Assembly: GCA_051599415.1 (NCBI GenBank)
Contig: AP039710.1
Coordinates: 1-64,000, forward strand
Source: Savitreella phatthalungensis
Taxonomy: Eukaryota
Length of the DNA: 64,000 bases
Direction: 5' to 3'
Shown piece by piece: positions 1 to 64,000 of this stretch (positions are counted from its first letter, which is position 1; each line of letters begins with the position of its first letter). Both the position numbers and the translations under genes were made by a program. The notes beneath the pieces are model-generated. The model was not told the DNA's origin, searched no databases, and saw only the letters and a program-made list of their open reading frames with translations.

Positions 1-75
1 TACGTGTACTGTACTTCGTTCAGTTACGTATTGCTAAGGTTAAGACTACTTTCTGCCTTTGCGAGAACAGCACCT
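1..75 (+). other. Untrimmed Oxford Nanopore ligation adapter plus native barcode (technical artefact)
   Basis: TGTACTTCGTTCAGTTACGTATTGCT (10-35) is the ONT adapter end. AAGGTTAA (36-43) + GACTACTTTCTGCCTTTGCGAGAA (44-67, recalled as NB06) + CAGCACCT (68-75) is the native-barcode layout. Confidence 0.95.
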
Positions 76-76
76 A

Positions 77-184
77 CCCTAACCCTAACCCTAACCCTAA
101 CCCTAACCCTAACCCTAACCCTAACCCTAACCCTAACCCTAACCCTAACCCTAACCCTAACCCTAACCCTAACCCTGACCCTCA
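77..184 (+). repeat. Telomeric repeat (CCCTAA)16 plus two variant units
   Basis: 16 perfect CCCTAA units at 77-172, then CCCTGA and CCCTCA. The C-rich strand at the contig start indicates a left chromosome end. Confidence 0.97.
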
Positions 185-489
185 AAAACTAACTGCCGTC
201 AAACTAACCAATGCCCCAACCCTCGCTCCGCTTTGCTCACTCGCTCGCTTGCCTGCTAACCTTGTTTCTGTGCTCACGCCTGCTGCCTTGCTACACTACA
301 CTTGTCCGCACGCATATGCCCCTGCTGGTCTTCAACATCATTATCATTTTGCTGTTGCCTTGCTGCTCCTCTCTGCTGCTCCTCTCTCCGCTATACTCCT
401 GCTCTCAAACCCTCATCTATTTGACACTCTTCCTCCTGTTTACCTGAAATATCCCATGCCATTTGCTTCCCACATTCCTACTCTTAAAA

Positions 490-1110
490 ACCCTGCCATC
501 TGTTTCATCTGCAACTGCACCGTCACCTGCTAAATGCTGTTACCTGCATGTCACCTGCTAAATCCTGCTACCTGAACTGCCACCTGTCAAATGCCGTTAC
601 CCGCACTGCCACTTGTCAAACACTGTTACCTGCCCTGCCGCCTGGCAAATGCCATTACCTGCCAAAATGCCTGTCAACTGTCAAATCCACTCATCAATCC
701 CATTACCTGCCCTGTCATCCCATCAAATGCTGTTGCTGCCCTGTCTCTGTCAAATGTTGTTACCTGCCTGGTTTCCTTCAAATGCTGTTATCTGCACCGT
801 TGTCTGCCATGTGCTGTTGCCTGCACCATCATCTGTCACCCGGTGTTATCTGCACTGTCACTTGTGTCATCATCTCTCAAATACCGTTACCTGCGCTACT
901 ACTTGCATCATTGCCCTGCTCTGTGGTCTGGCATTTGTCATACCCTTGATCTGCCAAATGCTGTTCACCTGTCATCTCCTGTTTTCTGTTTCTGTCACTC
1001 ACTGTTGCCTGGACTGTGTCCTGTTTCATCACTGCACTCCCATCTGTCAAATGCTGTCATCTGTTAAACACTGCAACATCACTTGATATATATCATTCCT
1101 GCACTGTCAC
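490..1110. repeat. Degenerate subtelomeric minisatellite (core CTGTCAAATGCYGTTACCTGC)
   Basis: The motif TCAAATGCYGTTACC recurs about every 30-60 nt. The ORFs here are Cys/Leu-rich noise. Confidence 0.75.
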
Positions 1111-1484
1111 TTGTTGTTTGAACACCTAGCCCCTGCCACTGACTCTGTCTCTGCTTGTTGTGAACATCATCTACTTGGCCCTGGTCTCATGCTGGCGCCT
1201 GTTGTGCAACATCAATTGACTGTGATTGACTCCATTGTCACATGGCATGCACTGTTTCCTCCACTGTTGCTTGTCAAATCCATTGCTGGCGCTGTGCTGT
1301 GCCCTTTCCTCCACAACTTACTCTAATTCACTCTCACTTGCTCCTCATGACTGTCTTGTGCACCATTGCATGTACTTGCCACTGTCATGCACTGTGATCT
1401 GTCCACTATGTTGTGTCTGTGGCTGTCTGTGCTCCTTGTATGCCTCATTCTACTATCTAGTCTGTGTTTTATTGACTGTGATGG

Positions 1485-1752
1485 CTGCTACCATTACTAC
1501 ACCTGCTACTTCCTCCATTGTTTTAACTCATTCCAATACTGCCACTACTACAGCTACTGCTGCATTCACTGCTGCTGCCGTTACTAGTGCTGCATTCATT
1601 ACTGCTGCATTCATTACTGCTGCTGTTCCTACTGCTGTTCCTACTGCTGCTGCCACTGCTGCTGCTACTGCTGCTGCTGCTACTACCACTACCACCGCTG
1701 CTGCCGCTGCTGCTGCCGCTGCCGCTGCTGTGCTGCTGCTGCTGCTGCTGCT
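1485..1752. repeat. (GCT/ACT/GCC)n trinucleotide low-complexity tract
   Basis: Runs of gctgctgct, actgctgct and gccgctgcc are directly visible. Confidence 0.85.
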
Positions 1753-2386
1753 GGCGGCCACCGGTGTAGCGCCTAACTGGCGCTCGCCTGGTTGCAGGGC
1801 CGTTTGCAGGGCCGAAATTTCACCAGCCACACGCTGCGCCGCAGAACCGTGCGATTGTGTCGGCAACATCTTACAACCTTCAGAAGACAGGTTCTTGACG
1901 ACTGCCTGGTGCCACTACCTCCTAGTACTACTACCTCCTAGTACTACCACGGCCTGTTATTAGTGCCACCACCTAGTACCACTACAACCTGCTGCTAGTA
2001 CGATCTAGTAGGTGCAAAAAATGATCGACTCGGCGACGACCTAGCACCACCACCTAGTAGTACTACCTAGCGCGACCTGGCACGGCCTATTACTAGTACC
2101 ACCACCTGCTGCTAGTACGACCTTGTACTGCAGAGTACTGCCACGAGTACTGCCACCTGGCACTACCTAGCACTGACTGCGACCAAGGCCAACCTGGACC
2201 TGGTCACATGACGGCACAAATTTTGTGTAAAGATACCATTGGCTAGTCATCTTATCTCATCTTATCTCCTATCTCATCTTATCTATGCCTCTATGTGTGC
2301 GCCCCATGACATCATTTTCTAATTGTGTGTCCACTTTGACTGGCTATATCTTCTGATCCAGACGTCAGATGATCACAAGACTAGTC

Positions 2387-2544
2387 TCATCATGACGCCA
2401 TTGATCAACTCTATAAAAAGTATTTTGACATGTACTACGGTTTTTCATCTATATACTGAGCTTGTTTCATCATGACGCCATTGATTGACTCTATAAAAAA
2501 CATTTTCACATGTACAACAGATTTTCATTTATATACTGAGCTTG
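2387..2544. repeat. Two-copy 80-bp tandem repeat
   Basis: TCATCATGACGCCATTGAT..CTCTATAAAAA..CATGTAC..ATATACTGAGCTTG occurs at 2387-2464 and 2467-2544. Confidence 0.9.
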
Positions 2545-2885
2545 CCACGTGCTCACAATGCAAGGCCCTTGGTCTTGTGGCACAGTGGTTTGGCCCCCAC
2601 TGAGCTACTGAGTCACGAGCTTTGTGCATGGAGGGTAAATGAAGGTCTGGCAGAATTTGAACTTTGAGGTCTCGAGTTCAAATCCTGCTTGGAGCAACAA
2701 TTAACTGCCAATAAGCTCTAGGCAGTCAGGGAGCAAGAGCGCTCTCTGGGGGGTTTTCCTCCATGCACAAGGTTGGAACCACACTGTGTGTTCTGATATG
2801 GGGGTTTTGGCAAATTTTTTCACAATTCAGGCACAGAGAGATGCAGAGAATGCAGCAGAACACAGAGAATGCACAGATCATGATG

Positions 2886-3112
2886 CAGTTTGGTTCATAT
2901 TTGTGGGGCACTGCAGTTTGGTTTTTGCAGTTTGGTTTTTGCAGTTTGGTTTTTGCAGTTTGGTTTGCAGTTTGGTTTGCAGTTTGGTTTGCAGTTTGGT
3001 TCTTGCAGTTTGGTTTTACAGTTTGATTTTACAGTTTGGTTCACAGCTGCAGTTTGGTTTTGCAGTTTGGTTCTTGCAGTTTGGTTTTACAGTTTGGTTT
3101 TACAGTTTGGTT
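2886..3112. repeat. Tandem 12-15 bp repeat (GCAGTTTGGTTT[TT])n
   Basis: More than a dozen CAGTTTGGTT units with variable T-run length. Confidence 0.9.
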
Positions 3113-4370
3113 CGTCCCTAACTGTAAGTCAACAGTTAGGGATGCCATGCAGTGTTTCATCCCTAACTTCATGGCTATAATCTGGCGCTGCTGAAAACAG
3201 TTTGGGATTTTTGAACGGAATATATATAGAGCTGACAAATTGCGTACATCTTCGTGCGCGGCAATCACATTTTCAACATGCCAGGGCTCGGATGGTCCTT
3301 AAGCCTATTTCCTCCAGTATTGGCTATTACTACTGTCGCAACAAATGGTGCGCAGACATCCATTGATTGGATTGTAATGATGTCTTCACATGGCATGCTC
3401 TTGCTAATACTACACTCCTGTACAGCATACTGACCTAGCTTGAGGATCTCCACCATTTCAGGGCACCTATGTCACGCTTGCAAGGCCGACATGTAGGGTC
3501 AAATGGGCGGTGCTTGGCTTGCTTCTGCCATGTGTTCCAACGGTCAAACTGGTCGACATTGACCACGCTATCACGGTATACCCACAGGCTCAAATAGCAC
3601 CACAATCAGCCTAGTTGTATGCCTAGCCAATGGACTATTCTGTAGCGCCAATCAGTCTTGTAGATCCAGTTTGTTTGTTCTAGCCTGTTATTCGATAAGA
3701 TTTCAATTTTGCCGTTGTTGACCTGGTTCTGACAGATTTGACCCGAGTTGGACCTTGACTGGTGGCTAGTGACACTGCTGTCAATTGGCGGGTTGAGCTG
3801 CAGCTTGCGGGCTAAAAATCTCACTCAGCGGTATCAATAGTCGCGCAAGCTCAGGCTTCCTTGACTGTTCACTAGTTTTAAAAAACCGGTAATTTGATTC
3901 GAAAATTTAACACGGTACGATTTCTGAACGGAACATAATAGGCCCTTTGGCCATGTGCCACACGGCTGTGGTGCCCCTTAAGCTACTGCGATGCCTGTCA
4001 TAAGCCTTATGCATGGAGGGCCGATGTAGGTCAGATCAATCTAGGGCTTGCCTTCGTCGTTGTATCTACTTGTGTTCAGACTGATGTATGCTCTCGCATT
4101 GATGCCCACAGTACACGCGGTAATTTAGGTTTATACGTAATTTAGCCAGCTGACTGCCCTGAGTGATGTTAGAGTCGCGGCATCATGCCTCTTCCTGATT
4201 GAGTTAGTTAGATGCCGTGTACAGGCATGGTCGCTATCGCCATGATGACCACAGCCGCGGGCGCCTGCGCCGGGCAACCGCACCGCGAGTAAAGCTTCGG
4301 CCCCACAAACGTCACTATGTTTTTTTTTTCTGAAAAAGAATGTCGTTCCCATTTGGACGCGTTGAGGCCC

Positions 4371-6449
4371 ATGAGACGTGGTCTCGTGCGTGCGCTGTTC
4401 AACCAGCCGACAGGTCCTCCGCGTGGTTCGCCGACCGGTCTATTCAGTAATCCGTATTTACAGAGCCCTAGTGGGTTCAAGGAGTACGCACGGCGCAGCT
4501 TACTCCGCGCTGAATGTCTTGCCGAGCACATCTCAAAGCGCCATTTGGAGCTCGGCGGCCGCGATACAATCGTGTGCCTCGACAGATTGAGTGACACATT
4601 ATGCGCTGTGCTCGATATGGCCGAATTTGTGCGCAATACTCATCCTGATCAAAGATTCATACAGGCTGCGGAGGATGCGTACGGGATCTTGCACGGCTTC
4701 ATGAGCGGGCTCAATACACACAGGGGCTTATACGGGGCTCTGAAATCATTGAAAGACTTGCCAGCTGACTCAGCAGCGGTCCGACGCATTCTGCTCGCCG
4801 ACTTCTACAAGAGCGGCATCCAGCTTGACGACGACAAACGTGGTCGATATGTCGACATATCTCGGGAGCTTTCACAGGCGGAACGGCGCGTCTTCACAGA
4901 CTTCGCCCCGAGCGAGGAGTTCATCTCACTCCCAAAGAGACTGGCCACGGGCATCTATCCCTCCTTTGTTTGTGGACGCATGCGCCAAACGCTGCTTTCC
5001 GTGGATATACCCACAACTGGCTGGGAAGCGCACTTCGCTCTGCAGCGCCTGGAACAGCACGCAGCGCGAGAGCGGCTCGAGCAAGCGATGTTCACGCATC
5101 GTGATGATCAGATTGGAGTCATGGACGCAATGCTTAGGTTGCGAAGCGAGCTTGCACGTTTGACCGGGCGAGGATCTTACGCAGAGGTTGCGCTTGCTGA
5201 TCTCATGGCGCGCACACCAGCTGCTGTCGAGGCGTTCCTTGGCACGCAAGAGCAGAAGATCGCGCCTCTTGTCAGCAGTGACGTCCAGGCTCTTCAGCGA
5301 GCGAATGGCAACGCCGAGTTTTTTAAATGCGATGTTGACTTTCTGACAGCGAATGTGCTGCGCCAGCGTGCCGCGAGGCGAAGGCCAGTAGATCTGCATG
5401 AATTCTTGTCTGTGGGATCTGTGTTCGAAGGTTTGTCAAATTTGTTCGAAGCACTCTACGGTGTAGAGCTGGTTCCGGCCGACCCGCGACCGGGCGAGAC
5501 GTGGCATCCTGCTGTCCGACGATTGGACGTGGTACATGAGGATCGCGGCCTCATTGGCGTGCTCTACGCAGACCTCTTCTCGCGTGAGGGGAAAGCAGCT
5601 GGGCAAGCGGCACATTTCACGATCAGATGCGGTAGGCGTGTGGATCATGACAACTTTGCTCCTGATGAGGAGGCGATTGAGTCTGGCACGCCTCGCGGAA
5701 GCTGGAAAACGAACACATTTCAGCTTCCGGTCATAGCGCTGCAATGCGACTTCACGCCGTCGAATGGACGCAATTTTGCCTCCCTCTCGTTCTCGGAAGT
5801 GTCGACGCTGTTCCATGAGATGGGTCACGCGATGCACTCGTTCCTCGGCACTACGGACTATCATATTGTAAGTGGGACGCGAGTGGCGGCAGATTTCGTC
5901 GAGCTCCCATCGCAGATAATGGAGTCCTTCGCTGAATCTCCAGACATTTGGCCGTTATTCGCTCGGCATCATAGCACGGACGAGCCGGCCCCGATTGCGA
6001 TGCTCCAGGAGGCACTGCATGCGGAAAGGCAGCTCGGTGGATTGCAGTTGCATCGTCAGTGGTTGCGCGCGACACTAGATCAGCGACTGCACGGGCGGTC
6101 GTCCGGTGAGCCGGACTTCAGCTCTATAGCGACCCTTGAAACATTACCAAAGCTTTTTCGCGGCCAGAACTTGCCGTGGCACGTCCAATTCACCCACCTG
6201 GCCGGGTACGGCGCGACGTACTATTCATACCTGTTTGACAAGGCTATCGCGGATCGCATTTACAGCTCCATTTTCAGGGCAGATCCCCTGTCCCGGGAAG
6301 CTGGCGCAAAATTCGAAATTGGGCTGCTCAGACATGGCGGCTCGCGTGATCCTTGGAAGTGCGTGAGCGATGTGATCTCAAGGCCTGAGCTGGCGCACGG
6401 CGGAGAAGAAGCGATGGCGGTCGTCGGCGGCTGGACGCAAACGTCGTCC

Positions 6450-6461
<12 letters not shown>
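4371..6461 (+). CDS. OCT1: Mitochondrial intermediate peptidase (M3 metallopeptidase)
   Basis: LFHEMGHAMHS zinc motif, DFVELPSQIME, FTHLAGYGATYYSYLFD, LDRLSDTLCAVLDMAEFVRNTHPD. Start placed at ATG 4371 (MRRGLVRALF, presequence-like); the ORF is open from 4317. Confidence 0.92.
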
Positions 6462-7250
<789 letters not shown>

Positions 7251-7355
7251 CTTGCCCTGTGCCTGTATTGTGTTACACGTCATGGTTTTATGTGGGGCCG
7301 TTTCGTAAGCTCGCCCGCCCGCGCTGGGTGAGGGCCATAGTTGGTATTGGGTAGT

Positions 7356-8486
7356 CTACAGGTAGGGATCAAATTGACGAAAGGCTGCTTTGAATCGGGC
7401 CGCGTCGGCTGTCTCTTGCTCCACACTCCTGATGCAGTCTTTCCACATGGCGCGCTCGGGGACTTCGGTGACATCTGCAATCACTCTCCGACCAAGCTGT
7501 AGGTCGAACGGCTTGCTAGAAATGTCCATGTGGATCTCATCTGTAGGTAATACCACGACGAATGAATCGGTAGCATTTCGCAGAAGCTCAAGACCGGCTT
7601 CGGCCGCAGCTGCATGAAAGCCATCCACTATCTCGGGTATAAGCTTCGCCGACACAGGCACCACCTGTGTATGAAAATGCACGCCATTCTGCCGAGCTAT
7701 CCGAAAGACAACAGGTACATTGCCTCGGAGCTCGTACAGCTTGGCGAGCGCATCAATATAGTGTCGCTCCTCCTCTTCGTAATCCTTGAGGTCTTCGACG
7801 AGCTCTTGTGGGCGCGCAGCGTGCTTCACTGGCACGACAAGGACGTGATCCGGCGTGAGTGCGCCTTTCGGCAATGTCAAGTAGCTTGTCCTTTTTCCTA
7901 CGCTGACAATGAGATGACGCGACAACTTTGGATTCGATAGGCAGAAGAAGCACCTGGACGAGTCGACCGCTCTACTGTCGAACTTTTGAGGCTGTCTGCA
8001 GTCACTTGTCAAGTGTTGGCCACGATGTCCGCAATTCTGACACTTGTATGATCTGCTCACTTCTTGGTGCCTTCGCTTCTTACTCCCGATCTCTTTGGAT
8101 GTCAAGTTGAAGGCATAGAACCACTTCTGCTTCGCGTCATTCCCAATGTCTGCTAGTACAATTGATCGGCAAGCTCCGGTAGTCTCTTGGAACTTATCCC
8201 CCGGTTGAAATGAGTACTGTGCAATTCCGGCGGGTTTCTCGAGAGGACCACCACGTTTGTAGAGTGCAATATCGCAGGAATCCTGTCCTTCAAAGCTCAA
8301 TGAGAGACCCGGCGCATCACCTTCCAAGCCATCCTTCTTGTATGAAATGCACGGAATGACGGACTTGCCAACAAGTGCTCCAAGAATTATTGCCAAGTCG
8401 AAATCGCCTTGCTTGACGAGCTTCTCGAGTCGAGCGAGGGCCCGTCGACTGTCGCCGCAGGGATCGCCGAGGACCACAATGCGCAT
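7356..8486 (-). CDS. CWF19-like 1 / Drn1-type protein (CwfJ C-terminal domains, zinc knuckle)
   Basis: CFFCLSNPKLSRHLIVSVG, YLTLPKGALTPDHVLVVPVKH, HFHTQVVPV, FDLQLGRRVIA, FKAAFRQFDPY; knuckle CQNCGHRGQHLTSDC. Confidence 0.85.
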   Translation of the reverse strand: MRIVVLGDPCGDSRRALARLEKLVKQGDFDLAIILGALVGKSVIPCISYKKDGLEGDAPGLSLSFEGQDSCDIALYKRGGPLEKPAGIAQYSFQPGDKFQETTGACRSIVLADIGNDAKQKWFYAFNLTSKEIGSKKRRHQEVSRSYKCQNCGHRGQHLTSDCRQPQKFDSRAVDSSRCFFCLSNPKLSRHLIVSVGKRTSYLTLPKGALTPDHVLVVPVKHAARPQELVEDLKDYEEEERHYIDALAKLYELRGNVPVVFRIARQNGVHFHTQVVPVSAKLIPEIVDGFHAAAAEAGLELLRNATDSFVVVLPTDEIHMDISSKPFDLQLGRRVIADVTEVPERAMWKDCIRSVEQETADAARFKAAFRQFDPYL

Positions 8487-8643
8487 AGGCACCTGGACAA
8501 GAGGGATAAATGTACACTGTATGAGCGCAGGCGCACTCTATTCGCCTGGCTGCGAGGTGCTAAATGATCCTGATCAAATAATTTTGTAGAATTACAGACG
8601 TGATATGCACTTCTTGTGACCTTGGAAGTGTGCCTGACACAGC

Positions 8644-10071
8644 ATGTCTGAAGAGGAGCGTCTGCAGGCTGCAGTCTTCGGCGAGGATGAGGATGGCCTT
8701 CTGAGCGACGCATCAGAGGAGTACCCGGACGAAGAATTCGATGATGTTCAGGATGCGGACCTTTTCATGGTCGATGACGGACCTGGAGACGTCGATCTGC
8801 CCGAATATGCTCCAGTCACTGCGAACACGCAGCCGGCGGCATGGCACGATAGCGACGACGAGAGTCTAAGCATATCTCTGGCGACGACACCAAAATTACG
8901 GAAACTACGTGCTCATGATGACGAGGACATCGTCGATGGCTTGGACTACTGCCGGCGGCTGCGACACCATTTCGAGCGCGTGCATCCTGTTCCTGACTGG
9001 GCCTTGCCCTCGCAAGTCCGTGGATCGCGGAGACGAGCTAGTGACAGCGATATGTCCGATACAGTGGAAGGAGATCCGCTTGAGATGCTCCTCAGGACTG
9101 CTCAACCATACACCGTTCCAACCGCCGCGATTCGGAGACCTGGTAAGATTGATATCAAGCGGCTTCGTGACGCAAATGACAAGGCACCATCCGCTGCAGC
9201 GATCCAGGCTCTCCAATTTCACCCCAGTTTTCCGTTGCTGCTCACGGGAGGGTTTGACCGCACCATTCGCCTCTATCACATCGATGGCAAGGTCAATCAG
9301 CCTGCTACCTCCCTGTATCTACATCGAGTCAGTCTGGAGACTGTGCTCTTCCATCCAGACGGGCATCGCGTTTTTGCCGGTGGCAGACGCAAATTTTTCC
9401 ATGTCTGGGATCTGGCGAGTGGCCATGTTCAGCGTATCAGCCGGCTGTATGGTCATGAGGAAGAATACACATCGATGGAACGCTTCGTGCTAAGCCCTGA
9501 TGGTAAGTACATGGCCTTGGCAGGGAATCGCGGTTGGATCGGCATTCTCGCGACCGGCACAGGTCAATACCTTGATGGCTTTAAGGTCGACAGTCCCGTG
9601 GCCGATCTCAAATGGCATAGAGACTCCGACTGCATCAGCGTGATTGACAGTAGTGCAGATGTCTACGAGTGGAGTATGCGAGGTCGCACAGTGCAGGACC
9701 GCTGGCGAGACGTGGGAGGTCTCGATCCGACAAGTCTGGCTTTGAGTCCGAACGCAACTGCTATCGGCTCACGATCGGGCGTCGTCAACGTATACAGCGG
9801 TATGAGTCGCCAGCCTGACAGAGAGTTGCAGCAGCTGACGACTTCGATTCATGCGATGGAGTTTTCACCAGATGCGCAAATTCTGGCTGTGTCTAGCCGG
9901 GCGAAGAAGGATAGCCTCCGTCTGATTCACATGCCATCTTGCACAGTCTTTAAGAATTGGCCAACACAGAACACGCCTCTTGGACGGATCGGCGCACTCG
10001 CGTGGTCTCCAACGTCGAGCATGCTAGCAATAGGAAATGACGCAGGTCGGGTGACGTTGTGGTCAGTCTAA
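8644..10071 (+). CDS. UTP18: U3 snoRNP WD40 protein Utp18
   Basis: AAWHDSDDE, KLRKLR, LRLIHMPSCTVFKNWPTQNTPLG and WD repeats. Confidence 0.92.
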   Translation: MSEEERLQAAVFGEDEDGLLSDASEEYPDEEFDDVQDADLFMVDDGPGDVDLPEYAPVTANTQPAAWHDSDDESLSISLATTPKLRKLRAHDDEDIVDGLDYCRRLRHHFERVHPVPDWALPSQVRGSRRRASDSDMSDTVEGDPLEMLLRTAQPYTVPTAAIRRPGKIDIKRLRDANDKAPSAAAIQALQFHPSFPLLLTGGFDRTIRLYHIDGKVNQPATSLYLHRVSLETVLFHPDGHRVFAGGRRKFFHVWDLASGHVQRISRLYGHEEEYTSMERFVLSPDGKYMALAGNRGWIGILATGTGQYLDGFKVDSPVADLKWHRDSDCISVIDSSADVYEWSMRGRTVQDRWRDVGGLDPTSLALSPNATAIGSRSGVVNVYSGMSRQPDRELQQLTTSIHAMEFSPDAQILAVSSRAKKDSLRLIHMPSCTVFKNWPTQNTPLGRIGALAWSPTSSMLAIGNDAGRVTLWSV

Positions 10072-10156
10072 AATTCTAATGCATCCCTCAATTCTAAAAG
10101 CCATGGATAAATTAATTACGCGCTTCATTCGCGACGACGCAACGCGTCTCCGTATC

Positions 10157-11569
10157 ATGAGGGGTCTAAAAAGACCTTTGCTGGAGCTCAGCGAGTCTGA
10201 AGTCAATGCGCATGCGCCAAGACAGCTTAATGTCTCTCCGCTACATAAGGATGATGCCACCCCGCCAGTGTCTCGCGCCACCCAGACGCATGTTCCATTG
10301 GTCCGGCGCTTGCTCGCGCGTCGCCTTCTTCCCGCCTCGCAAAATCTGATTAGCGCCCTCGACGGAATGGAGTTGCACTCACGCCCGCAGGATATACTCA
10401 ATCGTATATGGTTCAAATCGCCGGATGCAGACGTGGTCGCCACGCCTTTTGCTGCAGACTGCGCGCGGACATGTTCTCTGAGCGCCATCGCTGACGAAGC
10501 CGGACTAGTCTCGATCTTTGATCATGAGCCGGCCGGCGAGGCGAGCTGGAAGCCCATCGTTAGATTCCGCACAAACAGGAATGCCATTTTCGACATCCAG
10601 TGGTCACTCGATGACAAAGGACTGGCTGTAGCCACAGCTGAGAAGTCGGCGACCATAATTGACATACCAACAGCCACGACAACGCACAGGCTACGTGCCC
10701 ACAAAAGCACGGTCAAGACCGTCCGCTTTCACCCTTCCAAAGCCAGCGTTGTCGCCTCAGCTGGCAGAGATGGGTCAATCGCCATATGGGATTTGCGTTG
10801 CCGTTCTGGAGGTGCCGGCAAAGGCTGCGAGGGCTGCGATGTACCGAGCTTGCTGATCGGCTCCGCTCATGCCTCAGGAACGAAGCTGGACCATGCCTCG
10901 TCAATAACGGGCTTGGCCTTTGTGTCGGAGACTGCCTTGGCCAGCGCGAGTGCTCAGGACGACGTTGTCAGGACCTGGGATATACGAAATGCCCGCAGCG
11001 ATGTCAAGAATAGACGACGTCGACCGACCGATCAATCCCCAAAAACGAGTGTGGTTCGCCAACATGGATTAACGGCTCTGTGCCCAAGCAGGGATGGCGC
11101 TCGCCTCTTCGCGATTTCCCGCGATTCTCGAGTGCACGAGTACGAACTGATCAGTCTGTCTGGGGGTCCATCCCGAACGTGGCAACTCCCGCGCACTACC
11201 ATCTCGACATTTTACTGCAAAGCTGCCGTTTCGAAGGACGACATACTATGCGTTGGAGCCAGTGATGGCAAGCCTACATTTGTAGACGTGTCTCGCATCT
11301 CAAGAGCGATGATCCAAGAGCCGAACCCGGATGCGGTGGGCTTGGTTGGCGCTAGGTCGCCTTCGCAAACCATTCGTCGTGCTTCCGGCGGGCACAACAG
11401 CGAATGCACCGATGTTGCGTGGTCGCACGACGACTCTACTCTCCTGACGATTGGCGATGACTGTCGAGGGCGGATTTGGCGCCGGGACCGCAACAGGCTA
11501 CACCATCGAGCATTTGTGCAGATGGAGGAACCACAGCGCTCAGACTGGGTTCATTGCTTGGTCGACTAG
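10157..11569 (+). CDS. CDT2: WD40 protein, CRL4 substrate receptor Cdt2/DTL-like
   Basis: AIADEAGLV, NAIFDIQWS, HKSTVKTVRF, ASAGRDGSIAIWDLR, STFYCKAAVS, GHNSECTDVAWS. Start uncertain (ATGs at 10079, 10103, 10157). Confidence 0.8.
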   Translation: MRGLKRPLLELSESEVNAHAPRQLNVSPLHKDDATPPVSRATQTHVPLVRRLLARRLLPASQNLISALDGMELHSRPQDILNRIWFKSPDADVVATPFAADCARTCSLSAIADEAGLVSIFDHEPAGEASWKPIVRFRTNRNAIFDIQWSLDDKGLAVATAEKSATIIDIPTATTTHRLRAHKSTVKTVRFHPSKASVVASAGRDGSIAIWDLRCRSGGAGKGCEGCDVPSLLIGSAHASGTKLDHASSITGLAFVSETALASASAQDDVVRTWDIRNARSDVKNRRRRPTDQSPKTSVVRQHGLTALCPSRDGARLFAISRDSRVHEYELISLSGGPSRTWQLPRTTISTFYCKAAVSKDDILCVGASDGKPTFVDVSRISRAMIQEPNPDAVGLVGARSPSQTIRRASGGHNSECTDVAWSHDDSTLLTIGDDCRGRIWRRDRNRLHHRAFVQMEEPQRSDWVHCLVD

Positions 11570-13602
11570 GTAGGTAACTTGTATTGTCCGGCCTTGAATT
11601 CCAACAAACCTGATCTTGACTTCTTCGACAAGAATTCCCGTAGGTCGTCTATGCTCCCTGTGTAGGAGCCGCCCGCGAACATACCAAGCATGGAATTAAT
11701 TCTCTCCATCGGCAACTGTCCGAGATTGGTGAGCATAGCGACGACAAATGGCCAAATTGCTTCAAGGGAGTCCTCCTCGTCTGGCTCGGCCGCTGACATC
11801 TCTACCAGGCCAATGCTGGCGGTAAATCCCTCGGCAGGCTGCTCTTCCAGGATCGTGTATTCGTCCTCTGCGGTGACCTGCAACACGCCTTGCCGCGTCC
11901 AGAAATCTAACAGCCGGCGTGTCTCCACTGGCTGGCGACCGATCTTGCGGGCAATATCGATGAGCTGCAAAGTTGTCTCGCCCTCGAATGCATAAATCAC
12001 GGTTGCATGCACCGGACTAACAACCACGTCAAGTGTGCGATCCGCGAAGTCGAGGGTCAATCTGACGTTGCCAGCGCTAGGGAGGAGGAACAGGCGGCGT
12101 TCGCTTTTGATTCCCCGGAACAGCTCGTCGTACATTTGAAACACAGCCTGTAGTGGTTTTGGCAAGATGAGCGGCTCTTCCATTATAGAGCGTGCAATGT
12201 TTGGCCAGTACAACCTGCTCAAGACGAAAAAGTGTACGCCGTCGAGCATCCGCTCTGCGACGCGTTCATCTGCGGCGTGGATCATGCCATCGAGCCGGCC
12301 GCTGTCGGCTATGTCGCGTAGCATGACGTCGCAAGCTGCCATCTTTGATTCCCCGAATCTCGCCTTGAGCATCTCGAGATCGCGGACATCACGCGAGATA
12401 TCGTACGAAGGAGAAGCGAGGAGCCTCGCGGCGAGAAGTTGTTGCAGCTCGCGTACGAATATGTCTTTATTGTCGTAGATCGTGGTCAGAGAGGAGATAA
12501 TATCAATTGCTCCGCCTCTCAAGTAGTCTCCAGGGGCATCGATAGGATTCGGTTTCCATTCTAGGTCTTCCTCCGGGTCATATGACATGCCAAGCGGTGC
12601 TTTCGTTTCGCCAAGCTGGAGTCCAAGACTTGAATCTTCTCCTATCAGGCTTGCCATGATTGTTCGAATTGTGTCTCCACGATCGCGCAGGTATTTGCGG
12701 ATCGGTCTTGCCACATGTTCCAGTAAAATGCCCTCTCCATCTAACACAAGCATAGCCCGAATGGTAGATACGTAGAAGTCGATGATGGTGGCAGTATTCG
12801 CGCCAGGATGCAGTAGTCGCGCTTCGCATTGTCCCACAAAGGTGGCGACAAGGCGTGTACGAAGCTTTTCTTCCCCGCTGAGCCCGCTGCGGAGGGCCTC
12901 CAAAGTCTTGTGAGAATCCGGATAGTCGACCACCAGTTCGAAGAGCTGTTCAATCCTTGTGCATGTCAAGGCGATTTGTACTTCATCTTCAAGGGTCATC
13001 TCGTTTGATGAGTATCCGAGAAGCTCGAGCCTGTCAAAAGCACTGGCTTTGAGCTCTTCGAAGAGCGCCTCAGCTCCCTGAAGAGTTCCTGACGTGATCA
13101 GCGACCTGCAAGCAAGGATCTCGGATTGGATAAGGTGCATGACCTCTTCGGCGAAGGTCTCTAAGAGTCCACATTCGACAAGTCCTGCGATCAGCCGCAC
13201 ATCGGCTGCTCCCGTCCGCAGACGATCTCTGCAGGCTTTTCGCAAGGACGAGCGGTTGATTGAATTTCTGATCAACGCATCGAACGGCTCTGCGATTGAC
13301 ATTCCTCGAGGCAAATCCAGGTTATCGAGGCAGTGCTGATATCGTGCGAGCCCTTCCCGAAGGTTGCTCACGACTTCGAGCAGGGTTGCATTGTTTAGCG
13401 GGACCTGAGATAGAGCGGGTGCAATCTTGAGAGCAAATGTCGTCCTGACGAGCTCCTCGTAGAACGCATAGACGGCTCGAGCTGGAAGAAGTGCCATGTC
13501 TTGCCGGATTGACGAGCTGTTACACGCAGCGGGGGAGCGACCTAGATAATCTGTGATGTGTTGCCATGCAGTCTGGACATCTGCAGAAGCAGACAATGGC
13601 AT
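11566..13602 (-). CDS. APC2: Anaphase-promoting complex subunit 2 (cullin-like)
   Basis: LFELVVDYPDS, RLLHPGANTATIIDFYVSTIR, PIRKYLRDRGDTIR, WKPNPIDA, CDVMLRDIADS, WPFVVAMLTNLG. Start uncertain (ATG 13602 or 13662). Confidence 0.9.
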   Translation of the reverse strand: MPLSASADVQTAWQHITDYLGRSPAACNSSSIRQDMALLPARAVYAFYEELVRTTFALKIAPALSQVPLNNATLLEVVSNLREGLARYQHCLDNLDLPRGMSIAEPFDALIRNSINRSSLRKACRDRLRTGAADVRLIAGLVECGLLETFAEEVMHLIQSEILACRSLITSGTLQGAEALFEELKASAFDRLELLGYSSNEMTLEDEVQIALTCTRIEQLFELVVDYPDSHKTLEALRSGLSGEEKLRTRLVATFVGQCEARLLHPGANTATIIDFYVSTIRAMLVLDGEGILLEHVARPIRKYLRDRGDTIRTIMASLIGEDSSLGLQLGETKAPLGMSYDPEEDLEWKPNPIDAPGDYLRGGAIDIISSLTTIYDNKDIFVRELQQLLAARLLASPSYDISRDVRDLEMLKARFGESKMAACDVMLRDIADSGRLDGMIHAADERVAERMLDGVHFFVLSRLYWPNIARSIMEEPLILPKPLQAVFQMYDELFRGIKSERRLFLLPSAGNVRLTLDFADRTLDVVVSPVHATVIYAFEGETTLQLIDIARKIGRQPVETRRLLDFWTRQGVLQVTAEDEYTILEEQPAEGFTASIGLVEMSAAEPDEEDSLEAIWPFVVAMLTNLGQLPMERINSMLGMFAGGSYTGSIDDLREFLSKKSRSGLLEFKAGQYKLPT

Positions 13603-13760
13603 GGATGTGGTAATCCGTCGGCATGCTTGCAGCGATGCTGCTCGACAGTCTCGGACCACCATGCCCGACACCCGAGAGGGCGGTCCAACGTGTGCACACG
13701 ATGCTCTATACTTCCACCTGAATGGATTATGTTTATGTTGCGCGGACTGCGGTTCTATCT

Positions 13761-14200
13761 TTAGCTACAAAGCCCGACCCGGCCCCGCGCAATGTCCGTG
13801 GCTTCGGCGGCAAATTCGGGCAGAAAATCGACTGTAATGCCGGCTTCGCGGAGCTGCTCTGCACCTGTACAAGCTTCGACGAAATCCGGAGGTTCGCTGA
13901 CCGCCTGGACAACGCGAGCCACGCCGGCTTGAAGCAGCCTCGATACACATGATGCATTGCCAGAGAGCCTCAAGCTGCAGGGTTCCATTGTCGTATAGAC
14001 TGTGGCACCTCGCGCGGCCTCGATGCTGTCGAGCTTATGAAGCGCACACTGCTCGGCATGCGTATTCCCCGGAAGCTCGCGGGAATAGCCGGTCGACAGG
14101 ATTTGGCCATTTGCAACGAGCACACACCCGACACAATACGCAGAATCTACATACGTAGACCTGCGCGCCTGTTCGAGGGCTTTCCGCATAAAATCGTGGT
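13761..14200 (-). CDS. Zinc-dependent DRAP deaminase (Rib2/RibD-type, riboflavin pathway); 5' end unresolved
   Basis: TGYSRELPGNTHAEQCAL and YTTMEPCSLRLSGNASC. First ATG is at 14189; a 3' splice site ends at 14201 (see findings). Confidence 0.88.
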
Positions 14201-14248
14201 CTACAGCATGGTCAGCTAATTGATGGAGGATCAAAAGTCGAATTACTG

Positions 14249-15685
14249 TCACTGACCAGTCTTATCCGTACCTTTCGCGGAGACCTGCTTGCCTTCCTTC
14301 TGCATGCGCTTGACGACGGCAGAGATGAGCGCTGCTCCTACTCCGGATCCGTCCTCAGCTGGCAAGATTTTGATTTCGTCACCGTCCTTGCCGAAGATGT
14401 CTCGGAGCGCTTGAGCCCCCCTTTCGCGGAAGTGCGGATATTTTGCGTAGACAGACCCATCCGCGCCAACATGGCACTTCCTGATACCCTTCTTCTTGCA
14501 AATCGCGGCCACTCCAGCGGCAGATAGGCGTGCGGAGCGGGTGCCGATCAGCTCTGCAAGTCTCCGGATCAATTGAAGCTCTGGTAACGTTGCTGCGATG
14601 CCGAACTTCTTTTCAAATATATCCTGAGTGTCGATCAGATTCTCGTTTGGATCAGTCTCAATATCCGACAGCACCGCAGTCTCGAGCGAGTATGGCTCGG
14701 ACAGCTTGTCAAGGTTCTGGCCTTGGAAGAGCTGTCCGCGGCCGTGATAATCAACGATGACTTGCCGGGCGATTTCACCCAAATAGAGACCTGCGATCAT
14801 CTTCTCGAATTTCTGTTGTCCAGGTCGTGGCGACTGCTCGTCGATCAGCGCGTCGTAATTTGTGCGGGGTACCAGTGGGAATGCACCCCATTCACAGTTG
14901 ATCGCCATCTGCAAGGACGGTTCGAATCCGCGAGAATGGAGTTTCGGAATGTGCTCAATTGTTTCCATGTAGGCCGCATTGCAGCCGGTACCGAATATAA
15001 CCGCAATCTGCATTTCCGGATCGACGTAGTTGCTAGCGATCAGGGTACCGGTCGTGTCATTGATGAGCGCGCTGCAGCGAATCTTCAAACCTTGCTTCTC
15101 AAGGGCCTTGTTGAAGACCGGGACCACGTCGACTCCTTCCACGTCGTTGACATCGAAGCCCTTTGTCCAGCGCTGAAGCACACCATGGTCTATGGCGTCC
15201 TGCGAGCACGGGTATGAGAAGGTAAAGCCAAGTGGCATGTCCAGATCACCGACCTCATGATGGTCATCAAGAAATTTCTTGACACATGTGGCGATATGGT
15301 CGAATAACGGGTCGCGCTCACCGTGCTTTAGCTTTTCAGGAATGCGGTATTTAGCCTGTAGCAGGTCGTATTTACCATTGCCTTCGATCGTGATCTCGCA
15401 TACGCGGATGTTCGTGCCTCCCATATCGATGGCCAGGTAGGAACCACTCTCATCTGCCTTTGCATATCCTTGCACCCACGTCGGAATCATTGGAATGTCA
15501 TGGCCTTCATCGCCACGTAGGCCTTTCTCGAGCTCGCCAATGAAATCGTCCACGATCTTCTTGAGCGCTTCCGGTCCGATCGTGAACAGTTGCTCCAAGT
15601 CCTTGATATGCTCGAGGATATTGTCCGGCACATGGGCCATGGACCCTTTACGCCTGGGCGGCTTGCGAGCAGAGACTGGAGCCAT
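14249..15685 (-). CDS. HXK: Hexokinase (478 aa)
   Basis: RKGSMAHVP N-terminus as in yeast Hxk1/2, AIDMGGTNIRV, LGFTFSYPC, LQRWTKGF, INDTTGTL, NCEWGAF, AEDGSGVGAAL. Confidence 0.96.
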   Translation of the reverse strand: MAPVSARKPPRRKGSMAHVPDNILEHIKDLEQLFTIGPEALKKIVDDFIGELEKGLRGDEGHDIPMIPTWVQGYAKADESGSYLAIDMGGTNIRVCEITIEGNGKYDLLQAKYRIPEKLKHGERDPLFDHIATCVKKFLDDHHEVGDLDMPLGFTFSYPCSQDAIDHGVLQRWTKGFDVNDVEGVDVVPVFNKALEKQGLKIRCSALINDTTGTLIASNYVDPEMQIAVIFGTGCNAAYMETIEHIPKLHSRGFEPSLQMAINCEWGAFPLVPRTNYDALIDEQSPRPGQQKFEKMIAGLYLGEIARQVIVDYHGRGQLFQGQNLDKLSEPYSLETAVLSDIETDPNENLIDTQDIFEKKFGIAATLPELQLIRRLAELIGTRSARLSAAGVAAICKKKGIRKCHVGADGSVYAKYPHFRERGAQALRDIFGKDGDEIKILPAEDGSGVGAALISAVVKRMQKEGKQVSAKGTDKTGQ

Positions 15686-15963
15686 GGTCTCGTCCTCGTC
15701 CTGCCTCGAAGTGTCGGTCGTAAATCTCTTCTCCGGCCGCCTTTGAACTTCATTCTCGGGCTGACCTCCCTCGACCGATCGATCTGCGAGAATATTGATC
15801 AATTAGCAACTCGGCCGAGTGTTTGCTTAGGATGTCATTTTGCATGGCATGCAAATCAAGCTAGCTGCATACATGCTTGACGATTGATCAATCGACCGAG
15901 CGAGATCATGAATGACCAGCCATCTGGATGTAACTGAAATGTTCGTTGCTTGAAGGAGCGTTG

Positions 15964-16275
15964 ATGAGTAGGATGGCAAATCGAACGCTATTCGTAAAGA
16001 ATCTGCCTTTCGACATATCGTCACACGAGGTCTTTGAACTGTTCGGCAGGTACGGAGCGATTCGTCAGATACGCCTTGGGGATGCACAGGCCACGAAAGG
16101 TACTGCCTTCATCGTGTATGAGGAAGTAAATGACGCGAAGAAGGCCCACGACAAGCTTGCAGGTTTCAATCTGAAGGGCAGGTATCTGGTACTGTTGTTC
16201 CACAAGAAGCCTGACAATCTCGAAACGCGTGCCAAGGCTATTGAGGACATGAAGGCTCAATATAATGTGACTTGA
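15964..16275 (+). CDS. SF3B6: U2 snRNP SF3b p14 (RRM protein)
   Basis: NRTLFVKNLPF, LFGRYGAIRQIRLG, TKGTAFIVYE, LAGFNLKGRYLVLLF. Confidence 0.93.
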   Translation: MSRMANRTLFVKNLPFDISSHEVFELFGRYGAIRQIRLGDAQATKGTAFIVYEEVNDAKKAHDKLAGFNLKGRYLVLLFHKKPDNLETRAKAIEDMKAQYNVT

Positions 16276-16289
16276 ATGCTTTGCTTGTG

Positions 16290-17618
16290 CTAAATGATCT
16301 TAGAGGCTATTACCTTAAGGAGGAAGAGCCCGGCAAATGCAGAGAAGAGGACGAGTGGCTTTCGCAACATGGCTGATGTTGTGTACTGATACTCAACCAC
16401 GATCTCGCCCCGCGCAGTTTCTTCCACAAGGTCCGATGCAAGGAACGTCAGCGTCGGACGGCCCAATGTATCGCCGAAAGTCTTATGCACGCCGTGCGCC
16501 ACTTTCGTCACGCCGACCGTCGTCTTGTGACTCAGAACGTTGGCGCCTTCTGGCAGGACGACGCGAACGGACGCACGCTCGTAAATAACATCATTTGGCC
16601 CTTCCATGAAGGGGACGCGGAGGACATAAGTCGTGTCGTCTTGTCTCAGCAGTGAACGGGATAAATCGTTGTTCCAGCCGACGACGAAGGTATAATTCCA
16701 GTTTCCAAAGATAGGGTATCTTGGCTTGAGCTCGAGGACAGCCTCGCGAGCATTTGAGCGGAAGCGCGACGTTGATACGTTGCCAATCTCATCCACGAAG
16801 TACGCGTCGCGCGTGCCAATTGGCAGATTCAATCTAACGCCTCGAATAGCCGTGGATTTAGGATTATAGAAAGCTGACTGAGAATAAGCGATGCGATCAA
16901 ATTGCTTGGCAAGTTGAGCAGCTCGATTCGTCAGACTGTAACTGTCTTCGAAGGCGATATTGCCGCCCCAGTGCGAAACCTCGATGTCTCGCGCGAGGCT
17001 GCGTACCACTGCAATCGGTGCTGTGGCTTCGTATCTGATGGTCGCCAGCAGCTTCTCCCCACCAGCAACGTCCTTAAAGGGTCCGTAAGTAACAGTGCTG
17101 CCCTGTAGATTGCCGTCTCCGCTGTGCTCCTGCACATCCGATGATGGTAGTTTGACTTTTGTCTTCTGTTTTTCGACTGCGTATGCAGACTTGACGTAGA
17201 CGTCTCCAGACCACGATAGATAGTGCTTACCGTTTTGCTCAATTCGCGCCGGCTTGGGCTCAAGAGTATCAAACGTTGCAGTTGTCAGAACCAAGGTGAT
17301 CTGCTCCTTGGCTAAAACCAGACGCGGAATTTGGATAGCCCAGTAGCCGCTTTCCTGAGTGACAAGGAAGTCCTCTGAATTGGTTTTGCCCTTCTCTTTT
17401 GCCTCTAGCACCACTTGACGCTTCCCGACTTCGAGAGGCAAGTAGACGACTGATTGTGGCTCTTTCGATAAGTTCTCGAGAATGACCGCGAGATTGTCCC
17501 GCTGCACGGTCTTGGTCAGGTCGATTGTCCTGAGCGCATTTGTAACGCGCCAGACAGGAGGAACATTGTCAAAAGCCAAGACCGGAAGGACCAGCAGACT
17601 GACCAGACCGAACAGCAT
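16290..17618 (-). CDS. OST1: Oligosaccharyltransferase subunit ribophorin I
   Basis: Signal peptide MLFGLVSLLVLPVLA, RDIEVSHWGGNIAFED, YFVDEIGNVSTSRFR, KPRYPIFGNWNYTF, C-terminal TM. Confidence 0.93.
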   Translation of the reverse strand: MLFGLVSLLVLPVLAFDNVPPVWRVTNALRTIDLTKTVQRDNLAVILENLSKEPQSVVYLPLEVGKRQVVLEAKEKGKTNSEDFLVTQESGYWAIQIPRLVLAKEQITLVLTTATFDTLEPKPARIEQNGKHYLSWSGDVYVKSAYAVEKQKTKVKLPSSDVQEHSGDGNLQGSTVTYGPFKDVAGGEKLLATIRYEATAPIAVVRSLARDIEVSHWGGNIAFEDSYSLTNRAAQLAKQFDRIAYSQSAFYNPKSTAIRGVRLNLPIGTRDAYFVDEIGNVSTSRFRSNAREAVLELKPRYPIFGNWNYTFVVGWNNDLSRSLLRQDDTTYVLRVPFMEGPNDVIYERASVRVVLPEGANVLSHKTTVGVTKVAHGVHKTFGDTLGRPTLTFLASDLVEETARGEIVVEYQYTTSAMLRKPLVLFSAFAGLFLLKVIASKII

Positions 17619-17924
17619 GACTGTTGAATACTGTCTTTGAGCCACGATGCGTGGACAAACTAATTTGAGGCCTATGACTCGTTCGACGCGACCCTTCAAG
17701 CCAAGCAGAGACGTGCATTTAGGATTGATCATACACGTGTCCGGAAACTTGCAGGTGAGGTCCATGATCGTCAAATTTGGACACCCGGGTGTTTGGGCCT
17801 GTACCTTGCACGCACGGCCAGCGGTGCTACCCATAGGTGTTGCCTCAGTCCCGTCGATCCGTCAGGCACATAAGAAAGCACTATACGATTCCCACACTAA
17901 CGACATCATTCAGCTTTCTCAACA

Positions 17925-19319
17925 ATGGTCAAGGATATTGTGAAGAAGCCAGAACCCGAGGTGGAGGATGTTGACATCTACTCTTCTGAAGACGGCAGCG
18001 AGTACTCTGACGACGATTTTCTGAACCCAGAATTTGCATCAATTTTGGGAGCTCAGCAACGTGTCGCCGCCCTCAAGACCCCTGCCGCAATGTACGGCCT
18101 AGTTGTTCCAGCTGGAGGTGAGCTCGTGCCGCTGATCGACGATGACGAGATGGACCAGTGCGTTCGTCTCACCATGGCATCGCTTGATCTGACCAGCGAG
18201 AGCGAGTCCACAAAGCCCGTCATTCTGCGCGTCATTCGTCGCCCGATGATCGACTATGACGATGAGGACGATGAGGACGACGAGAATGACGAAGACGACG
18301 ACGATGACGAAGAGGTCGAAGACGACGAGGATGAGGACGATGAAGCTGAGCTCATTGATGATGAGGCCGAAGAAGAGGACGAGGACGAGGACGGCGACAG
18401 CGACGAGAATGGAGACGAGGAGCTTGATTCCGACCTTGAGGATGAGCTGGACCTCTTCACGGAGGACTATGTGCTTTGCACGCTGAAACCCGGCGCGGTT
18501 TATCAGCAGACTCTCGACATCACCTTCTCGGAGGGTGAGATGATTTACTTCACTGTCGAGGGCGACGTCGATGTTCATCTCACTGGAAATTACATGACTC
18601 CTGTTGACTCTAACGGACCGATTGACGAGTATGATTCCGATTCGGACGATTTCGAGGACGAGTATGACTCCGAGGACGACGACGACTTTGAGGACGAGGA
18701 AGACGAAGATGACGAGGACGAGGAGATCGACGAGATCGATGCTCGTATCACGGAGCTCGAGGAGGCTGAAGCCGCGGCGAAGCAGGGCAAGAAGCGACGC
18801 GCATCTACCGAGGTTGCCGATCTTGACGATATGATGGAGGAGGCTGCTTCTAAGCCAGCCGCAGCCTCGAAGAAGGACAAGAAGAAGCTCAAGGGCGCCG
18901 ATGGTGAAGCTGTCTCTGTGCCTACAATCGCATCTGCCGAGGAGAAGAAGTCTGTCAGCTTCACGAACGATACTAAGGGGGCAGTCAAGACTGTAGCTCA
19001 CGGCGTCACTGTCGATGATCGCAAGGTCGGAGAGGGTCAGGCTGTCAAAAACAACTCAAAGGTCAGTATCAGGTACGTTGGCAAACTCAGGAGCAACAAC
19101 AAGCAATTTGACGCCAACACAAAGGGAAAGCCGTTTTCGTTCACAGTTGGCAAGGGCGACTGCATCAAAGGTATGGAAGCAGGGGTCATCGGTATGAAGG
19201 CCGGGGGCGAGCGCCGCATCATTATTCCCGCCGCAGCTGCCTATGGCTCTCAGAAGCTGCCCGGAATCCCAGCAAACTCGGACTTGATCTTCGACATCAA
19301 GCTGCTCAAGATCAACTAA
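17925..19319 (+). CDS. FPR3: Nucleolar nucleoplasmin-like FKBP (Fpr3/Fpr4/Fkbp39 type)
   Basis: NPL domain (VRLTMASLD, VLCTL, VHLTGNY), acidic tracts, C-terminal FKBP (RYVGKL, FDAN, GMKAGGERRIIIP, IPANSDLIFDIKL). Confidence 0.9.
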   Translation: MVKDIVKKPEPEVEDVDIYSSEDGSEYSDDDFLNPEFASILGAQQRVAALKTPAAMYGLVVPAGGELVPLIDDDEMDQCVRLTMASLDLTSESESTKPVILRVIRRPMIDYDDEDDEDDENDEDDDDDEEVEDDEDEDDEAELIDDEAEEEDEDEDGDSDENGDEELDSDLEDELDLFTEDYVLCTLKPGAVYQQTLDITFSEGEMIYFTVEGDVDVHLTGNYMTPVDSNGPIDEYDSDSDDFEDEYDSEDDDDFEDEEDEDDEDEEIDEIDARITELEEAEAAAKQGKKRRASTEVADLDDMMEEAASKPAAASKKDKKKLKGADGEAVSVPTIASAEEKKSVSFTNDTKGAVKTVAHGVTVDDRKVGEGQAVKNNSKVSIRYVGKLRSNNKQFDANTKGKPFSFTVGKGDCIKGMEAGVIGMKAGGERRIIIPAAAAYGSQKLPGIPANSDLIFDIKLLKIN

Positions 19320-19385
19320 GCGTGCATAAAAAGGATAGAGTTGGAGAGTCAATCATTATTTCGTATGGTGTCGATGCCCGAGAGC

Positions 19386-20114
19386 TCAGGTGCAGCGCTT
19401 CCCATCGACGGAGTAGAAGCCGACTTGCCGCACACGATGCGCGCGGCCAGATTGTTCATCGAAGACCTGGCAGCCGTATTGAGCAGTCCAAGGCGGAGTA
19501 TAGAGGTGTAGCGAGACAGCAGTCTCTGTAGCGCTAGGATTGCATATTCGATGGACCCCTAGCGCATCTGAGATGTATGCTACTTTATCCCTGCCATAGC
19601 GTGTCCGTCTCTTTATGACCATGGCATGCGGAGTTTCGGAGGTTTCGTCATGTAAAACTTTGTCTTCGTGCATTTCCTCAACGCCATGTTCAGGTGTGAT
19701 GTGCATTGGCTGCGTTCCTTCTGGCCATTCGTACAGCACTTCTTCGAGCTCCCCCTTGAGGACCTTCATCAAGCAGTGCGCGTTACTGTGGCAATGCGCC
19801 GGAGAAGCCTTTCCAGGATTCCAGACGAGGACAAGCAGGTTTGCGCGGCCATTCACGTCGTCGACGAGATTACGGGTATACGCGCGTGAAGGATCACCCA
19901 GCGCGTATCTCCTCCATTCCTCCTCAACTGATCTATAGGCCTCCAGAGATGTGATGAGCTGCAAGAGATGACTTTCACTTGTATCTATGCCGTGCGCAGT
20001 CCCGAGGCAATTACGGATTGCACTTATCAAGGTCGCGAAGGAGGGCAGAGCACTGGAGGCGTTCAAAGCTGGAGAGCACCTCTGTGGTAATTCTTGGACC
20101 AGCGCTGGTGTCAT
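19386..20114 (-). CDS. CDO1: Cysteine dioxygenase
   Basis: YTRNLVD, WNPGKASPAHCHSNAHCLMKVLKGEL, YISDALGVHRI, AVSLHLYTPP. Confidence 0.92.
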   Translation of the reverse strand: MTPALVQELPQRCSPALNASSALPSFATLISAIRNCLGTAHGIDTSESHLLQLITSLEAYRSVEEEWRRYALGDPSRAYTRNLVDDVNGRANLLVLVWNPGKASPAHCHSNAHCLMKVLKGELEEVLYEWPEGTQPMHITPEHGVEEMHEDKVLHDETSETPHAMVIKRRTRYGRDKVAYISDALGVHRICNPSATETAVSLHLYTPPWTAQYGCQVFDEQSGRAHRVRQVGFYSVDGKRCT

Positions 20115-20292
20115 GGTTTGAGGCTCTATGCGCGCAGTTCGTGAGTTTTATCGACCGCAGTGAGCAAGTTATCATCATTTCATTGATCGATTTCACCATA
20201 CGTCTAATTAATTCTTGCAGGCATTGTCTGACATGTGCATCTTGTGGCCGTCGATCCCGGCGAGAAATTATCCGATAGCGCTCATATATATA

Positions 20293-20859
20293 CTATTCAG
20301 CCGGAAGTAGTGCTACAGCGACATTTCGACCCTCGGCAGCGAGCACATTGAATGTACTGGCCGCGTTGCGCGTGTCCATTGTGTCGACATTGATGCCCAG
20401 GTTATGAAGGTACTCTCGTACTGAGCGTTCAAGAAATTCGTTGCGAGCTCCCGTGCCGATTATGACCATGTCTGGTTTAGTGATCGAGATCTCAAATACA
20501 GCGAGCGTGTTAGTGTCCATCATCAGAACCCCACTGCTGTCGATACGCGCTCGCGGGCGCCAAAGAAGGGCCTCGCCGTTAAGCACAATGATTGGCTCAT
20601 TGACCTCAAGACCCGAGGACAGTTGGAATCCCCGACAATGACGGAGCACCGAGTCAATTTGAACCGCTGGTGTTGGGCCTCCAGCCATAACATCATCGAA
20701 GAAAGCACCGTCTGGACGGCCTTGCAATTGAGGTAAGTGTTTGTTATCATTGTTGCGCCTGTCGCGTTTCAACAGCGGTGTTTGGGTTGCGAAGGTTCGA
20801 ACCCTTGGAATAGATTTTACCAAGGGTCCTGAGTGTATCGCCCGTACGATACTTAGCAT
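20293..20859 (-). CDS. NDUFAF3: Complex I assembly factor (Mth938-like domain)
   Basis: KPDMVIIGTG, MDTRNAASTFNVLAAEGRNVAVALL; presequence-like N-terminus. Confidence 0.88.
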   Translation of the reverse strand: MLSIVRAIHSGPLVKSIPRVRTFATQTPLLKRDRRNNDNKHLPQLQGRPDGAFFDDVMAGGPTPAVQIDSVLRHCRGFQLSSGLEVNEPIIVLNGEALLWRPRARIDSSGVLMMDTNTLAVFEISITKPDMVIIGTGARNEFLERSVREYLHNLGINVDTMDTRNAASTFNVLAAEGRNVAVALLPAE

Positions 20860-21248
20860 ATCCTATGCTCCAGTCAAAACGGCCAGTGTCTTGGCTGGCT
20901 GGCTTAAAGTCGTGAGACTGCACAATGACTTCATCATGGGGAATGCGCGCATCGACCTCCGAATCTCACCATCAGCTTGGCGAGACTTTCGATCGAGTCT
21001 CGAATGTGGCAACCGCTTTGTGGCTGAGGTCGCCAAATTGGGCTGGCCCCAGCTTTGGCCTAGCTGCAGCTCGCGCTCATTAAGGACTTTTCACTCGGTA
21101 CTCGCCCATTCGGGCTTCTTGTGCATTCGTGCATTCATTCAACCTTCCATGGACGATCTTGGCCCGGTTTGAGGACAGGTGAATTGCAGCAAAAGAACGC
21201 GTGAAGGCGCCGAAGGTAAACGGACAACTCGGAAGAGGCGTGCGAAGA

Positions 21249-22457
21249 ATGGCCGCACAGTATGGCGGCGACGAGGTTGGCGCTTTGGTTCTCGATCCGG
21301 GGTCTCACTCAACCCGTGCTGGTTATGCTGGCGAAGATACCCCGAAATGCTTGCTTCCCAGCATTCATGGTGATGACCACGGTAGAAAGCATTACGGTGA
21401 GAGCAGAATCAATGTCGCGAAACCCGAGGTTGAGTTGGTAAGTTACATGGCTGATGGCAGCATCTCAGATTTCGATGCGGCTGGGGAGTTCTGGCATTAC
21501 GCATTTGACAAACACCTGCGCGCAACAATGGCGGACCATCCATTGATGATAACAGAACCTTCGTGGTCAGGCGGCGAGGCGCGCAGAAAGACCCTTGAGA
21601 TTGCATTTGAGAAGCTTGCAAGTCCAGCGTCCTACTTGCTGAAAAATGCGGTATCATCGGCCTTCGCCGCAGGCAAGAGCACGGCCCTGGTAATTGACAT
21701 CGGACATGCAACCACCTCAATCACACCTGTATACGATGGTATTGTCCTGAAGCGCGGCTTACAAAAGCAGGACTTTGCTGGTGCGGCACTAAGTGCAGAA
21801 AGTGAGAAACTGTTCGCGGAGCGCAATATCAGCGTCGTCCCTCATTTTGCGGTGCGTCGGAAGGGCTTACCGGATTCTGGCGACGGTGCAGTCATTGACA
21901 TTCCTGATGGGCTGACGCAGTCATACCTCCGCTACCAGCGCATGCGCATCATTGAGGAGTTCAAGGAGAATGTTCTACAAGTGTTCGATGGGCACTACAA
22001 TGAGGCACTCGCACAACAACGGCCCGCTCGCGCCTTCGAGCTACCCACAGGCGCCTCAAACGAATTTGGTCCGGAGCGATTCCGGCTGACGGAGCGCTTC
22101 TTCACCAGCGGTCCTGATGGCAAGCACATGTCGATTCAGCAGCTCGCTCAGCAGGCGATTGCAAGCACGGAAGCCGATATCCGGCCCCAGTTAATGCAGA
22201 ATGTCATCGTCACTGGCGGCTCATCCTTGATTCCCGGAATGGAGGCACGGATACAGCTTGAGCTCGCAAATACGTTCTCGGGCTCGAAGCTACGTCTCTA
22301 CGCCCCGGGCAATACGATCGAGCGTAAGTGCTCTAGCTGGCTTGGCGGCTCGATTTTGAGTTCATTAGGCACCTTCCACCAACTGTGGCTTTCGAAGCAG
22401 GAATACGATGAGGCTGGTCCTGACAGACTTGCCGTGGTCGAGAAGCGCTGCCGTTGA
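21249..22457 (+). CDS. ARP4: Nuclear actin-related protein 4
   Basis: YGGDEVGALVLDPGSHSTRAGYAGEDTPK, HPLMITEP, WLGGSILSSLGTFHQLWLSKQEYDE, VEKRC. Confidence 0.93.
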   Translation: MAAQYGGDEVGALVLDPGSHSTRAGYAGEDTPKCLLPSIHGDDHGRKHYGESRINVAKPEVELVSYMADGSISDFDAAGEFWHYAFDKHLRATMADHPLMITEPSWSGGEARRKTLEIAFEKLASPASYLLKNAVSSAFAAGKSTALVIDIGHATTSITPVYDGIVLKRGLQKQDFAGAALSAESEKLFAERNISVVPHFAVRRKGLPDSGDGAVIDIPDGLTQSYLRYQRMRIIEEFKENVLQVFDGHYNEALAQQRPARAFELPTGASNEFGPERFRLTERFFTSGPDGKHMSIQQLAQQAIASTEADIRPQLMQNVIVTGGSSLIPGMEARIQLELANTFSGSKLRLYAPGNTIERKCSSWLGGSILSSLGTFHQLWLSKQEYDEAGPDRLAVVEKRCR

Positions 22458-22642
22458 GGCTCTGGAATTCTCCTTGCACTATCTGCTGTATCTACAAACC
22501 TCGCTTCCAAATGACACTCTAATGCTATTCCCCGCTTGGCCCGACGTGCATCGAAAAAACGAAGTTAGTTTGTGTTTTTATATGAGCTTTGTTTATATTT
22601 ATGATCTGGATAGTCGGTTCACCAGGCGCCGGCACGACGGTG

Positions 22643-24136
22643 ATGGACATAGCGGACTTGCTTGAGGGCCTTCCGGATTCTAGTTCGGTACGGGACATCC
22701 TCAACGGATCGACAGATGTCGCGCAGCTGTCTCCTGATGTCCTAAGGAAAGCTTTGATGGCACTGCGTGATGAGGACGAACCAGTGCTCGGTGCCCTCAA
22801 TCTCGCGTGCGATTGGCAGGACTGCTGCGGCACTTTGGATGACGTTAAACGGGCTCTGCAGGCATTTGACGCCGCCGTACAAGTTGCTCGGGAGTCGCGC
22901 GCTGAGGTCTCATTCGATGCTTCGATCGAGCCTGACGTGCTCCGGCGCATGCTCGCTCGCAACATGAACGAGATGAGCACGCCAGATCGGAATAGCAATG
23001 GCGATCCATTCAGCAAAGCTGATCATCTGTCCTTGAAGGCAACCTGCAACCTGAGCGCACGGCTACAAGCTATCAGGGCTAGTCTCTCTATGCTCCTTAC
23101 TCGTCTCGAAGCTTTTGAAGAGCGCGCCAGTGGAAGGGCGCCCGGACTAGTGGAGCGATCCCGCGAAAGTTATCGTCAACTTTGCTCACGATTTAATGAT
23201 TCGTCGTCTGCTTTGGAGCAGCTTCGTATCGAACTTGACGAGAACAGATGGCGTGCAGTTCAGCAGCACGTTATCAAGGTGGTGAACGAAATGCTTGACT
23301 CGCTCGAGATAACGATTCGTCGTATAGACGCGACCTCTCTGTCTGCAGACAATATTGGTCCTCTGATCGACAGGTTCGAATTAAAGAGAAGCTGTTATAT
23401 GCGCTCTATCCCGACTTTTTTGGACATCTTTCGGCAAAGCAACGTGATACGTCCGGCGTCGTTGAGCGGCATTGAGGGACGCTGGCACCGGGTCGCTAGT
23501 GATGTTGAAGATATGACGCGCAGATTACATGGGGCGAAGTCTGCCGGCATCGTCCATCTGACGCCATTTCAGAGAGCGAGTCGTCAATCGAGCGACCGAT
23601 CAAGCAAGTCGCATGAACCCTCAACACCGGTGCGTTTCAGAAAAGACACAAGTTTGCTGCCACCACGTGCGTCTTCTCGTTTGAGCTCATCGCACGCGAT
23701 GGACTCTCCAGCTAGACCGCCGTGGAATGCTGGAAATAGTCAGTTCATGGCTCGAGGGGAGCTGTCGGTGACGCCTGCGAGACCGTCATCCGTGTTGTCC
23801 ATCTCGCGGCCACAGACTGCGCTGGGGCGACTGACCCAGCCGACAGCAGCGAGTTTGGCACGCACGAGCTCCAATGCGTCGCCACGCAAATCAGGCATAC
23901 CAACGCCGAAACGCACGCTGCACATCCTCGAGACCAATCAGAGCCCTGAGCGCCGTTCGATGCTTCCACCACCCAGCACTCCCGCGAGGACAGCTTCGCG
24001 GCATAGTAATTTGCCGGCAAGCACTCTAAGACATGTGCTGCGGCCACAAACACCGGGGTCTGTAAACAGGCAAACATCGAGCGGCATCCCTCGCCCGTCT
24101 CTCGGCCAGAAGGCACCACGTGCTTCTGTCGTCTGA
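22643..24136 (+). CDS. KAR9: Kar9-family microtubule-cortex linker
   Basis: ARLQAIRASLSML and LRIELDENRW resemble fungal Kar9 blocks; RPPWN motif; basic S/P-rich tail with two SxIP (SGIP) EB1-binding motifs. Start uncertain. Confidence 0.7.
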   Translation: MDIADLLEGLPDSSSVRDILNGSTDVAQLSPDVLRKALMALRDEDEPVLGALNLACDWQDCCGTLDDVKRALQAFDAAVQVARESRAEVSFDASIEPDVLRRMLARNMNEMSTPDRNSNGDPFSKADHLSLKATCNLSARLQAIRASLSMLLTRLEAFEERASGRAPGLVERSRESYRQLCSRFNDSSSALEQLRIELDENRWRAVQQHVIKVVNEMLDSLEITIRRIDATSLSADNIGPLIDRFELKRSCYMRSIPTFLDIFRQSNVIRPASLSGIEGRWHRVASDVEDMTRRLHGAKSAGIVHLTPFQRASRQSSDRSSKSHEPSTPVRFRKDTSLLPPRASSRLSSSHAMDSPARPPWNAGNSQFMARGELSVTPARPSSVLSISRPQTALGRLTQPTAASLARTSSNASPRKSGIPTPKRTLHILETNQSPERRSMLPPPSTPARTASRHSNLPASTLRHVLRPQTPGSVNRQTSSGIPRPSLGQKAPRASVV

Positions 24137-24246
24137 CCATCCATTGGTAAGCTTCGAGATATCTTCGTTGTCATGCGTAATGAATTCAATGTGTTCATTA
24201 GGCGCTCACCGCCTCGGCCTGGCCTGCTACACGCTAGTCCTTCGCA

Positions 24247-25035
24247 ATGCTCTGGCTAACGACCTTTAGCAGTCTGCCCATCGTCCTCTCATGCGGACCT
24301 CCGTTCACAACGATACACATTGCTAGCGATTCCACGGCCGCGAGTTACAATGAATCAAGATATCCACTGACAGGATGGGGCCAGGTGCTTGGGCTCTATT
24401 TCGATCCTTGCGCCGTATGCATCGACGACAGAGCAATCGCCGGACGTAGTTCACGGAGCTTTATGGAAGAAGGAGCTTGGCAAAGACTACTGGACGCCTT
24501 GAAGCCTGCCGATTATGCCATCATACAATTCGGCCACAACGATGGAAGGAAAAGTGATCCGAAGCGCTACACGCCGATCGATGAATACAAGACACGTTTG
24601 ACGCAGATGGTCGAGGAAGTGCGAGTCCGGAATGCGACCGCAATCTTGACAACGCCTGTTTCGCGGCGCTATTTCGACTCGGAAGGCGTACTTCAACCCA
24701 ATCCAGCGGATTATGCTGAAGCTGCCAGAGACGTCGCACGAGAGACTGGAGCGATGCTCAACGATTTGCAGACTGCTTCAGTCCAGTTATATCGCGACAT
24801 GGGACATGTTGGTTCCGCTGAATTGTTCATGATATTCGACAAAAATGTTTGGCCGCATTATCCTGCCGGACTCGCAGATAACACCCATTTCCAGCGCCGA
24901 GGTGCGGTTGAAATTGCACGGTTATGGGCAGAGAACTTCGAGCAGAGTGGCGACCCGTTGACACGCTTCCTGGCTGGGATAGGAGATGATGCTGTGAATC
25001 CGCCCGACGTCAGCACAATCCCGATAAGCAGTTAG
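24247..25035 (+). CDS. SGNH/GDSL hydrolase, rhamnogalacturonan acetylesterase-like (CE12), probably secreted
   Basis: HIASDST (block I), GWGQ, AIAGRSSRSF (II), IQFGHND (III), DNTHF (V); hydrophobic N-terminus. Confidence 0.88.
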   Translation: MLWLTTFSSLPIVLSCGPPFTTIHIASDSTAASYNESRYPLTGWGQVLGLYFDPCAVCIDDRAIAGRSSRSFMEEGAWQRLLDALKPADYAIIQFGHNDGRKSDPKRYTPIDEYKTRLTQMVEEVRVRNATAILTTPVSRRYFDSEGVLQPNPADYAEAARDVARETGAMLNDLQTASVQLYRDMGHVGSAELFMIFDKNVWPHYPAGLADNTHFQRRGAVEIARLWAENFEQSGDPLTRFLAGIGDDAVNPPDVSTIPISS

Positions 25036-25292
25036 TTAGTCATGGAGACCGCAAATGTAAGTTAGACCAGAATCTATGATAACGAAAGTCGCATCACAAT
25101 CGGATTTAAGCCAGCTACTGGAATTTGTGTTGTGTGATATGGCGATTTCGCTAGATTTCTAGTGTAGAAGTCATACACATAACGAGATCATTCTAGCAGG
25201 CAACACAAACTGCTTCACTTCAGTGCGACGATGCAGATACTACATACTGGAGCGAGGCGATATCTCCTGTGCAAGCTGGATTCGTGCATCGT

Positions 25293-25713
25293 TGTCGCAA
25301 CCGCTCGATCGTCCAGGTCAATTGTATACACTCCGTACGCAACGCCGTCACTTCCGCACTCATTTGGTCTAGGTATGACAAGATTGCAGACCCGCATGGA
25401 GCCGTCATAATAATATTGTTCTGCGCTGGGTCCTGGTATTGGTGATATCTGGCATGCTATCTCTGTGCAGCGGGCTGCGTCCTCTTGTACCCCTGCCAAC
25501 CTGCCATGTCAGCAGAGTTGTGGTATGCATCAGTTATAGCGTAGTTGGCGTCCCTGCCTAGACCATCTCTTGTAATCCCTCTGTGTCTGTTTGTACTTGT
25601 TTGTATTTCTCGTGTTTCTTGGTGGACTCCATCTGTGTCCTCCTGTGTCGTCTGGTCCGCGTCCGTGTTGCTTTATCCGTCGCTCTCGGATCCTGCGGCC
25701 GTCTTCCGCGACA
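25293..25713. mobile_element. Degenerate solo-LTR-like repeat, copy 1 (421 bp)
   Basis: Ends TGTCGC...GCGACA form an inverted terminal repeat; aligns end to end with 26722-27145; no clean TSD. Confidence 0.7.
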
Positions 25714-26721
25714 TTACGCAGCAAAAGTAAAGATCGCGAGACGTATGAGAAGAACAGGCATGACTGTAGGTCATCGGGCCGGGCATGGCGGCCCCTGTGC
25801 TTCTTTTCGCTTCTCATTCAATGTCCTATCGTTTTGAGTCTTATTGACAGATTCGAAATCTCGACTGTGATGGTAACGGATTGATTGCGACACAAATGTT
25901 ATTGATCCGTGTCATTTCGCACAAAACAGCTCGCACAATAAGCGATTCCGGCCTTTACTTTACACCGAGTGACTATGAGAATGATCAGCGTACAGAGATA
26001 TCTCAGTGTAATTGATTGTCCTCGATCACAGATAGATTTGTACGTACATCTAAAACATTGTAGACTGTGCAAACACAAGGATGACACTTTGCAGCTCGTT
26101 TGACAACAGATCGATGGTGTCTCGTAACTATAAGTCTCAGCTGAAGTTTACAATTGTTTGGCAAGCTAAGAACACTTTTGTGCTCCGGAAGTTGCCTTTT
26201 CTTGTAGCCTCCTTCTATCAGCAGAACGGCTGCTTCAAAGAGACAGCCCTTGCTCGAAAGCCATTACAGCTTTGGCCACACAGCAGACAGAGCCAGGTCG
26301 CCACGCTCTTGCTAGTGCATGTCAAGTCAGGAAGCAGTCTCCTTTAGGAGTTCGCTGAACACGCTGAGCTTGTTTGACAGCTCTACACTCTTTGCTGTGG
26401 ACTTCCTGAAAATCAGCGTCCCCACTACTGATCATTTGATGACAGAGCTCGCATTTGCGCCGCAGAACAACCTTCAGAAACAGCCGGGAAAATGTGAATT
26501 GTTCGCACTTGGGTGACAAATTGATGAGGAAAGACCCTTTGCGCAGATGAACAGTCATCGGAGAAACGATAAATCAAAACGTGTCATGTGGGACGATGCA
26601 GCTTTTGCACATCTGAGATAGCTTTGATAGAGACAAAACAAAAACGCCATGGTGTCATTCCGCAGAATGATGTATCACTGGTCAAACTTGCGTGTTTTGA
26701 ACTTCCGGTCGATTTGAATAC

Positions 26722-27145
26722 TGTCACGGCCGGTCAATGGCCCAGGTCGATCGTATACGGTTTGTACACATTGCTGTCACTTCCGCAATCACTCAGTCTA
26801 CTTATGACAAGCTAGTAGCCCCGCATGGAGCTGTCAAATAGTATTGTTCTGTTCTAGGTCCTGGTGTTGGTGATTTCTGGCACGCTGTCTCCGCCCAACA
26901 TGTTGCGTCCTCTTGTACTCCCCCTACCAACCTGCCACATCAGCAGAGTTGTGGTATATATCAGATATAGCATGGTCGGTGCCACCGGCTAGGCCGTCTC
27001 TTGTAGTCCCTCCATGTCTGTTTGTACTCGTTTGTATTGCTCCGTGTCACACAGTGGACTCCGTCTGTGTCCTCCTGTGTCGTCTGGCTCGTGTCTGTGC
27101 CGCTTCGTTCGTCGCTTTCGGGTCTTGCGGCCGTCCTCCGCAACA
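26722..27145. mobile_element. Degenerate solo-LTR-like repeat, copy 2 (424 bp)
   Basis: Ends TGTCAC...GCAACA; direct repeat of 25293-25713 with many CpG transitions. Confidence 0.7.
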
Positions 27146-27274
27146 ACTGGGGATCCAACAGCTCTTCAATCTGAGGTAGATGTCTGGCAAGTCCATTTGT
27201 ACTAGCTCGCAGTCTTCAAGAGAAGTTACTGCAAATTGCGCTCGTAGGAAAACTTGCAAAAAAAGGTAACAGAA

Positions 27275-27881
27275 CGGAAGCCATTCATATCCGACACATT
27301 TGACCAGAAAAGATTGCTCTTGTTCCGACATATGCACACTGGATCAATGAAGACTGGAAACATGTCATGTGATCTGATGAAGCCTCTGTGAGCCTAGGCA
27401 AGCTCTCAGGAAGGCACTTTGTGCTCAACAGGACTTCAGATCTGCTCAGAAATAGCAACCTACTGCCAAGCTTGAAACATCCAAGTAGGGCGTCATTGTC
27501 TGGGGCTGCTCCTCTGGAGATACTCTGTGAACCCCAGGTTCTTTGAGAAAGGCTGCATTGACAATTAAATCTACACTGAAGTCCTCACAGACACCCTGAT
27601 GCCCTTCATTAATGCTGAACCAGGCTTGGCGTAATTTGTTCTCCCGACTCTCCAAACCGCAATCCCATGAAGGACTCGTTTTCCTAGCGAGAGCAACATT
27701 TTGGAAGCAGTGGCGCTCCCGGAAGGCCTCAACTCCGGTCAGTTTGATTTTGAAAGCTAAAATTCTTGTGCAGCAAGCCTGGACATCAGTCTTCAAGGAA
27801 TATCTCTCAAGCCTGGCAAAGAGCATGCCTAGATGGATTCGGAGAGTGATTTGTGCTGGAGGTGGGCATCCAAATTACTAG
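27275..27881 (+). pseudogene. Tc1/mariner transposase relic
   Basis: RKPFISDTFDQKRLLLF, frameshift, HWINEDWKHVM*SDEAS (WSDE motif with TGA at 27370), VIVWGC, and C-terminal SLAKSMPRWIRRVICAGGGHPNY*. Confidence 0.85.
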
Positions 27882-28866
27882 CTATTTTTTTAAAATATTC
27901 ATCTGACCGGGGATATCCCTGTGTGTACAGACGGCCAAGGTCAATAGTCCCGCCAGACAATGCCGAAGACATGCAGCACCTCCTTTTGCAAAAAGCATGC
28001 AAGATATCACCAGTAGAGAGCGATGTGATAAGAGAGACTAACACACCTCACGGCAATCTTGATGCTGCGACTCTTGTGCCCGCTAACCCGATTCTGGTGC
28101 GCATAGCCCGAAAGCTGGATTCGAAGCTAGTCTTGGCTGGTCACGCTTTCTGCTAGTTGCCCTACTCTGTAAGTATCGCGGCATCTTCGACGCGCACCGG
28201 GCTATCGCCGTTTTTGCGTTGTCGAACTCTGCAATCAATGTCCTGATGATCATGATCTTGCTGCGTTCGACTACGCAAATCTCAATCGCTTGTGGCTTTT
28301 TTCTGAAAAAGACATTCGACTCCGATCGACGAGAAAGGAAAACAGCCGAAGTAGAGCCAAGAACGAAGCGATTCACAATCCGACCTTCAAGGTCTCTCTG
28401 CATTATTTATGATCCATCGCAGGACCACAGCTCGCTATTGTCGAGCAAGGGCAAACAAGCTCATCTGTATGTCATGGAAGCTTCACTCATTATCCGGCCA
28501 GATTCCACACCCCAGACCCTAGCAGGAGACCACTGCGCGTGGATCGATGCAAAGCTAGAACTTCAGCCATCTTCATCTCGTTTCACAGTTTGTAGACCAC
28601 GAATTTACATGCTAGCCAGCGAAGGACTTCCGCTTTCGATCGATCCACAATTCTGAAGGCTTCTGATTGGTCTGCTCAAATTCGCTCTGCTAAGCACAGA
28701 TTTGACCGATGCGGGCTTGTGAATTTGAGAGCGGCTCGGTAGAGAGGACATGGTTACGAGTCAGAGGTACATCACATAACAACGGTTCTCCGCACGTACG
28801 AAGTCTTGCTACACACGCATTCTTCAGGGTATCCAGGCGTTCGAGCAGCCTTTGTATAAAGGAATA

Positions 28867-30096
28867 ATGACGACTCAAGGCGCTGTGCCTGAAGCGGCAA
28901 AAAATCTGTCGCTCGCTGCTATCCTGGGCGATCAAACCTGCCCGCCATGTTCGCTCAAGGAGTTCCAGGACTACCTCGTATACAAGGAACACTCTGCAGA
29001 AAATCTCCAGTTCTTCAATTGGATCTCCTCTTATGAGCGCCGTTTTGAGCGACTCGGCGAAGAGCAGAAGACAAAGACGCCGAAACCGCCGCCGCGAAGG
29101 GCTTTGGCAACGCCTTCGCTGCGCGGCCGCAGCGACTCGTCAAGCTCGCGCAGCTCTATTGTCAGCAGTCTTCTGACGAAGATCAACGAGGAGAAAAGCG
29201 ACGCTGACAATGGAATGCCAGAATCTGCCGTATCTTCCCGACCGGTATCGATTTCGGAGAAGTCTGGGGTTGCGCCAGCGATCGATGGCACCGTCCCTGC
29301 AACGGGCGCTGCTCCCGGAAGACTTGCGAGCGCTTTGAGTACCTTGCAAGAGCAGGAGCCCACAACAGCAGAGGAGATTGAACAGTTTGCGCCAGAGGAT
29401 CAGCCATTCCGCGCGGAAGTAGACCGCGTCATAGCCGCATTCTTTGTGCCCGGAGGACCCGCCGAATTGAACGTAACAGGTCAAATCCAGCGCGCGATCA
29501 GAGAGCAAGCCAAGAAGACGACGCATCCAGAGATTTTCAGCGAAGCAAAACAGCATGTGTACACGACAATGCAGAAGTCGTCATTCCCGGAATTCAGCAA
29601 GCTGGCTACCGCGAATATCAATCACGAGAAAAAGGTCTTCTGGCTCTGCGTTGGGGCAACTGACTTCATGCTCGGCGTTATGACTTATTTGCTCTGTATT
29701 CTGCTAAAGGCCGGTCGTGGTTGGCGTTGTTTCGGCATCCCGTTCACATGGTTCGGCTGCATGCAGTTCTACTCCGCTACTCTCGACCTCTGTTTCCAAG
29801 TTTATGGGCGGACTGCTCGCCAGCTGTATCCATGGGAGCTTCTTGAGGACGACAAATCATATCACCTCGACACTGCCTCGGTTGACTTCGGAAACAGTAA
29901 CATTGGTGGCATCAATTTCAAGGAAATCAAAAGGACTTTGCTGCCCAGGTCCAAGGTTTTCGAGAAGGAGAAAGTCATCGAGGATCCTGCGGTCAAGGCG
30001 ATCCAGCGTCGGCGCTGGGCCCAGACCTACATCGTTGCGACGACCGTAGCAGCCTGCGTGATTGCTATCTTCCTGGCCGTGCCAAATAGGCCATAG
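28867..30096 (+). CDS. RGS-domain membrane protein (Rax1-like)
   Basis: PPCSLKEFQDYLVYKEHSAENLQF, FFVPGGPAELNV, THPEIF; three hydrophobic C-terminal segments. Confidence 0.8.
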   Translation: MTTQGAVPEAAKNLSLAAILGDQTCPPCSLKEFQDYLVYKEHSAENLQFFNWISSYERRFERLGEEQKTKTPKPPPRRALATPSLRGRSDSSSSRSSIVSSLLTKINEEKSDADNGMPESAVSSRPVSISEKSGVAPAIDGTVPATGAAPGRLASALSTLQEQEPTTAEEIEQFAPEDQPFRAEVDRVIAAFFVPGGPAELNVTGQIQRAIREQAKKTTHPEIFSEAKQHVYTTMQKSSFPEFSKLATANINHEKKVFWLCVGATDFMLGVMTYLLCILLKAGRGWRCFGIPFTWFGCMQFYSATLDLCFQVYGRTARQLYPWELLEDDKSYHLDTASVDFGNSNIGGINFKEIKRTLLPRSKVFEKEKVIEDPAVKAIQRRRWAQTYIVATTVAACVIAIFLAVPNRP

Positions 30097-30140
30097 TATA
30101 GGCCATATGCAGTTGAACATTCCTATTTTTGCTATTAGTT

Positions 30141-31013
30141 CTACCTATTCCTCGTATTCTTGAAGTATTGAGTAAATATCGAGTTGTCTTTGAGCTCACC
30201 GGCCTTGACGTCCTCAGGCACGTCGTCCCATGTGATCCGCTTCTCGGCTCCTCGTGCACCACGTCCTGCCCGATCGCTCTTGAGCCAGCACAAGCAAAGC
30301 TCTAGTAATGCCGAGTTGCTCTCGTCATCGCGCGTGCGAATCGTGGCGAGATATTTTGCCGGTGGTCCCACTTCGAGAATTTCGCCCAGAGACATGTGCA
30401 CCAGATGTGTTGGCCAATTAGCTAGACCGTCAAAGATGTGCGTGGCGTAAACGATTGTGCAGCCGCGTCTTTGGGTCTCGTCCTTCAGGAAAGCGAGCAG
30501 ATCACTGCGGGCTAGCACATCGAGATCTACGGTGACTTCGTCAAGCAAAAGCACTTGCCACTCACGCATCAGTCCCATCGTGAGCTGCACTCGTCTTCTT
30601 TCTCCATCGGATACCTGGTTCATCCTCCAGTTTAGGTCGACGTCGAGAATCGCGAGTAGTCGATCGCGCCTCTCTGGGAAATTGTCTGCTCCAATCGATG
30701 CAAGCAAATGTGAAACCTTGATATCGTTGCGGACAACAGGGTTGTTGGCCCATTCTGTGCCCAGGTACGTGATCCCATCGACATTGTCCCTGAAAGGATC
30801 CTTACCCTTGATGAATACCTGCCCTTGAGGAGCGATACGTTTGCCCGCGAGCAGACGCAGAATCGTCGACTTACCTGCACCATTTGCACCGACCAGCAGA
30901 GTGGTCGATCCCGGTGGTAAGCTCAAATTTATGTTCACAAGCGACAACGGCAGCTCGGGACTGTGACTGAAATTCAATCCCTTCACTGCGATAGCCGGAT
31001 TTGCGTGCTCCAT
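30141..31013 (-). CDS. CAF16: Soluble single-domain ABC ATPase, CCR4-associated factor 16
   Basis: [47 protein letters not shown]. Confidence 0.9.
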
Positions 31014-31269
31014 GGTATAGCATCTGCATTCGAAAGTGACGTCGATATATGCGCCAAGTGACCTATAGTGAATAGAAACTGCACGTGCATGCACGATGCA
31101 CATTTCCTGAGGGATGCGGATTCACATGCACGACCCGAGCTCAGGCGGGGACCACGATCGAGCACGAACGAGTTGTCTCATGAAACACGTTCCTCGGTCT
31201 GATACATTTGCGCAGTGCTCCTACTATTACACCTGAAGATGCGTCCTCTGTCCCGCCTGACGCTAACGC

Positions 31270-32313
31270 ATGTCTTCCGTCCTGCGCCGGATTCGAGACT
31301 ACCTCGAACACCCAGCAGGGTTTTCAAAGGCAACCTTGCAGACGTGCCTGACCTTGCTTGATGATCCGCTTAGGCCAGAGGAGCAACACAATCCACCAGT
31401 CAATCTCGAGCTCAGTGGCCTTGAAGAAGCTCTGGCGGATTTACCTTACGCTATTCTTGAGGTAGAGGGAATGATCGAATGTCTCTTCGCCACAATGTCA
31501 AATTGCCGAGTTCTCGATGACGATACGCTCTATGACATTGATTGTGCTCGGGAGAGATTGAATCTCGAAAAGCTGAAGCAGCGCGTTTCTGAGCTTTCCC
31601 TCTCAGAGGCCGGTCTTGCTGACCTGTTGAGCATCTCTCTATTGTTGCGACTTCTCCCAAAGCACGACCGCTTGCAGGATGCAATAGAATCGATGATACT
31701 CTGCAACGCGCTGCGCAAATATGGACCTGGAGTTAATGAACCAGAACCATGCTCTGCTTGGCTCATAAGCACGCCGAAATCGGCTTCCACCCCATCAAGT
31801 GAATGCCTTGACCGCCGTATTGGACGAATTGTCTCTGAGACAATATCGCCGGCAGCAGGCGTGTCCGTGCAACGTGTGACACTCGACTTGTCCCGAGTAG
31901 CTCCAGGGCAATTCTCCCATATCGAGACCCCGACACAGTCAGCTAGACAAGCTGAAGAAGTGGCACCTGGCTGGTACAGCCTCAAACTTTGGGACGGCAC
32001 GGCCAAGAATGTTTACTGCCGGGTCGTGGGAGCAACGGTCATGGTACGTGTCGGCGGCGGCTACCAGGAGCTCAAATCTTTCTTGCAGACGTGGTCTGCA
32101 CACCATGCTCCAGTGACGTATCCGGCCGGCAACCTGGAAATGCACGTATCAGGGAGCGATGCAATTCAGCGAGCACGTCTGAGCTCGTTCCACTCGAGCC
32201 CTGACAGGCGTACACGCGAAATACGAGCCGCTCGAGAGCGTTGGACTTCCGAGACTTCAAACACTGTTCCCTCAGCTCTCCGTATGACATCTCGAGAAGC
32301 TTCATTGCATTAG
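31270..32313 (+). CDS. GAS2/GAR-domain protein (microtubule-binding)
   Basis: VYCRVVGATVMVRVGGGYQELKSFL matches the GAR consensus MVRVGGGW. Confidence 0.75.
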   Translation: MSSVLRRIRDYLEHPAGFSKATLQTCLTLLDDPLRPEEQHNPPVNLELSGLEEALADLPYAILEVEGMIECLFATMSNCRVLDDDTLYDIDCARERLNLEKLKQRVSELSLSEAGLADLLSISLLLRLLPKHDRLQDAIESMILCNALRKYGPGVNEPEPCSAWLISTPKSASTPSSECLDRRIGRIVSETISPAAGVSVQRVTLDLSRVAPGQFSHIETPTQSARQAEEVAPGWYSLKLWDGTAKNVYCRVVGATVMVRVGGGYQELKSFLQTWSAHHAPVTYPAGNLEMHVSGSDAIQRARLSSFHSSPDRRTREIRAARERWTSETSNTVPSALRMTSREASLH

Positions 32314-32346
32314 AGACGACGGTAGTCGTGCTCGAGGTATGCTTGA

Positions 32347-32898
32347 TCAGTACTTGCCTTTGCGCAATAGCCAATCGATCACACAATCGAGGTTGCGGCC
32401 CGTTTTGACAGAGATTGAATAGCAGCTTACTTCCCGGCCGTCGATTTTACTTAGACTTAGCTGTTGTATGATGTCGTCGACGGATAAATGGTCTTGTAAA
32501 TCGTTCTTATTGGCGAGTACAAGCAGTGGAATTCCTTTCAGCGTGTCTTTCGTCACCAAGGCATGCAGCTCAGTTGCCGCAGTGGGGAGTTTCGCCTTGT
32601 CCGCAGAATCAACCACAAAGACAATTGCCGTCACGTTGCGGCAGTAGCGTTCCCACATCGATCGAAAGCGCGGCTGTCCACCGAGATCCCAACACTTCAT
32701 CGTCACCCGTCCTTTGACAACCTTCCGCATATTGAAGCCGACCGTTGGAATTGTGTCCTCAGTGAATTGTCCATGAGCCATGACATGCAACAGCGTCGAT
32801 TTACCGGAGTTTTGAAGTCCGACTAGCGTCAGCTCCATCTCCGTGGACCATAACAAGCTCAGCAGCCACTCCCATAACGCCGTGAATGGATTCCACAT
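32347..32898 (-). CDS. ARL8: Arf-like GTPase Arl8
   Basis: EMELTLVGLQNSGKST, IPTVGFNMRKV, WDLGGQPRFRSMWERYCR, NKND, REVSCYSIS. Confidence 0.95.
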   Translation of the reverse strand: MWNPFTALWEWLLSLLWSTEMELTLVGLQNSGKSTLLHVMAHGQFTEDTIPTVGFNMRKVVKGRVTMKCWDLGGQPRFRSMWERYCRNVTAIVFVVDSADKAKLPTAATELHALVTKDTLKGIPLLVLANKNDLQDHLSVDDIIQQLSLSKIDGREVSCYSISVKTGRNLDCVIDWLLRKGKY

Positions 32899-33276
32899 AG
32901 TCAAGCAGCGTCGATCACGTCAGCGCTAGCGCACGTTGGTAAGAACGGTGAAGTTGAGATACTGTCAAATTCCTGATGACGCACGCGCTGGTTTGTATTC
33001 GAGCTTATTGCGCGTAGCGTTTCCAATCGAGCAAAAGTGTCGAGTGAGCTTGGTGTTCGGATTCCCCACCGAGCTAACGGGATTGATGCTCATTCATGTT
33101 TGACGGTCCAATCAATATCAAGGTTGAATCTGAGAATGACCTCAGCGGCGCAGGCCTCCAAAGAAATGGTCACGTGAGTAAAAGCAAATCTTTAGCAGCC
33201 CTCGCTGCGCGTTATATGTCTTGGTTACTATGGTCGAACATAATACATGGCCAATAAATCGCACGAACGCGGGGAA

Positions 33277-35238
33277 TCACCTCACAACCAGGCTATAAAG
33301 GAGCATGAACACACTGCCAAGGACTCCTTCACCCAGAATGAAGCCTGATGCAAGTATTGTGACCAGAATACGCTTCTCTGGTTCCTGCCGAGAGGTGCAA
33401 CGGCGGTGCCACCACCAGCTGGACAATCCGCCGATGAATCGGGCCAGTGTGAAGTCCATCGTATTGTACATTCCGACAGCAGCAGCCAGTCCAGACGGCA
33501 ACAAGTCTGTGTGAGCAGAATGCAATGATCGGACGAGCGTGACTCCCGCAAATATGAGCGACATGACTAGCGCAAAGATTCCGACTTTCGGTGGCAAACC
33601 ATGGCCATTGACGAGACGAGAGCAGTCGATCCATTGAAAGGCCGTCGGAATAGCGAATAGATCGCCAGGGATCGTGTAGAGATTCATGTAGAGCTTGTAG
33701 ACGGCAGCAGAAAGCACTGCTGAATAGGCACTTCCAATGAGCTGACCGTACGTTTGAACTCTGGGGCTGGCCCCTAGTAAATGCCCAGTCTTCAGGTCTT
33801 GCATCAGGTCCCCAGCCTGTTGAGCACCAGCCTCCGCTACTCCTCCCGCTACCAGGTTAATGACGACGGCATAGGGTGACCCTTGTTTTACAATCAGTGC
33901 AAAGATGAGCTGGCTGATCTTGCCAATACCGGAAACTGGATTCAAGTCGGTCTCTCCAAGGGCTCGAACGCCAAGAACGGATAGGAAGAGTGCGAGAAGA
34001 ATCGAACAGACGATTGTGTAGACAGGGACGACGCCATCGAACGCGTAGACGATGGCGAAAATGCAGAGCAGGGCTGAACCGGCCAAACCTACCCAGATCC
34101 ACCTTGTTGGCACGAGCATTGATGATGGTGCATCGAGCTCTGCTTCATCAATGCTCCGTTGGTCATTCTTGCGTGTCAGCAGCCATCTTGTCAGAACCAC
34201 GCCTAGAGAAATGATCGAGTCCGTGAGCATGATCGCGAGCGAAATCCAGATGAGCCAACCACGAGCGCCCGTCGCATGATCTGCTACGGGGCCGGGGGCC
34301 CAACCGTACGATCGTGCAATCGGCGACAGCACCGCCCAGCCAAGGACAGCGCCGAATAGCATGGACGAGGTGGTATGAATACCCATGATCATGCCTTGGC
34401 CAACGTACGCCAGGCTCGGCTGGAAGGAGATCAGCCAGTCATCCTTCAAGTGGAAGCGACCAAAGGTACACCAATCGAAGATAGCCAAGTGCTTGAGGCC
34501 GGGCAACAGGAAAGTGATGATAGTAATTATGGCGCTGAGCGAGAACGCCCAAGCGAGGACCTTAATTTTGGTAGCGTATTCGACATGTTGCACACCGGCA
34601 GCACGTTTACTCGGATCCTGATGCAGGATCGTGATCATCTCTGCAGTTGCAGTGCCGGACGGGAACCTCAATTGCTCACGGATCAAGACTTGCTTACGCA
34701 GCGGGATAGCGAAGAAGACACCGAAAAATGCCACGCCGAGAGACCATACTATCAGTTTTGTGAGTGATAGATCGAGTGGACCGTCCTCGTCCGCGCGGAG
34801 AAGCCTCTCCAAGGCAGGCACAACCCCAACAAGACCAGCAGCAAGTGGCATGGTACCGGAAGCGACAGCTATTGTCTGTACGAGCACATTCTCGATTGGG
34901 GAGAAAGGTGTTGCCAACAGGCCACCCATCAACTTGAAGACACCGAATGCCATGAGCGAGGCCGGTAACGACATCATCGAGATCCAGCCGGTTTGAAGGC
35001 CAAAGTAGCAATTAGAGATGCAGATCAGACTACCGATAGCAAGCCCGACAATGACGCCGCGTGCTGTGAGACCCGTGGCGGCGGGGACTGCGGGTTCCGC
35101 GGCGTTGATAACGTCGTCGTCATCGAGGTTGAAATCGTCTGAGCTCCTGGCCGGGTTTTGTAGCAATGGCCGTTCGGCTGATCGATTCCCTTCCTCCAAC
35201 TCATTTGGCGATCTTGAGCGCCGTGATAGAGAAGTCAT
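33277..35238 (-). CDS. OPT-family (YSL-like clade) transporter
   Basis: YFGLQTGWISMMSLP, ENVLVQT, LRFPSGTATA, GETDLNPVSGIGK, AGDLMQDLKTGHL; many TM segments. Confidence 0.9.
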   Translation of the reverse strand: MTSLSRRSRSPNELEEGNRSAERPLLQNPARSSDDFNLDDDDVINAAEPAVPAATGLTARGVIVGLAIGSLICISNCYFGLQTGWISMMSLPASLMAFGVFKLMGGLLATPFSPIENVLVQTIAVASGTMPLAAGLVGVVPALERLLRADEDGPLDLSLTKLIVWSLGVAFFGVFFAIPLRKQVLIREQLRFPSGTATAEMITILHQDPSKRAAGVQHVEYATKIKVLAWAFSLSAIITIITFLLPGLKHLAIFDWCTFGRFHLKDDWLISFQPSLAYVGQGMIMGIHTTSSMLFGAVLGWAVLSPIARSYGWAPGPVADHATGARGWLIWISLAIMLTDSIISLGVVLTRWLLTRKNDQRSIDEAELDAPSSMLVPTRWIWVGLAGSALLCIFAIVYAFDGVVPVYTIVCSILLALFLSVLGVRALGETDLNPVSGIGKISQLIFALIVKQGSPYAVVINLVAGGVAEAGAQQAGDLMQDLKTGHLLGASPRVQTYGQLIGSAYSAVLSAAVYKLYMNLYTIPGDLFAIPTAFQWIDCSRLVNGHGLPPKVGIFALVMSLIFAGVTLVRSLHSAHTDLLPSGLAAAVGMYNTMDFTLARFIGGLSSWWWHRRCTSRQEPEKRILVTILASGFILGEGVLGSVFMLLYSLVVR

Positions 35239-35436
35239 GGCAGCATCGTTCTGATAGATAGATGAGTGAGCTTTGTGACTTCTGGCAGGCTAGGCGCTCG
35301 CATACATTTTCATGTATGCGCGGAGTGCTCGAATCATGTGGAGATTTGTACACCATCATCCCCACAAAAACTCTATCACATAATAAATTGAGGACAATAT
35401 GAAGCTTTCCGAGTGGCAGATACATGGATGCAATAG

Positions 35437-38400
35437 CTAGTCTGTAAAGTCACTGATCTCTACAGTCTTGCTCAAGGACGACTGCGCAGCCTGAAGCTTC
35501 GCATTCTGTCTCGCTCTGGCGTTTTTGCGAGCCTGTCTTCGCTCTTGATTGCGCTTTAGGCGGGCGAGCTCGTCTTCGACCTTCTTGCGCTGGCGCGCAG
35601 CGATTTCCTCGGGCGTGCCATTCACGAAATCTTCTGCCATACGCGCCTCATGCATTTGTCGTCGCTTCTTCACATACGCATGGATGACGTGCGGATTGGT
35701 GATGACCTCCGTTGTTGACTTCGGCTCCCCGTATTCGTTGCGCACAACCCGGGTGATTCGGAGCACTTTATTGGCGACTGATCCGCTCATTCCTGATGCA
35801 AGGGATGCGTTATCATCGTCCCCATCACTCGTTACGGAAGTGTCAGCGGGCGTTTGCGCTGCACTACCACTGTCGACAGCTGGAGAGCCCATAGCCGTCC
35901 CGTCATTCTCCCTGTTAATGGCCTCAAGTGCATCTCGGTCGAGCACTTGCGCGCCTGACATGGACAAGGTCGCCTTCTGCGAGTTCCATATGCGCGAAAT
36001 CTCGTCTTCGTATGCCCGTTGTTGATCAGCGACATTGTAGCTATGGCCAGCTCTGGCGCCTTTTGTAGGCTTGCTGTCGGTGTCATCGCCTCCGCCGAGA
36101 CTGCGGAAGCCACCTTTCATCGAAGTGCGAACAAAACTGAAGCCCTCGCCGCGGCCTGTTGGGTCTCCCTCGCCGTTCAATTGCAGCATGGCTTTTCCTT
36201 GGGTAGCGTTGATGAAGTTGCGCGATGTCAGCCACGGAGCCAGCATTTGCTCGATGTCGAGATTGTCGTCTTTGTCGTCGTCTCCGTCGACTGCTTTACC
36301 ATAGCCTGCGTCTTCCAGTTGTCGCAGGCCAGCCTGCATCGCATCCACGAGACAGACTGTTTCGGGATCCACCATGGATCGAGTACCCTCTTCAGAGGGA
36401 AGGATATCGCCATCCTTGAGGCGCCAATAGCCCATGTCTTCCCCTTTGACGCGATTGTATTCCATGAAATCCTTAAGTCGTTGTCGCAGTTGACTCTCGT
36501 TTTGTTCGGGGAAATGCTTGATGAGATCTTTGACAATTATCCGGCCGAGATCATTACGGCGCATGATGCGGTAGGTCACCATCTTGAGCCTGTTCTTGGC
36601 AGCCGTCGTCACCCTTCGAGAGTGGGGGCCTGGAATTTCCACGATGGGGAAAAGCTGACCGACGGTAAAGACGTGCTTGATGAGACGTAAATAACATCGA
36701 TCGCCGCTGGACCGCGTCCTGTCACGTAGTAGGAGGAAGTCCGTGGGTTCCGGATTGTGCTTGAATACAGGCGCACGAATCATACGATTGTACAACGTCG
36801 GCACAGTCTCTCCGTGTTCGACGTGACCAAAGGTCCAGAATGGACTGCCGTCTGTCGGTGCAATAACATGTGCTTCGCCGAAGCCTCCTTTCGGGCGATA
36901 CTCGTCATCGTCGGTCCGCTTGCGATAGTAGTTGACGATCTTGCTACCCATACCCGTGTTCGACAAGACCGCAGGGTACTCCTCCGAGTACTCCAGCAGG
37001 GCGAAGCCAGTACTATCTGCGAGGGATATGTCCTTGGTCAAAGGCATAAGGATGCGGGGGTCGCGTACTTTGGTCTTAGGGCGCTTGCGCAAGCGAGAGA
37101 AGCGCATCTCCTGGTTTGGTTTGAACAGCATAGCAGGCCGATGGAATGCACGCTGCTCGGATTTGTTCAAAGACGTACGGTAGAACGGGCTTTGCAGCCT
37201 TTCCGCAAAGCCAGCATGCGCTACTTCGAATTGTGTCAAGTTCGATCTTACAGTGCGCCTCGAGTGTGATCTGAGGCGCTCGTAGACTTCATCGTTGCTC
37301 CATGCGAGCCGCTGGAGCAGTCCCGCTGTTGTTCGGCGTGAGTCCTCCGAAGCTCCAGCTTTGCGCACAAGCAGATGATCATCATTGAGATCGAGTTGCG
37401 CAACAGGTCGCAAGCGTCCGCTTACCGCGGTTTCAATATCAAGTGGCGTCAGCAAGTCTTCGTCGCGCAGAAACGAAAGTCTCGGCAACGCGGGCTCTGG
37501 CTCAGTGGCATTGGAGGCTCGATCGAGAACATCATCCCACGAGGTACAGGCTAGAATAAGATCTGCGTCGCCTTCAGAAAGGTCAGAAACTAGATCAATC
37601 GATGACTGAGCATCGTCTTCAGGCGTGTTCGAATGCGCTCCTAATTGCTGTCCGATACTCTCCGTAGTGATGATGCCAGAATGCATTCTGTCGAGGCGCA
37701 CACGCTTGTTGCGGTGAACGAAGGCTAGACGCTGATCCGGCTCGAGCTCGAGTGCCGCACGTACGGGTACCAGACTCCTAGGCGCCTTTCTCACAGCTAT
37801 CCGAAACTTTGACTTCATGGCAAAGAGCTCTGTGAATTTCAGTTTCGCGCCAGGCTTGAAGCTTGGATAGTAACGCTCGAGAATCTCGTCGTTTGTGAGC
37901 TCGCTGTCGCCCAGCATATGTACATCGGGTATAGCCTGGTCCAATGCATCTGTTGCTTCCTTGACACCGGCCATCCATTTTGCCATTTGACCCGATGCTT
38001 GTGGTGGGAGGCCTCCAAAGTCTGGCAGCGATATTTCCGGACCATTGTCTGCATCCACATCACCGGGTTCAACATCCTTCTGCGCCTGCTTAATAAGGTC
38101 TTCATAATTGAAATCCTCACGTTCCCCTGTCGGCTCTTCCTCCTCCGGAAGGTCTTCATCGCCGAGACCTGAGGATTGCAGGGATAGATTGTCATCCATC
38201 TCTCGAAAGTGCGCACCAATGTCGGCAAATTCGCCCAGCTTTTTATTGCTGGCATCCTCGTCCACCTGCGACGCGGTCGCTTGTGGGAGCTGGAAGAAGT
38301 CATCTGCAGCTTCAATCCCATTGCTCAAATCGGGATAGCCATCCGCAACGTCGCCATCCCCTTGGAAGTGATGCGGAAGGAAGAAGTGTCCAGAGTCAGA

Positions 38401-38460
38401 ATCAGCATCTGATTGACCTCCATTCTCCCCGAACAGGTCAATCTCATCGCCTTCTTCCAT
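35437..38460 (-). CDS. TAF1: TFIID subunit Taf1
   Basis: LLEYSEEYPAVLSNTGMGSKIVNYYRK, LYNRMIRAP, IPGPHSR, LAPWLTSRNFINATQGKAMLQLNGEGDPTGRGEGFSF. Confidence 0.95.
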   Translation of the reverse strand: MEEGDEIDLFGENGGQSDADSDSGHFFLPHHFQGDGDVADGYPDLSNGIEAADDFFQLPQATASQVDEDASNKKLGEFADIGAHFREMDDNLSLQSSGLGDEDLPEEEEPTGEREDFNYEDLIKQAQKDVEPGDVDADNGPEISLPDFGGLPPQASGQMAKWMAGVKEATDALDQAIPDVHMLGDSELTNDEILERYYPSFKPGAKLKFTELFAMKSKFRIAVRKAPRSLVPVRAALELEPDQRLAFVHRNKRVRLDRMHSGIITTESIGQQLGAHSNTPEDDAQSSIDLVSDLSEGDADLILACTSWDDVLDRASNATEPEPALPRLSFLRDEDLLTPLDIETAVSGRLRPVAQLDLNDDHLLVRKAGASEDSRRTTAGLLQRLAWSNDEVYERLRSHSRRTVRSNLTQFEVAHAGFAERLQSPFYRTSLNKSEQRAFHRPAMLFKPNQEMRFSRLRKRPKTKVRDPRILMPLTKDISLADSTGFALLEYSEEYPAVLSNTGMGSKIVNYYRKRTDDDEYRPKGGFGEAHVIAPTDGSPFWTFGHVEHGETVPTLYNRMIRAPVFKHNPEPTDFLLLRDRTRSSGDRCYLRLIKHVFTVGQLFPIVEIPGPHSRRVTTAAKNRLKMVTYRIMRRNDLGRIIVKDLIKHFPEQNESQLRQRLKDFMEYNRVKGEDMGYWRLKDGDILPSEEGTRSMVDPETVCLVDAMQAGLRQLEDAGYGKAVDGDDDKDDNLDIEQMLAPWLTSRNFINATQGKAMLQLNGEGDPTGRGEGFSFVRTSMKGGFRSLGGGDDTDSKPTKGARAGHSYNVADQQRAYEDEISRIWNSQKATLSMSGAQVLDRDALEAINRENDGTAMGSPAVDSGSAAQTPADTSVTSDGDDDNASLASGMSGSVANKVLRITRVVRNEYGEPKSTTEVITNPHVIHAYVKKRRQMHEARMAEDFVNGTPEEIAARQRKKVEDELARLKRNQERRQARKNARARQNAKLQAAQSSLSKTVEISDFTD

Positions 38461-38866
38461 ACTTGCTGTGAGCTAGGCCTCTTGCTGCGGCGTCTAACTA
38501 TATGGCATCACCTGACTGTGCGGCGGCGCTGATGTCATGGCAAACCTTGGCAATCTCTACTTCAACAGGCTCTGTCTCGTCGAGCGAGGACCTAGCTGTG
38601 TACACATTTTTGAAAACAGTACGCGTATGTGCTGTATAGCTAATTACTTATTGTCTCTCCACACTGCAGACGATCGAGTTTTCACAATTGACTATAATTC
38701 ATATGGCGGGAAAGCAAACAAGCCGACTGCATCCTGTATATTGTACTCTCTTGTCCTTAAGATTTCGACTGGCGTGCATCCAAATGACCAGATTCAATTT
38801 TCGAATTCTGTCCCCGCGGTCGCGCACGATTTTCACCGATGCAGTGGATGTAAAATACATACGTAC

Positions 38867-39030
38867 TGTTACGCCAAAAGGTCTTCCACCCACAAGTCAT
38901 GATTCAGGCCCGCACGTGACCTCGTGCGCCACACAGTCTTTTCCATTAGCCACACCAAACCCTTTATAAGTAAAGGGTTCGTCACTCGTAGTGCATCATC
39001 ATTCTCTGCACCCTCTCGTTCTACCTAACA
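38867..39030 (+). repeat. 5' LTR
   Basis: Identical by eye to 44828-44991. Confidence 0.96.
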
Positions 39031-39033
39031 TAT

Positions 39034-39042
39034 TGGTAGCGC
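39034..39042 (+). promoter_or_regulatory. Primer-binding site, initiator tRNA-Met type
   Basis: TGGTAGCGC lies 3 nt after the LTR and is complementary to the 3' end of yeast tRNAi-Met (GCGCUACCA), like the short Ty3 PBS. Confidence 0.8.
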
Positions 39043-39061
39043 TAGACAGCAGAGTCTGTGT

Positions 39062-41764
39062 ATGTCCTCACGACCCGATAGTCCTACGACTCAACAACCA
39101 GTGACAGAAGATTCAGCTCAAAATCTTGAAGGTAGAAGTTCTGGTCGTGAATCGCGCACAGACCCTCCATCCTCAACTTCAGGTCGGGAGACCGAGAGCG
39201 GTGCCCAACGCAGCCGACGGGTTGCCTTACCCCTGGAAGACAGACCGAGTACTCGAGCCAATCAAAAAAGGATCGAGGAACTCAGGGCAGCTCGACGTGC
39301 TAAGGAAGCCCAGCAGAGGTTGGAGGCATCAGCCAAACGGGCTGGTACCTCTCAGGAACAAGACCCTTCATTCTCACAACTGCCGGGAACATTTCCGAGA
39401 GAACCCGCTGCAACCACCTCACCAGTGTTGACCACGGAAGCCAATATGCCGTCCGGGGATACTGCACGTGAGGAACCAGCAGCAGCAAACTTTGAACAGT
39501 CAGTCCTCAATGCTCTGAACACGCTCCGTCGCGAGGTCGAACGGGGACGTGATTCAACAGATGAGTTACGTGGAAACCTGTCGCAGTTATCAAACAATTT
39601 TGGGCAATTTGCTCGACAAGTAGACGAACGATTCCGCCGTCTGGAGTCCAGTAGCCGCCCTGTGTCGCAGGAAATGCGACGAGAGGATGAAGCACTGCCA
39701 GCACGGGACACAACTCCCCAAGTCCCGGAGGAACCTCGTAACAGGAGCCAAACTGAAAACATTGGCGCTCAAGCCCAACAACGTCAAACCCCGAGAGCCG
39801 AGGCTTTCCCCGGTAATGCTGACCTCACTGGTCAAGACCAGGCATTCAACCAACCTTTCGACTACGGGGGCTCGGCCTTTTTCGCACACAGTGTTTGCGA
39901 TCCCCAAACTCCTAGATTCTCGGAACAACTACGTAGGGCTTCCGTTCCACGCGGAAACGACAGCAACTTACCGATTTTTGGGGGATTCAACCGTCTTAAA
40001 GCTAAGAGTCTCGGAACTCTTGAGACGGACAACCCGCAAAGGTATTTGCAACAATTGGAAGTCCTGAAATCCCAGCACTCCGACGAGACCATACTACAAG
40101 CGCTTTGCGAGAATTTGAACGGTAACCCAGACACGGTCGTACGTGACTGGTATTACTCTATCATCACCTCGCAATCGCCTCGTGAGGTCAATCTCCGCTC
40201 ACATCTCGGAGGATGGATGTCGATGATACACGCTTCTTTCCAAAAAACGCTCATTCAGAACGAAATGTTGCTCGACAAGATTTCCTTCACTTGGACCGAG
40301 AGTATTATGAGTTTCGTGTCACGCCTTCGCTCTGCCTTGTCGGCCTGTGGCAGAGTGTCACCGGCAACGCAACGATACGAAATAGAAAAACGACTTCCTT
40401 TGGAATTTAGGTTCACTCCTTTTGCCGCCAACGATCTCGAAGGTTTCATTGCCGAATTGCGCTATCGAGAGGCGGCCGCCAAGAATACGCATCAAAGTAC
40501 TTTACGTCTATACTCAAGTTCGGAGAAGTTATCAGGAAACCGATTTGCGAGACAGAAAGAGAACTACCCCAAGATCTCGGACAAGACCACTACAGACAAG
40601 ACCATTACAAGAAAACCGGCAAAGCCTTGTCCAAGGTGCAAAACGTCTCATTTCTATTCGGAAAGCCAGTGTCCCGATGGGAAATGGTTCAAGCGCGAGA
40701 ACCTCAAGACAATCACTAACTTCGTCTACGAGGATTCCGAAGACAATGAGTGGGACGAGGACGTTGAAGACCCTATTGACGTACTGGCAGTTGGGGACAG
40801 CCCTTTTCCGTCGCGGCCTACCAGAAAAAGGTCCAGCTCGCCGGCTTCCGAAGAACGAAATTCGAAGCGCGTTTTGGGAGATCTCGACGCCATTAACATC
40901 AATTTGGTCGAAGCCCGAAGCGATGGAGTATTCGTCCATCAAACTTCAGTCGACGGAACAGCCAGATGCATAAAAGCCCGCCCGGTAGGCGGACCGCCTT
41001 CCGAATACAGCTACACTAAGGTCGGTCACTATCGAATTCAAGTGGCGAACAGCCCTGGAGGAACGCCTGCGTGGCTAGTACTGGACAGCGGATCTCCGAT
41101 CTCACTGGTCGCAGCCGGATACCTGGAGAAAGTCTTCCCATCCGCGGTGCCGATGGAGAAGGAACAACATAAAAATCTCTTTGGCATCGCAGGAGATAAA
41201 CTGCAATCCACGCACGGCATGCAACTGTCCCTATTCTGTCCTCTGAAGGATGGAGCCTGTGTTGAGATCCAAGGATATTTCCACATCGTGCCAGAGCTGT
41301 CAGCAGGTCTACTCATTGGCAATGACATAGCGACAGCCTACCTGATGAAGACAGACTCTGAAGACTCTACGGTACAGATAGGACCAAACGGCCTCATCGC
41401 CGAGCTCAGTTTCAAACCAATGGCTAACACGACTTATGAGGTATCCTCTACCGAGGATCGTATCGTTCGACCAGGCCAAGAGGTTCGAATCGCAACAGAC
41501 ATTGGTTCCTCGTCCAATGCGCACCGGGGTGAAGAACAAGTGTTCATCGGACAGAGCGTTATCAACAGCGAGTCAAGCTCCAAAGGAATGGCCGTCGACG
41601 CCCTCCTTGCGCCCTGGCAGTCAAAGATTTGCTTCGCAAATGCCGGAAAGACACCTCTTCGAATTCGAAGAGGCCAGCGGGTTGGATGGTCCGAACCATT
41701 GGCGACTTACTATGTCTTTCAGGATTTTGGCCAGCGGATGGTCACGGGCAACACCACCCGCTAG
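39062..41764 (+). CDS. Retrotransposon ORF1: Gag + aspartic protease + dUTPase-like segment (900 aa)
   Basis: Capsid-like VRDWY..ESIMSFVSRL, zinc-knuckle variant CPRCKTSHFYSESQC, protease VLDSGS..LLIGND. Confidence 0.85.
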   Translation: MSSRPDSPTTQQPVTEDSAQNLEGRSSGRESRTDPPSSTSGRETESGAQRSRRVALPLEDRPSTRANQKRIEELRAARRAKEAQQRLEASAKRAGTSQEQDPSFSQLPGTFPREPAATTSPVLTTEANMPSGDTAREEPAAANFEQSVLNALNTLRREVERGRDSTDELRGNLSQLSNNFGQFARQVDERFRRLESSSRPVSQEMRREDEALPARDTTPQVPEEPRNRSQTENIGAQAQQRQTPRAEAFPGNADLTGQDQAFNQPFDYGGSAFFAHSVCDPQTPRFSEQLRRASVPRGNDSNLPIFGGFNRLKAKSLGTLETDNPQRYLQQLEVLKSQHSDETILQALCENLNGNPDTVVRDWYYSIITSQSPREVNLRSHLGGWMSMIHASFQKTLIQNEMLLDKISFTWTESIMSFVSRLRSALSACGRVSPATQRYEIEKRLPLEFRFTPFAANDLEGFIAELRYREAAAKNTHQSTLRLYSSSEKLSGNRFARQKENYPKISDKTTTDKTITRKPAKPCPRCKTSHFYSESQCPDGKWFKRENLKTITNFVYEDSEDNEWDEDVEDPIDVLAVGDSPFPSRPTRKRSSSPASEERNSKRVLGDLDAININLVEARSDGVFVHQTSVDGTARCIKARPVGGPPSEYSYTKVGHYRIQVANSPGGTPAWLVLDSGSPISLVAAGYLEKVFPSAVPMEKEQHKNLFGIAGDKLQSTHGMQLSLFCPLKDGACVEIQGYFHIVPELSAGLLIGNDIATAYLMKTDSEDSTVQIGPNGLIAELSFKPMANTTYEVSSTEDRIVRPGQEVRIATDIGSSSNAHRGEEQVFIGQSVINSESSSKGMAVDALLAPWQSKICFANAGKTPLRIRRGQRVGWSEPLATYYVFQDFGQRMVTGNTTR

Positions 41765-44700
41765 GTTCGGCCCAAAATAGCAGCATCTACCACACGGTAG
41801 ATTTGCCCGAGAATCCAGAACAGGTAAATCTGGATATCGACATCAATCCGGCGCTTCCCCAAGAGGAAATATCCAAACTGAAGTCAGTCCTACAACGCCA
41901 CGCCGCTCTGTTCCGGAACGGATGGGGGCTCCTTAATGACGGAACCAAGATGAGTATCCGTCTCAAAAGCGACAGTGAGCCATGGGCGCAAACCCCATTC
42001 CGTCAGTCACCGCGGGCAAAGAAGAAAATCGACGAAGTCCTGGACGAAATGAAGCAGCAGGGTAGAATTGAACCCTCTACTTCACCCTGGGCCTCACCGG
42101 TGTTCGTGGTCTACAAAAAAGGACTTGGCAATGGACCTTCCCAGCCTCGAATGGTCATTGACTATCGGAAAGTCAATGAACTAGTTGAAAAGGACGAATA
42201 TCCGTTACCGCGACAGGAAGACGTCCTTGAAGCTGTATCGGGAGCGAAATACATCAGCGCCTTTGATCTGCGGAAAGGCTTTTATCAAATACCTATTGAC
42301 GAAAGGTCTCGACCCCTTACGGCTTTCACGTCGCATCGAGGGTTAGAACAGATGACCGTGTCAATTATGGGGTACTGCAACTCTCCCGCCTTTTTCCAAC
42401 GCCAGATGAACAGGATTCTAGCCCCATGGCTGTGGAAACATGCGGCAGCATACGTGGATGATCTGCTCATCTGGTCGGACAATATCGACGACCACGTTCG
42501 ACATCTGGACAAAGTTCTAGGAGCATTCGAGTCTAAAGGCTTAACGCTTTCCGGCCCAAAGGCACACGTGGGTTATTCCGAGGTGGAAGCATTAGGCCAT
42601 CGAGTGGGCCGCCTAGGCCTGAGTACACAGGCTTCAAAGGTGGAGGCCATCCGTCGTATGAAGCGACCTAACACTGTTGAAGAACTTACCGCCGCACTCG
42701 GCATATTCAACTACTACCGTCAATTTGTGCCCAGATTCGCGCAAACAGTAGCTCCGCTGTACGGTATGTTAAAGGCTGCAAACAATAATCAGCGAGTCAT
42801 CTTCAAAAGGCAAAAGAAGGACGGCGACGCGGTGCATTATGACAACCTTAAAAAGAGACCGGTGGTCTGGACTCCCGAGGGGATTATCGCTTTCGACACC
42901 ATCAAAGAGCGCTTGTGCGACACTACTACTCTGGCCCCACCAGACTACACAAAAGAATTTCTCCTATACACGGACGCAAGCTACAACGGATATGGAGCAG
43001 CGTTGCATCAGGTTGACCAAAATAATGTGGAACGGCCTATCGTCTTCCTTTCCCGACGGCTGGACAAGCACGAGATGAATTACCCTCCTACAGAACTTGA
43101 ATGTGGCGCTCTCATTTGGAGTCTAAAGAAACTACGCCATCTTCTGGAAGGATGCCCAGTGAAGGTGTTTACGGACCATCAAGCACTACAGTGGTTAAAG
43201 AATCACAAAACCGGTTCAGCAAAGATGAACGACAGACTCGCTCGCTGGGCCCTAATGCTGGACGATTACAATCTCAACATTCAATACCGTCCTGGAAAGG
43301 AAAACGCCAATGCAGACGCTCTCAGCCGACTAGTCAACAACGTACAAGTCAATCTACAAAGCGACTGGACCGAGTACTACCATCGAGACAGAGCGTTTGG
43401 AGCTCTGTTCGACAAACTTGAGAAAACGGCAACCACGGAACCATTCCAGAACTTCTTCCTTTCCAAAGGCAAACTTTACTTCGAGGATAAAGACAACGGA
43501 CAAGCAAGACTATGCGTACCCAGCAACTTACTGGCAACGATAATCAAGCACGCACACGAGCAGTTTGCTCATCAAGGTGTAGAAAAGCTCTATGACCGGG
43601 TTCGACACCACTACTACGCACGCAACTTGCTACAGCAGGTGCAGAAAACGTGCGCCGACTGTGCATCCTGCAAAGAAAACAATCCGGTCCGACATGCCCA
43701 ATGGGGTGTCCTTCAACCCATAACCGCAAACATTCCACTTCAGGTTGTCTCAATTCACTGGGTTACAGGCCTTCCGGAGTCCGGCGGTTATAATGCCTTC
43801 ATGACAATAACGGACAAGTGTACTAAAGTCGTCACTATCATTCCGTGCCGCGATAATGACGGCGCCCCGGCAACAGCGCACAGGTTTTATTCCGTCTATT
43901 ATCGACGGTATGGGCTGCCCGAGCGAATCATCTCAGACAGGGATGTCCGATTCACCTCCAACTTCTGGAAAGCATTGTGCAAGCTACTCAACATAACCCG
44001 AAACATGACAACTGCATACCTCCCGGAAGCAGATGGACAAAGTGAAAGGACAAACCAAATTGTCGAGATCGCTCTTCGCCATTACGTGGACACCGACCAG
44101 GGTAATTGGGACATCCATTGTGCCGCAATAGAATTCGCCATCAACAGTGCTCGCCAGGCATCAACAGGGTACGCACCGTATCATCTACTGTATGGCAGGC
44201 AAGTTAACGACGGCCTCCACTTGAGTACTGAACAACTCCGTGCCAGTCGTTCTGCGACGGTCCCACCACCGGGGACTTCGCCAAACGCAGACGAATTCTT
44301 TAAAAAGCAAGCTATGCTACGGATGGAAGCTCTCGACAATCTTGCCTACGCCATCATGCGTATGTCCCGCGTTTCTGCCGGCATTCACAAAGAATTTGAA
44401 GTCGGGCAGGCGGTGATGCTCAATATCAAGGACTATCCCACAAAACGCTTCGTTGAGAGTCGAAAACTCGGACCCCAAAGGATTGGTCCTTTCAAAGTGC
44501 TTGAGAGAGTCGGAAAGCTAGCCTATCGACTGGATCTACCGAAGCAGATCCGCATCCATCCAGTCGTATCCGTCGCGAAACTAGAAGCCGCTACCGAGAA
44601 CGTCAGGCTTCATAGGCGACCACACGACAATTCCTCCGATATCAAGCCCGAAACTATACGACTCGAAAGAAAAGGCTCGTACCTCATCAGGTGGCAGGGA

Positions 44701-44817
44701 CTTCCCGAGTACGAATGCACATGGGAACCACGCGACACCATTGATGAGAAATTTCCTGACTTGGTGGCCTCATGGCGTTCTCGACGCCAAGCCGCCAGGG
44801 ACGGCGCCTCGTCTTAA
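41722..44817 (+). CDS. Retrotransposon ORF2: RT-RNase H-integrase-chromodomain (-1 frame relative to ORF1)
   Basis: RMVIDYRKVN, YVDD, YTDAS/ELE/TDH/ADALSR, HHCC, IISDRD, DGQSERTN, GPF, YLIRWQG..TWEP. Start drawn at the candidate slippery site. Confidence 0.92.
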   Translation, partial: GFWPADGHGQHHPLGSAQNSSIYHTVDLPENPEQVNLDIDINPALPQEEISKLKSVLQRHAALFRNGWGLLNDGTKMSIRLKSDSEPWAQTPFRQSPRAKKKIDEVLDEMKQQGRIEPSTSPWASPVFVVYKKGLGNGPSQPRMVIDYRKVNELVEKDEYPLPRQEDVLEAVSGAKYISAFDLRKGFYQIPIDERSRPLTAFTSHRGLEQMTVSIMGYCNSPAFFQRQMNRILAPWLWKHAAAYVDDLLIWSDNIDDHVRHLDKVLGAFESKGLTLSGPKAHVGYSEVEALGHRVGRLGLSTQASKVEAIRRMKRPNTVEELTAALGIFNYYRQFVPRFAQTVAPLYGMLKAANNNQRVIFKRQKKDGDAVHYDNLKKRPVVWTPEGIIAFDTIKERLCDTTTLAPPDYTKEFLLYTDASYNGYGAALHQVDQNNVERPIVFLSRRLDKHEMNYPPTELECGALIWSLKKLRHLLEGCPVKVFTDHQALQWLKNHKTGSAKMNDRLARWALMLDDYNLNIQYRPGKENANADALSRLVNNVQVNLQSDWTEYYHRDRAFGALFDKLEKTATTEPFQNFFLSKGKLYFEDKDNGQARLCVPSNLLATIIKHAHEQFAHQGVEKLYDRVRHHYYARNLLQQVQKTCADCASCKENNPVRHAQWGVLQPITANIPLQVVSIHWVTGLPESGGYNAFMTITDKCTKVVTIIPCRDNDGAPATAHRFYSVYYRRYGLPERIISDRDVRFTSNFWKALCKLLNITRNMTTAYLPEADGQSERTNQIVEIALRHYVDTDQGNWDIHCAAIEFAINSARQASTGYAPYHLLYGRQVNDGLHLSTEQLRASRSATVPPPGTSPNADEFFKKQAMLRMEALDNLAYAIMRMSRVSAGIHKEFEVGQAVMLNIKDYPTKRFVESRKLGPQRIGPFKVLERVGKLAYRLDLPKQIRIHPVVSVAKLEAATENVRLHRRPHDNSSDIKPETIRLERKGSYLIRWQGLPEYECTWEPRDTIDEKFPDLVASWRSRRQAARDGASS

Positions 44818-44827
44818 CGGGGGCATA

Positions 44828-44991
44828 TGTTACGCCAAAAGGTCTTCCACCCACAAGTCATGATTCAGGCCCGCACGTGACCTCGTGCGCCACACAGTCT
44901 TTTCCATTAGCCACACCAAACCCTTTATAAGTAAAGGGTTCGTCACTCGTAGTGCATCATCATTCTCTGCACCCTCTCGTTCTACCTAACA
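44828..44991 (+). repeat. 3' LTR
   Basis: Preceded by PPT-like AACGGGGGCATA and followed by TSD CGTAC. Confidence 0.96.
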
Positions 44992-46802
44992 CGTACTGCT
45001 GCGTCGGTTCAGCAGCATAGAATGTACATAAGGATGCACGCAAGGATGCAGGAGGCGAGATCATGCTAGGCGGTCATTTGCTTGCAGGATCAATGCGACG
45101 AACATTTGTGTGCTCGAAGACAGTGCTCCAGAGTGTCTAGAAAATCAAAGATCGTTGCAGCTTACAGCTTCCGAATGGACACAGCTCAGGAGAAATTCCT
45201 TAATCTCAGCTCATCTGCGACTCTGGCAGGCTACAAAGGGATCCCATACTCACAAACAATAGCTACTAGCTTCTCCTTATAGCCTATCGAATGTTAAGCA
45301 CAGCAAGATTCAGAGTAGGCGCGCATGGGAAAGCAGGTCGAGCGACCGAGCCGCACGAGCGCTAGAAGGCATATAGATCGTTGCAACGCTGATGACATGA
45401 CTCAACGCGGCTGCAGATTTGCATACCAGCTCGCTTTTCTTCAAGACAGCGCGTAACAGACATCCTTCGACATGTGGAATTCATATAAGACGACGTCATT
45501 TAATCGTCCTGATCCCGGCAATCTTCACATTGATGGGGGATTTCGGCGAAGGTTGTGAGCGCCTGAGTAGGGCTTCGCTTGGAGAATGCCCGTCCCGAGT
45601 GAAGGCTTACGACATTTTGTCATCGACAGTGCCAAATGCATGCCGGTCTGCCAGGCGAGAGCAATGAGCCATTAGCACACCATCAAGGAGCAATTTTGGT
45701 TGAAGACTACATTACTACATAGAGGTCATTGGACAGGCATACAATCACCCGCGTACCATGCTTCTCGGCTTTGATAGATTAGATCGAGTGGACACCTGCC
45801 CTGACTGATGCAAGCGAGAATGAGTGCAGCGTTGGAAGAAGTGCAGCCAAGGACAAATTGACTTGCCTGTGTGAACCGCGCGAACTGCGTGAACTGCGTC
45901 AAGTCGATGCACTGTTGGATGTTGATTGAATGCGCCATTACAGCCTCTTCGTTTAAGGCTTGACTGCAAACAGATATCAGTGTTCAACCTGAGCAGTGCT
46001 CCCTGATCTTGAGCCGTAGTCCTGGCTCTTGAACCTCTTAATTTTGAACGCGCGATTCTTTGACCTGCAAGAGATTTCGGAAAGTTTTCAATGAGTATAA
46101 ATTTTCAAAAAGTAGATCCATTTAATACAAAATAGAATGATGAATATCCTGATTGCATGAGTATAATGAATGGAATTAAATGAAAAATCAGCTCCACTTT
46201 CACCCTCACATAATTTAATTAAAGTTTGGCAGGGTTGTCTCAAATCACTTGGCAAGCTTGCTTCTTTCCACCTTCAAGGCATTGATTGACCTGATGTTCC
46301 CGCTCTGATGACCTCCACTCGCAAGGTTTGGCACACTATTCAGCCGTACTCGTTAAGGCAGAAACAGATCCTTGGTGAAAACGGCCGAGTGGAAATGTCT
46401 CACTTGATCTTGTCTCACTGTCGTTCGATCTTTCTGGGTTACTCGATTCTGATCTCTGATTGAGCGCCTCATGAAATCAGTTGCCCGTATTGACCTGTCT
46501 TCTTCCAGACAAAGAGTGCAGGCGACTGAGCCAGCCCTCTTCTGCAAGTGCCCGTATAAGGCCTTGTATGACGAGTCATTCGAGGGTGACCAAATTGAAA
46601 TGCTCCTTCAAATGTTAAGACTGGCTTGTCAATCTTGAGAGCGATCTTTGACACAGGGTGTCGTACAAAAGTGCCGTCCAGTCACCCATCGCGTACGTCT
46701 GGACGACTTTGATCGTTGCCTTTATCCTCGTCCACGATCGCCCACGTCGTCGTCGCCTGACGCTCCGACAGAACGGGTCGAGACCAGACATAGTGCGCTG
46801 TC

Positions 46803-48587
46803 ATGACAGACGGGTCATTAGAGCTCTCAGTCAAGATTGAGCCGTTTGGACTAAACCTACCGTATTCACAAGCTATCAGGTCGACTGAGGATGCCGTTCG
46901 CGAAAGAGATCACGGCAGTGTCGAGACGGCGCGACAGGTTGTCCTGACGCGTTCCACGGTGAGGGCGGATGTCACGCTCATTGCGCACAAGCGCGTCAAG
47001 CTCAAGAGACTGGAAGCCGAGTTTGTTTCCAAGCAGCTCGTTGTGATTGGGAGCAAGGCCACTGCCACCGAGCACACGATTTACCGCGACAGAATCAACA
47101 TCGTCACGACGACAAGCGCACACGACAGTATCACGCTGAATGCCGGTAAGCATGAATTCGCTGTGAGCTTCGAGGTACCTTCCTGGCTCTGTGCAACCTT
47201 CACATCTCATGAGTGCCGGGTCGGACATTTTGTCCGGGTGCGGGCTCAGGTTCCTGCAGGATCTTTCTTTGCATTGAAGCCGCAGACGGTGGTCGCTTTG
47301 GCCGAGCTGGTGGTACAAAGGACAGCGCCTCCAATGCTCAACACGATGCGATACTGGGCCGGTGAGCGCAAGGCCTCGAATGCCCACATCGCCGTCAAGT
47401 CGTTGCGGGATGCGCGGATCGGTGGTCGTCTGAGGCTCAGTCTTAGCGTGCGCGCTCCGCAGGCTGTTGAGCAGTGTCGCATCGATCTTGTGCAGGAAGA
47501 GAAAAGCGTCGCTACTTGTCGCTCTACAGGCCTGTGGGCGACGTTGCCGACAGCTGCGTGCCAGGGCGAGAGCATCGAACCAAGCTCACGGGACTTGCGC
47601 AATGATGGCCCTCGCAGCTGCTCGTTCCCGTTGCCAACGATCGTCACCGACTTTCCCGTGCCATTGAGCCAAAACGAGAGTGCAGCAGACCGATCATCGG
47701 CTGCTGTCGCCGACGTCGATGAGGCTGAAAGCGAATCGTTCGTCGGGAGAGAGATCGCCGACGACGTGACACCGACGAGAACCGATGCAGCTGATCGATC
47801 GGGACTGACCGCATCCAATATGACGCTTGTCTTCCGCCTGAACGATGGTGACCTCAAGCCGGACTACGAGTCACCGCTCTTCCAGTGCAAACACAAATTG
47901 CGCATCAGACTCGTACTGAGAGCCGACAATACGACCGGCACGCGACCTCGTCAGGTGGTCTTTTCCCTGCCAGTCCGGCTTTTCCAGGGAGATGCCACTT
48001 GCGATGACGTCCCTCCTTGCTACGACGAGATCGAGGAGGACTACACGGCGGCGATGAGCCGAGAGCAGCTGTCTAGCAGCCCGTTGCGCGAGCGCGACCA
48101 AAACAGCCTTGGCCCTTCCACCCCTGACAGATCACTCCCGTCCGGAGTGGGCAGCCCACAATCGGCTGTATTTGCCACGCCGCCAGGAGGCCTGCTGCGA
48201 CGACGCAGTCGCGCAGATTCTGTCAGCACGCTGCCTCTGTACGAGCCACGGGTCTGCCCCGCGGCAGCAGCGTTGACAAGCTACGAGGAGGCGATGGCGG
48301 GCGCGGCGGAGGCCGCTTGCGTCGACGACGACGATGACGACGACAACGAAGTTGGCTCTGAAGATGTGACGACCGATGGTGTCGATGAGGCGGACGACGA
48401 GGCAGACGCAGTCCACACGATCGCGTCCGACGACGAGATCGGCGTCGGCTGTATGCGAAAGCCTCCACCGGACGACCTGTGCAACACGATCGACAAGCAT
48501 CTCACAGGCACGCTCGACAGCGCTGCTGTCGGTCCTGACGCTCTAGCGCGCTGGCTCGACGGACAACACGCCATGATGCATCTATGA
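46803..48587 (+). CDS. Alpha-arrestin-like adaptor
   Basis: LNAGKHEFAVSFEVP, PDYESPLFQCKHKLRIRL..LPVRL; PY-type motifs PPCY and LPLY; acidic tail. Confidence 0.7.
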   Translation: MTDGSLELSVKIEPFGLNLPYSQAIRSTEDAVRERDHGSVETARQVVLTRSTVRADVTLIAHKRVKLKRLEAEFVSKQLVVIGSKATATEHTIYRDRINIVTTTSAHDSITLNAGKHEFAVSFEVPSWLCATFTSHECRVGHFVRVRAQVPAGSFFALKPQTVVALAELVVQRTAPPMLNTMRYWAGERKASNAHIAVKSLRDARIGGRLRLSLSVRAPQAVEQCRIDLVQEEKSVATCRSTGLWATLPTAACQGESIEPSSRDLRNDGPRSCSFPLPTIVTDFPVPLSQNESAADRSSAAVADVDEAESESFVGREIADDVTPTRTDAADRSGLTASNMTLVFRLNDGDLKPDYESPLFQCKHKLRIRLVLRADNTTGTRPRQVVFSLPVRLFQGDATCDDVPPCYDEIEEDYTAAMSREQLSSSPLRERDQNSLGPSTPDRSLPSGVGSPQSAVFATPPGGLLRRRSRADSVSTLPLYEPRVCPAAAALTSYEEAMAGAAEAACVDDDDDDDNEVGSEDVTTDGVDEADDEADAVHTIASDDEIGVGCMRKPPPDDLCNTIDKHLTGTLDSAAVGPDALARWLDGQHAMMHL

Positions 48588-49002
48588 TCACCGCACACCT
48601 TGGGATCTTACAGACGCGCTGGAGCATGCCAATGTACGTTTCGGTTGACAGCTTTTCACGAACGATGATAATGACCATAATCCATGAATATCCATGACAC
48701 ATCCGCGAGAGGCGCCACTAAAGATCAATCGCAATTCGATTGTGTGTGCGTGCGTGATATGGCATTGTTATGTGGTATATGTACAGCCGGAATTCACTCA
48801 GAGAGGTTTGATTCGGTCATCAGTGACCGACTAGGTCCAGCCTAGGTCGGTATCACTTCGTCATCAATCTTCACCTGGGTTCTTCATGTGTGCCGTCTAT
48901 AGTTTAAAAAGGGGACCGTGATGTTGAAGGGGAAATGGCGATGTGGGGAGAAATGAAGGTGATCGTCAACGTGGAATGTGTATGGGAGAGGGACTGAGGT
49001 CC

Positions 49003-51342
49003 TTAGAAGACGCGAACCTGACGCAGACCACGACGAGCGTGGTTGCGTAGGTGGCGACGTCCGAGGCTGGTGCCATTGAGGGTGCCATTGAGCGAGACTG
49101 TACTATTGTCGGCGGAGGTGCCGTTCAAGGCGGCTGTTCCGTTGGTTGGGAGGGTTCCGTTGATCGGGACTGGGAGCGTGCCGTTGGAGATGGGTGCGCT
49201 CGGCACAGCAGAAATCGAGGCGGACGGGGTGACAGATGGGATGGCAGACGACGTGGTGGAGGAGGCGAAGACGTTGCTGGCAGGGAGGATGCCTGCGCCG
49301 CCGTTCGCACTGGACGCAGAGGCCGTGACGGTGACGGTTTGCGTGACGGTCTGAGTCTGGAACACGGTGTTGGTAGAGTAGACAGTCGAGAGTGATGTGC
49401 TGCCCTGTGGATCGACGATTGCGTACACGTTGATAATGTAGACGGTGATGACCGGCTGGACGATAACGAAAGTCGATGTGACGACGCTCGGTGTAGCCGG
49501 AGCAGACGCCACGCAGAGCACCTGACCAGGCATGAGGTTGGTGCAGCCGCTGTTGATTGCAGGATTGAGGGCGTACAGCTGCTGGAGAGTGATGCCGCCG
49601 ACCTGGGCAATGATGCTGTTGCAGATGTCGCCAGACTGGACCGTGTAGGTCTTTGTGCAAGTAGATCCAGTGGAAGCGGTCACACCGGTCGGTGAGGCTC
49701 CGCTGCCGCCTCCAGGGGCAGTGACAATGACCGTCGAGGTGTACGTCGGAAGCGGCGTGGATGTGACAGTCTGGGTGATTGTGACAAAGATCGTGGTCGG
49801 CTGAGCGTTCGGTTGGACGGTGATGACTTGGCCGTCTCCGAAAGTCACCGTCTTGGCAGGACCGTTGGTCGGCGCGATGACCACGGTTGCCTGTGTGATG
49901 GTGGTGGTGATCGTTGTCGGCGTTGGTGCTGTACCAGCGTTGTTGATCGGCACGATGATACCATTGCCTCCAACAATGCCAGTGGAGCTCGGTGAGACGG
50001 TGATCGTGACGACCTGGGTGATGGTCGTGGTGATTGGAGTTGGGGCGACGCCGTTGCCGGTTGGAACAGGGGTGACGGTGGTTGTAACAACAGAGGTGAA
50101 GGTCTGAGTGGCAACGGTCGGCTGAATGATGATAGTGAAGACCTCAACAAGGATCACGGTCTGCTGCTGGATGATAGTCGTCACGTACTGAGTGACGAGA
50201 GCGGTCGACGGAGCTACTGAAGTTGGCGTGGACGACGACGACGAGACTCCGCGGCCGTTAGCATCGACGGCACCAGTGCCAGTCGGAGCTGCCGAGGAAG
50301 AGCTGTTGACGAAGCTCGGGGCTGCAGAAGATGTTGGAATGATGACACTGCTCATTGAGACGACGGACGAGCCATTCGCGCTCACAGAAGAAGCAGAGAC
50401 GATCGGAATGGGAAGAATCGTGGCGCTGCCGGTGACATTGCTGCTGACAGATGCAGAAACGGCACTTGAGGATGAGGCAGACGAGTCAGAGACCGGGGCG
50501 GAAATTGCCAACGACGAGTTGGAGCTGGCTGATGAAGGAGCGGCCGAAGATGAGGATGAGGAGCTCGAGGCTGCTGCTGCCTGAACAGCGATAGGCTGCA
50601 TGCCGGATGTTCCTGGGTCGCTGGATGTGATGGCCACAAGTGTACCAGTGGATGGGTTGACTGAGAATGCTCCGGGCTGAGCACGCTTTGCCAGCGAGGT
50701 ACTCTGGACGGTGGCATCGTTGACGAAGAAAGCCAGGTTGTTGCTGCCGTCGAGGGCGAAGACTGCAGGCTTGTATGGTGGAGTGATGGGTCCGACAACT
50801 ACGTTGAGGTAGGATTGAGCACCGTTGTTGACCTCGACGAGGTACACCGGCTGGCCACCGCAGGTCAGAGCTCCATTGTCAAAGACGTTGAATGTACTCT
50901 GTGCTGCGGTGTTGCCAGAAATGCGAATGTAGTTGCCCTCGCAGCTGAGGACGCCGCCGTTTGAAGTGCTGAGCTTGACCGGCGTCGACGAGCCCGTGCT
51001 GGATGGCTGTGCAAAATCGTCGACGGAAGGTGTCGCCGATGCGACAGAGGATGAGGAAGCTGGTGCTGATGATGGCACAGAGAACGAGGCAGGCGCAGAC
51101 GATGAGGCAGAATCAGACACTGAGACAGAGACGGTGGATGAAAAGGCGTCGGATGAGAGCGATACTGGTGTGCTTGATGCTCCAGCGTCAGACGAAGCAG
51201 ACACGCTGACCGACGGGCTCAAGGAAGGGCTGGTGTCGTTCGAGATGGCTTCCTGACGCCTGTACATTGGTCTCGGATGGTCCTGGAAGCCCGCATAGGC
51301 GCTGACCGACAAGGCCGAGAGAACAATTGTACGGAACAACAT
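49003..51342 (-). CDS. Secreted Ser/Thr-rich protein with a single LysM domain
   Basis: Signal peptide MLFRTIVLSALSVSAYA; CTKTYTVQSGDICNSI..LQQLYALNPAINSGCTNLMPGQVLCV. Confidence 0.88.
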   Translation of the reverse strand: MLFRTIVLSALSVSAYAGFQDHPRPMYRRQEAISNDTSPSLSPSVSVSASSDAGASSTPVSLSSDAFSSTVSVSVSDSASSSAPASFSVPSSAPASSSSVASATPSVDDFAQPSSTGSSTPVKLSTSNGGVLSCEGNYIRISGNTAAQSTFNVFDNGALTCGGQPVYLVEVNNGAQSYLNVVVGPITPPYKPAVFALDGSNNLAFFVNDATVQSTSLAKRAQPGAFSVNPSTGTLVAITSSDPGTSGMQPIAVQAAAASSSSSSSSAAPSSASSNSSLAISAPVSDSSASSSSAVSASVSSNVTGSATILPIPIVSASSVSANGSSVVSMSSVIIPTSSAAPSFVNSSSSAAPTGTGAVDANGRGVSSSSSTPTSVAPSTALVTQYVTTIIQQQTVILVEVFTIIIQPTVATQTFTSVVTTTVTPVPTGNGVAPTPITTTITQVVTITVSPSSTGIVGGNGIIVPINNAGTAPTPTTITTTITQATVVIAPTNGPAKTVTFGDGQVITVQPNAQPTTIFVTITQTVTSTPLPTYTSTVIVTAPGGGSGASPTGVTASTGSTCTKTYTVQSGDICNSIIAQVGGITLQQLYALNPAINSGCTNLMPGQVLCVASAPATPSVVTSTFVIVQPVITVYIINVYAIVDPQGSTSLSTVYSTNTVFQTQTVTQTVTVTASASSANGGAGILPASNVFASSTTSSAIPSVTPSASISAVPSAPISNGTLPVPINGTLPTNGTAALNGTSADNSTVSLNGTLNGTSLGRRHLRNHARRGLRQVRVF

Positions 51343-52240
51343 CTTTGACAGATCTTCAAAAGAGCGTGCTGTTGACTTCTTCTACTCACTTCTTCACGAA
51401 GCAAGAGATAGAGCAAGAAAGAGAGGATTGGAGTGAGTGTGAGAGTCGAACGACGATGTCGTCCTGTCGAGCGAAGACGTACAAGAAAGGGAGATGTCGA
51501 GAGGGACGAAGGTGAGACATGAAGTGGGCCTCCAACTCATCTTATACATTGAACCACTTTTGGCAGGGGTCGGAGAAGAGAGAGCACTTGCGACGCGTGA
51601 TAGTGAGGAAAGGAGTTTCTAGAGGTTACGCGACATGTGCTGCCTCCTTTCATCAGCTTTTGGCTGGCAGTGTAAGGGTCGATGATGCACTTCAATCATG
51701 CCCTATGGTTGAGGTGCTGCATAGCTCCCATGCAGAGTGGAAAAGGAGGTGACCATCTCAGCCGTACAATCGAATACCGGCAACATCAGGCGAGGGAAAG
51801 CAGACCGACCGCGCCTGAAGGGCTTACCGACGGGCTTTCAGAACAGGCGTACACACTCCCAGTTCCTGAAGGCTTGGTTAGAGCTTTGGATGGTCGGTCA
51901 TGTCATGCGAGGGGTTGGACACAGGAGTTGCTCTATCACATAAATTGAGTGATTTTATTGGACGCCACCAAACTCGGGAACGCGTCTACAAGGCTTTTCA
52001 CCTTGCACAACACATCAATGCACAATAAACTCACAGGAGACACAAACACCCAGGAACAATCAAGGGCTCAAGATCATCATTCCATCACAAAGTTGAGCTC
52101 AATCAACACAATCATGTAGATAGACGGACAGACGACGGGACATCTACCTTGTCAAGGAGTTCCGAGAAGCATGGTTTGAAAGAAGGCGCAGGGTATCGTG
52201 GTGCAGGGAATTTCATCATGGGACTATGTTACATTGAATC

Positions 52241-55200
52241 CTACTTTGTCTTGAGCGTCATCTTGATGTTCATCGCGGCAAGCTCGGCACTGAGGTAGCG
52301 GAACACGTACGGGATAGCGACCTTGGCCACGTTGTCACCGCCAGTGTATCGCATGCCGTTGAGCTCCCAGATCTCGTCGCTGTACTCGTGGCCGGTGGCC
52401 TGCTTAGCGCACACAAGGCACTTGATTGAGCCGTGCATGCCTGCTGCGGCAGAGACAGATCCGCCTGCGGCCCCACTTCCACCAGCAAGGCTGCTCTGAA
52501 TTCGCAAGGTCGACAAGATCGAGCCGCAACGCCGGCAGACATAACACGTGTCATAGTCGCTGCAGTTATTTAGTCGATCCTGAAGGATGAAGGATGCACC
52601 GTGAGCGATGATAGAGTCGCGCTCCATCTCACCGAAACGGATACCACCGCCGCGCTTACGGCCCTTGACAGGCTGGTGGGTGAGCGGGGAGATTGGGCCT
52701 GTAGTTCGGACCTGGAACTTGTCGTTGACCATGTGCCTGAGACGCTGGTAGTACACAAGACCGATGTAGATGTCAGCCTTGAACTCCTCGCCCGTCACAC
52801 CGGAGTACATCGGCTCATTCCCGTGGTAATTGAAACCCTGCTCTGCGAGCTGCTTGCCGAAGAAGTCGGCAGCAGTCTCCTGCTCGCTGAAGGTGAACGG
52901 TGTCGCATCCTGAGCACAGCCCTTGAGTGCGCCAGCCTTGCCGGCGATCGACTCCACGAACATGCCGATCGTCATTCGAGAAGGGAAAGCGTGAGGGTTG
53001 ATGATGACGTCTGGCTGCATGCCAGACTCGCTGAACGGCATGTCGATCGCCGGGTACTTCTGTGAGCACACTCCCTTCTGGCCGTGGCGAGATGAGAACT
53101 TGTCGCCAATGACAGGTGAACGTGGAACGCGGAGCTGGACCTGGAGGACCTGACACTCTGTGTCACCGGCATCGCTGCCTAGAACACGGACTTCGTCCAC
53201 ATATGCGTCTTCCGAGCCGTGGTATTCTACCACCTGACACTTACCAGTCACGTCGTCATAATAGGCTGCGAGCGGATCACCGTCTGTCAGCTTGACACCG
53301 ACGAACGGCAGACCGTCCTGGTCCAGATGGAATTCAGTCCTCTTTGGCTTGGGATTATTACCAAAGCCGAAGTGGAGGTGGTTTGCCTCGCCTCTGCGAA
53401 GCTTCTCCTTCAGATCGATTTTCTGGGATTTGTAGATGGAGCCATAGCCGAAACCACGCTCGTGAGCACTCTTGTTGATAATCATGGCGTCTTCCATGTC
53501 ATAGCCTGTGTAGGAGATGACTGCGACGACGGCGTTTGTGCCTTGAGGGAAGTTGTCCATGCCGTATTGGTCGTGCATTGCCGGTCGTACAATCGGAGTC
53601 TGAGGCGTCTGGATGCGATAGAGCTTGTTGTCTGTCCGGTGGCGAAGAGCAGTGGCAGGTGTTCCCATGGTCTGCTTACCCATCTGGCACTGGTAAATAC
53701 AACGGGGAGACTGGTTGAAATCTGAGAAGGGCGTCAGATTTGCGACGACAGAGAGCATGCTGGTTGGTGCATACTCCTGATGGGTTGACACGCCCTGGAT
53801 CACTTCGTCCTCGAGGCAAGCAATGTCCATGTAGACCTGCTCGAAAGAGCCGATGAGGTCGGCTCGCGTCTTCGACTCGCCGAGGTATTTCACCGGCCGC
53901 ATCATGCGACTTGCATTTGCAAACAGGAACAATCCTGGGTACTGTCCGCCGCGAGAGGGTGGCACAAAGCCGATTTCGATGTCGAGCGGAATACCCTCCT
54001 TACCCCGGACTTTGGCTTCCCGCAACCGCTGCGCAATCTTAGCTGCATCCTTATGGGAGCAGGATCCGATGATCCGACCGTCGAGCTGGACTGTGCTACG
54101 ATCACGGCCGGCGATAGAGACCTTGCTGACAGGATCGATAGATTGTGACTGAAGCCACGTGATCAGATTATTTGTCTCTGAGGGGACTGTTGTGATTTGG
54201 CATTTGTGGGCAAGATGATTGAGCAGTCCACAGGGCGATCCGTCCGGAGTGTGCACGGGGCATAAGAATCCCCATGATTCGGGCAAGAGCTTGCGGACTG
54301 TGGTGGTCTTGAGCTCTGCAAAGAAGGCACCACGGTGGACCATGCGGAAGTGGGATAGGAAGCGGTAGAAGTTGAGCTTTTCCGCCACGACAGTGTATCC
54401 GGTCGTCTGCTGAAGGTCGAGACCTGTATTGGAAACAAGGTTGCCGGTGGAAAGGAAGTAGTTGAGCTTCTTTCCGACATCGCAATTGACTTTAGAGAGG
54501 GCCTTTGAGAGGTAGCGTCCGTTGAAGAAGTCAACAGTGCTAGCGGTCTGTTGCCTGCGAAGGTCAAGGGCGATCTGGCTTCGGAGGCCACGCAAGCAGT
54601 CTTCAAGCTTCTCCTTCATGATCTGCCCGTAGAGGAAGCCGCCGAGCAGTATCTCCTGATGTGCAGGTGAGTCAGGGTTGTCGGCGCAGCACTCGCCGGC
54701 GACGAGGGCATAGAGCTTTCGAATCATGAAGATGAGCGTCTGGAACTTGTCCTTATTGTCCGTTAGGTGGACGAGGACAATGCGTCGAAGGACACGTCGG
54801 CCGACCGCTTCATCATCCTCGTCCTCGGGAGCGGCCATGACGATTCTGAACTTTGCGCCAAGGTATTCGAGGGTCTTCTGCTGTGAGTGCAGCGCGTAGG
54901 ACTTGTACCCTCTTAGCAGGAGTTCGACACGATCTGTCAGGAATGTGTTTGTGGTCTCTGTACCGACAATGGCATTGAAGACATCGAGGTCTGAGCAGCT
55001 GACGAGTGCCTTGAGTACCATCATCGCAGGGACAAGATACTCGTTCTTCTGCCAGCTGAACCGGAACACGCACGTGCCGTCGGACAGGTAGTGCATAGTA
55101 TTTGTGAGAGAAGTCTGATCCGGTCGAACGGAACGGATCTGGGTACCAAACTCAGTGTAGCTACTGCCACGATTTTGAAAGCTGCCGCGGACGAGTGCGA

Positions 55201-55978
55201 TGACGTTGTTCCGCCGTGGCAAGATGAGCATGCGAATGAGCTTTTCGATACCGTTGACGATGAAATAGCCGCCCATCTCTTCTGACTCCTCCTTGTGGTG
55301 GACAAGCTGGCTTGGGGAGAGGTTGTGGAGATGACAGCGGTTGGATCGGACCATGATGGGAAGCTGACCGGCGTCGACTGTGGTGTTGTTCCATTGTTCG
55401 TCGTCATTGACTCGCCAGGAGAGCTTGAAGGAGAGTCTACCCCTGTAGGTGACGAGACGCTCTCTTGCCTCTGATGGATAGATTTTACGCTGAAGTGCGT
55501 CGCGATCACGCCTGTCTACCTGCGGCGTGGTGCAGGCTACGTCGCTGAGCTTGAACTCGAGCCTGTTGCCGAGGCCGTTGTTGCGTCTTTCCTCCTTGCG
55601 GTCAAAGATGACGACTGGCTCGATGTCGTTTGCTGCTAGTTCGAGAATACCTCCGTCGAAGAGGGCATCGAATGAGTCGACGTGTGGCTTTGTGGCTTGC
55701 ATGAGCTCTGGATAGGCACTCTTGTCCTTTGGCGGGTTCTGGAAGAGCTTTTGCCTGCGCAAGGTGCCAAAGTCTGTCTTTGGCCGTGCGGCTAGGACAG
55801 ATGTGGTAGAGCCGTTGAATCTGTGCTTATAAGATGCATCGGCAGGAGCAGGAGCAAGAGCAGGGTCTGGGACGTCCACTTTACTTGATCGTGATTTGTG
55901 TGACTTTGACTTTGACTTTGTCTTTGGTGCTGTCTGAGGCTGATGATGATCATCTTCTGCCGATGTCTTGCGTGCCAT
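52241..55978 (-). CDS. RPA135: RNA polymerase I second-largest subunit
   Basis: GGYFIVNGIEKLIR, HRGAFFAELKTTTVRKLLPESWGFLCPVHTPDG, GDKFSSRHGQKG, YYQRLRHMVNDKFQVR, GGIRFGEMERD. Confidence 0.97.
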   Translation of the reverse strand: MARKTSAEDDHHQPQTAPKTKSKSKSHKSRSSKVDVPDPALAPAPADASYKHRFNGSTTSVLAARPKTDFGTLRRQKLFQNPPKDKSAYPELMQATKPHVDSFDALFDGGILELAANDIEPVVIFDRKEERRNNGLGNRLEFKLSDVACTTPQVDRRDRDALQRKIYPSEARERLVTYRGRLSFKLSWRVNDDEQWNNTTVDAGQLPIMVRSNRCHLHNLSPSQLVHHKEESEEMGGYFIVNGIEKLIRMLILPRRNNVIALVRGSFQNRGSSYTEFGTQIRSVRPDQTSLTNTMHYLSDGTCVFRFSWQKNEYLVPAMMVLKALVSCSDLDVFNAIVGTETTNTFLTDRVELLLRGYKSYALHSQQKTLEYLGAKFRIVMAAPEDEDDEAVGRRVLRRIVLVHLTDNKDKFQTLIFMIRKLYALVAGECCADNPDSPAHQEILLGGFLYGQIMKEKLEDCLRGLRSQIALDLRRQQTASTVDFFNGRYLSKALSKVNCDVGKKLNYFLSTGNLVSNTGLDLQQTTGYTVVAEKLNFYRFLSHFRMVHRGAFFAELKTTTVRKLLPESWGFLCPVHTPDGSPCGLLNHLAHKCQITTVPSETNNLITWLQSQSIDPVSKVSIAGRDRSTVQLDGRIIGSCSHKDAAKIAQRLREAKVRGKEGIPLDIEIGFVPPSRGGQYPGLFLFANASRMMRPVKYLGESKTRADLIGSFEQVYMDIACLEDEVIQGVSTHQEYAPTSMLSVVANLTPFSDFNQSPRCIYQCQMGKQTMGTPATALRHRTDNKLYRIQTPQTPIVRPAMHDQYGMDNFPQGTNAVVAVISYTGYDMEDAMIINKSAHERGFGYGSIYKSQKIDLKEKLRRGEANHLHFGFGNNPKPKRTEFHLDQDGLPFVGVKLTDGDPLAAYYDDVTGKCQVVEYHGSEDAYVDEVRVLGSDAGDTECQVLQVQLRVPRSPVIGDKFSSRHGQKGVCSQKYPAIDMPFSESGMQPDVIINPHAFPSRMTIGMFVESIAGKAGALKGCAQDATPFTFSEQETAADFFGKQLAEQGFNYHGNEPMYSGVTGEEFKADIYIGLVYYQRLRHMVNDKFQVRTTGPISPLTHQPVKGRKRGGGIRFGEMERDSIIAHGASFILQDRLNNCSDYDTCYVCRRCGSILSTLRIQSSLAGGSGAAGGSVSAAAGMHGSIKCLVCAKQATGHEYSDEIWELNGMRYTGGDNVAKVAIPYVFRYLSAELAAMNIKMTLKTK

Positions 55979-56425
55979 CTTGTGGGAAGAGCGAGACTCG
56001 GCTTATCAGGGCCTAGGAGGCGAGCAGGTGTATGGTTGGATGGTGAGGAGAGGTTTTGAGAGAAGTTGGTGAGTTGGAGGAAGGAAGGGATTGGTGAAGA
56101 GGTGTCTGAGGTGGAGGAGAATGACTGCTGAATGAGGAGTGTGTAAGCGATGAGTAGCTCAGCAGATGTAGAGTCTGACTGGAGTGTGAGTTGATGATGT
56201 ATTGAAGATGAACGTTGTGGTCTACAGGCTGTTGTAGAGAGGGAGGGCTACCCAGTGGATATGGTGAGGTGGATATAGGTTGAATGTTCAGGTACGTAGT
56301 TGGTGCATATCAGTACAGAATGTGTGATCTATTTTGGATTGTGCGGGTGAGAGTCAGAGCGAGAGTGAAATTGATATCATATGAATGCAGGATATTTGAT
56401 GAGCTGGTCGATCGTGCATCTCAAT

Positions 56426-56500
56426 TTGAATTGAACTGAATTAGATTGAATTGAATTGAATTGAATTAGATTGAATTGAATTGAATTGAATTGAATTGAA
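56426..56500. repeat. (TTGAA)15 imperfect pentanucleotide microsatellite
   Basis: ttgaa units with ctgaa and ttaga variants. Confidence 0.9.
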
Positions 56501-57581
56501 TGAAATCGTTTGCATGCTGCAGATTGATTCCTTCATGGAGTGACTGAGAGTGCGTGGAGTAAGTGAGTGAGGAAGTGAGGAAGTGAGTGAGTGAAGTGAA
56601 TGAATGGAGTGAATGAGTGAATGAGTGGAATCCCTGCATCTTCACTCCATTCTAACACTCCAGTCACTTCACTTCAATCCACTCCAATCCACCCACTCGA
56701 ATGCTCCTGATTTTCCTTCGACGGAATATCTACTGTCCACGTGATCCAGATCGATTCCGTTCCACCACATGACACCTCTAATGTATAGTACACGTACAGA
56801 GTATATACTGTACTGTAATTGTCCCAGGTGAATACATTTGTATTTGATGAAGAGTTAATCTAATAATATTGTATTTAATTAGTTGACCGGATGAGTACTG
56901 CAAATCACCCATGCAGTTTACAGTGTTGCTACTGCTTTTACTGCTGCTATTGTTACTGTTACTGTTACTGCTACTGCATTCATCCATCCATCCATTCACT
57001 CTGATCACTCACTCACTCACTCTCACTCACTCACTCATTCAATCACTCGACATCATTCACTCCATTCATCACAATCATCCGCACTCTCACGCGTCATCCC
57101 ATCTCCGGCACTCATCATCAATCCTCTTTACAGTGCACAGCATAACACTCTTCTACGCTCCATCAAGCCAAGATCAACCCAAGAGACTCACGGACAGCTC
57201 TCCAAACTCCAAGCCTCTCAAAATCCCTTCATCCTTCACCCATTCTCATCTCTGTCTCTCCACCCTCATCATTCATAAATCTGCTTGATCCCTACAGGAG
57301 ATTGCATTGGAGATGTACTAGTCCCGTCACAGCTTCCACGCTTGCATCTCTCCTGTGGATTCATCCATCCGTCCAGTGGGCTACAACACAACCATCAGCA
57401 CGTCTTTCCAAAGCTCAAGCTTCACCCGGACAACTGCTTGCTCAACGTCAAATTTGATCCACAACGACATTGGGAAATCCCCTATTCTCCGCCTTCAGCA
57501 CATCGTCCCGAGGATATTCACCCGTCTCACACGCGCTTCCCCGGATCGGATAAAATTCCTCAAATACACTCGTAACATCTC

Positions 57582-60575
57582 ATGCCAGATGACGACCTCC
57601 TACATCATTCAAACATGGAAGAGGTCGAGGCGGCGGGCTCGCCAAATTTGACGACTCAAGGTGTCAATCAACCCAACGGCCACGCCCATGAACGTGCTCC
57701 CGATCACATACTTGACACCGCAATGGACGGTTCGACCATCAATGGCGCAATGACCACAGGCTCAGCCAGACCAGAGAAAACTACGGCCAAGGACGCCAAA
57801 TCTGTCCTGCCACATATACAGGACCGCATGATACCCATCAGTCACATCGTCACTGCACTCACGCGCCAAGCAATGCGCGATCTCCACACCCTCAGAGAAA
57901 CAATGACAGACATGGTCGATCAGAAGCGTAAACGCAGGCTCGTTGAGTACGTCGCAAATTACAGGGCAGAATTCGCCAAACTCATCGTCCTCGCACACTG
58001 GGCCAGGCGCGTAGCAGAGGTCAGGACTGCGATCGATGTTCGCGCTTGGCTACAGGGACAGAAGAACTGCTTCGACAATCTCTATGCTGTCCTTCGATTC
58101 GACATCCTCAACCAGATGCAATTTGCCAAGATACCCAGTGCGGACCTGAAAACAGCACTAGACGTCCTCACCACAGGAACGCTTCCAGAACTCCGGACAG
58201 GCATCTGCGCAGGCAGACCGAGCGAGCACGACAAGACGCCGTTGGCCGACGATGAACGCCGCAAGATCCACCAAACGATTGAGACGCATCTCACTCTCAG
58301 ATTGGCCTTGCACGAGACCATACCATCACAATTTGCGAGCCCCAGCATTTCAGAGGGCAAAGCGACCTTCTGCGTCGCCCGTGAATTCGACCTCGACCTT
58401 ACAAGCACCAGCACAGACGTCGCAGCAGCAACTTACCCTTGGCGCTTCGTCGATGTCCGACTTCTCGGTCCCGAAGACGAGGAGCCACACCTCGACCCGA
58501 GGTTGAAGCGCGACTTGAAACATGCTGTCGATCACGTCCTTTTCAAGGCTCGTACAGCAGGCTCAAGTCAACTCGAGGCTGCATACAGGCTTGTGCACGA
58601 CTTCGTCCTCGCGGCCAGGTTCGAACAGCTGATTCAACTCCTGACGGGCCTGAACGGCATTGAGCTCGACCTCCGGATAGACGTGACACCGGCGCGCAAT
58701 TCTTTCACTGTCACATACTGGTCGGCAACACTGGCATCGCATTCGCGAGCACCGTCCTTCACCGTCGAGCGCGACAACCAGACGAGACAACTCCGAGTCC
58801 TTGGCGGTATTGATAGAATCGTCTTGCCGATCGATGTGTTCGCCTCAACAGCAAAGGCGATCATCCAGTACGTGGTCGCTCAACACGTGCGTACCCTCCT
58901 GACCGAGATCCGCGACGCGCTTCATATCAAAGGTCATGATGCCCGCATCGGCGATACAGCCTCAGAGCTATCCCTTGTGTTTGGTGCTGGCGAGACACTC
59001 CAGGTGCGCATCGAGCCTATCAAGGGACAATTCCAGGTTAGCCTCGATAATACCAACCGAGACAATCTAAACAAATTGCAAAACGAGCTGCGACATTCGC
59101 CCAATGCCGTCGGTAGAGCAGCCGTCCTGGAAGATTTTGTCCAGCGCCGTCTCAGGCAGTCGATCATTCACGCCGCTTCCCTTGCTGGCTGGGTATTCAA
59201 GGACATGCAGGACTCATCACTCCCGCGGGACGAATTTGCTCAGGCTGGCGCCAGCACCGTTGGTAATGCACTCTTCTTCACGCGAAAAACAGCCGGCTGG
59301 TTCGACGTCAATGGTAACAGCGCCTGGTTCGCAGTCGCCCTGCTCAAGGGAGCGACCAGCTGGACATGGCATATCGCGGAGACCGCAGTTCTGAACAATG
59401 CCTGGAAGCTTCAGTGGCTCGAACCCTTGGGTATAGATCCCATCACGGTTGACGCCGATGGCGAGATGGACTCTGTCAAGTTCTATCAGCGACTGATGTA
59501 CTTGTGCACTGCCAAGGTCATCATCTTGCAGCTGCAACGCGGGCTTGCCGAGCGTGGTCTCATGTCCAAGGTCTCGCTTGACGTCGATGATCCGACAAAG
59601 CCGCCCGTGGCTCTCGTTGCGGCACGTGACCTAATCGGTCCTGCTGCAGACAACTGGCTAGGTCCGTTGCTGCGCTGGCGCATCGCCGGACTATACTCTT
59701 GTTCTGGAATGCATCTCAGACTTGTATTCGATCTTGTCGAGATCGACGCTACTAGTCTCGTTGCCAGTGGTCTTCTCATTAACGATGGCAAGAGCTACAG
59801 TATCAGCGTCCCCTGCTCCGTTGAAACGCCAGCACGCGTCCTCATCGACAGCATGCTCCTCGCCTGGCAGAGCATTTATATTCTTGTAAGCATGCTCTCC
59901 GACACTCGTCGCTTCGCCAAGTACGCCTCAGCGACGATTGAAAGTGCCACCACAGTATCATTCGAATATGGCCTTTCGGACTCCAAGAAGCACCAGCTCT
60001 TGCTCAACATAGCCACGGGCTCGCCGGGTATGACTCTGGTGCAAGGTCGCTCGCGTAACCCGCACAAGCGAATCGAGCACTACCTAGCCGCCGACGCGGC
60101 TATCTTCAGAACGAATGCATGCGCCCTCCTCGGGATCCTGGCTCTGACCGAGCCGGTGCTCGTGCAGCTTGATGCCTTCGAGCAGCTCGAGATTGAGAAA
60201 CCGTCATTTTACGTAATCGCGCGATCTGCAGCACACTACCGCCTTGTATACCCGTCAAGGAATGCACAACTCGACGTACGCGCCAGGATCAACTCGACCG
60301 CGAATCAGGAAGATCGAGTAACGTGGCTAGTCACAGATCCGACGATCGTCAAGCCGGGCACATCCACGAAGCTCGCCTGTAAGCAGGTGTTTGAGCGCGG
60401 GATCGATCCTTTGACAACGACGCCGATGACGCACGGCGTCAGATGCCATGCAAAGGCGGTCTGTGAGGTGCTTGAGCAATGTCACAACGCGGTTCTATCT
60501 CAGCAATCGACTGCTCGACCGCCAGCGTCCACGGGTAAGCAGCAGTCGCAGAAGCAGAAGAACAAAAGCAGGTGA
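57582..60575 (+). CDS. MED14: Mediator subunit 14 (Rgr1)
   Basis: RKRRLVEYVANYRAEFAKLIVLAHW, AKIPSADLKTALDVLTTG, GKATFCVAREFDLDLT..WRFVDVRLL. Confidence 0.85.
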   Translation: MPDDDLLHHSNMEEVEAAGSPNLTTQGVNQPNGHAHERAPDHILDTAMDGSTINGAMTTGSARPEKTTAKDAKSVLPHIQDRMIPISHIVTALTRQAMRDLHTLRETMTDMVDQKRKRRLVEYVANYRAEFAKLIVLAHWARRVAEVRTAIDVRAWLQGQKNCFDNLYAVLRFDILNQMQFAKIPSADLKTALDVLTTGTLPELRTGICAGRPSEHDKTPLADDERRKIHQTIETHLTLRLALHETIPSQFASPSISEGKATFCVAREFDLDLTSTSTDVAAATYPWRFVDVRLLGPEDEEPHLDPRLKRDLKHAVDHVLFKARTAGSSQLEAAYRLVHDFVLAARFEQLIQLLTGLNGIELDLRIDVTPARNSFTVTYWSATLASHSRAPSFTVERDNQTRQLRVLGGIDRIVLPIDVFASTAKAIIQYVVAQHVRTLLTEIRDALHIKGHDARIGDTASELSLVFGAGETLQVRIEPIKGQFQVSLDNTNRDNLNKLQNELRHSPNAVGRAAVLEDFVQRRLRQSIIHAASLAGWVFKDMQDSSLPRDEFAQAGASTVGNALFFTRKTAGWFDVNGNSAWFAVALLKGATSWTWHIAETAVLNNAWKLQWLEPLGIDPITVDADGEMDSVKFYQRLMYLCTAKVIILQLQRGLAERGLMSKVSLDVDDPTKPPVALVAARDLIGPAADNWLGPLLRWRIAGLYSCSGMHLRLVFDLVEIDATSLVASGLLINDGKSYSISVPCSVETPARVLIDSMLLAWQSIYILVSMLSDTRRFAKYASATIESATTVSFEYGLSDSKKHQLLLNIATGSPGMTLVQGRSRNPHKRIEHYLAADAAIFRTNACALLGILALTEPVLVQLDAFEQLEIEKPSFYVIARSAAHYRLVYPSRNAQLDVRARINSTANQEDRVTWLVTDPTIVKPGTSTKLACKQVFERGIDPLTTTPMTHGVRCHAKAVCEVLEQCHNAVLSQQSTARPPASTGKQQSQKQKNKSR

Positions 60576-60888
60576 CGACCTGCATCTTTTTGTACACTTT
60601 TTAACGACTTGTTATGACCAACCGCGGTTGCCTGATTGACTGACTCGCCATTCCATGATACGTGTCGTGTCTGTGGTGCCAAGATGAATCCCCAATCCAC
60701 TCATCCCCGCAAAAAGCACAATTGCGAGATGAATTGCTCACATGTCAAAAACAGGACGCAAGAAGACACAAAGCACGAGACGCGTCAAAGTCAAACAACA
60801 GGCTACGCGCTCAGGCTTAAGCGACTGCAAGGCAGCCAATCCCTTGTTCGCGTGTGATCTGTCCTCGATCACGGCACGACACGACGCC

Positions 60889-62652
60889 ATGCCGTCTAAG
60901 GCAGCTGGCAAATCTGGCGGCAAACCATCTAGCAGTGGCAGCATCAAGTCGTCCGACAGTCAGGAAATCTCAAAGCAGGTCGAGCGAGCTACACTGGAAC
61001 ACCCCCTGCGGAGCCTGTTCTCACTTGATGTCCTCGACGGTATTCGTCATGCACGCGATCCCTCCAAGACAACTGCATTGCGCTGGCGCACGCCTGAGTT
61101 CGGGCTCTACTACATCGTATTTGCGGTATGTGTGCCGCTAATGTTCAAGGCGGCAATCGACATCTCCTCACCTTCTCGGCCACAGTACGAGCTCTACAAG
61201 GACATCCTTGAGCCAGGCATCATCCCAGGACGACTTGTCGACAACTCTGACTCACAGTACGCTTCATTCCGCGACCAAGTCCCATTGTTGGCCCTAGTTA
61301 TGCTCGCCCAAGTCGCCCTGCGAAACCTGCTAGACCGTGTCACAAAATCACAAGACCGAGCGAGCCAGCGAATACGGTATGACGTTTTATTCGGCCTAGT
61401 GTTCCTTGGCGTCTTGCACGGCACGGGGCTGCTGAAGCTTGGAATCATCGCTGGCGTTTGCTTCGCAGTGGCGAAGACATTCCGTGGCAGTCGCCTAAAT
61501 CCACTACTGACCTGGACGATCGTAATCTCCCTGCTCTTCTTGAACGAGTGGCACCAGGGCTACAGGTTCGACAGCCTGTCGCCGGCGCTCGCGGCACTCG
61601 ACAACTTCAGCGGCCTACTCGATCGCTGGCACATCCACTTCAACATCACCGCCCTCCGCCTGATATCCTTCAATCTCGACTACTACTGGGCATGTCGCGC
61701 GTCCAAGCGCGAGATCGCCAGCCACGTCCTCTCGGACGACGAGCGGACCCGTGCAGAGACCCCCCTGGACCTGGACGCCTACGCTCCCACCTCATTCATA
61801 GCATACCTTACCTACGCGCCACTCTACCTCGCAGGACCGATCCTGACATACAACAACTACGTCCGCCAGTGTGCGATCCCGGCTAGCACCTTGCAACCTC
61901 GCCGGACGATTCTTTACGGCGTCCGATTCCTGGTGTCTCTGGTGACAATGGAGCTGGTGCTGCACTATATCTACGTGGTGGCGATTGCGAAGCGGTCTGC
62001 CTGGCAAGGACTCTCACCGCTCGAGGTGAGCATGCTAGGGTACTTCAACCTCCACATCATCTGGCTCAAGCTGCTCATCCCATGGCGCTTCTTCCGTTTG
62101 TGGGCGATGGTTGACGGCGTGGAGACGCAGGAGAACATGCTGCGCTGCATGTCGGACAACTACAGCGCGCTCGCCTTCTGGCGGGCCTGGCACAGGTCCT
62201 TCAACAGGTGGATCGTCAGGTACATCTACGTGCCGCTCGGCGGCGCGAAGACAATCCCAGGTGCCCTTCTCAACATCGCAGCAGTCTTCACCTTTGTCGC
62301 CATCTGGCACGACATCTCACTCACCCTCCTCACCTGGGGCTGGCTCATCGTCCTCTTCCTCATCCCGGAGATGGTGGTGACCTCGGTCGCCAAACCGCTC
62401 CGTGGTAAGCCGTACTATCGCCACCTCTGTGCCCTTGGCGGCGTTGCCAACGTGTTGATGATGATGACTGCCAATTTGGTTGGCTTCTGCGTCGGCCTTG
62501 ACGGCCTCAAGGCCATGGTTGCTCAATTGTTTGGGTCGTACGCCGGCTTTGCCTTCCTCGCCATCGCCTCCGCAGCCCTCTTCGTCGGCGTCCAGGTCAT
62601 GTTCGAGGTGCGCGAAGACGAAGCCACCCGCGGCATCCACCTCCGGTGCTAG
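60889..62652 (+). CDS. GUP1: MBOAT acyltransferase Gup1
   Basis: RWRTPEF, DNSDSQYASFR, FNITALRLISFNLDYYW, FWRAWHRSFNRWIVRYIYVPLGG, FTFVAIWHD. Start may be 60742. Confidence 0.93.
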   Translation: MPSKAAGKSGGKPSSSGSIKSSDSQEISKQVERATLEHPLRSLFSLDVLDGIRHARDPSKTTALRWRTPEFGLYYIVFAVCVPLMFKAAIDISSPSRPQYELYKDILEPGIIPGRLVDNSDSQYASFRDQVPLLALVMLAQVALRNLLDRVTKSQDRASQRIRYDVLFGLVFLGVLHGTGLLKLGIIAGVCFAVAKTFRGSRLNPLLTWTIVISLLFLNEWHQGYRFDSLSPALAALDNFSGLLDRWHIHFNITALRLISFNLDYYWACRASKREIASHVLSDDERTRAETPLDLDAYAPTSFIAYLTYAPLYLAGPILTYNNYVRQCAIPASTLQPRRTILYGVRFLVSLVTMELVLHYIYVVAIAKRSAWQGLSPLEVSMLGYFNLHIIWLKLLIPWRFFRLWAMVDGVETQENMLRCMSDNYSALAFWRAWHRSFNRWIVRYIYVPLGGAKTIPGALLNIAAVFTFVAIWHDISLTLLTWGWLIVLFLIPEMVVTSVAKPLRGKPYYRHLCALGGVANVLMMMTANLVGFCVGLDGLKAMVAQLFGSYAGFAFLAIASAALFVGVQVMFEVREDEATRGIHLRC

Positions 62653-62773
62653 TCCTCAACACTACTGTACAAATCATCAGGACGGGCAGAACGAACTGTC
62701 TATCACCTTCTTCACGATGCATATGAATCTCATTTTCTGTTCTCCTAACTGTAATGATCGCTGAAGTTGTAAT

Positions 62774-64000
62774 TTACTGTAGTGCGTTCTCGAGCAGCCG
62801 TTGGACGCGGTCTGCGGTGTCGCGCGTTGTGGTCTGACCTGCCATGAGGTAGACGACGTTGCCGAGTGGTCTTGCCATGACGCCACCGTCTTGATCGTTG
62901 CCGAGCCTGAGGGCCTCGACCACCTGCGCGGACGCAGCGCTAGCGTACCCGCCAGCCTCACCAGCCAGCGGGTGCAGCGCGACCGCAAGCACACTCCCCA
63001 TACACACCACCCAGTCCACCTTGTCGTGGTGAGACAGCTGCCTGACGTAATCTCTCGACCACACGCTCCACACCGGTAGGTCACTAGACCAGTCTGCCTT
63101 CGAGGCTGATGCGGTTCGCCGAGCGTCCTGGACCGGTTGACTGGACTCTTCGATTTCCTGATCTGAGATGCCGCGCTCTTCGTGGATCGTCCGAAGTCTA
63201 TGGACAGATGCGAGGGCGACGGAGGTGCCGACCGGGTGGGCGGTATAGGAATGTCCGTGGAGAAGACAATCCTGCTTTTTGTCTGTGAGGAAGACGTTGA
63301 AAATTTGCTCAGTGGCGAGCGTGACGGCCAGGGGGACCAGCCCGCCTGTGAGCAGCTTTGCGTTCACAGAGATGTCTGGGTTGATGCCGAGCAAGGTGGT
63401 CGCGCGCGCGTGTCCGAGACGGTACAGACCAACAAACACCTCGTCCGTGATGACCGGCAATCCTGTCCACGTGGGACCGCCCGAAGACGACGAGCCTGGA
63501 GGGCAGAACAGCTCGCTACCACGGACGTAGTCCACCAGTACACGCTGGAATAGAGGGTCGACAAAATGCATACCGCCTGCGCCCATCAGGATCGATTCGA
63601 AAATCAACGCGCCAAACCGATCGCCACGCTCTACGGCTTCACGCAAAGTCTTGTCAATGATCTGACGGTAGTGCGTCGCCGTTTGCCCGGCCAGCCGCTT
63701 GTCCAAGTCAAAGACCTCTGTCATACTCGAGAGCTTCTCAATCACTTGACCGTCTAGCTCGATCTCATACTCTCCCTTTCGCAGTAGCACAGCCGGTGCA
63801 TCAAAATAGACACCCCGGGCATCGTACCAATCGACCTGGTCGTTGTATACATTTGGGTCAGAAGCGTTCATGCTGCCGATCGTGTCACCGTGGTAGGAGC
63901 CCTTGATACCAATCACTTTCAGGCGTGGCTCACGAGAGGTCTGATTGTACCTTGCACGAGATGCCTTCAATGCCATTTTCAACGCGATCTCGATTCCCGT
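62774..64000 (-). CDS. BIO3-BIO1: DAPA aminotransferase part of bifunctional BIO3-BIO1/BioDA (5' end outside the window)
   Basis: GIEIALKMAL, GSYHGDTIGSM, ILMGAGGMHFVDPLFQRVL, DEVFVGLYRLG, AKLLTGG (PLP Lys), LLHGHSYTAH, RPLGNVVYLM. Confidence 0.9.
   Translation of the reverse strand, partial: TGIEIALKMALKASRARYNQTSREPRLKVIGIKGSYHGDTIGSMNASDPNVYNDQVDWYDARGVYFDAPAVLLRKGEYEIELDGQVIEKLSSMTEVFDLDKRLAGQTATHYRQIIDKTLREAVERGDRFGALIFESILMGAGGMHFVDPLFQRVLVDYVRGSELFCPPGSSSSGGPTWTGLPVITDEVFVGLYRLGHARATTLLGINPDISVNAKLLTGGLVPLAVTLATEQIFNVFLTDKKQDCLLHGHSYTAHPVGTSVALASVHRLRTIHEERGISDQEIEESSQPVQDARRTASASKADWSSDLPVWSVWSRDYVRQLSHHDKVDWVVCMGSVLAVALHPLAGEAGGYASAASAQVVEALRLGNDQDGGVMARPLGNVVYLMAGQTTTRDTADRVQRLLENALQ

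Follow-up and report, generated by a model that had tools for sequence, protein, structure and literature searches.

According to the usual model, LTR retrotransposons ration protease (PR), reverse transcriptase (RT) and integrase (IN) together, and the low dose of protease prevents premature cleavage of Gag. In yeast elements PR is described in Pol (PMC7175516), and in the plant element Tcn1 (GAG:o:PROT) the shift takes its conventional place before the protease. A split between Gag-PR and RT is also known. Alpharetroviruses such as Rous sarcoma virus (RSV) follow a '0/-1' translation pattern (PMC1224870), with Gag and Pro in one frame and a -1 shift leading to Pol, and in MAV Gag and PR are equal in amount (PMC11402058). 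In the plant Ogre and Retand elements of the Tat lineage, which are non-chromoviruses, ORF1 encodes GAG-PROT and ORF2 RT-RH-INT, the two being separated by a spliced intron in Ogre and by a single stop codon in Retand and some Ogre elements; an overlapping-frame GAG-PROT/RT split prevails in none of the plant lineages listed in that source (PMC6317226). Finally, the order PR-dUTPase-RT has been given for fungal chromoviruses (PosPlaTy3-5, and reports for Phanerochaete and Tuber Tmt1; PMC2864245), and a dUTPase lies between PR and RT in the bdelloid elements Juno, Vesta and TelKA (PMC5408684).

The element described here, from the yeast Savitreella phatthalungensis, resembles the alpharetroviruses in having Gag and protease in one frame and a probable -1 shift to Pol. 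This comparison had been made in an initial annotation of the same DNA, and it stands as far as the 0/-1 pattern of RSV is concerned, but the plant precedents, which reach the split by other mechanisms, had been overlooked. Unlike the alpharetroviruses, the element is a fungal Ty3/gypsy retrotransposon that has a chromodomain and lacks env; its PR is followed by a dUTPase-fold domain, its slippery site is of the form G_NNU_UUU, and the shared layout is convergent. It also departs from the fungal dUTPase chromoviruses, in which the domain is described as a part of Pol, whereas here it ends ORF1 and seems to lack the catalytic motifs. As the Gag-PR/RT split is already known from Ogre, Retand and the alpharetroviruses, what appears new is its frameshift version in LTR retrotransposons, and we found no description of a -1 frameshift after PR in such elements in the literature searched, which consisted mostly of openly accessible papers. 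We propose, with a probability of about 0.85, that a programmed -1 ribosomal frameshift operates where an ORF for Gag, protease and a (pseudo-)dUTPase gives way to one for RT, RNase H, integrase and a chromodomain, and that it is shared across a clade.

The window, i.e. the whole stretch of 64,000 nucleotides that was analysed, comes from a host placed near Protomyces and Taphrina (PMC8877625), and all of its features are given on the forward (+) strand. It contains an LTR retrotransposon of 6125 nt (~6.1 kb) at positions 38867-44991, bounded by two identical LTRs of 164 nt (5' LTR, 38867-39030, TG...CA; 3' LTR, 44828-44991) and flanked by a 5-bp target-site duplication, CGTAC (38862-38866 on the left and 44992-44996 on the right). 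The primer-binding site TGGTAGCGCTAG (39034-39045) pairs with the 3' end (plus CCA) of the 72-nt host tRNA-Met(CAT) and is common to the four families of this genome, namely that of the window element (C22) and those on contigs C3, C4 and C9; a sixth match, at C1:212299, was rejected as there is no element there. The TG...CA LTRs with their target-site duplication and the order PR-RT-RH-IN are those of Ty3/gypsy elements (Metaviridae), and a chromodomain lies 3' of the integrase (PF00385, Pfam E 1.6e-10), as in chromoviruses. We identify the element as a recently inserted, fungal, chromovirus-type Ty3/gypsy element. ARAGORN found no tRNA genes at eight loci and thus no sign of tRNA-gene targeting, and Rfam gave 0 matches in five loci.

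ORF1 (39029-41764; 911 codons from stop to stop, first ATG at 39062, TAG at 41762-41764) comprises a Gag-like region, a protease and a dUTPase-fold domain. The Gag assignment is based on position, on a Cys/His knuckle-like motif seen in the family alignment and on Atlas leads below 0.9, with no Pfam match to a Gag domain in ORF1. The presence of the protease inside ORF1 together with Gag, already claimed in the initial annotation, is borne out by the predicted fold and not by Pfam, which alone did not detect it. In an AlphaFold model of the last 287 residues of ORF1 (mean pLDDT 78), residues 41-176 (41021-41428) resemble Ddi1 and retroviral proteases, i.e. a retropepsin (Foldseek E 4e-6; VIA comparison, Z 13.9, rmsd 2.5, 119 aligned), and the catalytic Asp codon (LDSG) is at 41084-41086. 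This Asp is invariant in 15/15 aligned sequences, and seven of 15 ORF1 proteins show DGG, DTC or DSC in place of D[ST]G. Model residues 175-272 (41423-41716), between the protease and the shift site, form a domain that had been missed in the earlier layout; it matches several dUTPases by VIA (Z 8.0-9.3, rmsd 2.8-3.4, 85-92 aligned), with a Pfam dUTPase score of only E 0.12. Trimeric dUTPases carry five catalytic motifs, among them motif 3 with its Asp and, at the C-terminus, the Gly-rich motif 5. Judged by eye against this set, the domain does not present the five, only a motif-4-like G..(I/V)G being seen, and a 16-sequence alignment of it contains no invariant columns; it is probably non-catalytic. 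A PDB sequence search with alignment A2 returned nothing significant. Because both PR and the dUTPase fold were matched in the ORF1 model, the frame break falls 3' of the PR-dUTPase-fold unit.

ORF2 (41533-44817; 1094 codons) lies in the -1 frame, overlaps ORF1 by 232 nt and contains, according to Pfam, RT (42115-42606), RNase H, integrase, SH3 and the chromodomain (44668-44784). Read across the shift, the catalytic Asp and the YxDD motif are ~455 residues apart, and in continuous relatives this distance is 430-490. Five candidate heptamers, taken as those in which a -1 slip leaves the first two pairs of the A-site codon intact, occur in the overlap. The last of them, G_GAU_UUU at 41722-41728, is the only one in which U_UUU re-pairs fully; it is in the right phase (CAG GAT TTT GGC in ORF1), is followed by the spacer GGCC and lies 33 nt before the ORF1 stop. 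It is of the X_XXY_YYZ type, of which G_GA is an accepted exception, and the same G_GAU_UUU is used in pea enation mosaic virus (PMC5009743), in agreement with the earlier view of it as a used -1 site.

Four nucleotides 3' of the heptamer begins stem 1 (41733-41762; 41733-41742 with 41753-41762, 9/10 pairs with an A.C mismatch). Alone, this stem is unexceptional when compared with shuffles (z -0.39 over 45 nt, 94/300 shuffles being as stable), and this 45-nt segment ranks in the top 3.3% of 2027 such segments of the element; the 72-nt fold has a z of -1.70 and the 94-nt cassette one of -2.69 (1/200 shuffles). The initial annotation had placed here an H-type pseudoknot, and the coordinates it gave for heptamer, stem 1, GGGC/GCCC, the ORF1 TAG and an ORF2 ATG at 41686 were all correct on rechecking. 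The pairs of its stem 1 exist, but its 4-bp stem 2 (GGGC 41746-41749 with GCCC 41770-41773) is probably wrong, being equalled in 22/300 control segments. A predicted 7-bp stem 2 (41745-41809; CGGGCAA 41745-41751 with TTGCCCG 41803-41809) fits better, with equal pairing in 0/1164 control segments, and leaves loops of two (loop 1), one (loop 2) and forty nucleotides (loop 3). Loop 3 holds a further 7-bp hairpin, stem 3 (41785-41802; 41785-41791 with 41796-41802), which adjoins stem 2. This hairpin appears in the fold of the 94-nt cassette too, and its inner six pairs are also present in the 72-nt fold. Stem 1, the 7-bp stem 2 and stem 3 probably form a three-stem pseudoknot downstream of the heptamer; the minimum-energy non-knotted fold favours competing hairpins. 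Three-stem pseudoknots of this general type are those of SARS coronavirus and RSV, and stem 3 matters in the latter (PMC5009743).

A second copy of the element, on contig C2, differs from the first by 30 substitutions in 6125 nt and is inserted at a different target site. It offers no continuous ORF and is identical across 41650-41850. Contigs assembled from runs X1 and X2 also span the junction with no indel; they represent one sample, which may be the source of the assembly, and so are not independent. We also observed, post hoc and without counting it as evidence, that 761 nt around the junction are free of substitutions between the two copies.

Three more families were found on C3, C4 and C9, with RTs 48-50% identical and identical LTR pairs, and in all four families ORF1 carries the protease motif while RT lies at -1. 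The heptamer is G_GCT_TTT in C4 (C4:137410-16, 3 nt before the ORF1 stop, in an overlap of only 22 nt) and C3 (C3:343978-84, 0 nt before the stop) and G_TCT_TTT in C9 (C9:23192-98, 0 nt before the stop). NNT-TTT pairs are scarce in these three ORF1s (1-2 each), and the probability that one falls by chance among the last 12 codons is 0.037, 0.018 and 0.030 in the three families, none of which had been seen in the initial annotation. A stem of 8-10 bp, differing in sequence, starts 3-6 nt 3' of the heptamer in 4/4 families (z of -3.3, -2.7 and -3.5 in the three additional families, within the top 0.5-1.9% of windows), and in three of the four the loop can pair with downstream sequence over 6-7 bp. 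This pairing is of 6 bp in C3 (9/1050 controls as good) and in C9 (18/1139), and no convincing stem 2 was found in C4 (685/1043 controls as good). The structures were judged by these per-element tests as MAFFT could not put the four junctions in register. The recurrence of heptamer and stem in all the families of the genome gives computational support to programmed recoding, as had been suggested for the window element. On the other side, eukaryotic -1 signals usually have spacers of 5-9 nt, and it counts against frameshifting that the four heptamers all re-pair imperfectly in the P site and that their spacers, of 3-6 nt, are short. We found no paper on G_GCU_UUU as a -1 site. GUCUUUU gave 4-8% shifting in reporters; it is the site of Bemisia-associated dicistrovirus 2, where it lies between protease and polymerase and a predicted pseudoknot was dispensable in vitro (PMC11125867). 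This virus and pea enation mosaic virus have the same heptamers as elements of this genome, in unrelated genomes.

The split layout extends beyond this genome, and the RT tree and the survey of relatives indicate that it is clade-wide. Among 120 RT relatives listed, the eight best (P0002-P0009, 45-53% identity) start 41-148 residues before RT and lack PR/DUT, and they form one clade with the four families (SH-aLRT 97, in a quick search of 59 of 125 scored rows with no bootstrap). In the sister clade PR-DUT is continuous with RT in 10/12 proteins and in the next group out in 8/10, the others being N-terminally cut in both cases. This distribution suggests a single origin of the split, from an ancestor in which PR, DUT and RT shared a frame. 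Within the split clade 12/13 RTs have no protease in frame, the exception being P0135, which lies beside the window element and is the closest RT relative found (59% RT identity). P0135, a singleton, reads PR(part)-DUT-RT in one frame, starting after the catalytic Asp and ending soon after RT, and could represent either decay of the copy or a reversion. C23, a conventional chromovirus of the same genome, lies well away from this clade, at the end of a long branch, in trees without named reference elements; like the window element it has a -1 overlap with a heptamer (G_GGA_AAC), but its shift precedes the protease (gag / PR-pol).

A search with the ORF1 tail returned 39 other proteins, six of them extending into RT. 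The 14 longer top matches were aligned, and three of these were the other families of the genome, leaving 11 relatives from other assemblies. Phe is found in the last six residues of 7/11 (Phe frequency 3.3%), three further ones share [YHE][PD]F at an aligned position 15-20 residues before the C-terminus, and P0122 has no terminal Phe. Four ORF1/ORF2 pairs lie on ENA contigs of equal size (14338, 6160, 6242 and 6028). When 198 protein pairs were tested in two shifts, only two distinct compatible overlaps appeared, both -1; one, P0163/P0006 (both on 6028-nt contigs), has a 12-codon overlap that is compatible only as -1 and forces G_GCT_TTT, and 5/20000 random 12-mers were compatible with such an overlap. 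The -1 signal is conserved, then, in 4/4 families with DNA and in one forced ENA pair, P0135 being the exception. When alignment A2 was used to look for long fused forms, a single weak match (21% identity) came up, which is weak evidence. A metagenome scan (80 loci) and a GTDB scan (5 loci) returned distant elements only, and a viral scan no related elements. Eighteen of those 85 loci could be scored for layout, and a protease motif in an upstream -1 frame turned up in one, L008; it was rejected as an independent split, being probably a decayed copy, since L007, of the same assembly series, is continuous.

Taken as they stand in the sequences, these data indicate that the frame change placed after the protease is a real, clade-level feature. 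Most ribosomes would stop at the TAG at 41762 and yield Gag-PR-DUT. A minority would pause at the predicted three-stem pseudoknot while GAU occupies the P site and UUU the A site, and would slip back one base in tandem, the tRNA-Phe re-pairing fully and the P-site tRNA partly, giving Gag-PR-DUT-RT-RH-IN. The protease would then be equimolar with Gag, and rationing would be limited to RT and integrase. The slippage itself, its efficiency and this stoichiometry, including the equimolar protease, are what we infer from the layout, overlap, heptamer and pairing potential found at the junction.

The main rival is splicing, which could join PR to RT or yield a subgenomic RT mRNA, as in Ogre (PMC6317226), with pyrimidines followed by CAG at 41720-41722 as acceptor. 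It takes this place because the CAG ends at the first base of the heptamer in both C22 and C9; a YAG is found at this same place (-2) in the two families and nearby in C4, and the Phe-rich end of ORF1 might equally reflect a pyrimidine tract. However, C3 has no YAG in the vicinity (the nearest at -34), no strong donor exists within 400 nt in C22, and a search of 60 nt upstream and 40 nt downstream found a CTRAY branch motif in none of the four families, so that branch and donor motifs are not shared. In host DNA, the distances of branch points gave no peak that would define the host's intron style. Moreover, the frames overlap with no intervening stops, and splicing leaves unexplained why the phase is always -1, why the U-run is in phase and why stems follow on the 3' side. 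We therefore disfavour it and consider it improbable.

A slightly smaller probability attaches to the separate production of RT by internal initiation or re-initiation at an ORF2 AUG. The candidate start, at 41686-41688 and thus 5' of the shift site, is in good context (G at -3 and +4), and ORF2 of C3 and of C9 likewise has a Met before RT. Its position is not conserved, however, the Met positions being unrelated among the families (52, 93, 12 and 44), and in C4 the first Met, residue 93, comes only after the conserved WGLL motif with which RT begins. In addition, Pol made free of Gag would lack the Gag needed for packaging. Less likely again, transcriptional slippage on the T run could correct the frame in place of the ribosome; a run of 4-5 T is indeed the most constant feature of the junctions, but the runs are short, and the codon phase and conserved 3' RNA structure suit ribosomal slippage. 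Least probable is a lesion or an assembly error in an element that normally has one frame, a reading in keeping with the continuous P0135, the short T run at the site and another frame break at a homopolymer run in the C4 copy, and largely refuted by the finding of the same break in two copies, four families and the four ORF1/ORF2 pairs on equal-size ENA contigs, and by the P0007 cluster, with 5/5 members at 1148 aa.

Under programmed frameshifting, a clade with protease 1:1 to Gag stands beside a sister clade with PR and RT in one frame, which makes a natural comparison for the control of protease timing. Furthermore, G_GCU_UUU and G_UCU_UUU join the eukaryotic candidates for slippery sites that re-pair poorly in the P site, and one genome provides four sequence-divergent stimulators that are testable in short reporters. 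Annotation pipelines would label such elements as broken or overlook their protease.

A broader reading, which we hold tentatively and at somewhat less than even odds, is that an undescribed fungal Ty3/gypsy clade moved the -1 shift from gag/PR to after PR-pseudo-dUTPase, with imperfect G_NNU_UUU sites and three-stem pseudoknots, and that a distant gypsy element of the same genome, C3b, converged on this independently, so that equimolar protease would have arisen repeatedly in LTR retrotransposons. On this reading the layout may be accompanied by a weakened protease active site and by co-option of the dUTPase-fold domain to limit dimerisation of the protease. C3b (C3:467357-472552), represented by one copy, has an RT 27% identical and no chromodomain match. 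ORF1 includes its protease, which Pfam scores at E 2e-4 (below the curated cut-off), and its RT is at -1. The heptamer G_GGA_AAC precedes the stop by 12 nt and is followed, ~7 nt further on, by a hairpin (z -4.1).

A distant gypsy element was found on contig C3 of the S. phatthalungensis genome (C3:467357-472552; L118:2358-7553), flanked by an identical pair of LTRs of 183 nt each, in which ORF1 holds the protease, RT is at -1 and the junction presents G_GGA_AAC and a hairpin. It is possible that this element represents an independent origin of the layout with the protease in ORF1 and RT at -1. The genome also contains a conventional chromovirus on contig C23 (L117:2182-8890), with gag followed by PR-RT-RH-IN-chromo at -1 and G_GGA_AAC immediately preceding the gag stop; an older LTR copy, 73% identical, lies 1.3 kb upstream.

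The protease D[ST]G motif is replaced by DGG, DTC or DSC in 7 of the 15 ORF1 proteases (catalytic column of alignment A2), and DTC is also present in one sister-clade protein. The closest RT relative found, the database protein P0135, is a truncated singleton that carries part of the protease, the dUTPase-fold domain and RT in a single frame. In the C4 copy, the RT frame stops just past RNase H and integrase resumes in a different frame; this break, located at a short homopolymer run (L085; C4, about 135730-135810), is a candidate private lesion or assembly error.

Elsewhere, a diverged LTR-like match (77%) to the LTR of the main element's family (L003; C1:502769-502919) is probably a solo LTR, and a further RT match in a 971-codon frame (L113; C18:22529-22786) falls outside the LTR elements examined.

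The main element sits about 0.4 kb upstream of, and head to head with, a TAF1-like gene (window 35437-38472, minus strand; Pfam DUF3591, E 2e-175). The window also contains a duplication of roughly 300 nt (25409-25713 and 26837-27145; about 82% identity, spacing 1430 nt) and, near the start of the contig (C22), a duplicated 80-nt unit and an array of tandem 13-14-nt repeats (2381-2540 and 2919-3126), both probably subtelomeric.
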